Shown here one piece after another: positions 1 to 50,290 of a stretch of 50,290 nucleotides of DNA. Location of the stretch: sequence record OK272485.1; one strand, 5' to 3'. The notes under the pieces were generated by a model that searched no databases, was not told the origin of the DNA, and saw nothing but the letters and a program-made list of their open reading frames with translations. The position numbers and the translations under genes are program-made. Origin of the DNA: Escherichia phage JLBYU07. How positions within the stretch are numbered: the stretch's first letter is position 1; every line of letters starts with the position of its first letter.

Positions 1-930
1 TTATAGCAGTGATTCGGGCTTGTAGAGTTTTCTTTCTACGCCCTGTTTAAAATTATCGTTAACAGGCATCATTATGTCAAGCCCTCTTTCCTCTGCCGCG
101 ATTATCACATCACGATCATCTTTCCGGCAGACTACGCGCATTCTTCTTTCTCCTTTATATCTATGCGCAACCATTTCAAGATTTGAAGGAGTAAAACAGG
201 CCCACACCTCTTGACCAGTTGATAAATGAACATGCTGAGAATCAACCCAATCAAGGCACAAATAGATCGTCTTATCTGTGCTACCTGTTTTAACAACAGA
301 TCCGCGCGTGTAGTCGCGAGCTAAAAACCAATCCTTTCCATCCTCATCAATGAAAAGCACGTTACACATTTCATCATCCAGCCCGTCATCATGCACCAGG
401 TGACAAGGTAGCGCGTGAATGTATCGACCATCCTTGACGCCGCAATCATAATGACAATCTTCCGGCGGATATATCCCCTCATAAACGCTTAAAGGTGTGC
501 GATCGAATTTTAATGTTTTTGCCATCACTTTTTCGCAACATTCATGACTTGCCTGTTTCCCGAACGAGTAACCAGAAGAACGCGAAGCGCGTTTGTTTGC
601 TCTGATCCTGTAATCTTGTGGCACTTTTCCGAGGAAGCGACCCAAAATGTTGATGGCCTCGCTGTAAGGTTCGCCAGTTAATTTCATTAACCAACCGATC
701 CCCGTGTCGTTGCCGCATACGTTGCAGATCGCGCCGCCGTCGCCCTCTTCATTTAGCTTATCAGTCCATCTAAAACGATCCTTGCCGCCGCAGTGTGGGC
801 AAGGTTGATGCTTTTTGTTGAAAACATCGCTATGCAGTCCGCAAATGCTTTGTAGTGCTTCACGCCATAACCCCTTCATATATGGCAAAACATCTTCTTT
901 CTGATAGGTCATAAAGTTTTCAGTATTCAT
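1..930 (-). CDS. DNA primase (zinc-ribbon plus TOPRIM-like)
   Basis: 309 aa; zinc ribbon CPHCGG...CNVCG near N-terminus, acidic DxD/E clusters (FIDEDG, RKDDRD); GAGG RBS before ATG at 930; track ORF start at 1008 overlaps upstream gene and lacks RBS. Confidence 0.6.
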   Translation of the reverse strand: MNTENFMTYQKEDVLPYMKGLWREALQSICGLHSDVFNKKHQPCPHCGGKDRFRWTDKLNEEGDGGAICNVCGNDTGIGWLMKLTGEPYSEAINILGRFLGKVPQDYRIRANKRASRSSGYSFGKQASHECCEKVMAKTLKFDRTPLSVYEGIYPPEDCHYDCGVKDGRYIHALPCHLVHDDGLDDEMCNVLFIDEDGKDWFLARDYTRGSVVKTGSTDKTIYLCLDWVDSQHVHLSTGQEVWACFTPSNLEMVAHRYKGERRMRVVCRKDDRDVIIAAEERGLDIMMPVNDNFKQGVERKLYKPESLL

Positions 931-985
931 GGCAAACCTCAATAAAAAAGCCCAGCAAATATTATCATTTCGCTGAGCCTTATCA

Positions 986-1462
986 TTAGCTATTTGTGCT
1001 GTTATCACCTTTGTAGAATCGTCCGCCTGGTTCGTAGTCTGAATTTTTGACTACGCGCAACATCTCGTATTTGTCGCAACGGGTAGTAAGAGGCTTACCG
1101 TTAGAATCAAACCGCAGATCTGGACGACAAAATGATGCGCGGTATCCTTTGCATCCATTATATTTGTAGTCGTTATGCACCTTTTGTGCTCCAGCGGCTG
1201 AAATCATACCACGCTTTCGCCATTGGTTAACGACTTGCTGAGATACGCGTAGACGTCGAGCCATAGCAGGAACACCGCCATAATACTCGATCAGAATATC
1301 CAAGCGAGATTTCAGGCTTGCTTTTACCTCATCTCGCAGGATAAGAAATCCGGTTCGGTGTTTTCGTGGCTTTTTGTCTTTACCTCGTCGCGTTCCGTTG
1401 TTACCGTTAATAGTGCGCTTGTCGATCTCACCCGTAGACACCGCAATTCGTGCATCTTTCAT
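986..1462 (-). CDS. HTH-containing DNA-binding protein
   Basis: 158 aa; GAGGTG RBS; helix-turn-helix-like segment AMARRLRVSQQVVNQWRKRG; basic N-terminus. Confidence 0.5.
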   Translation of the reverse strand: MKDARIAVSTGEIDKRTINGNNGTRRGKDKKPRKHRTGFLILRDEVKASLKSRLDILIEYYGGVPAMARRLRVSQQVVNQWRKRGMISAAGAQKVHNDYKYNGCKGYRASFCRPDLRFDSNGKPLTTRCDKYEMLRVVKNSDYEPGGRFYKGDNSTNS

Positions 1463-1473
1463 CTAGTCACCTC

Positions 1474-1493
1474 ATAGCATTTTTTGTTAAAAC
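1474..1493 (+). promoter_or_regulatory. conserved intergenic box copy (variant ATAGCATTTTTTGTTAAAAC)
   Basis: divergent region between 986-1462 and helicase; antisense copy abuts RBS of minus gene. Confidence 0.6.
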
Positions 1494-1549
1494 AGTTTAT
1501 TGTAATGAGTCTATTATATACTCCAAATGGCATTTTTTAAAGGTTTAAG

Positions 1550-3547
1550 ATGATTCCAAATATCGAAAAACAAATATCAGCGTTAGGCGAGGCAGTAATA
1601 AAAAGCATCCAAGAGCGATTCACGGTTGGCAATATAGTGCCTTATCCTTATCAGTGCGTTGCGTATGCCGAGATCGCAAAGCGCATGAAAAACTATGAGC
1701 ATCCTTTCTTTGTTAAGGCTTCTGTGTCGGCTGGCAAAACATTGATGTTTGCGATGGTTGCGGCGCAATGCCGCAAAATGGGATTGAAAATGATGGTCCT
1801 TGCTCGCCAGGCTGAAATTGTTGATCAGGATTCGGAAGAGATCAGCAATCTTGGCGTGCCAAACTCAATCTATTGCGCCGGACTGAAAACAAAAAGCGCA
1901 TACTTTCCGATCGTGGTCGGTTCTGAGGGCACTGTAGTAAACGGATTGTTTAAGTCGTTAGGTGATTATGTTCCGCACGTTATCGGTATTGATGAATGTC
2001 ACCAGGTGGATTGGGAGGATCTCGCCGACGCGATAGAAAATAATGAATCTTACCAGCAGATGACCACTAAGAAGGATTTGCCTGTACTGATTGGAGAAGA
2101 ACAGCAATTTGATTCCAATGGCGATCCAATGTTCGGAACAGGGCGCACACAGTACACCGTAATAATCATGGAAATGATGCGCAGGTGTCGCGAGGCATAC
2201 GGGCACGAATTGCGAATATTCGGTATGACTGGATCTGAATTTCGCGGCGTTGTTCCAATACTGGTTGAAGATAAGAACAAAAAGGGATTCTGGCGTGAGC
2301 AGGTGACTAACATAGACACAAACTACTTAATCAAATTCGGTTCGGTAGTGCCAACAAACTTCGGCGACGTAGGCGACCTGGGTTATGACCTTTCAGAGTT
2401 CGAAGCCAGTAGCGAGGATGGCGTTTCAGACTTTGACGCTAAAACATTGCGCAAGATGGAAGAAAAGATCCATCAAGACGCAACAATGACACAGAAAATC
2501 ATGGCTAAAGTCCATGAGATATGCAAAGACAGGAACGGAGTTTTAGTTACATGCGCAGGGGAAAGACACTGCAAGGAGGCCGCCGCCGCACTGCCGCCAG
2601 GCGTTGAATACAGGATCATAACTGGCAAGACTGGAGATAATCAGCGTAAAGAGTGGCTGAGGGAGGCATACGAGGGAAAAGTAAAATACATCTTCCAGGT
2701 ACAGGCGCTTACCACTGGCGTTAACGTTCCGTTTTGGGATACTTCGGTAATACTGAGAAAGATAGGATCTCTAACATTGCTTATCCAGCTTTTGGGGCGC
2801 GGTATGCGACTGCTTAAGCAATGGCACATTGAGCAGGGATTCAAGAAAAAAGACCATCTTGTATTGGATTTTGCCGGTACTATGGATGAGTTAGGGGATT
2901 TGTATTTCGATCCAATCCTTGAGCAAGCGCAATTCCAAAAGAGATTTACAAACGGGAAAGAGCCTAAGACTTGTCCGATATGTGGAACGCTAAACAGCTT
3001 TTACGCTCGCCGATGTATGCACGTAGACGATAACGGGAAGAGATGCGAGCATTTTTGGACTTACAGAATTTGCGAGGACCAGGTAGATCCGAGAACGAAA
3101 AAGATAATCAAGCGCGGTTGCGGAACAAAAAACGACGTAGTGGCGAGAGTATGCCGTTGTTGCGATATTTCTCTTGTCGATCCTAACGAGAAGTTAAGCG
3201 GTAAGCACTACACCAAAAACGATTGGTGCAACGTTAAATCTTTCCGCGTTGATATGACGAAAAACCAGAAAGGAATTATTTTTTGCTATGAGCTTGAGGC
3301 CAACGGCGACACGTTCAAGGCATACGAAAGATTTTTCCCTGAGTCAGAAAGCAACATTTGCAGGACGATATGGAGAAAAATAGCATTGCAGCACATACCG
3401 GATCGCAAGATTGCTGGTATGGTGGCGAGCTATAGAAATGCGCGTAAAATAATGTCATACGCTCATCACATCATGCCGCCTGTACGCGTAACGCATCGCA
3501 AAAACGGCAAAGGTGAGGATAACATTGCAAAACGGGAGTTTGTTTAA
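1550..3547 (+). CDS. SF2 (DEAD/DEAH-type) DNA helicase
   Basis: 665 aa; Walker A SVSAGKT, DECH box (GIDECHQ), C-terminal Cys clusters (CPICG, CRCC). Confidence 0.8.
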   Translation: MIPNIEKQISALGEAVIKSIQERFTVGNIVPYPYQCVAYAEIAKRMKNYEHPFFVKASVSAGKTLMFAMVAAQCRKMGLKMMVLARQAEIVDQDSEEISNLGVPNSIYCAGLKTKSAYFPIVVGSEGTVVNGLFKSLGDYVPHVIGIDECHQVDWEDLADAIENNESYQQMTTKKDLPVLIGEEQQFDSNGDPMFGTGRTQYTVIIMEMMRRCREAYGHELRIFGMTGSEFRGVVPILVEDKNKKGFWREQVTNIDTNYLIKFGSVVPTNFGDVGDLGYDLSEFEASSEDGVSDFDAKTLRKMEEKIHQDATMTQKIMAKVHEICKDRNGVLVTCAGERHCKEAAAALPPGVEYRIITGKTGDNQRKEWLREAYEGKVKYIFQVQALTTGVNVPFWDTSVILRKIGSLTLLIQLLGRGMRLLKQWHIEQGFKKKDHLVLDFAGTMDELGDLYFDPILEQAQFQKRFTNGKEPKTCPICGTLNSFYARRCMHVDDNGKRCEHFWTYRICEDQVDPRTKKIIKRGCGTKNDVVARVCRCCDISLVDPNEKLSGKHYTKNDWCNVKSFRVDMTKNQKGIIFCYELEANGDTFKAYERFFPESESNICRTIWRKIALQHIPDRKIAGMVASYRNARKIMSYAHHIMPPVRVTHRKNGKGEDNIAKREFV

Positions 3548-3966
3548 TGGCTATAACTGATAAAGGAGATTATCTTGAGTTTTACGAAAGAGATCCAACC
3601 GACACTAGAAAGGAAGTTAATCACCAGATAGATAGCTTTCAGTGGTTGACTTATACTCATCCTTACTTGCTGGCGTGGCATACGGTAAACGAGAATGAGA
3701 AGTCTAAAGCAACGGCGATGATTGATCAGCAGTCCGGCTTGGTTAAGGGTGTAAGCGATTTCATCATCCTGATTGGTTTAAACGGAAAATACCCATTTGC
3801 AGCGATTGAGATCAAACGAGTGAATAAATCAGGCAAGGGTAAAGCATCACCAGTCAGCGATGAACAAAAGGCTTTTTTGCGTCGAGTTCGCAGCTTAGGA
3901 GGATTCGCTGCGGTCGCCTACGGATTTAATCAGTTTAAGTTGGCTATTGAATACATGCTTAAATAG
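3547..3966 (+). CDS. VRR-NUC domain nuclease
   Basis: 139 aa; PD-(D/E)XK-type pattern GVSDFIIL...AIEIK...SDEQ typical of VRR-NUC; ATGA-coupled to helicase; stop TAG lies in conserved box. Confidence 0.75.
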   Translation: MAITDKGDYLEFYERDPTDTRKEVNHQIDSFQWLTYTHPYLLAWHTVNENEKSKATAMIDQQSGLVKGVSDFIILIGLNGKYPFAAIEIKRVNKSGKGKASPVSDEQKAFLRRVRSLGGFAAVAYGFNQFKLAIEYMLK

Positions 3967-3982
3967 CACTTTTTGTTAAAAC
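3962..3982 (+). promoter_or_regulatory. conserved intergenic box AATAGCACTTTTTGTTAAAAC
   Basis: exact copy; TAG is stop of VRR-NUC gene; followed by hairpin TGGCGCGATGGATTGCGCCA and ATAATT. Confidence 0.65.
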
Positions 3983-4045
3983 TGGCGCGATGGATTGCGC
4001 CATAATTCAATAACACGAGATAGCTTTTAATAGCGGAGAAATGAA

Positions 4046-4771
4046 ATGGCTAAAGATATTTTAGATAAAGACACCCATGACGCATTCGTTAGCTTTGAGC
4101 AGTTGGAGAGAGAAACATTTATAGGGAATGCCCTTGCAACTGGAGGCCATTACCAGGCAGTAAAGCCAAATCAATATTATAAGGTAAGCGGCAACCGATA
4201 CGCTGGAAGCACTACGCCGGACGTTGTGCGCGATATGTGGAGCACACCTCAAGAGATCGTGGAGTGGATGGAATCAGAATTTGGCGAATACGATCTCGAC
4301 GCGGCAGCAAGCCAGGAAAACGCAGTTTGCGAGAAGTTCTATAGCAAGGAAACAAACTGCTTAAAGCGTTGGTGGGGTAGCAACAAGCACGTATGGCTTA
4401 ACCCGCCGTACAGCAACCCAACTCCATTTATCAAGAAAGCAATTGAGCAAATGGAGCACAACAACCAAATTGATGTTTTGTTGCCATCCGACAACTCTAC
4501 AGCATGGTTTTATGAGGCGCAGAAAAACGCGGCTGAAATCATCTGGATCACTGGCGAGGTTTACGAAGAGGGGGGAGTGGAATATTCCAGCACCGGAAGA
4601 ATCGCCTTTGTGTCTGGATTGACTGGCGAGCCTGTACAGGGCAACAATAAGGGGAGCGTGATTTTTGTCATGCGTAAACTTAAAGAAGGCGAAGAGCAGA
4701 AAACGCGATACGTTAAGATCAGCGATATTTGTCCTTCTGTTACCGAACGCCGAGCACGCAAACGGAGTTAA
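4046..4771 (+). CDS. dam: DNA N6-adenine methyltransferase (phage Dam family)
   Basis: 241 aa; catalytic NPPY motif (WLNPPYSNP), FxxYDLDAAAS SAM-binding region; GGAG RBS. Confidence 0.8.
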   Translation: MAKDILDKDTHDAFVSFEQLERETFIGNALATGGHYQAVKPNQYYKVSGNRYAGSTTPDVVRDMWSTPQEIVEWMESEFGEYDLDAAASQENAVCEKFYSKETNCLKRWWGSNKHVWLNPPYSNPTPFIKKAIEQMEHNNQIDVLLPSDNSTAWFYEAQKNAAEIIWITGEVYEEGGVEYSSTGRIAFVSGLTGEPVQGNNKGSVIFVMRKLKEGEEQKTRYVKISDICPSVTERRARKRS

Positions 4772-4775
4772 TACG

Positions 4776-5015
4776 ATGGAAAAAGAGAGAAGCGTTTTAC
4801 TTAATGAGGATGGCGAATTTCTTTTATATCGCGCTATGGTGTGCGACTGTATGGAAAAAAATTCGTTCGTTAAGCCATATATTGATTGCGATTTGTGGGA
4901 GTTTTCCGGCTGCCTGGATATGAGTTTTGAGGAAACTAGAAAACATCCTCTTGAAAAATGGCATGAAATAATTGCTAAAGACCTGCAAGAATTTTACGAT
5001 TCAGCGATCAAATAG
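4776..5015 (+). CDS. hypothetical Cys-rich protein
   Basis: 79 aa; GGAG RBS 8 nt upstream of ATG 4776; track ORF 4665 start lies inside dam; stop TAG in conserved box. Confidence 0.55.
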   Translation: MEKERSVLLNEDGEFLLYRAMVCDCMEKNSFVKPYIDCDLWEFSGCLDMSFEETRKHPLEKWHEIIAKDLQEFYDSAIK

Positions 5016-5031
5016 CACTTTTTGTTAAAAC
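5011..5031 (+). promoter_or_regulatory. conserved intergenic box AATAGCACTTTTTGTTAAAAC
   Basis: exact copy; TAG is stop of gene 4776-5015; followed by hairpin and ATAATT. Confidence 0.65.
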
Positions 5032-5087
5032 GCCCAGCCTAGTGTCGGGCATAATTATTTCAACGAAACAAACATGAGGAAATAAAA

Positions 5088-5267
5088 ATGGTAGTATTCG
5101 ATAAACGCGCTTTTAATCTTGCTCAAGAGGTGGCAAAAGGTTCAGTGGATGGCGATTCAAAGGAAGGATTCCAGTTTGATTGGGAGATCGCAATGTTTTT
5201 ACTGAAAGTTGCATACGGTCACGCACCAATTGAACAAGCGGAGGCATATTATAAGCATGAAGGTTGA
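5088..5267 (+). CDS. hypothetical small protein
   Basis: 59 aa, below ORF-track threshold; GAGGA RBS; hand-translated MVVFDKRAFNLAQEV... Confidence 0.5.
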   Translation: MVVFDKRAFNLAQEVAKGSVDGDSKEGFQFDWEIAMFLLKVAYGHAPIEQAEAYYKHEG

Positions 5268-5499
5268 GCAAGGAAGAGATGCGGTATGGAATCACGCTAA
5301 AGAATGCGGTATTGCCGACGACATAAAGAAGATCGCGCAATACTTTGATATTGCAGATGTGAGCATAATTAGCGGCGACAAGATGACTTTCCTCAAGGAA
5401 AGGCCGCGAAAAATGGTAAGAGTTCCAGCAGTTCCAACAAAAATTGATTTCAAAGAGGCAATGGCTAAAATCCGAGAGCCTCGCAAATATTATAAATGA
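5257..5499 (+). CDS. hypothetical protein
   Basis: 80 aa; ATG 5257 overlaps stop of upstream small gene; GGAGG RBS. Confidence 0.5.
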   Translation: MKVEQGRDAVWNHAKECGIADDIKKIAQYFDIADVSIISGDKMTFLKERPRKMVRVPAVPTKIDFKEAMAKIREPRKYYK

Positions 5500-5593
5500 T
5501 GATAGTTATCATGTGGCGCTTGTTTGTTCTACCGTTACCCGTTATCATCGCTGTTACAGTTATGTACCATATAGTGATGAGATAGGTAGCAGA

Positions 5594-6709
5594 ATGAAAA
5601 ATGTAAAAATTACAGATGAGCAATTCAAGATCGAACGGGCGGCGGGTAAGACATATAAACAGATCGCTCAAGAGTACGGAATGAATGTTAGAAGCGTCGA
5701 GCGTCGCGCGGCGCGTCTTGCAAAGCAAGGCCAGGTATCCACCATTGGAGCGCCTGGTTTTGGAGTTCATGGTGAGTCAGTAATGACTGACAAAGAAGGC
5801 AACATAATCCTAAAGTGGACTAAAACCAGCAAGGATAAAGAGCAATTAGAAGCATTAATGCGCGCAGCAATGGAGGCATTTAGCGAGGAAGTGCCGCGAT
5901 TAGATCCGGTCCCATTACAGGAGCGCGACTATAACGAAACGCTTTCCTTGTATCCGATCTTTGACATGCACTTAGGCGCTATGGCCCATAAGCACGAATG
6001 CGGCGAAAATTGGGATACTGCCACGGCAGAGCGCGTTATGAATAACTTTATCGACTATGCTTTAATGTGCGCACCGGATAGCGAAAAGGCTGTCATCCTG
6101 ATTGGTGGCGATATGCTGCATAGCGACGGCCTGGAGGCGGTTACACCTGCAAGCGGTCACGTACTGGATCAAGATAGTCGATATGCAAAATTGGTTTACG
6201 TTGCCATCCGTGCAATGCGACGCGCAATCAATAAAATGTTGTTAAAGCATAAACATGTTGAAGTCCAGATCGTAGAGGGAAATCATGACCAATCAGGAAT
6301 GATTTGGCTGCGCGCAGCAATGGCGGCAGCATATGAAAACGAGCCGCGCGTTTACGTTGATGTTTCACCTCGCGTTGTGCACCACACGCAATACGGAAAA
6401 ACTTTCCTTGCGTACCATCACGGGCACACAGTGCGTAAACCGGAGACTTTGCTAATGATGTGCGCGTCAGATTGGCGGGAGGACTTCGGAAACTCAAAAA
6501 CGATGTATGCGCACGTAGGGCACTGGCATCACCAGACCGTGACAGAAACGTCGCTTGGCATCGTTGAGGTGCATAGCACCCTGGCGGCAAAAGACGCATA
6601 CGCCGCGCGCGGTGGCTGGAGATCTCGACGCCGTGCGGCGGTTATCATTTACGACAAAGAGCATGGAGAGGTGGGGCGATTTGTTCACTATCCAGAAATG
6701 ATGAATTGA
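5594..6709 (+). CDS. HTH - calcineurin-like metallophosphoesterase fusion protein (SbcD/Mre11-like motifs)
   Basis: 371 aa from ATG 5594; N-terminal HTH KTYKQIAQEYGMNVRSVERRAARLAKQ; motifs FDMHLG, LIGGDMLHSDG, VEGNHDQ, YHHGH, VGHWHHQ. Confidence 0.65.
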   Translation: MKNVKITDEQFKIERAAGKTYKQIAQEYGMNVRSVERRAARLAKQGQVSTIGAPGFGVHGESVMTDKEGNIILKWTKTSKDKEQLEALMRAAMEAFSEEVPRLDPVPLQERDYNETLSLYPIFDMHLGAMAHKHECGENWDTATAERVMNNFIDYALMCAPDSEKAVILIGGDMLHSDGLEAVTPASGHVLDQDSRYAKLVYVAIRAMRRAINKMLLKHKHVEVQIVEGNHDQSGMIWLRAAMAAAYENEPRVYVDVSPRVVHHTQYGKTFLAYHHGHTVRKPETLLMMCASDWREDFGNSKTMYAHVGHWHHQTVTETSLGIVEVHSTLAAKDAYAARGGWRSRRRAAVIIYDKEHGEVGRFVHYPEMMN

Positions 6710-6755
6710 TGAATTTTTATTTAAATCAATGACAAATTAAATCAAAAACTTGCAA

Positions 6756-6788
6756 AGGGGCGGCGTTTGTCGCCTCTTTTTTTTGTTT
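6756..6788 (+). terminator. rho-independent terminator
   Basis: GC hairpin GGGGCGGCGTTTGTCGCCTC followed by T8. Confidence 0.6.
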
Positions 6789-6855
6789 AATTTTTTTACC
6801 ATGTACGTTTATCATGCGGTCAATATATTGACTTTAATTAATATGGAGAATAAAA

Positions 6856-7071
6856 ATGAAAGATTTTATTAACGCAGCTACCGCCGGATCTGGCGGTTCA
6901 TCTATCGCAAGCGCCGCTACAGGGCAGTTAACCATTGCTATTGCCAGTTTTGTTTTAATGGCTGCATTCGGTGCGTGGGGCGCTTACCTTCGCTGGCGTG
7001 ATAGTAAAAAATTCCACGAGGCGATCGAAAAAGGTGATATTCAAAAAGCTATTGAGATCAGGGGCAAGTAA
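6856..7071 (+). CDS. holin (single-TMD, pinholin-like)
   Basis: 71 aa; one hydrophobic helix [19 protein letters not shown], charged C-terminus; directly precedes endolysin. Confidence 0.6.
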
Positions 7072-7562
7072 TGAGCATAAAGAACATGGTAGCGGCGGCG
7101 GCCTTTGGCGTTGCGGTTGCCTTGACTTCTCCACTTCTTGAAGAGATCGAAGGGGTAAGATACAAGCCATACAAAGATATTGCGGGAGTATGGACGGTTT
7201 GCGCAGGAATCACCGGACCCGATGTTATCCTGGGGAAAACGTACACTAAAAAAGAGTGTGATGCTTTGTTGGCTAAGCATATCCAGGTTGCTAAAAAGGA
7301 AGTTGACAAGCAAGTTAAGGTTTACATTCCTGATAGTATGCGTGCAGCAATGTACTCATTCACTTACAATGCAGGTGTGGGAGCTTTCAGAAATTCAACA
7401 ATGCTGAAACTCATCAACCAGGGGAAATTAAACGAGGCTTGCGATCAGCTTTATCGTTGGGCTTATTACCATAACCCAAAAACAGGAAAGCGAGAGAAGT
7501 CTAAAGGCTTGCTTAACAGGCGCAAGGTCGAATACAAATATTGCACAATGGATCTTAAATGA
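7071..7562 (+). CDS. SAR endolysin (T4-lysozyme-like muramidase)
   Basis: 163 aa; N-terminal signal-anchor-release helix [14 protein letters not shown]; catalytic E-x8-D-x5-T ([19 protein letters not shown]). Confidence 0.75.
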
Positions 7563-7954
7563 TGAAGAAATTTTTACTTACACCAATCGCAATGGCGGTG
7601 ATCTTGTCTGGATGTTCAAGCGTTACGCCACTGACCGGATTAATCGGCAGTAAGCCGGAAATCACAGCGCAGGCTGGCGCGGAGAACGTGAAGCAGACAG
7701 TTGGCATTACAGCAAGGCAGGACGCCAGCACAAAACAGGAAACCACAATAAAGGAATCTGCGGTTGACAAGGTGGACACGTCCAGCAAGAAGGATTTCAC
7801 AACATCAACCATTCAGGCCAATACCATCAAGGCAGACAAAATTCAGGTCGTGCAGGGTAATAACGGCAGATGGTACGATCCAGTAATCATATGCGTGGTT
7901 GTGTTTCTTGTGCTGATTTGTCTTTACTGGATAGAAAAGAAAAAGGAGGCTTAA
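7559..7954 (+). CDS. unimolecular spanin (T1 gp11-type)
   Basis: 131 aa; lipobox LSGC after signal peptide plus C-terminal [20 protein letters not shown]; ATGA overlap with endolysin. Confidence 0.7.
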
Positions 7955-7972
7955 CGCCTCCTTTATTTTTAT
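7944..7972. terminator. bidirectional rho-independent terminator
   Basis: hairpin AGGAGGCTTAACGCCTCCT flanked by A-run upstream and T-run downstream; sits between convergent genes. Confidence 0.6.
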
Positions 7973-8193
7973 GCGTCGGGCCACATATGGCTTTCGTTTG
8001 TTGGCTTGTTCGATTCGTCGTACTTCCTTACTTCAATGCTGCAAGTGTCGCCGTATAGTCCTGCAATCTTGCGCTCATTTTCAACCGCCGATTGCTCACT
8101 CCAGCCTGAATCCTTATCGTAAACTGTCGGGATTTCAGAAGAAGATCCATTTGCATGATTGTATACGCGAACTACTAAAAACTTGCTGGACAT
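7969..8193 (-). CDS. hypothetical protein
   Basis: 74 aa from ATG 8193 with AAGGA RBS; track start 8244 is non-ATG. Confidence 0.5.
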   Translation of the reverse strand: MSSKFLVVRVYNHANGSSSEIPTVYDKDSGWSEQSAVENERKIAGLYGDTCSIEVRKYDESNKPTNESHMWPDA

Positions 8194-8254
8194 AATTTTT
8201 CCTTTTTGGTTGTTTCGTTTCGATGAAACAAATATACCCGACACTAGGCCGGGC

Positions 8255-8275
8255 GTTTTAACAAAAAATGCTATT
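8255..8275 (-). promoter_or_regulatory. conserved intergenic box copy (minus orientation, variant GCAT)
   Basis: followed on the minus strand by the same GCCCGGCCTAGTGTCGGG hairpin seen at 5032. Confidence 0.6.
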
Positions 8276-8390
8276 CAATACGCTTTAACGTAACCAGTAA
8301 TACACCATCATCATTGCATAAAACATGTTCAGTGGTGCTAAAAGCGCGCATATCTGAATAAAGCAGCGTAAGTAACGCATGAATAAAATC

Positions 8391-8786
8391 TCATGTGAGA
8401 TTGAATTTACGGCGCAGTGCTTCAAGATCTTGTCTATTAGCTTTTGCCTGGAACAATTCATCATCGCCCATCTCCCCTATTCTAGCCATATCCCTGATCC
8501 AGTCGTTGCGCATACCATCCAGGCTATACAATTCGAATCCGAAAGGCCGCTTTGACGATCCTTTGGACCAGTATTTTCCGCAGACTCCATCTATATAACC
8601 AGCCGTCATCATTCTTGCGCAAAATTCCTTAGATGCAAGGCTGGCGAACATTCGCGGCGTAAGTCCGGCGGCCCGTGCGAGCCGCTCACATTCTCTATGC
8701 TGATAGATAAATTTGGCTATGTGCTGCCTGTTAAACCAGTCGTATGACTCACACCATTTATACAGATCAAGCAAAAACATAATCAT
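8391..8786 (-). CDS. hypothetical protein
   Basis: 131 aa; ATGA-coupled to upstream ATPase gene. Confidence 0.5.
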   Translation of the reverse strand: MIMFLLDLYKWCESYDWFNRQHIAKFIYQHRECERLARAAGLTPRMFASLASKEFCARMMTAGYIDGVCGKYWSKGSSKRPFGFELYSLDGMRNDWIRDMARIGEMGDDELFQAKANRQDLEALRRKFNLT

Positions 8787-10363
8787 CCCAGCAGTATTGG
8801 ATTGACAAAAATAACACCATTAATCACACAAACATAATTTCTTTCTTCCAGCATTGGCAGCAAGTGCCCTTCTATCCTCTTCATTACGCCAGCCTGACCA
8901 ACGAAAGGTTTTACCTTTCTCGCTGATTCGTACAGGGCGCGAATATTCAGGATCCCTTTGTTGGCCTTGCCGTGCCTCGTGATCAATTCAATCAATTTAC
9001 CCATTTCAGCATCATCACCAGCATAACCAGAAGCATTGGCGGCGCTAATGTATGTTTTGCTCAATTCCTGAAACATGATCAACGCCTCTTGCATTGTTTC
9101 CACGTCGATCTCTTTCGACTTCTGCGGGTATCCGGCAGGATTAAACCAGTTACGGATAACATGCAGGACGGAAGCAAGCCTGATCACCTGTTTATCCATT
9201 TTACCAAGCGCACCGCGTAACATTGTATGAGAATACTTTCCTCCGTCTGCAAGATGCGGTTCCATATCCTGGCGAGCAATGTTGAGCACTCGCATAGCTG
9301 AACGGCTTATTTTCAGCGATATATTTGATTCGCTCATGATGTTATGCACCAATTGATAATATTGGGCTTTCAATTCAGAATCCACCGCCTCATAGGTAGA
9401 ATCACCATTTTCATCAATGAATGAGCGACGGCCTAAGAATGATTCCTCGCGGACCAACAAAAAACGCTCACTAACACCGATGCCTCGCGATCCAGCGTCC
9501 ATGATTCCGCTTATCGTTTCATCCTGGGCTATAACGCTCATACATCCAAGCGCGCGAAAACTCATATTATTGTCAGCATTAGCACGGGCAATTGATACGT
9601 GACCATTATCCCACGCCTTAAGCACTAGCTCACTGTTAGTCTTTCTTTCGCTATTTGCATAGGTCAAGCCTAACAGACTGTTAATACTTGTTGCTTCGTC
9701 AGATATTACGGCAAAGTTACCTTGCTTGTTGTTGATTTTCGCCAAGCCTTCTGGAGTTGTATCTGAAACAGGAAAAGTTATATCACACATTTTTTCCAGC
9801 TTTTCCTCCAGATCCTCTTTTTCCTGGTATAGAGATTCCATATCAGCGCCGGATCTTTCGCTTTTCATCTCCTTTGCAAGACCTGCCAGCTTTGCCTGTA
9901 TTTTCTTTCTTTCCTTGCGGCGTTGCTCGTTGATCTTCTCAACTTCCGCAATCATCGGAGCGATAGCCATGCTGTTGATCGCAGATTTACCAGTTGACGG
10001 CGGCTGGCTTGTAACGACGTAAAGCGCAGTCGGCTGATCGGTTCCGTGATAGTCAACCGTAAAACGTCCAAGCATAGCGGCAGAAATGCAGCCGATAAAG
10101 TGCATGTAAGCCGATGATTCAGGGAATTGAACGGATCGCGCAATGCTGCGTGATAACTTGCCGACAACATCAATATCATTACCAAGAGAAATAACGGGGT
10201 AGCGATCGTGACCGCTATTCACATCCTTTACGTCGCCCCAAAAGCTGGACGACTGGCGATAGCCGTTAGCCTGAATTGATACGCGAACTGGTGAGAGGTT
10301 CTGGCTTTCAGCCATAGCGATTATTTGCTGTGGAGTTAATTTGTTCGTTTCTAATGAAAACAT
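8783..10363 (-). CDS. P-loop NTPase, putative replication-associated ATPase (DUF3987-like by inference)
   Basis: 526 aa; Walker A PPSTGKS and Walker B FAVISDE separated by a Lys/Glu-rich coiled-coil insert; AGGAG RBS. Confidence 0.5.
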   Translation of the reverse strand: MFSLETNKLTPQQIIAMAESQNLSPVRVSIQANGYRQSSSFWGDVKDVNSGHDRYPVISLGNDIDVVGKLSRSIARSVQFPESSAYMHFIGCISAAMLGRFTVDYHGTDQPTALYVVTSQPPSTGKSAINSMAIAPMIAEVEKINEQRRKERKKIQAKLAGLAKEMKSERSGADMESLYQEKEDLEEKLEKMCDITFPVSDTTPEGLAKINNKQGNFAVISDEATSINSLLGLTYANSERKTNSELVLKAWDNGHVSIARANADNNMSFRALGCMSVIAQDETISGIMDAGSRGIGVSERFLLVREESFLGRRSFIDENGDSTYEAVDSELKAQYYQLVHNIMSESNISLKISRSAMRVLNIARQDMEPHLADGGKYSHTMLRGALGKMDKQVIRLASVLHVIRNWFNPAGYPQKSKEIDVETMQEALIMFQELSKTYISAANASGYAGDDAEMGKLIELITRHGKANKGILNIRALYESARKVKPFVGQAGVMKRIEGHLLPMLEERNYVCVINGVIFVNPILLG

Positions 10364-10415
10364 TCGTTAGCTTCTCCTTTGTGGGCCGTAAATTTTAACG
10401 GCCCAATACTACCCC

Positions 10416-10437
10416 GTTTTGTCAAAAAGTGCTATTT
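10416..10437 (-). promoter_or_regulatory. conserved intergenic box copy (minus orientation, TTGACA variant)
   Basis: TAG is stop of gene 10432-10653; followed by hairpin GGGCCGTTAAAATTTACGGCCC then RBS of ATPase gene. Confidence 0.6.
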
Positions 10438-10653
10438 GATCCGCTCTATTGCAACCAGAAGTCGATCAGGCTGGCGGTCGCTGTAGCATTCTCCTGTAAT
10501 CCCATCCTTAAACGTAAAGTAAAGCGCCTTATGATATGAAAAACCAATCAGCCAACCTACCGCCGTTTTTTTGATGGGCCTGACTATATCGCCAGGCTTG
10601 AAAGTCTTTGTGGTAGAATGCGTTACTTTATAACGGTTTTCACTGTTTATCAC
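10432..10653 (-). CDS. hypothetical protein
   Basis: 73 aa; stop TAG inside conserved box copy. Confidence 0.5.
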   Translation of the reverse strand: MINSENRYKVTHSTTKTFKPGDIVRPIKKTAVGWLIGFSYHKALYFTFKDGITGECYSDRQPDRLLVAIERIK

Positions 10654-11036
10654 AGATATTTGCCCTCAAACAGATAACAGCCGCCAGCAGAGAATCCGAC
10701 CTCTTCACGGTACAGGTTCCAGCGGTCGCCGCACTCATCAAAAACATAACCCGCAACGCTTCCAAGCGGTCGCCCTTTCTCGATCTGGTATCGCTTGCCC
10801 TGCTTAAAGTGCTTTTTGCACGGCATGTTATGATCTACAAACGTGCAAATAACGGTTTTTGTGTTAATGGCGCGGTAATCATCTCGGTTTGCTGGAAGCC
10901 AGCGGCTACCCTTAACAAGCGTCTTAACCTGGAATTCTTCCACCTCGATCACATCATCACTTCCTGCAATCTTCTGATAAACCGTTTTAAAACGGCCTTT
11001 CATCAATACGTTGGTTTCATTACAGATAACATTCAT
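10650..11036 (-). CDS. hypothetical protein
   Basis: 128 aa; AGGAG RBS. Confidence 0.5.
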   Translation of the reverse strand: MNVICNETNVLMKGRFKTVYQKIAGSDDVIEVEEFQVKTLVKGSRWLPANRDDYRAINTKTVICTFVDHNMPCKKHFKQGKRYQIEKGRPLGSVAGYVFDECGDRWNLYREEVGFSAGGCYLFEGKYL

Positions 11037-11089
11037 GATTAGATCTCCTTTGTTTGTTCGATGTGATTATGCCAGGTTTTTACACCTGG

Positions 11090-11110
11090 CTTTTAACAAA
11101 AAGTGCTATT
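11090..11110 (-). promoter_or_regulatory. conserved intergenic box copy (minus orientation)
   Basis: TAG is stop of MTase-like gene; followed by hairpin GCCAGGTGTAAAAACCTGGC and ATAATC. Confidence 0.65.
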
Positions 11111-11816
11111 TTGAATTTGACTCAAAGACGGCGCGAGCAAATCCGCGCGGAGTGAGGGAGCGTAGTTGCTTTGTTCTGGCAGACTTACCGCCTAAAAACT
11201 TCCAACCCCAAAAGAACATTACGCCATCATCATTGGATAACGGCTTGCGTTCCGGTTCGGTAAATCCGTTGCCGCACCAGATAGCCGTCCTTTTAGTGTA
11301 GCCATCCTTTAGCGGCATTTTGGGGTGAAATGACCCATCGGATTCGTCCAAGTAGTTACCAAAATCGCGCGGATTGAAATAAAAATCCGGCTTGCGCCAT
11401 AGCGTTGATAGTCGGCCTACCGGATTCTCAGCCATCCAGGGAACACCGAAATGATTTCCGACTTTTTCAACCATGATTGCATTTTGGAGCGCGATATGAA
11501 TATCGTCTTCGCTGCGCACATGCTTACTTCCTGATTGGGCGAACATGGTGCAGTCTGGAAAGCCAAATACAATATCAGGTTTTGGAATATCCATCTTAAT
11601 GATGTTTTCAATGAAATTTTCATCAATCCACATATTCACATAATGCAGATTTTCATGCTTCATTTTGATGAAATATTCTCCGTGATTGCCTTCGTCAGCG
11701 TTAAAGCAATAGCATTGATAACCAGCCTTCGCATATTCAAGCAACATGATTCCAGATCCATCAAACATTGAGTAAGCAACTTTATTTCCCATGATTTTTA
11801 TGATACCCCAATTCAT
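11106..11816 (-). CDS. compact C5-cytosine methyltransferase-like protein
   Basis: about 236 aa (start ambiguous 11792/11816/11852); motif I FDGSG, motif IV-like GFPDCTMFAQSG, motif VI ENP, motif VIII-like KRTAIWC; minimal TRD, no clear motif X; stop TAG in box. Confidence 0.45.
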   Translation of the reverse strand: MNWGIIKIMGNKVAYSMFDGSGIMLLEYAKAGYQCYCFNADEGNHGEYFIKMKHENLHYVNMWIDENFIENIIKMDIPKPDIVFGFPDCTMFAQSGSKHVRSEDDIHIALQNAIMVEKVGNHFGVPWMAENPVGRLSTLWRKPDFYFNPRDFGNYLDESDGSFHPKMPLKDGYTKRTAIWCGNGFTEPERKPLSNDDGVMFFWGWKFLGGKSARTKQLRSLTPRGFARAVFESNSK

Positions 11817-12309
11817 TCTCGGCTTTACGTTTTGCGGCAACAGCATCTCCAAAACTGGAGAAACAACCTATATAAATCCTACTTCCTCGCTTTCCGCTTC
11901 CAACCCTTACAATCCACTTGCCATGTTTATTTTTATGCACGCCTGGTATGCCACTTGTATTGTTTTTCTGCTTTGATGTGTTTCGCATATTTCCTTTGTG
12001 ATCTTTTAACTCAAAGTTTATTGCTCTGTTATCAGTCGTAATGTGATTTACGTGATCAACCTCCATTCCTTCCGGTATAGGCCCATAGTGCATTTCATAG
12101 CATATTCTATGAACTTTCAGGTTATAACGTTTTCCGTTTACAGTAAGTGCGGTTTCTAAATATCTGCCACCACTACCCAAAGAGCCAACCTCATTACCAG
12201 CATTACAAGCATTCCATTGTTTAACTCTTGATTGGTGAATATCTTTTCTTTCTTTCCAGAACAGCTTTCCGGTTTCTGGATTGTATGTAAAGTAATCGTG
12301 CCAATTCAT
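11782..12309 (-). CDS. HNH homing endonuclease (with AP2-like DNA-binding domain)
   Basis: 175 aa; HNH core EVDHVNHITTDNR; C-terminal GIPGVHKNKHGKWIVRV...YIGCFSSFGDAVAAKRKAE; GAGGT RBS. Confidence 0.8.
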   Translation of the reverse strand: MNWHDYFTYNPETGKLFWKERKDIHQSRVKQWNACNAGNEVGSLGSGGRYLETALTVNGKRYNLKVHRICYEMHYGPIPEGMEVDHVNHITTDNRAINFELKDHKGNMRNTSKQKNNTSGIPGVHKNKHGKWIVRVGSGKRGSRIYIGCFSSFGDAVAAKRKAENELGYHKNHGK

Positions 12310-12317
12310 TCATTACC

Positions 12318-12542
12318 TCAAAACGGAAAACAGCGCGCACAACCAGGATCGAAATCGCATCCACAATCATTAACAATCATAGTGGGATCTGCAAATATTG
12401 CGCTTGATTCAAGATCCATATCCATATCACCTAAAGCCTCATCAAGAGTCTTAATTTTATATGCCACTTCAAGCGCCGCCTCTTTATTTAGTCCGGCATC
12501 TTCTGCCATTTGAAGGCGCTCAAAAAATCCGTCTTGACTCAT
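12318..12542 (-). CDS. hypothetical acidic protein
   Basis: 74 aa; acidic, Cys cluster at C-terminus. Confidence 0.45.
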   Translation of the reverse strand: MSQDGFFERLQMAEDAGLNKEAALEVAYKIKTLDEALGDMDMDLESSAIFADPTMIVNDCGCDFDPGCARCFPF

Positions 12543-12655
12543 CGCATAATCCCCTTAATAACAGCCAAGATAATAGCCAGGCCAGCAGCAGTAACCAAAA
12601 AGCCAACCGCGCCAATAATCGAATAAAAAAAGAAATCAATAGCCTTATCTATCAT
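12539..12655 (-). CDS. small single-TMD membrane peptide
   Basis: 38 aa, below track threshold; GAGGTG RBS; MIDKAIDFFFYSIIGAVGFLVTAAGLAIILAVIKGIMR; stop overlaps next ATG. Confidence 0.5.
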   Translation of the reverse strand: MIDKAIDFFFYSIIGAVGFLVTAAGLAIILAVIKGIMR

Positions 12656-12697
12656 TTTCCACCTCATTTAAAAGGCGGCAAAACGCCGCCAGATTAA

Positions 12698-12925
12698 TTA
12701 AAGAGCACGCCAACTTTGAATATAGAAAGCGTTTTCTTCCAGTAATTCTTTTAACTGATCTTTATTGTATTTGCGCACCTTACCGCCTGGATGGATACCA
12801 ATAAGATAGCCGCCTTTGCCCTCGGTGATAGTGATTTGGCTAATTCCACAAGACTTATCAAGTTTTACAGCAACGCGGTGATGAGCGTCAATAGTTGACA
12901 TAATGTTTAAAACTTTTGCTTTCAT
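12698..12925 (-). CDS. hypothetical protein
   Basis: 75 aa; GAGGA RBS. Confidence 0.5.
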   Translation of the reverse strand: MKAKVLNIMSTIDAHHRVAVKLDKSCGISQITITEGKGGYLIGIHPGGKVRKYNKDQLKELLEENAFYIQSWRAL

Positions 12926-13033
12926 TTAAATATCCTCAATTGAAATATGAATGACGTGGCGCTCTTTTTCCGTCGCCGCCGTAATGGTCATTTGCAACCG
13001 CCACCATCCAAGCGTTTTTGAAAATAAATAGCC

Positions 13034-13246
13034 TCATTTCTTATTTTTCAGCTTAAATTTATGACCTGGAACACCAGCGCCAATATACCCATCGTTGTAT
13101 TCCATTAAATAAAGGTGAAGACCATTATCTGAAATTACATGAGGATCTTCTTTGAGATTTCCCATTAGTGGATATTCTTTTCCGCGCGTAAATTTCCAAA
13201 TTGAGTTATAAGTTTCTACGCATTTAAGTTTTAATTGCTTTGCCAT
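13034..13246 (-). CDS. hypothetical protein
   Basis: 70 aa; TAATG coupling with upstream gene. Confidence 0.5.
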   Translation of the reverse strand: MAKQLKLKCVETYNSIWKFTRGKEYPLMGNLKEDPHVISDNGLHLYLMEYNDGYIGAGVPGHKFKLKNKK

Positions 13247-13527
13247 TATGCGATCCCAGTTACGTTAAAACTTACAGCCTTTGTTGCGCTAAATACATAA
13301 GCATCAACAGCGCCGCCAAATACACGAATTTTACCCTGGCCGTACTGCGCATTCATATTTCGCCAAACCGTTCTATTAGAGCAGAATGCGCTACCAGTCT
13401 TAATAAGCGTATCCATCTCTTTTCTTAGATCGCGATAGTCCAGCCAGAATCTAAAGGCACGCTGTTTAATTCGCGCCGCCTTGATTTTTTCTCTTGCGCT
13501 ATTGAAATCATTCTTTTCGTATGCCAT
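13246..13527 (-). CDS. hypothetical protein
   Basis: 93 aa; TAATG coupling. Confidence 0.5.
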   Translation of the reverse strand: MAYEKNDFNSAREKIKAARIKQRAFRFWLDYRDLRKEMDTLIKTGSAFCSNRTVWRNMNAQYGQGKIRVFGGAVDAYVFSATKAVSFNVTGIA

Positions 13528-13724
13528 TAAATGATCTCCATGTATGTTTCAAAGCCATTTAACTTGAACAGTCCGTTTTCACATTTGCGCACGTTCCAAG
13601 TTAGCCCTGAGTGGTACGCCTCCATATCATCAAGGTCAATGGTGATTTCAGCACCTTTCTTAAACAAACCTTTTTCGTGAGACTTGTCGCGCTTAACAAC
13701 TTTAACATCAACCTGATTTTCCAT
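13527..13724 (-). CDS. hypothetical protein
   Basis: 65 aa from ATG 13724 with GAGGA RBS (track start 13775 non-ATG). Confidence 0.5.
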   Translation of the reverse strand: MENQVDVKVVKRDKSHEKGLFKKGAEITIDLDDMEAYHSGLTWNVRKCENGLFKLNGFETYMEII

Positions 13725-13778
13725 CTTTAAATCCTCGTTTGTTGTCGATGGGTGTAATATACCATTCAGGAGCACATC

Positions 13779-13800
13779 GTTTTTAACAAAAAGTGCTATT
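13779..13800 (-). promoter_or_regulatory. conserved intergenic box copy (minus orientation)
   Basis: between genes 13800-14063 and 13527-13724. Confidence 0.6.
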
Positions 13801-14063
13801 TAGTCCAGGAATTCGATTTCACGCTCTCCAGTTAACGGATCCACAAGCCAGAATCCGAGCGGTTCGCCGTGAACACCGCCATAGAATCCAAGCGCCGTCA
13901 GATCTTCACCTTTAACAAATACCAGTTTTCCGCTACGGCCTACGTGAGACACGTTAACGATAACCGGAAATGTGCGATCCTTAAATGCAGGACGCAGGGC
14001 GTAACATCCGTTGTTGAGCAAACGTGCTTTGCGCTTAACTGGAATAGGTGCATTAATTTTCAT
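13800..14063 (-). CDS. hypothetical protein
   Basis: 87 aa; AAGGAG RBS. Confidence 0.5.
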   Translation of the reverse strand: MKINAPIPVKRKARLLNNGCYALRPAFKDRTFPVIVNVSHVGRSGKLVFVKGEDLTALGFYGGVHGEPLGFWLVDPLTGEREIEFLD

Positions 14064-14075
14064 GGTTATTACTCC

Positions 14076-14288
14076 TTATCGTAAAGATTTAAAGACGTAT
14101 AGTTTATTGCGGTAACTATATATCCGCATTGTTATTTCTCGCAGTGCAATATATTCCTTCCTGTTTTCCGGCAGACTGGCGAGCAACAACAGGCAGTATT
14201 TATAAGCGCGGTCAAGATTTCTTTCCGTGCCCCTGCAATATCCCTTGTTGCGCCTGGAGCGGTACAGCCATAACAATTTCTTGAACAT
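14076..14288 (-). CDS. hypothetical Arg/Cys-rich protein
   Basis: 70 aa; ATG 2 nt after stop of upstream gene; upstream part of track ORF 14076-14474 rejected. Confidence 0.3.
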   Translation of the reverse strand: MFKKLLWLYRSRRNKGYCRGTERNLDRAYKYCLLLLASLPENRKEYIALREITMRIYSYRNKLYVFKSLR

Positions 14289-14289
14289 T

Positions 14290-14499
14290 TCAGATACGCC
14301 CATACAGATCGCAAACTTCGTTGATAAAACAGCGTTGAGACTCTTTATCCTGCTTCTCAAACATCGCACGGCACTCATAGCGGTGATTATGCACGATGAC
14401 AACAACCATATTTTCAGGCGCTGACGGGTGACGCGCGGAAGCGTCGCAGATTGAAACATCCATACCCATCTCATGTGCTTTCTTGATCACATCCAACAT
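14290..14499 (-). CDS. hypothetical protein
   Basis: 69 aa from ATG 14499 with AGGAG RBS. Confidence 0.45.
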   Translation of the reverse strand: MLDVIKKAHEMGMDVSICDASARHPSAPENMVVVIVHNHRYECRAMFEKQDKESQRCFINEVCDLYGRI

Positions 14500-14753
14500 T
14501 TTTTCTTCTCCTGCAATAAGCAAACATCATTGATAAAATCAGTGCGGCCCTTAATGTTGCTGATGTGGAACGTCTTTTCAGCGTACAGGCCATCACCTTC
14601 AATCACGATCATTACGCGAGTCGGTTTATTCACGGGCGCACATGAAAATAGTGGGCGCACCGGAAGAAATTTAGTAGCCACATCCAGGTTAGCCCTGGCG
14701 GCCCTGCAAAACGCCTCCGCCAGATCCAAATCATTTTCGGTAATCACCGCCAT
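14487..14753 (-). CDS. hypothetical protein
   Basis: 88 aa; TAATG coupling to upstream gene. Confidence 0.5.
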   Translation of the reverse strand: MAVITENDLDLAEAFCRAARANLDVATKFLPVRPLFSCAPVNKPTRVMIVIEGDGLYAEKTFHISNIKGRTDFINDVCLLQEKKKCWM

Positions 14754-15025
14754 TACTTCTTGATCTCCTTACTGATAAATTTCAGCACCTGGCGCAAGAA
14801 AACTTCGTTGTTGATAGTCGCTGGCAATTCTTCTTTCACTTCTTGCGGCAGATAGATATTACCGTGCCAGGTCAAGCAATCGTAGTTAATACGATAAGAG
14901 CAAAGCCACTCGCAATCGTTATCTGCTTCCCATATGCAGAGTTGCAGAACATCGCCAAAATCTTCAACAGTCAGATCCAGACCGTGACGCTTAGCGAAAT
15001 TGAAAGTGGTTTTGCTGATGTTCAT
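14753..15025 (-). CDS. hypothetical protein (first gene of leftward early operon)
   Basis: 90 aa; AGGAG RBS; downstream of divergent control region. Confidence 0.5.
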   Translation of the reverse strand: MNISKTTFNFAKRHGLDLTVEDFGDVLQLCIWEADNDCEWLCSYRINYDCLTWHGNIYLPQEVKEELPATINNEVFLRQVLKFISKEIKK

Positions 15026-15084
15026 TTACTATCTCCTGAGCGGTTCGTTTCGATGTGTGTAATGTACCCGATCAGGTGGCCTGA

Positions 15085-15106
15085 GTTTTAACAAAAAGTG
15101 CTATTT
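15085..15106 (-). promoter_or_regulatory. conserved intergenic box copy (minus orientation)
   Basis: at head of leftward early operon, about 60 nt upstream of gene 14753-15025. Confidence 0.6.
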
Positions 15107-15134
15107 GACGGTTATCGCCAGGATTGCGATCGAA

Positions 15135-15212
15135 ATAATCAAAAGTAATCATTCGTAATCAAATCACGTCAAAATGATGATTGCCTTTGCAAATTTGATG
15201 AGAAAAGTAATC
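15135..15212. promoter_or_regulatory. cluster of TAATCA iteron-like repeats in divergent control region
   Basis: AGTAATCATTCGTAATCAAATCACG ... AGTAATCACGTTTAATCATTGG; four or more TAATCA units. Confidence 0.45.
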
Positions 15213-15659
15213 ACGTTTAATCATTGGTTGCAGGGGAGATAGTGAAACCTTCCCCTCTTGCCTCACTTTTCCGCCTGGCTGTCAGTGGTTGTTGTCTTTT
15301 GTTCACCCCTGTTACCGATTTCAGGCGGCGTGTTTCCGCGCGGTTTTCCGGTGTAGCGAAAACGGAAAAAACAAAAAAAATCCTATATAATACATTGAAA
15401 ATAAAGATTATTTATTTATATATATCTATAATGTTTTCTTTTTGTTCTCACTGTTACAGTGCTTTTTGTTGGGTGTGGTGTGGTTGTGTGTTGGTATATA
15501 TGGATAGTTGCGCGCGCGGCGGATTGCATATGTATATATACTTTTTCCGGCGGATTGCGTTAACAGCGCGAACAGAAAAATAACAGCCCTGAAATCAACA
15601 ACTTGCGCATGATTTTGTAGTTTTTCGATATTGGTAACGTTTTGAATACAACAAAAACA

Positions 15660-15687
15660 TTGACACGCACCAAATAGCTTTTATAAT
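15660..15687 (+). promoter_or_regulatory. near-consensus sigma70 promoter (TTGACA-N16-TATAAT)
   Basis: TTGACA at 15660-15665, TATAAT at 15682-15687; about 30 nt upstream of GGAGG RBS of gene 15719. Confidence 0.6.
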
Positions 15688-15718
15688 GCGCCAACAGTCA
15701 ACAACTGGAGGAAAGGAA

Positions 15719-16183
15719 ATGGAACAGAAGACCACTAAGGACTATTGCGATTGGCTTCGCGAGCTTGGTCGCCGCCTGGCTAGTGGCGATATTGAAGAGT
15801 ATAAAATGTCACTAATTGACCTGGCCGGAATGTTAAGCGGTGACGACTGCTACAAGATCACGCGCAGTTCATCCTACAGCCGGACCATTATCAACCGCGT
15901 TCCAGAAGTAAGGGCCGCAGGTCGGGTAAGCATCAAGGTAGAGGAAACGGAAGATGATAAATTTTACGTTTTCCGCATGGTCCGCGAATCGAAAAGGAAA
16001 ATCATCACGCCAGAAGAATTGCCAGCCATCAAGGCAAGGGCGATCAAAAAGTTTGCCGATCGCTTACTGGCAGCAATCCCGAATATCGTTGACCTGGAAG
16101 GGGATAAACTGGCTGGGGCTTGCGAGGGCGTAAGCCGCTACCAGGATATGATCCGCGAAATCATCAAAGAGGAAGAGCAATGA
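15719..16183 (+). CDS. hypothetical early protein
   Basis: 154 aa from ATG 15719 (GGAGG RBS); track start 15686 lies inside the -10 hexamer. Confidence 0.55.
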   Translation: MEQKTTKDYCDWLRELGRRLASGDIEEYKMSLIDLAGMLSGDDCYKITRSSSYSRTIINRVPEVRAAGRVSIKVEETEDDKFYVFRMVRESKRKIITPEELPAIKARAIKKFADRLLAAIPNIVDLEGDKLAGACEGVSRYQDMIREIIKEEEQ

Positions 16184-16452
16184 AAAAGGCATTAATCAGC
16201 GTTTTGGCGGCAATGGCATTCCTGACCGGATGCAAAGAAGATGGCGCGCATGTTGGCAATGTGCAGATGGCTAACCCTGGCGATGCCTACAGCGTAAGGG
16301 AGCTATTCACCGCTGACGGTTGCACCGTTTACCGATTCTATGACGATCGCACTGTTTACTTCACCAACTGCAAGGGCGCTACTAGCTGGGAAGTGTCGAA
16401 AAGCAATGGCAAAGGCACGAAGACAGAACATATGACCGTCGAAACAAAATAG
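16180..16452 (+). CDS. lipoprotein (candidate receptor-blocking superinfection-exclusion protein)
   Basis: 90 aa from ATG 16180; signal peptide plus lipobox LTGC; stop TAG in conserved box. Confidence 0.55.
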   Translation: MKKALISVLAAMAFLTGCKEDGAHVGNVQMANPGDAYSVRELFTADGCTVYRFYDDRTVYFTNCKGATSWEVSKSNGKGTKTEHMTVETK

Positions 16453-16468
16453 CACTTTTTGTTAAAAC
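16448..16468 (+). promoter_or_regulatory. conserved intergenic box AATAGCACTTTTTGTTAAAAC
   Basis: exact copy; TAG is stop of lipoprotein gene; ATAATA 23 nt after TTGTTA. Confidence 0.65.
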
Positions 16469-16469
16469 T

Positions 16470-16694
16470 CAAAAGCGATAACCAGGCATAATACACACAT
16501 AGACGGGCGGCAAGGATTGCTGCGGGAGAGGAGTAACGCAGGGGCTTGATCGAAGTGTCAGGATTCCCAACCGTGAGGCCAGAACTATCACACTAGCCAC
16601 CAGGCAGAACGCTAGATAGGTCACTGAGCTGAGGCTACCGACGAAGTGAAGCCCGTCACCAAAGATTAAACGGTTATTTATGTGAAAGGGGTTA
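16470..16694 (+). ncRNA. candidate structured non-coding RNA or long structured leader
   Basis: 225 nt with no ORF in any plus frame, GC-rich; long-range pairing GACGGGC (16502-16508) with GCCCGTC (16651-16657); internal hairpins CTGCG...CGCAG and CTAGC...GCTAG. Confidence 0.3.
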
Positions 16695-16877
16695 ATGATG
16701 GATAAGATCATCAAAATGAGCGAAGTCAAGCCGGGAATGATGGTTAAGTTTGCTGGCAAATATCGCCTAGTGCTGGATAACTGCCGCAAAGAGAACATTC
16801 TTACCATTCGTGTAAATGGCAAGGCGCAGCTATTCGCCCCTAGCTCAGATATTGACGTTGAAGTTAGAATTAAGTAA
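16695..16877 (+). CDS. hypothetical protein
   Basis: 60 aa; AAAGGGG RBS. Confidence 0.45.
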   Translation: MMDKIIKMSEVKPGMMVKFAGKYRLVLDNCRKENILTIRVNGKAQLFAPSSDIDVEVRIK

Positions 16878-16892
16878 TTAGGAGGAAACACC

Positions 16893-17786
16893 ATGTTAAA
16901 ACTTGCTGACATTAAATTCCCGATCACCTTCGAATCTCGCGGCATTGGTCATTACATTTTTACCGATGAAAAAACATGCCATAAGGTTGATTTGTATAGC
17001 TACAAGCGTGAGCCATCAAGCATGGAGATTGAACACTTCATTGATGCACATAACAAGCACTACAACGCACTTAAAGACTATGGCTACGCAATGCCAGGAT
17101 ATACCAGCTTCCACTACAAGCCATACAAGGGCCAGGTGTTACCAGTTCGCTCACCGGAACGCGCAGAGATTCCGATGGTCAATATGAAAACCTGCGACTA
17201 CAAAAAGCTGTGGTGCTTAAGTGTGGACAATATCAAGTATCCGATCACGTTCCACACAACTGGTAACTCAACGATTCGCTTCACATCACGCGACAATGGC
17301 GTTTATAGCGATGGTCAGAAATCAGAGTTGAAAGTTGATTTCTTTGTCAACGGTCACAACAAATTCAATCCGCACAACGAAGAGGATAAAGTGTATTACG
17401 TGGAAGACATTACAAAACACTTGTTTGGAGAAACTCCATTCGGCGGCGGGAAGACGGCAGTTCAGAAAATCATTGGCGAGGAGATCCACAAAGCGGCTGT
17501 CGAAATGAAAGCGCCTGGAGGCTGGCGTATTGACAAGAGCGCCTTTGCCTATCAAGAAATCGTAACGCAGGGCGCGATTGAAGATATGCCAGTTACAGCC
17601 ACGCTAAAAGGAGTCCGGCTTGATGACGGCAGTTGGTATGAATTAACGGCTACACCAAAGACGATCGAAATTCATGATGATGTTGTTATCCTTCTGCTTC
17701 ACTACGGCGGCACTAAAAACCGGACTGTTGCAGGTGAGATCAGCATCAAGCGCGGAACGATGGTTAAGTGGAAGGTGAAGATTTGA
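16893..17786 (+). CDS. hypothetical protein with internal tandem domain duplication
   Basis: 297 aa; AGGAGG RBS; two related ~100-aa segments (ADIKFPITFESRGIGHYIFT / DNIKYPITFHTTGNSTIRFT; HFIDAHNKHYN / FFVNGHNKFNP). Confidence 0.55.
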   Translation: MLKLADIKFPITFESRGIGHYIFTDEKTCHKVDLYSYKREPSSMEIEHFIDAHNKHYNALKDYGYAMPGYTSFHYKPYKGQVLPVRSPERAEIPMVNMKTCDYKKLWCLSVDNIKYPITFHTTGNSTIRFTSRDNGVYSDGQKSELKVDFFVNGHNKFNPHNEEDKVYYVEDITKHLFGETPFGGGKTAVQKIIGEEIHKAAVEMKAPGGWRIDKSAFAYQEIVTQGAIEDMPVTATLKGVRLDDGSWYELTATPKTIEIHDDVVILLLHYGGTKNRTVAGEISIKRGTMVKWKVKI

Positions 17787-17862
17787 GTTTGTTCACTGCG
17801 GCGCACGTCGCCGCATGGATCGGATTGTTTGCCTACCTGTTTAGCTTTTATTGAGGTGAGAG

Positions 17863-18015
17863 ATGGCTACATGGATTTTGCTGATTCTTATGATTGATGG
17901 CGGCGTTGACCATATCGAAATGAATAGCCAGCAATCTTGCATTGAGGCACGAGAGCAGATCAAGAACAACAACAGGTTTTATGCGTACACTCGCACGCTA
18001 TGTATTAAGAAATAG
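17863..18015 (+). CDS. hypothetical small protein
   Basis: 50 aa, below track threshold; GAGGTGA RBS; stop TAG in conserved box. Confidence 0.45.
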   Translation: MATWILLILMIDGGVDHIEMNSQQSCIEAREQIKNNNRFYAYTRTLCIKK

Positions 18016-18031
18016 CACTTTTTGTTAAAAC
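18011..18031 (+). promoter_or_regulatory. conserved intergenic box AATAGCACTTTTTGTTAAAAC
   Basis: exact copy; TAG is stop of small gene 17863-18015. Confidence 0.65.
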
Positions 18032-18084
18032 TCAAATGTGGGGCCAGGTATAATGGCCTCACTTTCAACGAAGGAGATAAAACG

Positions 18085-18303
18085 ATGTACATTAAAAAGA
18101 AGATGAAATGCGTTTCCGTTAACTATGCTTGCTCTGGCATGTTCAAGCCTGGCGAAATCTATACGGCGCAAAAACTGAAAACATCAACCGGATCTTTTTA
18201 CGTGAGCAATAGTAAGGGACATCGCATGTTCCTGAACGGCGGCGAAGGCACTAAGGTTATGGCACACGCTATGGTAATGGCTGAATTTGAGGAAGTGAAA
18301 TAA
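18085..18303 (+). CDS. hypothetical protein
   Basis: 72 aa from ATG 18085 with AGGAG RBS. Confidence 0.5.
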   Translation: MYIKKKMKCVSVNYACSGMFKPGEIYTAQKLKTSTGSFYVSNSKGHRMFLNGGEGTKVMAHAMVMAEFEEVK

Positions 18304-18305
18304 TC

Positions 18306-18515
18306 ATGGATCAGAACAAAACAGCAAAATATAAATTCACTGACGACTACGGAGACACTATCGACGTTTATCAGCGTGGGAATCAGATCTTTATAGATGG
18401 CACTTTCGAATATGGCCGGATGCCAGACTTTCGGGGAATACTTTCGTCAGATAGCGCGCGACGCATGGCGAACGTGTTAAATGAACTGGCGGCAAAGATT
18501 GAGGCGATGCAATGA
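18306..18515 (+). CDS. hypothetical protein
   Basis: 69 aa; tightly spaced after upstream gene. Confidence 0.5.
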   Translation: MDQNKTAKYKFTDDYGDTIDVYQRGNQIFIDGTFEYGRMPDFRGILSSDSARRMANVLNELAAKIEAMQ

Positions 18516-18826
18516 AAAAATACACTTTCGAACTGTGGGGCAAGAAGTACGAATTAATCACCAGCAAGCCGATTGTTGTGTGCGATCTCGACGGCACACT
18601 ATCGGACGGCGCGCCTAGCTTCTTTGCTATCCATTCTATTGACGGCAAGGATATTGGGTACAACGTTATCCGTCGAGATGGAATATCAAAACTTAGTGAC
18701 CTGGTAGGCCATATTGTGTCAATCGGGAAATGCGCATGGCCCGATTCGCCACGAGAGCCGCGCCGCCGCGACATGGTAGATCCTGTTCTGCTTTACACCA
18801 TGGTAGTAGAAGGAGAAAATAAATGA
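18512..18826 (+). CDS. hypothetical protein with HAD-like DxDGT motif
   Basis: 104 aa; VVCDLDGTLSDG resembles HAD phosphatase motif I, other HAD motifs not evident. Confidence 0.4.
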   Translation: MKKYTFELWGKKYELITSKPIVVCDLDGTLSDGAPSFFAIHSIDGKDIGYNVIRRDGISKLSDLVGHIVSIGKCAWPDSPREPRRRDMVDPVLLYTMVVEGENK

Positions 18827-19008
18827 TTTGGTTACTTGCTTTTTTGGTTGTTTTTCTTTACATTTCAGGCTTGTTTACGTTCCGCGCGTTGGTGAAATAT
18901 TCTGACGCGACAGACAAAGACGATAAAATCGTTCTCGCTTTCTGGTTTGTTTGGGTGTGGTTAGCAATTTACGAGATCATCAGAGACAAACAGAAATTTG
19001 AGTGGTGA
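18823..19008 (+). CDS. small membrane protein (two predicted TMDs)
   Basis: 61 aa; hydrophobic helices WLLAFLVVFLYISGLF and LAFWFVWVWLAIY. Confidence 0.5.
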   Translation: MIWLLAFLVVFLYISGLFTFRALVKYSDATDKDDKIVLAFWFVWVWLAIYEIIRDKQKFEW

Positions 19009-19065
19009 TTCTTGCTATGGCGCATTCATGCAGTGCGCCATGTTGAGAAAACCTAAAGGGGGGAA

Positions 19066-19218
19066 ATGATGCGTAACTTTGAAAAAATCATTACCAAAAA
19101 GAAGCGTCGCGGGTACGATGAGCATGTGGAGCTTGTGAAAAAGCAACGCAAGAAGCGCAACGAAGACAAGAAGCGCGGGAAAAAATTTAATGCGATTTTT
19201 CGCTATGGAGATCATTAA
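19066..19218 (+). CDS. small highly basic protein
   Basis: 50 aa, below track threshold; GGGGGG RBS; Lys/Arg-rich (KKKRRG, KKQRKKRNEDKKRGKK); antisense track ORF 19015-19215 rejected. Confidence 0.45.
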   Translation: MMRNFEKIITKKKRRGYDEHVELVKKQRKKRNEDKKRGKKFNAIFRYGDH

Positions 19219-19220
19219 TC

Positions 19221-19811
19221 ATGAAACGAGACATTATCATCCTTAATGGGCCGCCAGGTTGCGGGAAGGACACTATTGCAGCTTACCTAACGGGCCATCG
19301 TTACCCTGCCGTCAAGGCGTCATTCAAACAGCCGATGTTCGATATTGCTTTTTCTATGCTGGGCGTGTACCGATACGATGAATTTATGGACCTGTACAAC
19401 GACCGAGAGCAAAAAGAAAAGCCTCAAGTTATCTTGGGCGGCAAGTCACCTCGACAATTCATGATCTGGATTAGCGAGGATGTAATGAAGCCAGTTTTTG
19501 GGGATCACTATTTCGGGCGTCGAATGGTTGAAGAGATTCACGAGATGTACCGAGATTTGGCGGTTGTGATCAGTGATGGCGGATTCCCCGAAGAAATAAA
19601 GCCGCTGGTTAAGGCAGGGCATGAAGTGCATATTTGCCGATTGCATCGCGACGGCTTCACGTTTGCTGGCGATTCGAGAGACTATATTGACCTGAGCGGT
19701 TATCACTATCGAATCCATCACTATGACTTCCAATTGCAGGACGGCAAGCCGGAACTGGCTGTAAACGAGATCGTCAATGCTGTCAAATGGAAACACACGC
19801 AGATTAAATAG
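19221..19811 (+). CDS. P-loop nucleotide/nucleoside kinase-like protein
   Basis: 196 aa; Walker A ILNGPPGCGKDT at N-terminus; stop TAG in variant box. Confidence 0.5.
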   Translation: MKRDIIILNGPPGCGKDTIAAYLTGHRYPAVKASFKQPMFDIAFSMLGVYRYDEFMDLYNDREQKEKPQVILGGKSPRQFMIWISEDVMKPVFGDHYFGRRMVEEIHEMYRDLAVVISDGGFPEEIKPLVKAGHEVHICRLHRDGFTFAGDSRDYIDLSGYHYRIHHYDFQLQDGKPELAVNEIVNAVKWKHTQIK

Positions 19812-19826
19812 CACGAATTGCTAAAC
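19807..19826 (+). promoter_or_regulatory. conserved intergenic box copy (variant AATAGCACGAATTGCTAAAC)
   Basis: TAG is stop of kinase gene; TATAAT 22 nt after TTGCTA. Confidence 0.55.
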
Positions 19827-19881
19827 GCGGGGCGCAATGCCTCGCTATAATGCAAACACCAATCAACGAGAGAAAATCACA

Positions 19882-20262
19882 ATGGTTAACATCAGAAAAA
19901 TCCGCGTCGGCACTAAATTCTTAGTTACTTATGCAATTCCAGATAGCGGAATGAAGAAGGGCCAGATTGTTAAGGTTGATAGCAAAAGATTCGGAATCCC
20001 TGGTGTCAATGGCTATCTAATCAATAGAGATCTTGGATTCGACGGCTTCGCTATCCGTGCGCTTGAGGGTATTGTTGCCACTCTTAAACGAATCACTAAT
20101 CATCGCGGCTGCCCAATCAAGACGATTAAAGCGCCAGTAAATTACGGCAAACTGGATAATCGTCGAATCCGCCGCCTGGCGCGTAACGCGTTAAAATTCC
20201 GTGGCGTAGGCGATGATTTCTACTATGGTTACAAGAGGATCGCGCGCAATGCTGGGAAATAA
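19882..20262 (+). CDS. hypothetical protein
   Basis: 126 aa from ATG 19882 (GAGAG RBS); track start overlaps TATAAT. Confidence 0.5.
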   Translation: MVNIRKIRVGTKFLVTYAIPDSGMKKGQIVKVDSKRFGIPGVNGYLINRDLGFDGFAIRALEGIVATLKRITNHRGCPIKTIKAPVNYGKLDNRRIRRLARNALKFRGVGDDFYYGYKRIARNAGK

Positions 20263-20303
20263 CAATAACGCAACGAATCCTAAGCCACCTTTTGATTTTC
20301 ATT

Positions 20304-20318
20304 CCGCAATGATTGCGG
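20304..20318. promoter_or_regulatory. 15-bp perfect palindrome CCGCAATGATTGCGG (candidate operator)
   Basis: 7-bp arms with 1-nt centre, cannot form an RNA hairpin; about 45 nt upstream of gene 20362. Confidence 0.4.
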
Positions 20319-20361
20319 TATTATCAATGCTACTTTTTCTTTATAGCATGAGGGCGCTACT

Positions 20362-20610
20362 ATGGTTTTTAACGCATTGAAACGACTGTTTAAGCCGGAA
20401 TACCGGATCGTATTTTGCCGAGACTGTTCTACTTATCATGTGCAGCGACGCAGCTTAGGCGGCAATTGGCACTATGTTACAGACGACTTTTTCGGCATCA
20501 TTGCCACTGAATTTAAGTATTACAGCGATGCTTATATGTACGTGAAGAAGCGCCACCGCTTACGCAAGTGTCGTTTTTCCGTACTGATTCACGTTAATGA
20601 TTGTTACTGA
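20362..20610 (+). CDS. hypothetical Cys-containing protein
   Basis: 82 aa; preceded by a 15-bp perfect palindrome. Confidence 0.45.
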   Translation: MVFNALKRLFKPEYRIVFCRDCSTYHVQRRSLGGNWHYVTDDFFGIIATEFKYYSDAYMYVKKRHRLRKCRFSVLIHVNDCY

Positions 20611-20617
20611 GGTGAAA

Positions 20618-20800
20618 ATGAAAACCTGTATTATTATTCTTTTCCTGATCCTTTTCGGCAGCCATTTAACCATTAACTATGAGGGCATTATGGCCTTTTG
20701 GGGCAACTTGATGGTTTTTGCCGCTGGTTCAATTACTGGCTACTCTGACGGGAAAAAGGACGGCGTTCGCAAGATGCTGATGGGACTTAAACAAAAATAA
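20618..20800 (+). CDS. small membrane protein
   Basis: 60 aa from ATG 20618 (GAGGTGA RBS); two hydrophobic segments. Confidence 0.5.
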   Translation: MKTCIIILFLILFGSHLTINYEGIMAFWGNLMVFAAGSITGYSDGKKDGVRKMLMGLKQK

Positions 20801-20811
20801 GGGGATCTGAA

Positions 20812-21105
20812 ATGGCAAACAAAACTTACCGCAAACTACTGGTTAACGCTTTTGAAAACATCGCGCAGTGTAACAAGTGGAACGACTCTAAACACTCGCC
20901 AGTCACAATGAAGCGGGCCGGATTCAAAAATGCTCGTTCATGGGCGCGAGCTTTCGCAGCTTGCTATATTCCGGATGGTGGACTAGGAGCGATGAACGAT
21001 TTTTTGATCAACATGATAGAGGAAGCGGCGCGAGAGGATCGACCGCTGACACAGCGAGATTTTGACGACTTCGCGCGCGATGAGCTTTACTATCTGAGCC
21101 AATAG
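20812..21105 (+). CDS. hypothetical protein
   Basis: 97 aa; stop TAG in conserved box. Confidence 0.5.
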   Translation: MANKTYRKLLVNAFENIAQCNKWNDSKHSPVTMKRAGFKNARSWARAFAACYIPDGGLGAMNDFLINMIEEAAREDRPLTQRDFDDFARDELYYLSQ

Positions 21106-21121
21106 CACTTTTTGTTAAAAC
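21101..21121 (+). promoter_or_regulatory. conserved intergenic box AATAGCACTTTTTGTTAAAAC
   Basis: exact copy; TAG is stop of gene 20812-21105; followed by hairpin GGGCATTTGGTAAAGTGCCC. Confidence 0.65.
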
Positions 21122-21177
21122 TTCCGCAAGGGCATTTGGTAAAGTGCCCTTATTGAAGCGAAACAGAGGAAAGCGCA

Positions 21178-21390
21178 ATGAAAATCAAAATTACCAAAAT
21201 CGACACTATCAACGGCGACGGATCAATCACTCTTGAGCAATGTGGCTTGGTTGTTGGTGATGTGCTGGAAGTTGACGGACATTTCAGCGACGGATCTTAT
21301 TGTGTTATTGCGCCGCGCAACAGCGAGTTTATCAAGGCTGGCGACAATATTAGTGTTAACCATGACGAATGCGAGGTAGTAGAAGAATGA
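21178..21390 (+). CDS. hypothetical acidic protein
   Basis: 70 aa; GAGGA RBS; acidic. Confidence 0.5.
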   Translation: MKIKITKIDTINGDGSITLEQCGLVVGDVLEVDGHFSDGSYCVIAPRNSEFIKAGDNISVNHDECEVVEE

Positions 21391-21650
21391 TCACGATTAA
21401 CCTGTCAGAGCAGCAAGCGCGCATTATGTTAGCGGCCTTTGGCTGGCGAGATGATGACGGCATCCAGGCAACGGTTAAAATTCCTGAGCCAGTGGCGCGT
21501 GAAGTTTTCAGCCAGCTAGAACACGCATTTGATCCTGCTGGGACTGAGCAAGCGGAAACTGCCGCATGGTTCGGAGAGAACGGATACAGAGATCAGCAAG
21601 TCGAAAACTGGAAGCGCATAAACGAGACTATGGAGGAATCAGGTTTATGA
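21387..21650 (+). CDS. hypothetical acidic protein
   Basis: 87 aa from ATG 21387 (ATGA overlap). Confidence 0.5.
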   Translation: MITINLSEQQARIMLAAFGWRDDDGIQATVKIPEPVAREVFSQLEHAFDPAGTEQAETAAWFGENGYRDQQVENWKRINETMEESGL

Positions 21651-21961
21651 TTTATATTCACTACTACCAAATCGGAACTAACGAGAACAAAAAAGAGCAT
21701 CGTTTCATCCACGATGATTTGGACAAGGCAAAGGTACAGCAACAGGTTTTAGGCGGCGTCATTCAGGCTTTTGAGCCTGTAGAAGATATTGAGTACCGCG
21801 AGCATTTAAAAGATGTTGTTATTGATGAGATCTCTTGCTTGATTGATGATATGACAAATCACGGCCCTGGTTCCCCGTGGGAAGATTCAGGATCTGTAAC
21901 GTGGGATAAGGCCAAAGTTAAGACGCTAAACAACTTTCGAGAGATTCTCGACGGTTTTTAA
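21647..21961 (+). CDS. hypothetical protein
   Basis: 104 aa from ATG 21647 (ATGA overlap). Confidence 0.5.
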   Translation: MIYIHYYQIGTNENKKEHRFIHDDLDKAKVQQQVLGGVIQAFEPVEDIEYREHLKDVVIDEISCLIDDMTNHGPGSPWEDSGSVTWDKAKVKTLNNFREILDGF

Positions 21962-22031
21962 TTAAAAACGCATAGCCGTTAGAGCGCCTAAATCGCATTC
22001 TAACGAGCTATTTTTCTGGTAAGGTGATTTA

Positions 22032-22160
22032 ATGGATGAGTACAAACAACCCTCGCAATGGTGCAAAGAGAAGCAGGAGGAAGCACTTGAGCGCGGAGAT
22101 GTAGAAGAAGCTATGAACTATTTCAAACTTGCGGAAGAATGGAAGGGGAGAGGATACTGA
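22032..22160 (+). CDS. hypothetical small protein
   Basis: 42 aa, below track threshold; AGGTGA RBS; stop overlaps next ATG. Confidence 0.4.
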   Translation: MDEYKQPSQWCKEKQEEALERGDVEEAMNYFKLAEEWKGRGY

Positions 22161-22390
22161 TGTTCGGCATGAACGAGGCGCAATTCAACGCAGCTAAACG
22201 CCAGGCTAAAAAGTGCGGCGAGGCAATGAAAGCGGATGTGGAAAAGCGCGGGAAGTATGTTGATGAAGTAATGAAGGGCATCATTGCAGAACACTACCAG
22301 CCAATCGCGCCAATGTTGACGATCACTCAATTCATTTGGCTATGTGGTTACTTGCGAGGACGTTGGGGGAACGCTTTCGACAGGGAATGA
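22160..22390 (+). CDS. hypothetical protein
   Basis: 76 aa from ATG 22160 with GGAGAGGA RBS. Confidence 0.5.
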   Translation: MFGMNEAQFNAAKRQAKKCGEAMKADVEKRGKYVDEVMKGIIAEHYQPIAPMLTITQFIWLCGYLRGRWGNAFDRE

Positions 22391-22553
22391 TTGACAACTC
22401 TTTCCTGATTGGTTAGCATGGCGTCGTTTACATAAGAGCGGCTTAGTCCGAACGCGTGACGCGATAGTCACACAACAACGGCGATATGCAGGAGGTTTTT
22501 GCAACGCAAAATAATCCATAAGACGTATCGCCTTTTTTTAATGGAGATCCAAA

Positions 22554-22787
22554 ATGATTAAATACAAATTAACCGTTTCTTTCCGTGATACCGTTATTCA
22601 TCCTTTCTACAATAGCTTTGTTAACAGCTTTACAGTAGAAGCGACAGAGGATCAGCTTGACGGTGACGAAACTTGCATTTCTATCGGCAATGTTGCTTAT
22701 CCGATTCACAACATTACCAGCATTAAGCGTGAGGTTGTCGCTGATGAATTACAAAGTGAAGATGACGATCAGGCGAATGGGGCGTAA
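22554..22787 (+). CDS. hypothetical acidic protein
   Basis: 77 aa; GGAG RBS; acidic C-terminus. Confidence 0.5.
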   Translation: MIKYKLTVSFRDTVIHPFYNSFVNSFTVEATEDQLDGDETCISIGNVAYPIHNITSIKREVVADELQSEDDDQANGA

Positions 22788-22929
22788 TTGCCAATCATGC
22801 AAACAGGAATATGAATGCGTAGTTGATGCTCTTGATGAACTGGAAGCAGTAGCAAAAGCAAAAGAGCAATCGGGCGCTAATCCTGAAACACATCAATTTT
22901 CAATTAATCTTGTGAGGGCTTTACAATGA
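22762..22929 (+). CDS. hypothetical small Cys-rich protein
   Basis: about 55 aa; start ambiguous (22762 or 22777), weak RBS; CQSCKQEYEC. Confidence 0.3.
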   Translation: MTIRRMGRNCQSCKQEYECVVDALDELEAVAKAKEQSGANPETHQFSINLVRALQ

Positions 22930-23150
22930 TCGCATTATCTTTCTGCATTGGTTTTATTATGGCTATCATTATCTTTTCCGTTGTCATGCGCTTTGCTTAT
23001 AAGTTCGTGATTAATAAAGGTTGGTACGCTTCTGCAATCTGGAGCGAAAAACAAAAGAAATGGCTTATCCGTGGTCAATACCTTATGATCGGCAGCAAGA
23101 TCCTAAATTCCATTCGAGCCAAAGATGGAAAAGTAAAATATACAGCTTAA
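22926..23150 (+). CDS. membrane protein (N-terminal TMD)
   Basis: 74 aa; hydrophobic N-terminus FCIGFIMAIIIFSVV; ATGA overlap. Confidence 0.5.
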   Translation: MIALSFCIGFIMAIIIFSVVMRFAYKFVINKGWYASAIWSEKQKKWLIRGQYLMIGSKILNSIRAKDGKVKYTA

Positions 23151-23156
23151 AAATTA

Positions 23157-23180
23157 CCCGCCGCACGGCGGGTTTTTTAT
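23157..23180 (+). terminator. rho-independent terminator
   Basis: hairpin CCCGCCGCACGGCGGG followed by T6. Confidence 0.65.
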
Positions 23181-23200
23181 TGCCCGTTGTCTGGTATAAT
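23172..23200 (+). promoter_or_regulatory. candidate extended -10 promoter of the late operon
   Basis: TGgTATAAT at 23192-23200, weak -35; immediately upstream of terminase small subunit RBS. Confidence 0.35.
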
Positions 23201-23228
23201 CAGGCATCTAACCAAAGGAGGATTAATA

Positions 23229-23756
23229 ATGGCTAAAAATGTTGAGCCTGCTGTAAAGGCATTAAATTTCAAAGAGTTATACAATAAAACTTATGGCGAT
23301 ATTGTCACGCTAAACAACCGCCACAAGTACACGCCGGAACAGGTTTTTGATATGGCGATCCGCTATTTCACTTGGGCCGAAGAGAATCACATCCAGGCGG
23401 CTGAAACTGCTTCCTTTCAGGGTGACGTGTACGAGAGCAGAGTTTACAAGCCTCGCGTTTTCACGGTTAACGGATTCAGCTTGTATCTCGGCGTGACTGA
23501 GGCTGCCGTAAGCAAATGGCGTAAAGAGCCTGGATTCTGCGATGTGATGGAGTTTGTTGATAAAGTAATTTACGAGCAAAAATTCCAGCTTGCGGCAAAT
23601 AACATGATTAACGCTGGATTTATCGGTAAAGAGATCGGAGTAGAGAAGCCAGCAACAGTGAGCGTTGAAGCGAGCGCGGCAGCTAATGCAAGCATTGACG
23701 CAGTAACTGCCGATGAGGTGAAAGAGGCTGTGATTGATATTCTGGAGCAACTTTAA
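23229..23756 (+). CDS. terminase small subunit
   Basis: 175 aa from ATG 23229 (AAGGAGG RBS); directly upstream of and ATGA-coupled to large terminase; HTH-like segment. Confidence 0.55.
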   Translation: MAKNVEPAVKALNFKELYNKTYGDIVTLNNRHKYTPEQVFDMAIRYFTWAEENHIQAAETASFQGDVYESRVYKPRVFTVNGFSLYLGVTEAAVSKWRKEPGFCDVMEFVDKVIYEQKFQLAANNMINAGFIGKEIGVEKPATVSVEASAAANASIDAVTADEVKEAVIDILEQL

Positions 23757-25324
23757 TGATCATATGGGAAGATTTGACGGCGGCGCAAAAGCGAGCCATT
23801 AAAGAAATCAGTGAGCATTCATTCGAAAAGATGATCAGAATCTGGTTTCAGTTATTGCAGGGGCAAAAATTCCAGAGCAACTGGCATTTTAGCTTATTGT
23901 GCAGTGAGGTAGAGAAGATCATCAATGGAGAGTCGCAGAATGTGATTTTCAACATTACGCCAGGTAGCGGTAAGACTGAGATTTTCTCGATCCACATGTC
24001 ACCCTACGCGTCATTGAAAAGTCGTAAGGTGAGAAACCTTAACCTTTCGTTTAGTGATGGACTTGTCCAGCAAAACAGCAATAGGATAAAGGAGATTATC
24101 GGTTCTCCTGAGTGGCAAGAGCTATGGCCAGGAAAACTGGCAAAGGCGAGCGCAAAAGATCTCATAGTTACGGATGGCGGCAAGGTTAAATTGCAAGTTA
24201 ACTCACGTTCTATTGGCGGACAGGTAACAGGTTTGCGTGGCGGCTATATGGACGATGGTTTTACTGGTATGCTGGTTCTGGACGATCCAGACAAGCCGGA
24301 TGATATGCTTTCTAAGGTCAAGCGTGAGGCGATCCACATGCGGTTAAAAAACACAGTGCGATCGCGTCGAATGAAAGACACTACGCCGATTGTTATGGTG
24401 CAACAGCGACTACACGTTAATGATTCCACCTGGTTTATGCTTAATGGCGGGATGGGTGGTATTGAGTTTAAAGTTGTGAGTATTCCGGCGCTGGTTACGA
24501 AAGAATACCGCGAAACGCTTCCTGATTGGTTGAAGCCTGAATTTGATCGTGATGTGTTGTCAAGTAAGCCAGTGATGATAGATGGCGTTGCTCATTATTC
24601 ATTTTGGCCTGCGAAGGAAAGCGCGGAGGAATTGCTTGCATTGCGCAATGCAGATCCTTATACGTTCGCCAGTCAGTACCAACAGCAACCCATCGCGCTT
24701 GGCGGCAACGTGTTTAAAACAGAGTGGTTCCAGTATTACGGCAGCGGCGAAAAATGCGCACTTCCTAAACCGGATCGCTTTGAATACACATTTATTACTG
24801 GTGATACCGCGCAGAAGGCCGGAGAGCTTAACGACTATTCAGTTTTTTGTTATTGGGGGATGTATAAGAATCGCGTTTACTTCATTGATGGCATTCGCGG
24901 AAAGTGGGAAGCGCCGGATCTTGAATTAAATTTTATTGCCTTCGTTAATCAGTGCTGGAAGCGCAATAAGGAGTGTGGCAGCTTGCGACGTATCCACATT
25001 GAGGATAAGGCCAGCGGCACGGGTTTGATTCAGGGGGCCAAAAAGAAGATCCCGATTGATATAAATCCCGTTCAGCGAAGCAATGACAAGGTAACGCGAG
25101 CAATGGACGCCGCGCCAGTAATGAGGGCAGGACGTGTGGCACTGCCAGAAAGTCATCCCATGTTACCTGAGATACTGGCAGAGGTTGCAGCGTTCACTTT
25201 TGACGATTCTCATCCCCATGATGATATTGTCGATAATATAGTTGATGCTGTTAACGTCGAAATGAACTTGGCAGATGATCCGGTAGCAAGGATGAAAAAG
25301 CTGGCTGGTCTACGCAATAAATAG
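23756..25324 (+). CDS. terminase large subunit
   Basis: 522 aa; Walker A NITPGSGKT, Walker B-like LVLDDPD, C-terminal nuclease-type acidic residues; stop TAG in variant box. Confidence 0.85.
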   Translation: MIIWEDLTAAQKRAIKEISEHSFEKMIRIWFQLLQGQKFQSNWHFSLLCSEVEKIINGESQNVIFNITPGSGKTEIFSIHMSPYASLKSRKVRNLNLSFSDGLVQQNSNRIKEIIGSPEWQELWPGKLAKASAKDLIVTDGGKVKLQVNSRSIGGQVTGLRGGYMDDGFTGMLVLDDPDKPDDMLSKVKREAIHMRLKNTVRSRRMKDTTPIVMVQQRLHVNDSTWFMLNGGMGGIEFKVVSIPALVTKEYRETLPDWLKPEFDRDVLSSKPVMIDGVAHYSFWPAKESAEELLALRNADPYTFASQYQQQPIALGGNVFKTEWFQYYGSGEKCALPKPDRFEYTFITGDTAQKAGELNDYSVFCYWGMYKNRVYFIDGIRGKWEAPDLELNFIAFVNQCWKRNKECGSLRRIHIEDKASGTGLIQGAKKKIPIDINPVQRSNDKVTRAMDAAPVMRAGRVALPESHPMLPEILAEVAAFTFDDSHPHDDIVDNIVDAVNVEMNLADDPVARMKKLAGLRNK

Positions 25325-25340
25325 CACTAATTGCTAAAAA
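25319..25340 (+). promoter_or_regulatory. conserved intergenic box copy (variant AATAGCACTAATTGCTAAAAAG)
   Basis: TAG is stop of large terminase; followed by TATAAT and terminator. Confidence 0.55.
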
Positions 25341-25353
25341 GTTATATAATCAA

Positions 25354-25380
25354 GGCTGGATTTTTCCAGCCTTTTTTATT
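25354..25380 (+). terminator. rho-independent terminator
   Basis: hairpin GGCTGGATTTTTCCAGCC followed by T6. Confidence 0.55.
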
Positions 25381-25394
25381 ATGGAGATTTGACG

Positions 25395-26687
25395 ATGAGC
25401 GAAAAAACAAGGCTAGTTAAGGCCGATGGATACAACGAGATTTTCAAGGGTAGTAAGGGCAATGGGCGTGTAGAGTTGCCTTTCTTTATGCAGGGGTTCG
25501 AATACACCACGCACGCTGATTTTTACATTCGTGACGGCCTAGCAAAACGAATCATCGACGTTGTTCCAGAAGAAATGGTGACGCCTGGATTTAATATTGA
25601 TGGCGTGGAAGATGAGGAAAGTTTTAGATCTTTGTGGGATGAGAGGCGACTAAACGATAAAATCATTGATGCGCTTTGCTGGTCGCGTCTTTTTGGTGGC
25701 GCTGCAATCGTGGCAATCGTCCAGGATGGCAGGGCATTAAAGTCACCTGTAGCGCCTGGTGCAATCCTTGAAGATGTTCGCGTTTACGATCGCTTTCAGG
25801 TTCGCGTAGAAAAGCGCGAAACTAATCCACGTAAGGTACGATATGGCGAGCCATTAATTTACACCATTTCACCTGGTGCTGACCTGCCAGAATACCAGGT
25901 TCACTATTCGCGAGTCTGTATTATCGACGGTGAGCGGCTACCAAATCAGCGACGTCAATCAAATGATGGATGGGGTGAGTCGATCCTGAATAAGCGACTT
26001 GTTGAGGCTATTTGTGATTATAACTACTGCGAAAACTTGGCAACTCAATTGTTGCGACGTAAGCAACAGGCGGTATGGAAAGCTAAAGGTCTTGCTGATC
26101 TTTGTGATGATGATGATGGTGTTAACGCCGCACGTTTGCGCCTTGCTCAAGTTGATGATGAGGGTGGAGTGGGCCGTGCGATCGGCATTGATGCGGAAGA
26201 TGAGGAATATGATGTTTTAAATTCTGATATTTCCGGCGTCGATTCATTCCTGGAAAAGAAGATGGATCGCATTGTATCTCTTTCCGGCATCCATGAAATC
26301 ATCCTCAAAAACAAGAACGTTGGCGGTGTTAGCGCGAGCCAAAACACGGCGCTTGAAACCTTCTACAGGCTGATCGATCGAAAGCGAAAGGAAGAATACA
26401 AACCAATCCTTGAATTTCTGATCCCGTTCCTGATTCAAGAGGAAGAATGGAGTATTCAGTTTGCGCCGTTAAGCGTTCCCAGCGAAAAGGACCAGGCCGA
26501 GATCTTGAACAAGAATATTGATTCTTTGAGCAAGGCTATTGACGGTCAATTCATGGATACAGATGAGGCGCGCGACACATTGCGAGCCATTGCGCCTAAC
26601 GTTAAACTAAAAGACGGTAATGACATTAAACTACCTGAGCAGGACGTAGAGCCGGAGCCAGGAACAACCGAGGGTAGCAATCAATGA
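25395..26687 (+). CDS. portal protein
   Basis: 430 aa from ATG 25395 (GGAG RBS); position after terminase, size, acidic C-terminus. Confidence 0.65.
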   Translation: MSEKTRLVKADGYNEIFKGSKGNGRVELPFFMQGFEYTTHADFYIRDGLAKRIIDVVPEEMVTPGFNIDGVEDEESFRSLWDERRLNDKIIDALCWSRLFGGAAIVAIVQDGRALKSPVAPGAILEDVRVYDRFQVRVEKRETNPRKVRYGEPLIYTISPGADLPEYQVHYSRVCIIDGERLPNQRRQSNDGWGESILNKRLVEAICDYNYCENLATQLLRRKQQAVWKAKGLADLCDDDDGVNAARLRLAQVDDEGGVGRAIGIDAEDEEYDVLNSDISGVDSFLEKKMDRIVSLSGIHEIILKNKNVGGVSASQNTALETFYRLIDRKRKEEYKPILEFLIPFLIQEEEWSIQFAPLSVPSEKDQAEILNKNIDSLSKAIDGQFMDTDEARDTLRAIAPNVKLKDGNDIKLPEQDVEPEPGTTEGSNQ

Positions 26688-27439
26688 TAGTGAAAGGCGT
26701 CGTTAAACAATGGCGCTTTCCTGAAGCAAGTGAGCGGCAATTGCGCCGCTCAATTCAGGAGGCGGTAAGGGATCTTGTTGTGCTGATGCGCAGCAAAACA
26801 AAGGAAATGAAATTTGACGCGGACACCGAAGAAATCAACGCCGCAGAGGATGAGATTAGTAGCTTCGCGTTAAAGCTAATAGCTGGCATCGCCGCATCAC
26901 TTCCGGCTATCGGTCTTGCTGTTTATAAATTCAACGCGAAGCAATTTATTAACGTAGCCAAATCAACGGGAGGCAAGTCAAATTCAGCCGTTATCATCCT
27001 TATGGCTATTGGGGCCAATGCGAATGAGAGTTGGTATAGGACGCTATACGGTCAATGGCATGACATGACGATCGCATCTCTTCAAAAGCTATTTGGAAAC
27101 ATCGTGTCTGACTGGTCAACCAATATTAGATTGGCAAACTTTCGCGGAATGAGAGATAGCCAGGTTAATGAATTGGCTGGTAAGAGGTTCGCAGTGTATA
27201 GCTCTTGGGGTAAGACAAGGGCGGAAAACATCATAGGCGCTTGGAATAGTAGACTCATGCGCCAGCGTCTTTATGATTCAAAAGTAACTCATTATTTTTG
27301 GCATGGTATGCTTGATGACAGAGAGCGATTGCAGCATGTACAATGGGAAGGTAAGCGCATTGCGCTAGATTCTGAACATGATTTTCCTGGTGAGCCTTTC
27401 GGTTGTCGTTGTTGGGCCATACCAGATTGGAACAGTTAA
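26684..27439 (+). CDS. head morphogenesis protein (SPP1 gp7 / Mu F-like)
   Basis: 251 aa; C-terminal conserved HDFPGEPFGCRCW motif; ATGA overlap with portal. Confidence 0.7.
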   Translation: MIVKGVVKQWRFPEASERQLRRSIQEAVRDLVVLMRSKTKEMKFDADTEEINAAEDEISSFALKLIAGIAASLPAIGLAVYKFNAKQFINVAKSTGGKSNSAVIILMAIGANANESWYRTLYGQWHDMTIASLQKLFGNIVSDWSTNIRLANFRGMRDSQVNELAGKRFAVYSSWGKTRAENIIGAWNSRLMRQRLYDSKVTHYFWHGMLDDRERLQHVQWEGKRIALDSEHDFPGEPFGCRCWAIPDWNS

Positions 27440-27449
27440 GAGGTATTAA

Positions 27450-28565
27450 ATGAAGGCAAAACAAAGATTTGATAGCGCCAAAGTAAAGGCGCACTTTGAT
27501 GATAACGGGTTTTTAGTTGATCGCCCTATCGTGGCGCGAATTGGTTTACAAGTCTATCAGACTCCTTTCGGTGAGCGCAGAGAATTTCGTCCGGCGTCCG
27601 AAGTATTCAAGGCCGACTCGCTCGCCACCTTCGCAGGTAAGCCAGTCACGGTTGGTCACGTCACGGTAACGCCAGAAAACGCCGAAAAGGTTGTGGTTGG
27701 TTCTTGTGCTGGCGCTGGCGTGCCGAACGGGATCGGCGTAGAGGTTCCGTTAAGCATTTACTCAAAACGAGCAATCGAAAGCGCGAAGAAGCGAGACACG
27801 GCGGAAATTTCGGTTGGTTATACATCGGTTGATATTGATAAACCAGGCTGGGGCAATAATAAAACTGGTGAGTACGTTTTCGATGAGGATGTTAGCGAAG
27901 ACTGGAAACCTGATTCTCCTGATTGGGTTAAGTTTGATGCAATCCAGACTGAAATCAAGGTAAACCACATCGCGTTAGTTTTCCGAGGTCGAGCTGGCAT
28001 TGCAAAATTAAACCTTGATAGCCAGCAAGATTTTCCGTATAGTGACGACGTTATTAACAACAAAGAGGATCAAATCATGACTGTAAAAATTAAACTGGAT
28101 GGCGCTGTAGAGTTTGACGTGCCAAAAGCAGTTGCGGATCACATTGAAACGCTTAAAGCTGATGCCAAAGCACAGAAAGAAAAGGCGGATGGCCTGGAAG
28201 CTGAGCGCGATGCGCTGCAAACCAAAGTAGATGGCATTCAGGATCAGATTGATGCCGCAGTCAAGAAGGCCAAAGAAGATGCCGAGCAATATGCTCAATT
28301 AGTGGCAAACGCTAAAGAGTTAGGCATCAAGTGCGACGGCCTGGATGCGAAAGCAATCAAGGTTGCATACATCAAAGAAGTTATGGGTAATGACGTTTCT
28401 GATAAAGCTGATGCCTATATCGAAACAGCTTTCGACATCGCCAAAAACTCTGATAAAATGGCGGCGCAGCGTAAGAGCATTAAAGGTGACTCTTTCGCGA
28501 ATGAAAAGCAGGATGACGCAGGTTCTAAGCTGAATCCTAACGCTCGTTTTGATAAACTGAAATAA
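27450..28565 (+). CDS. putative scaffolding / head maturation protein
   Basis: 371 aa; C-terminal half is Lys/Glu/Ala-rich coiled coil; position between head morphogenesis and capsid genes. Confidence 0.4.
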   Translation: MKAKQRFDSAKVKAHFDDNGFLVDRPIVARIGLQVYQTPFGERREFRPASEVFKADSLATFAGKPVTVGHVTVTPENAEKVVVGSCAGAGVPNGIGVEVPLSIYSKRAIESAKKRDTAEISVGYTSVDIDKPGWGNNKTGEYVFDEDVSEDWKPDSPDWVKFDAIQTEIKVNHIALVFRGRAGIAKLNLDSQQDFPYSDDVINNKEDQIMTVKIKLDGAVEFDVPKAVADHIETLKADAKAQKEKADGLEAERDALQTKVDGIQDQIDAAVKKAKEDAEQYAQLVANAKELGIKCDGLDAKAIKVAYIKEVMGNDVSDKADAYIETAFDIAKNSDKMAAQRKSIKGDSFANEKQDDAGSKLNPNARFDKLK

Positions 28566-28577
28566 GGAGTAATTAAA

Positions 28578-29087
28578 ATGGCTAAAATTGGAGCAAGTTA
28601 TTTTGACACTATGGCGCGTGCGCTTCCTGGTCAGGTATCCGATACTTCGGCATATAACATCGACGGCGCTTGTGTTCTTGACAAGAAAGACGGCACCCCA
28701 ATCCTGGTTGGCGTGGCTGTTAAGCTAAAAGGCGTTGACTCAATGGGTAATAAGCTGATCGACGCTATTTCTGGTAGTGATGATGTTCCTTATGGCGTTG
28801 GCATCCGTTCGCACTTTCAAACTACGGCTGATAATGGACGAATGGTTTATGAGTCTGGCGGCGGAATCAACGTTATGACAGAGGGCCGCGTTTGGATGGT
28901 TGGCGATGATACCGACAAGAGCAAAGAACCATCGTATCGTAAGCCTGTAAAAATTGATGAAAACACTGGCAAGGTGAAAAGTGCTGGCACTATCAATACC
29001 AACTGGATTTACACGGGAGATAAAACCACATTTGGAACTGGCGATGATGTGTTGACTTTGTTTGAAGTTCAGGTCTTCCCAAGATAA
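28578..29087 (+). CDS. putative capsid-associated structural protein
   Basis: 169 aa; paralogous to next gene (shared YNIDG, INVMTEGRVWM/INILTRGVVWC, YTGD/FTGD). Confidence 0.4.
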   Translation: MAKIGASYFDTMARALPGQVSDTSAYNIDGACVLDKKDGTPILVGVAVKLKGVDSMGNKLIDAISGSDDVPYGVGIRSHFQTTADNGRMVYESGGGINVMTEGRVWMVGDDTDKSKEPSYRKPVKIDENTGKVKSAGTINTNWIYTGDKTTFGTGDDVLTLFEVQVFPR

Positions 29088-29091
29088 AATT

Positions 29092-29118
29092 AAGGCGCTC
29101 GCTTGAGCGCCTTTTTTA
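29092..29118 (+). terminator. rho-independent terminator
   Basis: hairpin AAGGCGCTCGCTTGAGCGCCTT followed by T-run. Confidence 0.7.
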
Positions 29119-29137
29119 TTATGTAAGGAGAAATGAA

Positions 29138-29920
29138 ATGGCTAAAGATTATTCATCTGTTATGGGTCTTTCTTGCCCTGGTTGTTTGGTTGATTCTACT
29201 CGCTACAATATTGATGGAACTGGCGTTTGCGGATCTGAGTCGATCATTGCTGGCAAAGTTGTTTTCTTCAAAGAGAGAGTGGAAGGTTATAACATATTTG
29301 TTGATCATAAAGAGTATGATGCTGTGGTTGCTGGTGTTGCTATAAGGAGCAATATCACGACAACGGTTAACGAGGAAGACGGATACTCTGACTATAAGGA
29401 AGGAGATTCTATCAATATTTTAACAAGAGGGGTTGTATGGTGCTTAACTCAAACGATTGAGTCTGCGCCTGAACATGGCGATCTTGTTTATGTTAACAAT
29501 GATGGTTTTGTAGCAAAAAGTGATGGCGATGAAATCGTCGATGGCTGGATTTTTACTGGTGACTTCTACAAGTTTGATGAAACAATGAACATAGTCGGAG
29601 TCAGAATAACGCCGCTTCATCATAGAAAATACCTTCTTACTGGTGCGATCATTGAGGCCGAAAATGGCTACATAGAGGGAACAGAGACGATTAATAACGT
29701 TCAATTAAAGGTAACGGTTGTTCCTACTTGGGCTGATGACAAAACGGGTCAGTGGACAATTACAAACGAGCAAGATCCAAAGGTTGCCAGCGTTAGCCGT
29801 ACAGGTCTTGTTGTTCCTACTGGTGTAGGAGGCAGAGTTAACGTCAACTGGACTGCTAATGATGGTTCTGGAGTTGCTTACCAGTTTGATATTGTATTTA
29901 CGAAAACCGCTGGCGAATAA
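29138..29920 (+). CDS. putative capsid decoration/structural protein with C-terminal Ig-like domain
   Basis: 260 aa; N-terminal paralogy with 28578-29087; C-terminal beta-rich Big_2-like region. Confidence 0.4.
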   Translation: MAKDYSSVMGLSCPGCLVDSTRYNIDGTGVCGSESIIAGKVVFFKERVEGYNIFVDHKEYDAVVAGVAIRSNITTTVNEEDGYSDYKEGDSINILTRGVVWCLTQTIESAPEHGDLVYVNNDGFVAKSDGDEIVDGWIFTGDFYKFDETMNIVGVRITPLHHRKYLLTGAIIEAENGYIEGTETINNVQLKVTVVPTWADDKTGQWTITNEQDPKVASVSRTGLVVPTGVGGRVNVNWTANDGSGVAYQFDIVFTKTAGE

Positions 29921-29945
29921 CTAATAGCATAAAAAAACATTGCAC

Positions 29946-29964
29946 GTTTAACAAAAAGTGCTAT
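29946..29964 (-). promoter_or_regulatory. conserved intergenic box copy (antisense within late operon)
   Basis: GTTTAACAAAAAGTGCTAT immediately before terminator and capsid gene RBS. Confidence 0.55.
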
Positions 29965-29969
29965 CATCT

Positions 29970-29997
29970 AGGCCGTTACATTTAACGGCCTTTTTTA
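29970..29997 (+). terminator. rho-independent terminator
   Basis: hairpin GGCCGTTACATTTAACGGCC followed by T6; lies between antisense box copy and capsid gene RBS. Confidence 0.7.
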
Positions 29998-30010
29998 TGG
30001 AGGAAGCAAA

Positions 30011-30982
30011 ATGGCTAAAAAATACGATGAATTAGATGCTACCATTGTAGCAAATCATTTACAGGTTCAGGGCGTTAAGGGTAATGCTTCTGATATGGGT
30101 ATTTGGACCGCTCAAGAGCTACACAAGATCCGCTCTACCGCATACGAGAAAGAGTATCCGGCAGGTTCCGCGCTTCGCGTATTCCCCGTAACAAACGAGC
30201 TTTCTGATACTGACAAGACTTTCGAGTATCAGACTTTTGATAAGGTTGGCTACGCGAAAATTATCGCAGACTACACCGATGATCTGCCAACTGTGGACGC
30301 GCTGATGACTTCTGAGTTTGGCAAAGTGTTCCGCCTGGGTAACGCTTTCCTGATCTCAATTGACGAAATCAAAGCAGGTCAGCGAACTGGTAAAAGCCTT
30401 TCTACTCGCAAGGCTAACGCAGCGCAGAATGCACATGATCAGCTTATTAACTTCCTGGTTTTCAAAGGTTCCAAGCCTCATAAGATCGTTTCCGTTTTCG
30501 ATCATCCAAACCTGACTAAAATCACGTCAAAAGGATGGCTGAGTAACGACGGAAACACCAAGTTTCCAGAAGTTGCAAGCGATGAACTGGAGGCCGCAAT
30601 CGAAACGATCGAGGAAGTAACAAGAGGCCAGCACCGCGCGACTAACATCCTGATCCCGCCGTCCATGCGCAAAGTCCTGACGGTTCGAATGAAAAATACC
30701 ACTGAAAGTTATCTGGAATACTTCCAGAAGCAAAACGGCGGTATCACTATCGACTCTATCGCAGAGCTTGAGGATATTGACGGCGAAGGTACGAAAGGTT
30801 GCTTGGTTTACGAAAAAGATCCAATGAACATGAGCATTGAGATTCCAGAAGCGTTTAACATGCTTCCGGCGCAGCCAAAAGACCTTCACTTCAAGGTTCC
30901 TTGCACTTCCAAGTGTACTGGCCTTACGATTTACCGTCCGTTTACGATGGTGCTTATTACTGGCTTGAAAAAGTCAGATTAA
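30011..30982 (+). CDS. major capsid protein
   Basis: 323 aa; strong GGAGGAAG RBS, flanked by terminators, position and size typical of the HK97-fold capsid gene. Confidence 0.6.
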   Translation: MAKKYDELDATIVANHLQVQGVKGNASDMGIWTAQELHKIRSTAYEKEYPAGSALRVFPVTNELSDTDKTFEYQTFDKVGYAKIIADYTDDLPTVDALMTSEFGKVFRLGNAFLISIDEIKAGQRTGKSLSTRKANAAQNAHDQLINFLVFKGSKPHKIVSVFDHPNLTKITSKGWLSNDGNTKFPEVASDELEAAIETIEEVTRGQHRATNILIPPSMRKVLTVRMKNTTESYLEYFQKQNGGITIDSIAELEDIDGEGTKGCLVYEKDPMNMSIEIPEAFNMLPAQPKDLHFKVPCTSKCTGLTIYRPFTMVLITGLKKSD

Positions 30983-30993
30983 TTAGATAACAT

Positions 30994-31022
30994 GGGGAGC
31001 CTTAAGGGTTCCCCTTTTTTAT
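30994..31022 (+). terminator. rho-independent terminator
   Basis: hairpin GGGGAGCCTTAAGGGTTCCCC followed by T8. Confidence 0.75.
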
Positions 31023-31038
31023 TTATGGAGTACACAAA

Positions 31039-31305
31039 ATGAGCAAAACTTTAAAACTTAAAGTAACTGGCGTTTGCATGATTATTATGGACGGTAAGCG
31101 TTATCATCCTGGTGATGAAATTGAAATTGAATCAGATCGCATTAATGATTCCGCAATTGAATACCTGATCGCTCGCGGCGATGTGGAAGTTAAAGACAAT
31201 TCCGAAATTAACGAGCAAATCAAGGAGAAAGCGGAGAAGAAGCGCAAAAAAGATCCTACCGAGGGCAAGAGCCGCAAAGAGCTAGAGGATGGCGGCGAAT
31301 ATTAA
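31039..31305 (+). CDS. hypothetical protein
   Basis: 88 aa; Lys/Glu-rich C-terminus. Confidence 0.5.
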
Positions 31306-31351
31306 TAATTGGGGCGCTTATGCGCCCCTTGTCATATCTGGAGAAAACAAA

Positions 31352-31771
31352 ATGGTAGATGAATTTTACACAGACGCTGAAATCGTTCAGCAAATCGTAA
31401 AGTTGGCCCCACCAATGCAGCAGGTTGATCACGATTTAATTGTGGCATGGATTGAGCTTGCTAAAGAATTTGTTTGCAAAAAACGGTTTAAAAACTCATA
31501 CCCGAAAGCGGTTGCGCTTTACACTCTTCACCTTATGACCTTAGACGGGGCAATGAAACAGGAAGGTGAAAGCGTAGAAAGCTATTCCCGCCGCGTTGCC
31601 TCGTTCACTCTGACTGGTGAGTTTAGTCAGACTTTTGATCGAATTTCTTCCGATACAAGCGGAAAGCAGATCCGACAAACGCCGTGGGGCAAAATGTACG
31701 AAGTGTTAAACCGTAAGCACGGTGGCGGCTTTGGACTTGTAACTGGATTGCGCCGGAGATGTTGCCGATGA
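31352..31771 (+). CDS. putative head-tail connector / DNA-packaging adaptor
   Basis: 139 aa from ATG 31352 (GGAG RBS); position between capsid and neck genes. Confidence 0.4.
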
Positions 31772-32142
31772 ATTACAATGAGATTGCAAGAATGGCTACT
31801 GCTGGGATTAACTTTTTCAGCGACGCTAACGGTATGTTTAAGTGCATCACGCAGCAGGGAGGGGTTGAGATTATCGGCGGAGAGGAAGTTACCAAGCCTG
31901 AGATTTCAGTGATGATAAAGGGGCTTGTTAGATCTCCGAGGACTAGAGAGGTTGACGGTGAAACAATCCGAGTAACCGACAAGTTGGGGATATTCACCAA
32001 TGAAACTGAGATCAAAAATGGTTATCAGATTGAAATTGATGGCGATCGTTACGTTGTCGTTGAAGCAAGACCAGTCAGGCAGACTAACATCACGGCAGCT
32101 TATCGTCCGATATTAAGGAGGATTGCAGTGCATGGCGGATAA
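31768..32142 (+). CDS. putative head closure / head-tail joining protein
   Basis: 124 aa from ATG 31768; overlaps previous stop. Confidence 0.4.
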
Positions 32143-32575
32143 TTATAAGATCAGGGAATTTCACGGTGATATAAGCAGGTGGATTGATTCAGTAAGCAGC
32201 GGCCTTGTTGATTGCGTTGAAATGTTCGCGACAAACGTCCACGAGGATCTTGTAAAGCGTTCGCCAGTTGATACGGGCCGATATAAAGCTAACTGGCAGG
32301 TAACAGCAAACAAGCCGCCGCTATATGCTCTCAATCAATACGATCGCGATGGTAGTAAAACCATTGCAGAAGGCAAGCGAGCAATATATGCAATCATGCG
32401 GGGCGGTGGCGCGGTGCGGTCAATCTATTTTTCAAACATGCTTATTTACGCCAATGCGCTTGAATACGGGCATTCAAAACAAGCGCCGTCCGGCGTGCTG
32501 GGAATCGTGGCGGTAAAGCTGCGATCCTATATGACTAAGGCAATAAAGGATTCGAGGGCAAAAAATGCACTATGA
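32132..32575 (+). CDS. HK97 gp10-like neck/tail component
   Basis: 147 aa from ATG 32132 (AAGGAGG RBS); conserved NMLIYANALEYGHS motif. Confidence 0.55.
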   Translation: MADNYKIREFHGDISRWIDSVSSGLVDCVEMFATNVHEDLVKRSPVDTGRYKANWQVTANKPPLYALNQYDRDGSKTIAEGKRAIYAIMRGGGAVRSIYFSNMLIYANALEYGHSKQAPSGVLGIVAVKLRSYMTKAIKDSRAKNAL

Positions 32576-32966
32576 TTTAATGTTAGCGGCAAGAAAGGCG
32601 CTGGCGGCGGAATATGAATCACGATTCAAGATCGCCTATGAAAACGTTGATTTTGTTCCGCCTGGTGATGGTTCGACGTGGTTAAAATTTGACTACATGG
32701 AAGCCGACACAGATCGCATATCTCTTGATAGAAAATGCGTTTCTTATATCGGATTGGTTCAGGTTGGAATTGTTATGCCTCCTGGCGGCGGCACTGATAA
32801 AGCGCGTTTACTGGCTAAAGAGATTGCGAGATTTTTCTATGATGGTAGAATGCTTGAAACTGGCTATATTAGCGAGGGGGCAAACGTCCACAAATTACTA
32901 AAAAGTGAAACAGGTTGGTTATTGCCGATCCGTTTCAGTGTTAGGCTTGATACAAAGGAGGAATAA
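32565..32966 (+). CDS. putative tail terminator / tail completion protein
   Basis: 133 aa; position immediately upstream of major tail protein. Confidence 0.4.
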   Translation: MHYDLMLAARKALAAEYESRFKIAYENVDFVPPGDGSTWLKFDYMEADTDRISLDRKCVSYIGLVQVGIVMPPGGGTDKARLLAKEIARFFYDGRMLETGYISEGANVHKLLKSETGWLLPIRFSVRLDTKEE

Positions 32967-32968
32967 TC

Positions 32969-33631
32969 ATGCACTTGCCTAATGGTTCTCAAATTTTCAT
33001 CGGCGTTAATATGGGTGAGCCAATTAGCGCGACTAAAATCAGCAATGCTGATAATCCTGTTTTTACAACCAAAAACACTCAAAGCATCAAAAAAGGCGCT
33101 TATGTTCTTATTGAAACATCTTCTTGGGGCAAACTTGTTAGTCGAGTGCTTCGAGTTAAGGAAGTATCAGATAATGTAAGTGTTACTCTTGAGGGTGTTA
33201 GCACTAAAGATACAAACGTATTTCCAGAAGGACGGAGCACAGCAACTTTCCGAGAAGTGAAATCTTGGGTAGAGGTTCCTTGCGTACAGGATCTTGCGCA
33301 GGACGGCGGCGAGCAACAGTATTACACTTATCAGTGTTTGGCTGATGACCAGGAGCAGCAGTTACCGACCTATAAGAGCGCCGTTTCTCTTACCTACACT
33401 TTCGCGCATGAATATGATAACCCTATTTATCCGATCTTGCGCGAGGCTGAGGAATCCGGCGACGTAACCGCTTTGCGTATGTACGTTCCGAAAGCTAAAG
33501 AGATGCGTTGCTGGGCTGGTGTATTGTCCTTTAATGACATTCCGCAAACCACTATGAACGAAATGGAAACTGTTTCCCTTTCCGTATTTCTGAAAGGTCG
33601 ATTTACGTTCTTATCTTCCGACATCAATTAA
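32969..33631 (+). CDS. major tail protein
   Basis: 220 aa; AGGAGG RBS; followed by strong terminator and then the G/G-T chaperone pair and tape measure. Confidence 0.6.
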   Translation: MHLPNGSQIFIGVNMGEPISATKISNADNPVFTTKNTQSIKKGAYVLIETSSWGKLVSRVLRVKEVSDNVSVTLEGVSTKDTNVFPEGRSTATFREVKSWVEVPCVQDLAQDGGEQQYYTYQCLADDQEQQLPTYKSAVSLTYTFAHEYDNPIYPILREAEESGDVTALRMYVPKAKEMRCWAGVLSFNDIPQTTMNEMETVSLSVFLKGRFTFLSSDIN

Positions 33632-33636
33632 AACAA

Positions 33637-33657
33637 GGGGCGTTGCGCCCCTTTTTT
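33637..33657 (+). terminator. rho-independent terminator
   Basis: hairpin GGGGCGTTGCGCCCC followed by T6. Confidence 0.75.
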
Positions 33658-33696
33658 CATTCCTGTAAAATCAATCTATCAAATAAATCAATCCCA

Positions 33697-33716
33697 CTTT
33701 TAACAAAAAGTGCTAT
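33697..33716 (-). promoter_or_regulatory. conserved intergenic box copy (antisense within late operon)
   Basis: CTTTTAACAAAAAGTGCTAT directly abuts AAGGAG RBS of G chaperone gene. Confidence 0.6.
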
Positions 33717-33730
33717 AAGGAGATCTTGAG

Positions 33731-34048
33731 ATGGCAAAGATGAAACTAACGCTAGGCCCGCTGCCTGATTTTAAGCTACCTGTTTCTTTCGTGCTTCCAA
33801 ATGGTGATGAGCAAGTTATTGTTTTCACAGTACGCCACAAGAAGGCAAGCGAAATTCACGAACGATACACGGCAGAAAAGCCGATGAGTGACGTAGAAAT
33901 GATCACCTTCCTTGCTTCCGGTTGGGATCTGGAAGATGAATTTAACGAGGAAAACGTTGCTAAATTGCTGGATTATTACCCTTCTGCGTCATTATCGCTG
34001 ACTGGTCATTATATGAAAGCACTTGCGGGGCAGCGGGTAAAAAACTAA
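33731..34048 (+). CDS. tail assembly chaperone (lambda G-like)
   Basis: 105 aa; AAGGAG RBS; ends just past slippery A AAA AAC heptamer. Confidence 0.65.
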   Translation: MAKMKLTLGPLPDFKLPVSFVLPNGDEQVIVFTVRHKKASEIHERYTAEKPMSDVEMITFLASGWDLEDEFNEENVAKLLDYYPSASLSLTGHYMKALAGQRVKN

Positions 34049-34365
34049 AGCGGGCGGTTTACCTGTTTTACCTCAAGCCGCCAACTGACGCACAATTAGA
34101 GGCCGTCGGCCTATCCCGTTCAGACTACGAAGGGGAGGAGCCGCCGGAGGTAATTTTTGATGAATCAATGTTTCAATCTTGGGATCTGTTTTGCGCTATG
34201 CAGACGCAATGGAGATCGACTAGCGGCAGTGTGTATGGGTTCGACTATAACGTTTTGCCTATGCTTTTTGACATTTACAAGATTGAGGATCGGGAGATGG
34301 CGCTAAATGATTTGCGCATCATGGAACAAAAGGCGCTAGAAATGATTCATTCAAACAAAACATAA
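33731..34365 (+). CDS. tail assembly chaperone G-T fusion via programmed -1 ribosomal frameshift
   Basis: slippery A AAA AAC at 34039-34045; -1 frame open from 34045 to stop 34363-34365 and matches track ORF 34168-34365. Confidence 0.55.
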
Positions 34366-34386
34366 GCGCCGCGAGGCGCTTTTTTA
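34364..34386 (+). terminator. rho-independent terminator
   Basis: hairpin AAGCGCCGCGAGGCGCTT followed by T5. Confidence 0.55.
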
Positions 34387-34404
34387 ATATCTGGAGGTTT
34401 TAAA

Positions 34405-37086
34405 ATGGCTGAAAAATACGCTGGCCTAACGCTAGGCGTTGACGTGTCGCAGGTCAACAATGCTGTTAAATCATTGCAGCAATTCAAGAAGGCAAACGAC
34501 GACGCAAAAAAAAGCGTTAATGAATTTGTTGATTCTGAGGTTGTGGCCCGACAGCAAGCAAAACAGCTTGCCGAAGAACTGGCGCGCCAGAAAGCAGAAT
34601 TTAAGAAAATCCAGGAGTCAATTGATCCCACCGCATCAAAGGTGGATAAGCTGAGAAAGGCAGCGACACAGCTTGATGCGCTATGGAAAAAGGGCGTTGT
34701 TCCTGATCAGACTTTTTTTGAGCTTGGGGCAATTCTTGAGACGCAGCAAAACAAGCTGATCGCAACAAAAAAAGCGATGACAGAGGAAGGCCGCGCGGCG
34801 CTTGAGGAATCAAAGAACAAGGCGCGCGCAGCGGAAGAGGCTAAAAAATTCGTCCAGGCTTTGCGTGAGCAGGAAGAAGCAGCAGGAAAAAGCAAGTCTG
34901 AATTGCTGGAAATGAAAGCGGCACAGCTTGGAGTTAGCCAGGAGGCAGCACCTTACATCGCAAGGCTGAAAGAGCAGGAAAAGCAGATCCAGAAACTTGG
35001 GATTTCTACAGGCCAATACAAACAAGCAATGCAGCAATTGCCAATGCAGATCACAGACGTGGTGACTTCACTTGCTTCTGGTATGCCCGTTTGGTTGGTC
35101 GCAGTCCAGCAGGGTGGACAGATCAAGGATTCTTTTGGTGGTGCATCCAATGCTTTAAAAGCGTTGCTATCTTTCCTGAATCCGGTAAACGTGGCGTTTG
35201 GTTTGCTTTCCGGCACGCTGGCAATTGCTGCATATAATGCCCACAAAGCACAGACAGAGCTTGAGGCAATTAAAAAAACCGTTCAGGAAACAACTGGCTT
35301 GACTGGTGATTTTGCCGAAAAGATTGCTACCGGAATACAGGAGCTTTCCGACAAGACAGGCGAAAGCGCCGAAGATCTTGCAAAGGCTTACATCACCACG
35401 AAAGACGGCGCGAGCGAGGCGATTAAAAAACTGGTTGACGTTGGCATGACTTATGATGACGCAAAAAAGAAAGTCAACGAGTACAAGGGCGCGTCTAGCT
35501 TTGTCAGCTTGAATAACGAAATTGCAAACCACAAAAACAAAGTCCTTGAGTTGGGCGATTCGTGGTATGAGGTTTTGAAAGCGAAGCGTGATTACGCTTC
35601 CCCGTCCGGCGGCCTGTTAGGTAAGGAGCTTGGCTATGTTAACCCTATGCTTAAGTTTGCACTTAACACTTATGAAGACATTGGAAAGGTCGTAAAAGAT
35701 GCGAATAAGGACATGGCGGAACGAGCGGAAAGGATCGACAAAGAAAACCTGGCCTTAAACAGAGTGCGCGCAGCACAGGAGGCTTTAAACAAAGCCATTG
35801 AGGATCAGAAAAATGTGGCGCGTTCGGCTGATGAAGAACTGAAAAAGCGCGCGGCTGAAAACGTGGAGTTGAGGCGCAAAGAGCTTGAGGAAATCAAGAA
35901 GCAGGAGCAGAAAAAGAAAGAGGCTAAAGGTGGAATAGTTCGCGGCCCGACTGAGCAGCTTGATAAAGAGTTGTACGTTTTAAAAGCGCAACTGGAGATG
36001 CTTAAAGAGCATCGCACTGTTAACGATGTTATTTCTCGCCAGCGTAAATCATTATGGAGTATCGAAAAGCAGATCGAGATCCTGGAGGATGCGAAGAGCA
36101 AGCGTAAATTGACCGGAGCGGAACAGGCGCTACTAAACGAGCAAAAAGCCGTTCTTGAAATGGCAAGGCAAAAAGCTGAGCTAGGGGATCAGATTGTTTT
36201 ACAGGAGCGCAAAAACAAGCTGGAGCAAGATAGCATTAAGTTTATCCGTGAAACTCAGGCGGCTATTGATGCGATTGGCCTTAAGCAACTTGGCTACACT
36301 GAAAAGCAGATCGAGCGTGAGCTAGAGTTACGCAAGCTGCGCACCGACTACGAGGCGCAAGGCAGAAGCGTTAGCGACGAAGTTTTTCAGCAAATGGAGA
36401 CGAAACTTAAGCTGTATTACCAGGCACAAGACGAGGCGCAAGGCAACTGGTTAGCCGGAGCAAAGAACGCATGGGAGCTATTCGCGGAAGATGCAAACAA
36501 TGCCTATGGCAATGTTCAGCAGATTGCAAGCGAGGCGTTAAACGGCCTTACAAACCAATTAGCGAATTTTATCGCTACTGGCAAGGCAAACTTTAAAGAC
36601 TTCTCGACGGCTATCATCAAAATGATTATTCAGATGATCACGAAAATGGTTGTCTTTAATGCGTTATCTGGCCTGATGGGTGGTCAAACCTGGACGATGG
36701 GGAGCTTGCTTAAGAATATTGGCGGATTTGCTGGCGGTGGATACACTGGCGATGGCGGGAAGTATGAGCCAGCCGGAATTGTTCATAAGGGTGAATTTGT
36801 CATGACGAAGGAGGCAACGCAGCGTATCGGAGTAGGCAACTTGTACCGCATGATGCGAGGCTATGCTAACGGCGGCGTTGTTGGTGGTTCCGGCTATACT
36901 GGCGGTGGCACTGTCACTGGTGGAGCACCTCAATTTAACATCGGTGGGATTGATGTTAGCATCAATAACGGCAATGATCCGAAGGGTATCGAAACTGGTG
37001 TTAAGATGATCTTTACTGATATGATTAGACGTTCCTGTATGCAGGGCGGGGAGGTTTACGAATTTGTTATGAGCAAGCGAGGTTGA
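34405..37086 (+). CDS. tape measure protein
   Basis: 893 aa; long coiled-coil Lys/Glu/Ala-rich body, Gly-rich C-terminal region, position after G/G-T. Confidence 0.85.
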   Translation: MAEKYAGLTLGVDVSQVNNAVKSLQQFKKANDDAKKSVNEFVDSEVVARQQAKQLAEELARQKAEFKKIQESIDPTASKVDKLRKAATQLDALWKKGVVPDQTFFELGAILETQQNKLIATKKAMTEEGRAALEESKNKARAAEEAKKFVQALREQEEAAGKSKSELLEMKAAQLGVSQEAAPYIARLKEQEKQIQKLGISTGQYKQAMQQLPMQITDVVTSLASGMPVWLVAVQQGGQIKDSFGGASNALKALLSFLNPVNVAFGLLSGTLAIAAYNAHKAQTELEAIKKTVQETTGLTGDFAEKIATGIQELSDKTGESAEDLAKAYITTKDGASEAIKKLVDVGMTYDDAKKKVNEYKGASSFVSLNNEIANHKNKVLELGDSWYEVLKAKRDYASPSGGLLGKELGYVNPMLKFALNTYEDIGKVVKDANKDMAERAERIDKENLALNRVRAAQEALNKAIEDQKNVARSADEELKKRAAENVELRRKELEEIKKQEQKKKEAKGGIVRGPTEQLDKELYVLKAQLEMLKEHRTVNDVISRQRKSLWSIEKQIEILEDAKSKRKLTGAEQALLNEQKAVLEMARQKAELGDQIVLQERKNKLEQDSIKFIRETQAAIDAIGLKQLGYTEKQIERELELRKLRTDYEAQGRSVSDEVFQQMETKLKLYYQAQDEAQGNWLAGAKNAWELFAEDANNAYGNVQQIASEALNGLTNQLANFIATGKANFKDFSTAIIKMIIQMITKMVVFNALSGLMGGQTWTMGSLLKNIGGFAGGGYTGDGGKYEPAGIVHKGEFVMTKEATQRIGVGNLYRMMRGYANGGVVGGSGYTGGGTVTGGAPQFNIGGIDVSINNGNDPKGIETGVKMIFTDMIRRSCMQGGEVYEFVMSKRG

Positions 37087-37088
37087 TA

Positions 37089-37439
37089 ATGAAGCTGGAT
37101 CAGTTTAAGTGGTGTACGCAGGTTCAGAACGGCGGCGGGGCAATGACGTCATCGAATAACGATCGAGAGATTGCATTCGGTAACGGATACACACAGGTAG
37201 CATCTGGAGGTTTTAACACAATCCGGCGAGAGTTTAGCATTGTTTACGCTGGGATTGATTACAGAGATGTTGTCAAGTTCCTGAATGAGCACAGGCTAAA
37301 GCCTTTCTTGTGGATCATGCCTGATGGAAGCCCTGGATTGTTCAGGGTGAAAAGCGGCAGCGTCGGCCTTACTCCACTGTCGCCAACCGTTCAGGAAGTA
37401 AAAGCTACTTTTACGGAGCAATTTACATCAATGCAATAA
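37089..37439 (+). CDS. minor tail protein (lambda M-like)
   Basis: 116 aa from ATG 37089; immediately after tape measure, first of M-L-K-I-J order. Confidence 0.65.
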   Translation: MKLDQFKWCTQVQNGGGAMTSSNNDREIAFGNGYTQVASGGFNTIRREFSIVYAGIDYRDVVKFLNEHRLKPFLWIMPDGSPGLFRVKSGSVGLTPLSPTVQEVKATFTEQFTSMQ

Positions 37440-37443
37440 TTTA

Positions 37444-37468
37444 AAGCCGCCTTTGTGCGGCTTTTTTC
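37444..37468 (+). terminator. rho-independent terminator
   Basis: hairpin AAGCCGCCTTTGTGCGGCTT followed by T6. Confidence 0.7.
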
Positions 37469-37501
37469 TTGATGTTACAATGAACAAAAAGGAGGTAGAA
37501 A

Positions 37502-38263
37502 ATGGCTAATAAAGAATCAGGTAGAGTTGAATTTGAGAACTGCCTACAAAGTTTGTACCCAGGAGAAATTATAACGCTTGTAGAGATTGACGGGACGAAG
37601 TTCGGGGCAAATATTTACCGATTTCACAATGAGAACATTTCTTATACTGCCGAAGAATTAATGCAAGCGCAGCAAACCGGAATCTTGCCGCCGAAAGATA
37701 TTATTTTTCAGGGTGAGGTTTACGGAGCGCGGCCTTTCGGTGTGAGCGGGATTAACTTCACAAGTAACGGCAGGGCAGATAAGCCTCAACTTATAGTGTC
37801 AAACCTTGACAGCAGGGTTAGCGCCATGATCAGAAATTACAATGGCATGATGCAAGCAAAGGTGACTTTCTGGATTACGGCAAAGGAATTTATAGGAGAA
37901 GGCGGAGCAATCAAAGATGGCGCTTACAGAAAATTGGTTTATTACATTGAGCGCCCAAGCCAGTATAATAGAGAGGTGGCGAAATTTGATCTGACGTCGC
38001 CTTACGATATGGATGGATTGATGATCCCGCCGCGCATCACTCAAAGCGTTTGCTATTGGGCGCAAAGGGGGTGGTACAGGAGCGGAAAGGGTTGCTCTTA
38101 TAACGGATCGGCAATTTTCGATAAAGACAATAAGCCAGTAACAGATCCATCACAAGACTATTGCGCAGGAACTGTAACGGCTTGCAAATTGAGATTCGGT
38201 CAGCAAAACGAGTTGGATTTCGGCGGTTGCGCGGTGGCGTCACTGCTACGGAGGAATCAATAA
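37502..38263 (+). CDS. minor tail protein (lambda L-like)
   Basis: 253 aa; AAGGAGG RBS; C-terminal Cys residues (CYWAQ, CSYNG, CAG, CKL) as in L-family. Confidence 0.7.
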   Translation: MANKESGRVEFENCLQSLYPGEIITLVEIDGTKFGANIYRFHNENISYTAEELMQAQQTGILPPKDIIFQGEVYGARPFGVSGINFTSNGRADKPQLIVSNLDSRVSAMIRNYNGMMQAKVTFWITAKEFIGEGGAIKDGAYRKLVYYIERPSQYNREVAKFDLTSPYDMDGLMIPPRITQSVCYWAQRGWYRSGKGCSYNGSAIFDKDNKPVTDPSQDYCAGTVTACKLRFGQQNELDFGGCAVASLLRRNQ

Positions 38264-38994
38264 TGATTAGTGCAAAAATTAAACTTGAAATAATGCAGCA
38301 CGTTAAAGAGGAATACCCTAAAGAGGCTTGCGGCGTCATAACTCAAAAGTCACGGGTACAGAAATATCACCGCATAACCAACGTGCATGACGATCCAGAA
38401 AATCATTTTGAAATGGACGCCGTAGAATACGCTGAATCGCTCGACAAAGGCGAATTAATCGCGGTGGTGCATTCCCATTGCGGGGATGGTGCTAGTACGA
38501 TACCGAGCGCGCACGACTCATGTATGTGCGATGAAATGGGTGTGTCGTGGATTATAGTTTCATGGCCAGAAGGTGATATGAGAATTGTCGAGCCGCAGGA
38601 GAGGCCGCTTATCGGTCGCCCGTGGTCGCTGGGGTCGTTCGATTGCTGGGGTCTTATCATGGCGTGGCATAAACAGCACGGAGTAGTATTGAATGACTTC
38701 CGAAAGCCTTACGAGTGGTGGAAGTCAGAATATGGTGAAAATCTTTACCAGGATAATTATTTGAAAGAGGGATTTGTTGAAACTAACGAGCCTCCAAAAC
38801 CTGGTGATATGGTGATTATGCAGCTATCATCGCCAGTCTGGAATCATGCGGGGATTTATTTGGGTAACAATCAGCTATTACATCATGCGTTTGGAAAGCT
38901 ATCTCGCATTGACTTGTATTCTGGATGGTATCAGGAGCACACTGTAAAAATTTGCCGACATAAGGATCTGAAATATGACATTGAAAGTAATTAA
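38263..38994 (+). CDS. tail assembly protein (lambda K-like; MPN/JAB plus NlpC/P60)
   Basis: 243 aa from ATG 38263; JAMM motif VVHSHCGDGASTIPSAHD; C-terminal Cys/His papain-like segment (DCWGL...H). Confidence 0.8.
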   Translation: MISAKIKLEIMQHVKEEYPKEACGVITQKSRVQKYHRITNVHDDPENHFEMDAVEYAESLDKGELIAVVHSHCGDGASTIPSAHDSCMCDEMGVSWIIVSWPEGDMRIVEPQERPLIGRPWSLGSFDCWGLIMAWHKQHGVVLNDFRKPYEWWKSEYGENLYQDNYLKEGFVETNEPPKPGDMVIMQLSSPVWNHAGIYLGNNQLLHHAFGKLSRIDLYSGWYQEHTVKICRHKDLKYDIESN

Positions 38995-39571
38995 GCTATC
39001 TGGTTCCCTGGGGCGTAGATTTGGCGTCTTTCACAAAATGGCGGTTGACTCATACCCCGAAGCAATACGCGCGCTATCTTCCCAGGTTGAAGGATTCAAA
39101 GACTACATGCAAAGCGAAGTAGGATCGCGAATGAAGTATGCTGTATTCGTTGACGGTAAAAACATTGGTCAGCATGATGAAAAATCATGGAAGTGCGCGC
39201 GAGAGGTTAGAATAGTTCCTGTTCCAACTGGTTCTAAGTCCGGCGGCTTGTTCAATGTTGTTGTTGGTGCTGTAATTATGGCTACTGCGTTCATTACTAA
39301 CGGTGCAAGCCTGGCGGCTATGGGCGCTTTTGCATCTTCCGCATTTATGATGGGTGGTGCTATCGCGCTTGGCGGTGTCATGCAAATGATCTCGCCGCAG
39401 CAGGGTGGAATGAAACTGCAAAGCCAATCAGCAGAAAACAAGCCTTCTTACGCTTTCGGCGGCGCAGTAAATACCACGGCGGCAGGTTATCCGGTTCCTT
39501 TACCATATGGATATAGGACAGTAGGCGGCGCGATCTGGTCGGCTGGCAGCTACGCAGAAGATAAAGCATAA
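38975..39571 (+). CDS. tail assembly protein (lambda I-like)
   Basis: 198 aa; overlaps end of K; Gly/Ala-rich hydrophobic C-terminal half. Confidence 0.7.
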   Translation: MTLKVIKLSGSLGRRFGVFHKMAVDSYPEAIRALSSQVEGFKDYMQSEVGSRMKYAVFVDGKNIGQHDEKSWKCAREVRIVPVPTGSKSGGLFNVVVGAVIMATAFITNGASLAAMGAFASSAFMMGGAIALGGVMQMISPQQGGMKLQSQSAENKPSYAFGGAVNTTAAGYPVPLPYGYRTVGGAIWSAGSYAEDKA

Positions 39572-39578
39572 AAAAAAT

Positions 39579-39601
39579 ACCCGCCTTGCGCGGGTTTTTT
39601 T
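39579..39601 (+). terminator. rho-independent terminator
   Basis: hairpin ACCCGCCTTGCGCGGGT followed by T7. Confidence 0.7.
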
Positions 39602-39650
39602 GTGCCTTTATAATGTTCAAACCAAGAAACAGCACAAAAGGTTAAAAGTC

Positions 39651-42600
39651 ATGGCTAAATATATGATAAGCGGCAGTAAGGGCGGAAGCAAAAAGCCATA
39701 CGTGCCAAAAGAGATGGAAGATAACCTGATCTCGATAAACAAGATTAAAGTTTTGCTGGCTGTATCTGATGGCGAGTGCGATCCAGATTTCACGTTGCGT
39801 GATCTTTATCTTGATGATGTTCCTGTTATTGCCAGCGATGGCACTGTTAACTATGAGGGTGTAACGGCTGAATATAGGCCAGGCACACAGACGCAAGATT
39901 ACATCCAAGGGTTTACTGACACATCAAGCGAGGTGACAGTTTCGCGAGATATTACAACAGACAATCCCTATATTATCTCTGTGACAAACAAAAATCTTTC
40001 TGCAATCAGAATCAAGATTCTGATGCCAGTTGGCATGAAGCAGGAGGATAACGGCGATCTTGTTGGCGTAAGGGTTCAATATGCCGTAGATATGGCTGTT
40101 GATGGCGGTTCTTATAACGAGGTTATGAGAGATGTAATTGACGGCAAGACGAGATCAGGATATGACCGCAGCAGAAGGATTGATCTTCCTAAGTTTGAGG
40201 AGCGCGTTTTAATCAGAGTCAAGCGACTGACTCCAGACAGCACACCTTCAAAGGTGACTGATAAAATCAAACTGCAAAGTTACGCTGAGGTTGTGGATGC
40301 AAAATTCCGTTATCCTCTGACTGGACTTGTATTCGTAGAATTTGACAGCGAATTGTTTCCTACGCAAATCCCTAACATTTCTATAAAAAAGAAATGGAAG
40401 ATTATTAATGTTCCAAGCAACTATGATCCAATATCAAGAAAATATCACGGGTCATGGGATGGGACTTTTAAAAAAGCGTGGTCAAATAATCCTGCTTGGG
40501 TTCTTTATGATCTGGTAACGAATCAGCGTTATGGGCTTGACCAGCGAGAGTTAGGAATACAGATCGACAAGTGGAGCTTATACGAGGCTGGCGTTTACTG
40601 TGATCAGAAAGTTCCAGACGGTAAGGGCGGTACAGAGCCTCGCTACCTATGCGATGTAGTTATCCAGAATCAGGTTGAGGCTTATCAGCTAATCCGTGAC
40701 ATTTGCTCAATCTTTCGCGGAATGAGCTTTTGGAATGGTGAGAGTTTATCAATCGTGATTGATAAGCCGCGCGATCCATCATACGTGTTTACTAATGAAA
40801 ACGTCATCAACGGTGATTTTCAGTACACAACCGCAAGCGAAAAAAGCATGTACACGCAGTGTAACGTGACGTTTGACGACGAACAAAACATGTATCAGCA
40901 GGACGTAGAGGGGGTTTTTGATACTGAGGCTGCATTACGATTTGGATACAATCCAACAAGCATTACAGCGATCGGGTGCACACGCAGGAGCGAAGCGAAT
41001 CGTCGCGGTAGGTGGGTTTTGAAAACAAACCTTAGAAGCACTACTGTAAACTTTGCTACCGGACTAGAGGGGATGATTCCATCAATAGGTGATGTGATTG
41101 CTATCGCTGATAATTTTCAGAGCAGCAACCTAACGTTAAACCTATCGGGCCGAGTGATGGAAGTTTCAGGATTGCAGGTTTTCGTTCCGTTTAAGGTTGA
41201 TGCTCGTCCTGGTGATTTTATTATCATCAACAAGCCGGACGGCAAGCCAGTTAAGCGCACGATCTCAAAGGTTAGCGCAGACGGAAAAACCATTGAGTTA
41301 AATATTGGATTTGGTTTTGATGTTAAGCCTGACACTGTTTTTGCGATTGACCGTACTGACCTTGCGTTGCAGCAATACGTTGTGACAACTATCAGCAAGG
41401 GTGATGACGAAAACGAGTTTACCTATTCAATCACGGCTGTAGAGTACGATCCGAACAAATACGACGAGATTGATTATGGCGTAAACATTGATGACAGACC
41501 AACTTCAATTGTTCAGCCTGACGTGATGGTAGCGCCGGAGAACGTGCAGATCTCATCTTATTCTCGCGTCGTGCAGGGCGTTAGCGTTGAGACTATGGTT
41601 GTTTCATGGGATAAGGTTCCTTACGCATCTCTTTATGAAATGCAGTGGCGAAAAGGTGATGGCAACTGGCTGAATACGCCGCAGACAGCTAACAAAGAGA
41701 TAGAGGTAGAAGGAATTTATTCAGGGAACTATCAAGTAAGGGTTAGATCTGTTTCTGCAAGCGGTAACACCTCCCCGTGGTCAAAGATTGCAACCGCCAC
41801 CCTGACAGGTAAAGTTGGCGAGCCAGGAGCGCCGATTAATCTTACAGCTTCTGATAATGAAGTTTTTGGCATTCGTGTCAAATGGGGTATGCCGGAAGGA
41901 TCAGGCGATACGGCTTACATTGAGCTTCACCAATCTCCAGACGGAACGGTTGAAAACTCAAGCCTGCTTACGCTGATTCCATATCCTCAATATGAGTATT
42001 GGCATAGCACGTTACCAGCGGGTCAAGTTGTATGGTATAGAATCCGTAGCGTTGACAGGATCGGCAACGTTTCCGGCTGGACTGACTTTGTTCGTGGCAT
42101 GGCGTCAGATGATGTTGAATCTGTTTTAGGCGACATTCTGGACAAGATTTTTGATACCGAAGCGGGTCAAGAAATCAAAGAGAACGCCATAGACAGTGCC
42201 AACAAAATCAAAGACCAAGCGCAATCAATCATCCAGAACGCATTAGCAAACGATGCTGATGTGAAGTGGACGCGAGTACAAAACGGAAAGCGTAAGGCTG
42301 AATATGGTCATGCTCTTGAGCTTATCGCCAACGAAACTGAGGCGCGCGTAACTCAAATCGAAGAGTTAAGGGCGTCAATTGATGAAGATATAGTTTCAAG
42401 TATCAAAACCGTTCAGGAAGCGATTGCCAACGAATCAGAGACGCGAGCTACTCAAGTTCAGCAGCTTGATTCTAAATTTACGAAGGAAATAGACGGCGTA
42501 AAACGAGATACGGCTGCAAGTATTGGTGAGGTAAGGCAAACCATTACCAATGAATCAGAAGCGCGCGCTCAGGCCGTTCAGCAGCTTGACGCTAAGTTCA

Positions 42601-43229
42601 CGAAAGAGATAAACGACCTTGACGGAGTTATCAAAACAGAAGTCGAGGCTAACATCTCAGAAGTGAAACAGGCGATCGCCAATGAGACAGAGGCAAGGGT
42701 TCAGGCTGACCAGGCTTTAACAGCTAAATTCGGAGACGTTGAATCAGCACTAGCAGAAAAACTTGATTCGTGGGCTAACGTTGATTCGGTTGGCGCTAAG
42801 TACGCTATGAAATTGGGCCTTACTTACAATGGGCAGAAGTACAGCGCAGGAATGGTAATGCAGCTATCGCAATCGTCGCAGGGGTTGATCTCACAAATCC
42901 TTTTCGATGCTAACCGATTTGCAATTATGACCAGTTCGTCAGGTGGCGTTTACACATTGCCGTTTGTAGTAGAAAATAACCAGGTTTTTATCAACAGTTT
43001 GTTGGTGAAAAACGGGTCCATTACTAACGCAATGATTGGCAACGTTATTCAGTCAAATAACTTTGTTCAGAATCAGCAAGGATGGAGGCTTGATAAAAAT
43101 GGTAACTTTGAGAACTACGGAACTAGAGCGGGAGAAGGAGCTACAAAATTCACTAACGAAGGCTTAAAGGTGAAAGATGCAAATGGACGATTGAGAGTTG
43201 AGATAGGGAGAATAACCGGAAGTTGGTAA
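39651..43229 (+). CDS. tail tip host-specificity protein (lambda J-like central fibre)
   Basis: 1192 aa from ATG 39651; size and position after I; four ~35-aa tandem repeats IANE[ST]E[AT]R...Q[QE]L near C-terminus. Confidence 0.85.
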   Translation: MAKYMISGSKGGSKKPYVPKEMEDNLISINKIKVLLAVSDGECDPDFTLRDLYLDDVPVIASDGTVNYEGVTAEYRPGTQTQDYIQGFTDTSSEVTVSRDITTDNPYIISVTNKNLSAIRIKILMPVGMKQEDNGDLVGVRVQYAVDMAVDGGSYNEVMRDVIDGKTRSGYDRSRRIDLPKFEERVLIRVKRLTPDSTPSKVTDKIKLQSYAEVVDAKFRYPLTGLVFVEFDSELFPTQIPNISIKKKWKIINVPSNYDPISRKYHGSWDGTFKKAWSNNPAWVLYDLVTNQRYGLDQRELGIQIDKWSLYEAGVYCDQKVPDGKGGTEPRYLCDVVIQNQVEAYQLIRDICSIFRGMSFWNGESLSIVIDKPRDPSYVFTNENVINGDFQYTTASEKSMYTQCNVTFDDEQNMYQQDVEGVFDTEAALRFGYNPTSITAIGCTRRSEANRRGRWVLKTNLRSTTVNFATGLEGMIPSIGDVIAIADNFQSSNLTLNLSGRVMEVSGLQVFVPFKVDARPGDFIIINKPDGKPVKRTISKVSADGKTIELNIGFGFDVKPDTVFAIDRTDLALQQYVVTTISKGDDENEFTYSITAVEYDPNKYDEIDYGVNIDDRPTSIVQPDVMVAPENVQISSYSRVVQGVSVETMVVSWDKVPYASLYEMQWRKGDGNWLNTPQTANKEIEVEGIYSGNYQVRVRSVSASGNTSPWSKIATATLTGKVGEPGAPINLTASDNEVFGIRVKWGMPEGSGDTAYIELHQSPDGTVENSSLLTLIPYPQYEYWHSTLPAGQVVWYRIRSVDRIGNVSGWTDFVRGMASDDVESVLGDILDKIFDTEAGQEIKENAIDSANKIKDQAQSIIQNALANDADVKWTRVQNGKRKAEYGHALELIANETEARVTQIEELRASIDEDIVSSIKTVQEAIANESETRATQVQQLDSKFTKEIDGVKRDTAASIGEVRQTITNESEARAQAVQQLDAKFTKEINDLDGVIKTEVEANISEVKQAIANETEARVQADQALTAKFGDVESALAEKLDSWANVDSVGAKYAMKLGLTYNGQKYSAGMVMQLSQSSQGLISQILFDANRFAIMTSSSGGVYTLPFVVENNQVFINSLLVKNGSITNAMIGNVIQSNNFVQNQQGWRLDKNGNFENYGTRAGEGATKFTNEGLKVKDANGRLRVEIGRITGSW
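42324..42780 (+). repeat. four tandem ~105-bp coding repeats in J C-terminal region
   Basis: repeated GCCAA[CT]GA[AG]... units encoding IANETEARVTQ / IANESETRATQ / ITNESEARAQA / IANETEARVQA. Confidence 0.7.
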
Positions 43230-43235
43230 AAAAAA

Positions 43236-43253
43236 GGGGGCATAGCCCCCTTT
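43236..43253. terminator. bidirectional rho-independent terminator
   Basis: hairpin GGGGGCATAGCCCCC with A8 upstream and T-run downstream, between convergent J and minus-strand operon. Confidence 0.7.
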
Positions 43254-43257
43254 AATT

Positions 43258-43872
43258 TTAATCATAGTGTGATGAATTTATAACCAAAACAGATGAAGCC
43301 GTGTAAATACCAACAGGACCAGAAGTTTGTGCAACCTGCCTAGATAAAGAATATACCCCGTTGCCATACGCGGCAGCTTGAGACTCAAATATCATGAATC
43401 CACCTAAAGACGGATTACGCACAGAGTTTAAAGCTGTTAGTGATGGCATGATGGCGCAAGGGTATCCCAAGTTAACGTCAAAAGTGATCCCGCTTACAGA
43501 TACAAGTTTTGCATCTAAAGGCTTCATCTTTCCATGATAAACCATCTCACCATTAGCATTATAAAAAGCTATTCCGTGACTACCAGGAGGAGTAACAATA
43601 TTGCTAAAAGCATAAACAAATACCTCACCTTGATTGTCGGACTTTTCTATCTTTATTGCGTGCTTACCACCATTATTAAATTGAGTAAATGCTATGTATG
43701 ATTTTGATGTTAACCTTACAAAAAAGAAGCACGGTCTATTTATTGGTATAGAAGTATTAAAAACGGTTCCTGTTTTTGCTGATATTTTACCTTTATCTAT
43801 AAGGTTAACAGGAGTGAAATCTGGACTTAACCACAATGATCCGTCTGGTTTTTTTATGCTCATCCCGTACAT
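43258..43872 (-). CDS. hypothetical protein (lipoprotein operon)
   Basis: 204 aa from ATG 43872 (GGGGG RBS), 1 nt after stop of upstream gene. Confidence 0.5.
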   Translation of the reverse strand: MYGMSIKKPDGSLWLSPDFTPVNLIDKGKISAKTGTVFNTSIPINRPCFFFVRLTSKSYIAFTQFNNGGKHAIKIEKSDNQGEVFVYAFSNIVTPPGSHGIAFYNANGEMVYHGKMKPLDAKLVSVSGITFDVNLGYPCAIMPSLTALNSVRNPSLGGFMIFESQAAAYGNGVYSLSRQVAQTSGPVGIYTASSVLVINSSHYD

Positions 43873-43874
43873 TA

Positions 43875-44153
43875 TTACCCCCAAAAAGTATATATATATC
43901 TTGAGTCAGATCCAGAAAGTCCGCTCCATGTAACGGTATCACCACTTACACCTAAACTTGGAGCGCCTGGATCGCCTCCGCGCCACGAACTCATTCCAAC
44001 ATATATTGCTTTCAACGACTTACCTGGCGGCCTGTTTGAGTAGGTCTTACTGCCAGATGATTGAGTAAATTTATCCAAGAAAAAAACTGGAGTTAAAAGG
44101 CCAGTAACATTTCTACCTTGCTCATCATATATTGCATACCCATATTCAGCCAT
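43875..44153 (-). CDS. hypothetical protein (lipoprotein operon)
   Basis: 92 aa; overlaps end of lipoprotein gene. Confidence 0.5.
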   Translation of the reverse strand: MAEYGYAIYDEQGRNVTGLLTPVFFLDKFTQSSGSKTYSNRPPGKSLKAIYVGMSSWRGGDPGAPSLGVSGDTVTWSGLSGSDSRYIYTFWG

Positions 44154-44421
44154 TTTTGCACCTCAAATCAATGAATTTTCTTTCATCTTGCCAACGGTTG
44201 ATAAATTTAACTTCTTTATTGTCAACGCTCAACCTGTATTGCTTTTGGCTGAATCTGTTTTCGCGGACCGCATTAATTTTAACTTCATGGAATCCGTTAA
44301 CAGGGAATGTTTTAACGTTAAATTTTGCCGTGCAATCGATCTCCTTGAAGTTGCCAGTAGGCGAAGAAGAACATCCGGTCAGAGCGGCTACGGTGGCTAT
44401 AACTGCGATTAATTTTTTCAT
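44146..44421 (-). CDS. lipoprotein (candidate Cor/Llp-like superinfection-exclusion protein)
   Basis: 91 aa from ATG 44421 (AGGAG RBS); signal peptide MKKLIAVIATVAALTGC with lipobox. Confidence 0.55.
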   Translation of the reverse strand: MKKLIAVIATVAALTGCSSSPTGNFKEIDCTAKFNVKTFPVNGFHEVKINAVRENRFSQKQYRLSVDNKEVKFINRWQDERKFIDLRCKNG

Positions 44422-44476
44422 CTTCAATACTCCTTAGTTGTTGTTGACTGTAACTATACACGATCCGGCAAGCCGA

Positions 44477-44495
44477 GTTTAGCAAAAAGTGCTAC
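44477..44495 (-). promoter_or_regulatory. conserved intergenic box copy (minus orientation, variant)
   Basis: GTTTAGCAAAAAGTGCTAC about 55 nt upstream of lipoprotein gene start. Confidence 0.5.
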
Positions 44496-44864
44496 TTGTT
44501 ATTTTTTGTTTTCCGGTGTTATCTGATTTAAGACGGCGTAAATTTAGCGCAAATTTTAGCCAACATAAGAACAATAAATAATCAATAAAATAGGTATATA
44601 CATATAAAATCAATAGTTTATTTATTTATGTATGTGTATTTGTTTTTTCTTGTTATCTGTGTTTCTTGTGGTTTTGGTTGTTTGTGGTGATTTTTCTTTC
44701 TGAGTATCTGTATGTGCCATCATTCATGTGTATGTATATAATCCGGCGTATCTGAGAGAACAAGGGAACAAGAAAAATAACATATATTAATCATTAACTT
44801 ACGCGTCAAATTTGTTTTATTGCCATCTTAGAACGTTTAGAAAACAGAAAAAACAAAACAACTA

Positions 44865-44892
44865 TTGACTAAATCAACCAAATGGCTACAAT
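44865..44892 (+). promoter_or_regulatory. near-consensus sigma70 promoter (TTGACT-N16-TACAAT)
   Basis: TTGACT 44865-44870, TACAAT 44887-44892; spacer ACCAAATGGC resembles that of promoter at 15660. Confidence 0.55.
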
Positions 44893-44922
44893 GCACACAC
44901 AAAGCAACGAGGAGCATTAAAG

Positions 44923-45978
44923 ATGAGTGATTTTAACGCCTACACTAGCGAAGAAATGAGCAACGAGCTTTATCATGATCCTAACGCATGGACGGCTGAA
45001 TATGTCAGCGGTTCCAGCCTGGCGGAGATTTACAGCACTTGCCCGGCGTACTGGAAGTACAAGCCTCGCCAGGAAACCAAAGCACTTGTTTTCGGTACGC
45101 AGTCGCATACCAATTTTGAAAGCAAGGAGTTATTCGAAAAAACATATCGCCGCGCACCGTCGCAGGATGATTTTAAAGATCTGATCACAAGTCAAACGGC
45201 GTTGGCCTCAAAGCTGAAATCTTTTGGCCTGAAAGGTACAACGGGTAAGCAATACCCCGAATTGCTGGAAATGCTGTACAAGTGCGGTGAGGATCTCAAT
45301 GTATGGTGGCTTATCGAAATGATGGCAGAATGCCAGGCCGCAGCGGACGGCGTGCAGTTAATCGACGCGAAAGATTATGACGCCTGTGTAGCGATGCGGC
45401 GCGTACTTGAGGCAATACCTGAGCATAATGCTTGCATGAATAGCCCAACCGCGCAGCGTGAAATGTCAATATTCGGGATCATCAATGGCGTAAAAGTTAA
45501 AGTGCGCCTTGATCACGTTGACGTAAACAAGGATGTAAAGGCCACAATCATTAACGGTTACGACGAAAAAGGCCGACCGATTTATGAAGAAGTCATCTAT
45601 CCAGAAGCTGTGATTATCACTGACTATAAAACAACGGTTAGCGCAAATCCGGTTGACTTCCAGCGCCTGGCTTACAATCACGGCTATTATCTCAAAATGG
45701 CTTTGCAGCATGATTTATTTAAAAAGGCGTATCCAGACGAGGAAAGGCCAGTAATTGTGAGATTGCTTGCTCAAGAGAAGAAAGAGCCTTACTTGCCGCT
45801 CGCATTCCGCATGAACATTGAGCAATTGAAGATCGGTCGCATCCAGTACATGAGCGTGATCAACAAGTTCAACGTTTGCCAACAGTTAGATGAATGGCCT
45901 TCGTATGCAAACGGGCAACCAGAAATTGATCTTGATACTCCTGATTGGGTACGCGCTCAATTCAGGCAGTATCTATGA
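44923..45978 (+). CDS. PD-(D/E)XK recombination exonuclease (RecE/exonuclease VIII-like)
   Basis: 351 aa; GAGGAG RBS; nuclease motifs VRLDHVD and ITDYKTT; upstream of Erf and SSB. Confidence 0.6.
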   Translation: MSDFNAYTSEEMSNELYHDPNAWTAEYVSGSSLAEIYSTCPAYWKYKPRQETKALVFGTQSHTNFESKELFEKTYRRAPSQDDFKDLITSQTALASKLKSFGLKGTTGKQYPELLEMLYKCGEDLNVWWLIEMMAECQAAADGVQLIDAKDYDACVAMRRVLEAIPEHNACMNSPTAQREMSIFGIINGVKVKVRLDHVDVNKDVKATIINGYDEKGRPIYEEVIYPEAVIITDYKTTVSANPVDFQRLAYNHGYYLKMALQHDLFKKAYPDEERPVIVRLLAQEKKEPYLPLAFRMNIEQLKIGRIQYMSVINKFNVCQQLDEWPSYANGQPEIDLDTPDWVRAQFRQYL

Positions 45979-46039
45979 CAAACCAAATAAATAGCTAAAC
46001 TTTTATAATGGTTGGTGATATAATTCGCCAACCAGATAA

Positions 46040-46708
<669 letters not shown>

Positions 46709-46713
46709 TAAAC

Positions 46714-46734
46714 GGGGCGCTTGCGCCCCTTTTG
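46714..46734 (+). terminator. rho-independent terminator (possibly attenuating)
   Basis: hairpin GGGGCGCTTGCGCCCC followed by TTTTGT. Confidence 0.5.
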
Positions 46735-46751
46735 TCATAGGAGAAAACAAA

Positions 46752-47204
46752 ATGCACGTTATTACAGGTGAGATCAGAAAAGAGCCAAAAGTAAAGCAAA
46801 TGCCTAACGGCAGCACGCTATATGTTGTTGAGCTTTCCGAGCGATACAAAGACCGAGAGGGAAATTGGCAGTATACAAACTATGTGTTTTTCTTTAACGC
46901 GAAAACAGACGGCCTGAATGGTTGGTATGCTGAGGCTTTCCAAGTAGGAAAGGTTATTTCTGTTTCCTGCGATACCTTGCGAGTTGAAACGCGAGAATAC
47001 AACGGAAAGATTTACAGCACCGTGCAGCCTGGCGGATTTGCAAACCTGCTATTTAGCCAGCGCGGAGAAAGCCAGCAACAATATCAGCAGCGAACGCAAG
47101 GAGGCTGGGGGCAACCACAACAGCAACAGCAACAAAATACTCAACAGCAGCCACAGCAAAGCAATCAGCCGCCGATTGACTTTGACGACGATATACCATT
47201 CTGA
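46752..47204 (+). CDS. ssb: single-stranded DNA-binding protein
   Basis: 150 aa from ATG 46752 (AGGAG RBS); Gln/Gly-rich linker and canonical acidic tail DFDDDIPF. Confidence 0.85.
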   Translation: MHVITGEIRKEPKVKQMPNGSTLYVVELSERYKDREGNWQYTNYVFFFNAKTDGLNGWYAEAFQVGKVISVSCDTLRVETREYNGKIYSTVQPGGFANLLFSQRGESQQQYQQRTQGGWGQPQQQQQQNTQQQPQQSNQPPIDFDDDIPF

Positions 47205-47213
47205 TAACAAAAA

Positions 47214-47238
47214 GCCCCGCATATGCGGGGCATTTTTT
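47214..47238. terminator. bidirectional rho-independent terminator
   Basis: hairpin GCCCCGCATATGCGGGGC with A-run upstream and T6 downstream; between convergent ssb and S74-domain gene. Confidence 0.7.
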
Positions 47239-47449
47239 AGTCTAACGTGGTTGGTTTGTTTACCAGTGCCGCTACAACCGCTTTTAGCTCGTCAATTTCT
47301 TTTCTCATCTCATCGTTTTCCGCTTTCAGTTTCTTAACGTGGTGAATCAGTGGAACAGTGAGGCGGTCATACATAACGCCTTCCGCCACCATGCCATTAC
47401 TTGAAGCAATGGCAGGATCTTCTCCTTCTTGCAGCGGTCGCCAGTGAAC
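47237..47449 (-). pseudogene. in-frame continuation of the S74 chaperone domain downstream of the TAA
   Basis: same frame stays open 70 codons and encodes the conserved distal S74 part ...VMYDRLTVPLIHHVKKLKAENDEMRKEIDELKAVVAALV. Confidence 0.5.
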
Positions 47450-47932
47450 TTACTCCGGCGCAACCTCTCCAACTTCCTCTGCAATCAGTCCGTACCATCC
47501 CCAATCTTTACGGTCGCTTTCACAAGTTGACCGATACCACACAGGACGCATTTCAAGCATCAGATCCGCATATTCATCAATAACCGATTCTACGCTGCGC
47601 TTATAACGAGAAGAGGAAGTTGAGCGTAAAACTTGCGACACTCCAGCATTTGGATCAAGCCATAAGTTTGCTGATTGAGCGGTTGTGTTAATATTAAATA
47701 AATAAAATGCATCGTTACCAGTTAGGGGGTAAAAACTCCCACTATACCTTCCGCTACCCAACTCGGATGATAGATCAGTTTGTTTTAGATACGGTTTCAA
47801 CTTATTGTCAACATCAGTAGTTGATGCTTTTCCGGCAACATCCTGCTTTAGTGTCGAAACATCCTGATTTATCGTAGAAACATCATTTTTCAGCTTCGTT
47901 ATATCACTAGGTATAACAGTTACTGTAGCCAT
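47450..47932 (-). CDS. fibre-like protein with C-terminal intramolecular chaperone (peptidase S74) domain, terminated by in-frame TAA
   Basis: 160 aa; AAGGAG RBS; N-terminal coiled coil; S74 signature SSRYKRSVESV...LEMRPVWYRS...GLIAEEVGEVAPE then TAA. Confidence 0.6.
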   Translation of the reverse strand: MATVTVIPSDITKLKNDVSTINQDVSTLKQDVAGKASTTDVDNKLKPYLKQTDLSSELGSGRYSGSFYPLTGNDAFYLFNINTTAQSANLWLDPNAGVSQVLRSTSSSRYKRSVESVIDEYADLMLEMRPVWYRSTCESDRKDWGWYGLIAEEVGEVAPE

Positions 47933-47944
47933 TTTCCTAACTCC

Positions 47945-48223
47945 TTAAGCCCATTCTCTAATCGGCTGATCTAACTCAACCACGTAGCCGTTAAAAATTA
48001 CGGCATCAAACTTATCATCAATGATTCGCACATTGACGAAATAGCCGTCGTTCTTTCGCGCAATCTCATCGCCATCGTCAGATCGTGCAATTACTGTGTA
48101 AGTATTGCCGATTACATCGAGCAGGATTGCATCCTGAATGGATTCGTTTTCGTTCCATTCAATTTCTTCCAGAAAGGCGGAAAACTCCGCCTTGTCTACA
48201 AATTTCAGTGTTAAATCACGCAT
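47945..48223 (-). CDS. hypothetical protein (tail-fibre operon)
   Basis: 92 aa from ATG 48223 overlapping tail-fibre stop (TAATG). Confidence 0.5.
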   Translation of the reverse strand: MRDLTLKFVDKAEFSAFLEEIEWNENESIQDAILLDVIGNTYTVIARSDDGDEIARKNDGYFVNVRIIDDKFDAVIFNGYVVELDQPIREWA

Positions 48224-50184
48224 TATACAATTTCCCCCAATTGATGATCTGTTAGTGCCTTGTGCCATATACGGAAGTTTCTAACGTGCCCGAAAAGATG
48301 ACGTTCTCCCGTAGTTGTTTGTCCGCCAATCCTTATAGTAGCCGTTGATACTATATATCTCCATTCCGTTTTTGTTTCGCTTGATATTCTGGCATTACTT
48401 ACACAGCAATTTTTGTAATCACTCTTTACTCTCATTCCCATGATCATCTTTTTTAGTTTTGCATTCTCGTAAACCCTTCTGTTTGATCCACCTATATCGC
48501 AATAATGGAATCCATCATTATCGCCCTCGGCAGACCCGAAAGCAAGAATAATTGCCGCACCATATTGATGACCACCAGTATCGAAAACGCGAGGCGCAGC
48601 ATTTGGTGTTCTACTCCAGTTTTTATGAGCCTCCACAAGAATTGTAAACGGCAAATTGTAAAGGTTGTTTTTTATTGGCACTGTAACCATATCGCTTGCC
48701 CTTGTAGTCGGTGACGGACCTGATTGAATATAAGAAGAAGCACAAGACCCCAATTCAACTTGAGGGGTTGACAATTCAATATAATCCCCATCTGAATAAG
48801 CAGACACTGGAGATATTTGAAACTGAGCGTTTACCTTATTTTCTATTGCCTTGAATGTAACAATGGCAATATTCCATCCTGTAACATCATCCGTGTAAAC
48901 CTCAACATTAATTCTGTTTGCAGCACCCCCAGTTTTCTGGACTGAAAGATCCTTAAGTTTTATGTAAACACCTCCAGCGAATGCGATACTCCCAATATCA
49001 GCGCCAGCGGCAAATCTTACCCTCAATCTAACATCTTTATCTGATCTAAATCTGCATGAAGCAGTAACATTTTTTTCATTGCCAGATGTATCAAGGCTGT
49101 GAGCAGAAATAACAGATGCAAGGTTTAGCGCATCTGTTCCGCCAACATTAGACTGATCTGGAGCGAAGCGACCATAAAGAAATCCAAATGAATCTGTATT
49201 CGCTGTCACTTGCACAGAAGCTGAGCAACCCCAACCAGCAGGAGTTGAAGCATTAATCATATGGTTTGTTCTCTGCCCTTCAATCAGCAATCCATCTCTT
49301 TCAAAACGTGGTTCATCAATTGCTGCAACTGTAAAAACACCTGATTTGTTAATGTAAGTAGCGGTTGATGCTCGTTTAAACTTAACTATCTTGTCACCTG
49401 GCATCGTGATCTCATCGTCACCTATAACAATCTTTTTGTATGACGGCGAGAATCCGGTAATCATATCCAGGGAGTCATTAAATGGTATCCACACGTCCGG
49501 CAACGGTTGCAATAAGTCCTTGTAAGGTTCTGCGGCCTGATTTGCGTATTCCTCCGCTTGATCTCGCGCACTTTCAGCTCCTGCCTTTGCAGTGTTCGCA
49601 GCGTCACGCGCGGATTCAGCGCCTTTTCTTGCAGTTTCAGCGCCAGTCTTTGCAGTGTTTGCAGCGTCGCGCGCGGATTCAGCGGCAGCCTTTGCAGTGT
49701 CAGCACCTTTCTTGCTATTCTCTGCATTTGTTGCGCTTGTCTTTGCGTTATTCTCGCTAGTTTTAGCTGCCTTCTGACTTGCTGCGGCTGCGTCAGCATT
49801 TGTCTTTACGTCTTCCTGGATCTTCTGTAGCTTATCCCAATCAAAATCCTTGATGATCTCAATAAATCCAGCAAGCTCCGACTCCTTTCCCTGGTAATAA
49901 CGCAACGTTTCCGCTACGTCTTGCGCAAGACCATCAACCGTTAACGAGTCATGAAGCAAGATCAGGTAATTTGTCTTCTTGACTACCGCGCCGCCAGTAG
50001 TAATTGCGCGAATGCTTGTATCGCTAATCACTTCTGTAATCACAGCAGCTTGCAAAGGTTGAGCAAGAAAGAAAATAGTTGCGCCTGGGCGAATCAAGGT
50101 TAATTGCTCACGCCATTTTGTACCGTAACCAGTTACATAACCTTGCGCGTCCATAGACGCTTGGCCTTGTCTGTAAATCGCCAT
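48223..50184 (-). CDS. side tail fibre protein
   Basis: 653 aa from ATG 50184 (AGGAGG RBS); Ala/Lys/Ser-rich AxxSA repeats (AESARDAANTAKTGAETARKGAESARDAANTAKAGAESARD), Gly/Ser/Thr-rich distal domain. Confidence 0.75.
   Translation of the reverse strand: MAIYRQGQASMDAQGYVTGYGTKWREQLTLIRPGATIFFLAQPLQAAVITEVISDTSIRAITTGGAVVKKTNYLILLHDSLTVDGLAQDVAETLRYYQGKESELAGFIEIIKDFDWDKLQKIQEDVKTNADAAAASQKAAKTSENNAKTSATNAENSKKGADTAKAAAESARDAANTAKTGAETARKGAESARDAANTAKAGAESARDQAEEYANQAAEPYKDLLQPLPDVWIPFNDSLDMITGFSPSYKKIVIGDDEITMPGDKIVKFKRASTATYINKSGVFTVAAIDEPRFERDGLLIEGQRTNHMINASTPAGWGCSASVQVTANTDSFGFLYGRFAPDQSNVGGTDALNLASVISAHSLDTSGNEKNVTASCRFRSDKDVRLRVRFAAGADIGSIAFAGGVYIKLKDLSVQKTGGAANRINVEVYTDDVTGWNIAIVTFKAIENKVNAQFQISPVSAYSDGDYIELSTPQVELGSCASSYIQSGPSPTTRASDMVTVPIKNNLYNLPFTILVEAHKNWSRTPNAAPRVFDTGGHQYGAAIILAFGSAEGDNDGFHYCDIGGSNRRVYENAKLKKMIMGMRVKSDYKNCCVSNARISSETKTEWRYIVSTATIRIGGQTTTGERHLFGHVRNFRIWHKALTDHQLGEIV
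49470..49800 (-). repeat. tandem coding repeats in tail-fibre gene
   Basis: repeated units TTTGCAGTGTT[CT]GCAGCGTC[AG]CGCGCGGATTCAGCG on the plus strand. Confidence 0.65.
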
Positions 50185-50200
50185 TTGTAAAATCCTCCTA

Positions 50201-50220
50201 AATAGCACTTTTTGCTAATG
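50201..50220 (+). promoter_or_regulatory. conserved intergenic box copy (variant AATAGCACTTTTTGCTAATG)
   Basis: antisense to and abutting the AGGAGG RBS of the tail-fibre gene; partial second copy at 50232-50248. Confidence 0.55.
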
Positions 50221-50249
50221 ACCATGCAGATAATAGCATTTTCAAGTGC

Positions 50250-50275
50250 AAAAAAAAACCCCGCATAAGCGGGGC
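50250..50275 (-). terminator. rho-independent terminator (minus strand)
   Basis: hairpin CCCCGCATAAGCGGGG; on the minus strand followed by T9. Confidence 0.65.
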
Positions 50276-50290
50276 AATACTAGCGGAGTT

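What the first reader, a model, noticed from the sequence alone, without database searches (positions are those of the whole stretch)
47237..47932. In-frame TAA interrupts a peptidase-S74 intramolecular chaperone domain gene in the tail-fibre operon
Seen in sequence: ORF 47450-47932 (160 aa) carries the proximal S74 chaperone signature (SSRYKRSVESV...LEMRPVWYRS...GLIAEEVGEVAPE) and stops at TAA (47450-47452). The same frame stays open for 70 more codons to 47237 and encodes the distal part of the domain (...VMYDRLTVPLIHHVKKLKAENDEMRKEIDELKAVVAALV). The stop falls where such domains usually read PE-L-V, so one substitution (TTA to TAA) would explain it. Established knowledge: S74 domains are C-terminal auto-cleaving chaperones of tail fibres and spikes. 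Inference: a recent nonsense mutation, a sequencing error, or regulated readthrough.
Basis: partly seen in the sequence, partly recalled or inferred. Interest (0 to 1): 0.65.

Follow-up and report, generated by a model that had tools for sequence, protein, structure and literature searches.

The report
Nonsense mutation in phage side-fibre gene
A single base change (TAC to TAA) cuts short the gene for a small side-tail-fibre protein in this T1-like coliphage. Related phages have knocked out the same gene many times in different ways, so it is most likely a real but ordinary loss of a dispensable fibre part.

Summary
On the minus strand, a 160-codon ORF (47932-47450) ends at TAA (47452-47450). 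The same frame then stays open for 70 more codons to the natural stop at 47239-47237.

The window is a Warwickvirus genome (Drexlerviridae), about 98% identical to Escherichia phage tunus.

The gene encodes a short distal or branch lateral-tail-fibre subunit:
- an N-terminal docking motif and coiled coil;
- a Ser106/Lys111 self-cleavage site;
- a 126-residue intramolecular chaperone.

The stop removes 71 of those 126 residues, including the beta-hairpin and the C-terminal trimerising helix, so the product should be non-functional.

Eleven of 34 related GenBank genomes also carry a disrupted copy, through at least 8 different lesions. EC195 and EC125 carry the identical TAA. The adjacent 2-kb fibre gene is intact in all of them. 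No other gene the window shares with tunus (77 matched by tblastn) is broken.

Best reading: a genuine, recent loss-of-function allele of a disposable fibre component, comparable to the lambda PaPa stf frameshift. Sequencing error is unlikely but cannot be excluded without reads. Programmed readthrough is not supported.

The parts
47450..47932 (-). Truncated ORF of 160 aa. It retains the N-terminal docking motif, the coiled coil, the short mature fibre part (residues 1-105), the Ser106/Lys111 cleavage dyad and the first 55 residues of the chaperone domain.
   Evidence: ORF table and translation. Pfam PF13884 matches residues 106-160 at 20.1 bits, below the 22-bit cut-off. S106 and K111 are invariant in 42 homologues.
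47450..47452 (-). Premature ochre stop TAA replacing Tyr161 (TAC). The changed base is 47450 (+ strand T, ancestral G).
   Evidence: Every other sequence examined reads TAC except EC195 and EC125, which carry the same TAA.
47237..47449 (-). The untranslated remainder of the gene: 70 codons (residues 162-231 of the intact protein) plus the natural TAA stop at 47237-47239. It encodes the beta-hairpin and the C-terminal coiled-coil helix of the chaperone domain.
   Evidence: The frame is open and identical to tunzivis and L006. The model of the 99%-identical intact orthologue P0001 has strands 162-166 and 181-186 and helix 188-224 at pLDDT 89-97. Fold matches are MyRF ICA 7dc3, endosialidase chaperone 3gw6 and GA-1 3gud.
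47600..47617 (-). Codons for Ser106 through Lys111 (SSSRYK), the predicted Ser-Lys autoproteolysis dyad. Cleavage is expected between Thr105 and Ser106.
   Evidence: These columns are invariant in alignment A2. The five-residue spacing and the preceding Thr match T5 pb1 Thr1263/Ser1264/Lys1269 (PMC4690869).
47834..47899 (-). N-terminal heptad-repeat (coiled-coil) region. Its copy number varies among relatives by 21-nt and 42-nt indels.
   Evidence: Alignments. Helix 12-33 in the model has low confidence.
47945..48223 (-). Conserved 92-aa gene between the fibre gene and the S74 gene. Function unknown; it may be an adaptor or assembly factor.
   Evidence: 100% identical to tunus_82. Matches phrog_1361. 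47% identical to the 92-aa protein in the same position in T5-like phage IrisVonRoten.
48223..50184 (-). Proximal lateral tail fibre gene (653 aa), intact.
   Evidence: tblastn against tunus_81 shows full coverage with no stop. PHROG tail fibre families match. The gene is a single CDS in all annotated relatives (checked).
47214..47231 (.). Bidirectional intrinsic terminator hairpin shared by the fibre operon and the convergent ssb gene.
   Evidence: Terminator scan, found on both strands.

Best explanation
The TAA is a genuine, recent loss-of-function point mutation: TAC (Tyr161) to TAA, which is + strand G>T at 47450.

The gene encodes a short distal or branch subunit of the lateral tail fibre. 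The intact protein has 231 aa. Residues 1-105 are the mature part, made of a docking motif, a coiled coil and a small tip. Residues 106-231 are a self-cleaving intramolecular chaperone that trimerises the protein and then cuts itself off at Thr105|Ser106.

The stop removes 71 of the 126 chaperone residues, including the beta-hairpin and the C-terminal helix that forms the trimeric coiled coil. The 160-aa product should therefore fail to trimerise, fail to cleave, and yield no functional distal subunit.

The phage tolerates this because lateral fibres of T1-like and T5-like phages are accessory adsorption devices, not needed on rough laboratory E. coli. The loss may even be favoured during plaque isolation.

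Shown here: the lesion, its ancestral state, the extent of the domain, and the recurrence of disruption in relatives. Inferred: non-function of the truncated product, the subunit's role, and the selective cause.
For: Ancestral state:
- The 11 intact GenBank orthologues checked by sequence, four relatives broken elsewhere in the gene (JLBYU10, orkinos, JLBYU19, AV105) and the one IMG/VR relative read TAC/Tyr at this codon.
- Across 63 homologues the residue is Y, F, L or V, and never a stop.

The lesion is recent:
- The 70 downstream codons show no decay, with 0 differences from tunzivis and L006.
- The gene is under purifying selection (pN/pS 0.24).

Assembly quality:
- None of the 77 tunus proteins that have a tblastn match in the window shows an in-frame stop; 74 align over at least 95% of their length, and the three partial matches look like module replacement or deletion.

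The domain spans the stop:
- The AlphaFold model of the 99%-identical intact orthologue is confident across residues 110-225, with two strands and a 37-residue helix after position 161.
- Foldseek matches MyRF ICA 7dc3 (E = 2e-5, 134 columns), endosialidase chaperone 3gw6 and GA-1 3gud.
- In T5 pb1 and MyRF, the C-terminal triple coiled coil nucleates or drives trimerisation. In MyRF, point mutations in it block both trimerisation and cleavage (PMC4690869, PMC8326128).

Recurrent disruption of the same gene: 11 of 34 distinct GenBank Warwickvirus genomes, with at least 8 different lesions.
- Same TAA: EC195 and EC125.
- GGA>TGA: Phunderstruck.
- GAG>TAG: tuinn.
- C5>C6 frameshift: orkinos, JLBYU19, AV105.
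- +CC insertion: JLBYU10.
- Single-base deletions: ityhuna and brachmannus.
- 13-nt deletion: KMB46.
- Truncated forms also occur in other assemblies (P0015, P0017, P0044).

Dispensability:
- Drexlerviridae lateral fibres are thought not to be required for host recognition (PMC8594841).
- DT57C lateral fibres are needed only on O-antigen strains (PMC10713586).
- A Bas13 lateral-fibre deletion outcompetes wild type on K-12 (bioRxiv 10.1101/2023.05.21.541620).
- Lambda with side fibres rapidly throws off stf-null, large-plaque mutants on agar: 19 of 21 clones, mostly indels in homonucleotide runs (PMC2762979).
Against: - No reads are available, so a consensus-level base error cannot be excluded.
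- Selection simply against lateral fibres should also hit the adjacent 2-kb fibre gene. That gene offers more mutational targets (10 homopolymer runs of 5 or more versus 3; 247 versus 102 nonsense-capable changes). Yet none of the 34 relatives shows a disruption: single CDS in all annotated records, with full length confirmed in ten. This gene specificity is unexplained.
- The isolation host and passage history of this phage are unknown.
- Non-function of the 160-aa product is inferred from homologous systems, not tested.
- EC195 and EC125 carry the same TAA on a different haplotype. The allele may therefore circulate in nature and spread by recombination rather than arising in culture.
Confidence: 0.75

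Rival explanations
1. Sequencing or assembly error: the phage actually carries TAC and the gene is intact.
For: It is a single-base difference from all close relatives. G>T is a known oxidative-damage artefact class (own knowledge). No contig encoding exactly this 160-aa product is on record.
Against: None of the 77 tunus proteins with a match in the window is interrupted, so the assembly is not error-prone. The change is a substitution, not a homopolymer indel. EC195 and EC125, from another laboratory, carry the identical change. The same gene carries real-looking nonsense and frameshift lesions in nine further genomes from several laboratories.
Confidence: 0.12
2. The TAA allele is a natural null polymorphism circulating in Warwickvirus populations. 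This phage acquired it by descent or recombination rather than by mutation during laboratory isolation. This is a variant of the best explanation, not exclusive of it.
For: The identical TAC>TAA occurs in EC195 (pond water) and EC125 (wastewater), on a haplotype that differs from the window at 8 sites within the 40 nt upstream. The sequence downstream is invariant, so a crossover is possible. The family is highly mosaic.
Against: EC195 and EC125 are identical over the 1119-nt locus and may be one phage isolated twice. With four independent nonsense events, a coincident hit has a probability of roughly 0.06-0.16 under uniform targets, so independent recurrence is not excluded. The only uncultivated relative found (L006) is intact.
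Confidence: 0.3
3. Functional recoding: the TAA is read through, by an ochre-suppressor host or by programmed readthrough, so that full-length protein is still made, perhaps at a regulated low level.
For: The frame is perfectly preserved after the stop. Tyr-inserting ochre suppressors exist in E. coli (own knowledge).
Against: The stop is present in only 3 of 35 genomes and is a sense codon elsewhere, so it is not a conserved recoding site. The window encodes no tRNA. UAA is the most efficient E. coli terminator, and no readthrough-stimulating element is known for this context (own knowledge). Other relatives inactivate the gene by frameshifts and deletions that readthrough cannot rescue.
Confidence: 0.04
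4. The split gene still works as two polypeptides: the 160-aa N-terminal part plus a 51-aa product from the ATG at 47392. Phunderstruck annotates the equivalent ORF as "putative tail protein".
For: A 51-aa ATG ORF (47392-47237) exists in frame. It is annotated as a CDS in some relatives.
Against: No Shine-Dalgarno sequence precedes that ATG (sequence). Residues 161-180, including the first hairpin strand, would be missing. In known chaperone domains the hairpin and helix act as one covalent unit within a trimer (PMC4690869).
Confidence: 0.02

Closest known systems
C-terminal intramolecular chaperone / autoprocessing domain (MEROPS S74; Pfam PF13884) of phage K1F endosialidase, T5 pb1 and GA-1 gp12, and the eukaryotic MyRF ICA domain
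   Same: Invariant Ser-Lys dyad with five-residue spacing, preceded by Thr. Same order of elements: first alpha/beta hairpin, long beta-hairpin, C-terminal coiled-coil helix. Similar length (126 residues versus 133 in T5). Fold matches to 7dc3, 3gw6 and 3gud.
   Different: The domain sits on a very short mature part (about 105 residues) in a stand-alone 231-aa protein, rather than at the end of a large fibre or spike. The Pfam score is marginal (22.5 bits against a 22-bit cut-off). In this window the domain is cut in half by the stop.
Two-protein (branched) lateral tail fibres of T5-like phages: LtfA/LtfB of DT57C and DT571/2, and the equivalent locus of IrisVonRoten (Bas32)
   Same: Same gene order: proximal fibre, then a 92-aa protein, then a second fibre protein carrying an S74 domain. 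The 92-aa proteins are 47% identical. The second protein has the same N-terminal motif, M-x-T-x-T-V-I-P-x-D-I-T-K-L-K-N. The proximal fibre's last ~540 nt are about 88-89% identical at DNA level.
   Different: The Warwickvirus distal protein is 231 aa, against 574 aa in Bas32, with almost no room for a receptor-binding domain. Attachment to the proximal fibre has not been shown for this family.
Lambda PaPa stf frameshift and "disposable side tail fibres" (Hendrix & Duda 1992, own knowledge; Gallet et al. 2009, PMC2762979)
   Same: An accessory side-fibre gene is inactivated by simple point lesions in laboratory-propagated phage. The lesions recur independently, and many fall in homonucleotide runs. 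The phage remains viable.
   Different: Here the lesions hit only the small distal S74 gene and never the large fibre gene (11 of 34 versus 0 of 34). No phenotype has been measured.

Membership tests
Peptidase S74 / intramolecular chaperone autoprocessing domain | Profile match to Pfam PF13884 at or above the gathering score (22 bits) | tested here: inconclusive
   The window's 160-aa ORF scores 20.1 bits, below the cut-off. The repaired 231-aa protein scores 22.5 bits, just above it. Several homologues carry precomputed PF13884 hits.
Peptidase S74 / intramolecular chaperone autoprocessing domain | Catalytic Ser-Lys dyad, with Ser at the cleavage site and Lys five residues downstream | tested here: met
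   S106 and K111 are invariant in 42 homologues. The sequence RST|SSSRYK matches T5 pb1 T1263|S1264...K1269.
Peptidase S74 / intramolecular chaperone autoprocessing domain | Characteristic fold: alpha/beta hairpin, long beta-hairpin tentacle, C-terminal helix forming a triple coiled coil | tested here: met
   Tested on the intact orthologue P0001 (99% identical). pLDDT is 80-97 over residues 110-225. Foldseek finds 7dc3 (E = 2e-5), 3gw6 and 3gud. In the window's own product the hairpin and helix lie after the stop and would not be translated.
Peptidase S74 / intramolecular chaperone autoprocessing domain | Trimerisation-dependent autoproteolysis that releases the chaperone | not testable with these tools
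   Needs protein expression, SDS-PAGE or mass spectrometry.
Two-component (LtfA/LtfB-like) lateral tail fibre | A second fibre gene downstream of the proximal fibre gene, sharing a docking N-terminus and having its own C-terminal chaperone | tested here: met
   The three-gene module is conserved in T5-like Bas32 and in an E. coli prophage next to dusA. PHROG tail fibre families match the N-terminus and C-terminus.
Two-component (LtfA/LtfB-like) lateral tail fibre | Physical attachment of the distal protein to the proximal fibre in the virion | not testable with these tools
   Needs virion proteomics or cryo-EM.
Disposable side-tail-fibre null alleles (lambda PaPa stf type) | Inactivating lesion relative to intact relatives, recurring independently, in a viable phage | tested here: met
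   The gene is disrupted in 12 of 35 genomes, counting the window, by at least 8 distinct lesions. Intact alleles are under purifying selection.
Disposable side-tail-fibre null alleles (lambda PaPa stf type) | Phenotype: slower adsorption or larger plaques, with no loss of viability on rough hosts | not testable with these tools
   Needs adsorption and plaque assays of TAA versus repaired TAC phage.
Programmed stop-codon readthrough / recoding site | The stop codon is conserved among relatives, with a dedicated suppressor tRNA or a stimulatory context | tested here: not met
   The stop occurs in 3 of 35 genomes only, with TAC elsewhere. No tRNA gene is present in the window.

The most novel reading that the evidence does not exclude
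The small S74 fibre gene may be a specifically counter-selected, or naturally on/off, "disposable" locus in Warwickvirus.

It is knocked out in about a third of sequenced isolates by at least 8 independent lesions. The adjacent 2-kb proximal fibre gene has more mutational targets but is never hit (P about 2e-5 if the lesions were distributed neutrally by gene length).

This would mean the distal mini-subunit itself lowers fitness under isolation conditions, while the proximal fibre is needed. It could do so by capping or masking the proximal fibre, or by causing over-adsorption. Alternatively, null and intact alleles may coexist in nature as a host-range or adsorption switch.
Probability: 0.45. 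Interest if true: 0.5.

Novelty: new member of a known kind. Interest (0 to 1): 0.35.

Why it matters
For this genome, the practical point is annotation. Positions 47237-47932 should be recorded as one disrupted gene (a pseudogene or nonsense allele of a lateral-tail-fibre subunit), not as two small hypothetical ORFs. Several GenBank relatives do record it as two ORFs.

More broadly, roughly one in three sequenced Warwickvirus isolates carries a broken copy of this one gene. Phenotypes such as host range, adsorption and plaque size, measured on isolate collections or on therapy candidates, may therefore reflect fibre-defective laboratory variants rather than the natural virus. That the lesions hit this gene and spare the neighbouring fibre gene also gives a simple genetic handle on what the distal S74 mini-subunit does.

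Tried and rejected
- **Independent copies of the TAA allele.** A 23-mer with N at the variable base found one relative in IMG/VR, and it reads TAC. A 20-mer with TAA in JGI metagenomes hit only L007, an unrelated high-GC capsid gene. That is a chance match; blastn finds no similarity to the window. An exact-product look-up for the 160-aa ORF found nothing.
- **Sequence search of solved structures** with the repaired protein gave only a spurious coiled-coil hit. The fold search was needed instead.
- **Ectopic template for the mutation.** No second near-copy of the 16-mer around the stop exists in the window. An inverted-repeat scan failed on a strand-format error and was not repeated.
- **Suppressor tRNA.** None is encoded.
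- **Mutational hotspot at this codon.** The coincidence with EC195 and EC125 has a chance probability of about 0.06-0.16, so it is not strong evidence either way.
- **Larger mutational target in the S74 gene.** Rejected. The fibre gene has more homopolymer runs and more nonsense-capable sites.
- **The GenBank label "lateral tail fiber chaperone" (acting in trans).** I consider it less likely than "distal fibre subunit with its own chaperone", given the shared docking N-terminus and the Bas32 and prophage modules. It is not excluded.

Full report
**1. The observation**

On the minus strand, an ATG at 47932 opens a 160-codon ORF ending ...GLIAEEVGEVAPE-TAA. The stop lies at 47452-47450. The same frame continues without a stop for 70 codons (VHWRPLQEGEDP...KAVVAALVNKPTTLD) to TAA at 47239-47237. 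A bidirectional terminator hairpin follows at 47231-47214.

**2. What the window is**

The window is an almost complete genome of a Warwickvirus (Drexlerviridae, Tempevirinae). It is about 98% identical to Escherichia phage tunus over shared regions, but it is not identical to any record in the phage collection.

The operon on the minus strand contains:
- a lateral tail fibre gene (50184-48223, 653 aa);
- a conserved 92-aa gene (48223-47945);
- the interrupted gene (47932-47237).

The operon is convergent with ssb.

**3. Ancestral state of the codon**

In the four intact relatives first aligned (tunus, XY3, JK16, PeterMerian/Bas05), and in frameshifted JLBYU10, the codon is TAC (Tyr). The intact relatives carry a single gene of 224-245 aa. 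It is annotated as "chaperone of endosialidase", "putative lateral tail fiber chaperone" or "tail fiber protein". The one IMG/VR relative also reads TAC.

Across 63 homologues from a 5.8-billion-protein search, the residue is Y in 33, F in 12, L in 17 and V in 1. The lesion is therefore TAC>TAA (+ strand G>T at 47450), not TTA>TAA. Leucine at this site occurs only in distant homologues.

**4. Is the downstream frame part of the domain?**

Pfam's Peptidase_S74 model (58 positions) matches residues 106-160/162 and ends at the stop. It scores 20.1 bits for the truncated ORF and 22.5 bits for the repaired protein, against a cut-off of 22. The downstream 70 residues hit only generic coiled-coil families. 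A profile search alone would therefore wrongly suggest that the domain is complete.

I modelled the 99%-identical intact orthologue P0001 with 41 homologues. Residues 110-225 are confident (pLDDT 80-97). They contain helix 119-127, strands 130-134 and 145-149, and helix 151-157. After position 161 come strands 162-166 and 181-186 and a long helix 188-224.

Foldseek against the PDB gave:
- MyRF ICA domain 7dc3: E = 2e-5, 134 aligned columns;
- K1F endosialidase intramolecular chaperone 3gw6;
- GA-1 chaperone 3gud.

S106 and K111 are invariant. They reproduce the Thr|Ser...Lys arrangement of T5 pb1, where the residues are T1263, S1264 and K1269 (PMC4690869). The protein therefore divides into a mature part (residues 1-105) and a chaperone (residues 106-231). 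The stop deletes 71 of the 126 chaperone residues.

In T5 pb1 the chaperone ends in a central triple coiled coil from which folding is proposed to start. In MyRF that coiled coil is the main driver of trimerisation, and single substitutions in it block both trimerisation and cleavage. By inference, the 160-aa product cannot trimerise or mature.

**5. What the gene is**

PHROG matches place the protein at the C-terminal ends of long tail fibre families. Its first 46 residues match the N-terminus of another tail fibre family.

The same three-gene module occurs elsewhere:
- In an E. coli prophage next to dusA: fibre of about 650 aa, then 89 aa, then a 227-aa S74 protein.
- In the T5-like phage IrisVonRoten (Bas32): lateral fibre of 796 aa, then 92 aa (47% identical), then a 574-aa protein. 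That protein begins MVTKTVIPTDITKLKN (the window's begins MATVTVIPSDITKLKN) and ends in a clear S74 domain of 46.9 bits.

The last ~540 nt of the window's fibre gene are about 88% identical to lateral fibre genes of several T5-like phages.

T5-like phages such as DT57C have branched lateral fibres built from LtfA plus LtfB (PMC4728585, PMC10713586). Maffei et al. note that lateral fibres of small siphoviruses may consist of two or more proteins (PMC8594841).

I therefore read the gene as a miniature distal or branch fibre subunit with its own intramolecular chaperone, rather than a chaperone acting in trans. This is an inference from synteny and shared termini.

**6. Is the lesion real?**

No reads are available. 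Indirect evidence favours a real mutation:
- None of the 77 tunus proteins with a tblastn match in the window carries an in-frame stop; 74 align over at least 95% of their length, and the three partial matches look like module replacement or deletion.
- The change is a substitution, not a homopolymer indel.
- The same gene is broken in many relatives (section 7).
- The downstream 70 codons are identical to those of two intact relatives. The intact alleles show pN/pS of 0.24, with 0.22 upstream and 0.32 downstream of the stop position. The gene is functional in the lineage, and the lesion is recent.

**7. Recurrent, gene-specific disruption**

Forty phage records, representing 34 distinct genomes, carry this gene at about 95% nucleotide identity or more. 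Eleven of the 34 are disrupted:

| Phage(s) | Lesion |
|---|---|
| EC195, EC125 | identical TAC>TAA |
| Phunderstruck | GGA>TGA |
| tuinn | GAG>TAG |
| orkinos, JLBYU19, AV105 | C5>C6 frameshift |
| JLBYU10 | +CC insertion |
| ityhuna | single-base deletion (-G) |
| brachmannus | single-base deletion (-A) |
| KMB46 | 13-nt deletion in the heptad-repeat region |

EC195 and EC125 carry the TAA on a haplotype that differs from the window at 8 sites within the 40 nt upstream. The two are identical to each other over the 1119-nt locus.

Eleven of the 23 apparently intact genomes were verified by translation. The other 12 are inferred to be intact from a single CDS under the match. Truncated forms also appear in other public assemblies (P0015, P0017, P0044).

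In contrast, no disruption of the adjacent 1.96-kb fibre gene is seen in any of the 34 genomes. It is a single CDS in every annotated record, is confirmed full-length in ten (tunus, JLBYU10, XY3, JK16, PeterMerian, EC195, orkinos, tuinn, Phunderstruck and the unannotated brachmannus), and is intact in the window itself. Yet it has more homopolymer runs (10 versus 3) and more nonsense-capable changes (247 versus 102). If eight lesions fell neutrally by gene length, the chance that all eight land in the S74 gene is about 2e-5.

The coincidence of the same TAA in the window and in EC195/EC125 is only mildly improbable by chance (0.06-0.16). It could also reflect recombination of a circulating null allele.

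**8. Mechanism and precedent**

Lateral fibres of Drexlerviridae are thought to bind O-antigen as a non-essential primary receptor. DT57C lateral fibres are needed only on O-antigen strains. A lateral-fibre deletion in Bas13 outcompetes wild type on K-12. Lambda carrying side fibres quickly yields large-plaque stf-null mutants on agar, mostly indels in homonucleotide runs (PMC2762979).

The window's TAA fits this known pattern: loss of a disposable fibre component. The loss is tolerated on the propagation host and possibly favoured there. Why only the small distal gene is hit remains unexplained.

**9. Rivals**

- Sequencing error: about 0.12.
- Natural null polymorphism acquired by descent or recombination: about 0.3, and not exclusive of the main reading.
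- Readthrough or suppression: about 0.04. The phage has no tRNA, the stop is not conserved, and other relatives use frameshifts.
- A functional two-piece protein: about 0.02. There is no ribosome-binding site before the ATG at 47392, and the hairpin would be broken.

**10. Verdict**

The feature is an ordinary nonsense allele of a known kind of gene. The added point of moderate interest is that this particular gene is repeatedly and specifically inactivated across the genus.

Noticed in passing
window 47237-47932 and GenBank relatives (L002, L009-L016, L019, L033): Eleven of 34 related GenBank Warwickvirus genomes carry an independently disrupted copy of this gene, by nonsense changes, frameshifts or a 13-nt deletion. 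The neighbouring 2-kb fibre gene shows no disruption in any of them. Many records annotate the fragments as separate hypothetical proteins.
   Followed up: yes
window 47834-47899 (minus strand, codons ~12-33): The N-terminal coiled coil is built of 7-residue repeats (K-x-D-V-S-T-L/I). Copy number varies among relatives: +42 nt in tunus, XY3, EC195 and others; -21 nt in JK16, tunzivis and ityhuna. KMB46's 13-nt deletion lies in this repeat region.
   Followed up: partly
window 48247-48786 (3' part of the fibre gene, minus strand): About 88% nucleotide identity to lateral tail fibre genes of ~108-kb T5-like phages (IrisVonRoten, VSe12, mar004NP2 and others). This indicates exchange of the fibre C-terminal module between Drexlerviridae and Demerecviridae. 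The module of fibre, 92-aa gene and S74 protein is also present in an E. coli prophage next to dusA (L017).
   Followed up: partly
window ~18512-18613, 11109-11801 and other early-region sites: Only the first 34 residues of tunus gene 44 (putative kinase-phosphatase, 179 aa) have a counterpart here. Tunus genes 39, 43, 49, 50 and 53 have none. The tunus DNA methylase (gene 63) is replaced by a 45%-identical one. This looks like mosaic module replacement or deletion rather than point disruption.
   Followed up: no
window 47214-47231 and 50258-50275: Two near-identical GC-rich terminator hairpins (GCCCCGC-xxAT-GCGGGG) bracket the fibre operon. The one at 47214-47231 scores on both strands and serves the convergent ssb gene as well.
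   Followed up: no
window 50184-50208: The mechanical ORF list starts the fibre gene at GTG 50208 (661 aa). All homologues start at the ATG at 50184 (MAIYRQGQ..., 653 aa).
   Followed up: partly
GenBank OR847733 (Listeria phage LM 4-11-1, 1.8 kb), OR850771 (Salmonella phage S.Inf 5-2, 4 kb), MG065636 (Campylobacter phage A16a, 50 kb): Records labelled as Listeria, Salmonella and Campylobacter phages match coliphage T1-like or T5-like fibre DNA at 89-91% identity. These are probably contaminant or mislabelled sequences.
   Followed up: no
L011 (tuinn) codons around GLIAE*VGQ; L019/L032 (brachmannus): Tuinn carries a second substitution (GAA>CAA) three codons after its TAG. Brachmannus is flagged UNVERIFIED in GenBank, yet its fibre gene is intact, so its single-base deletion in the S74 gene need not be an assembly error.
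   Followed up: partly
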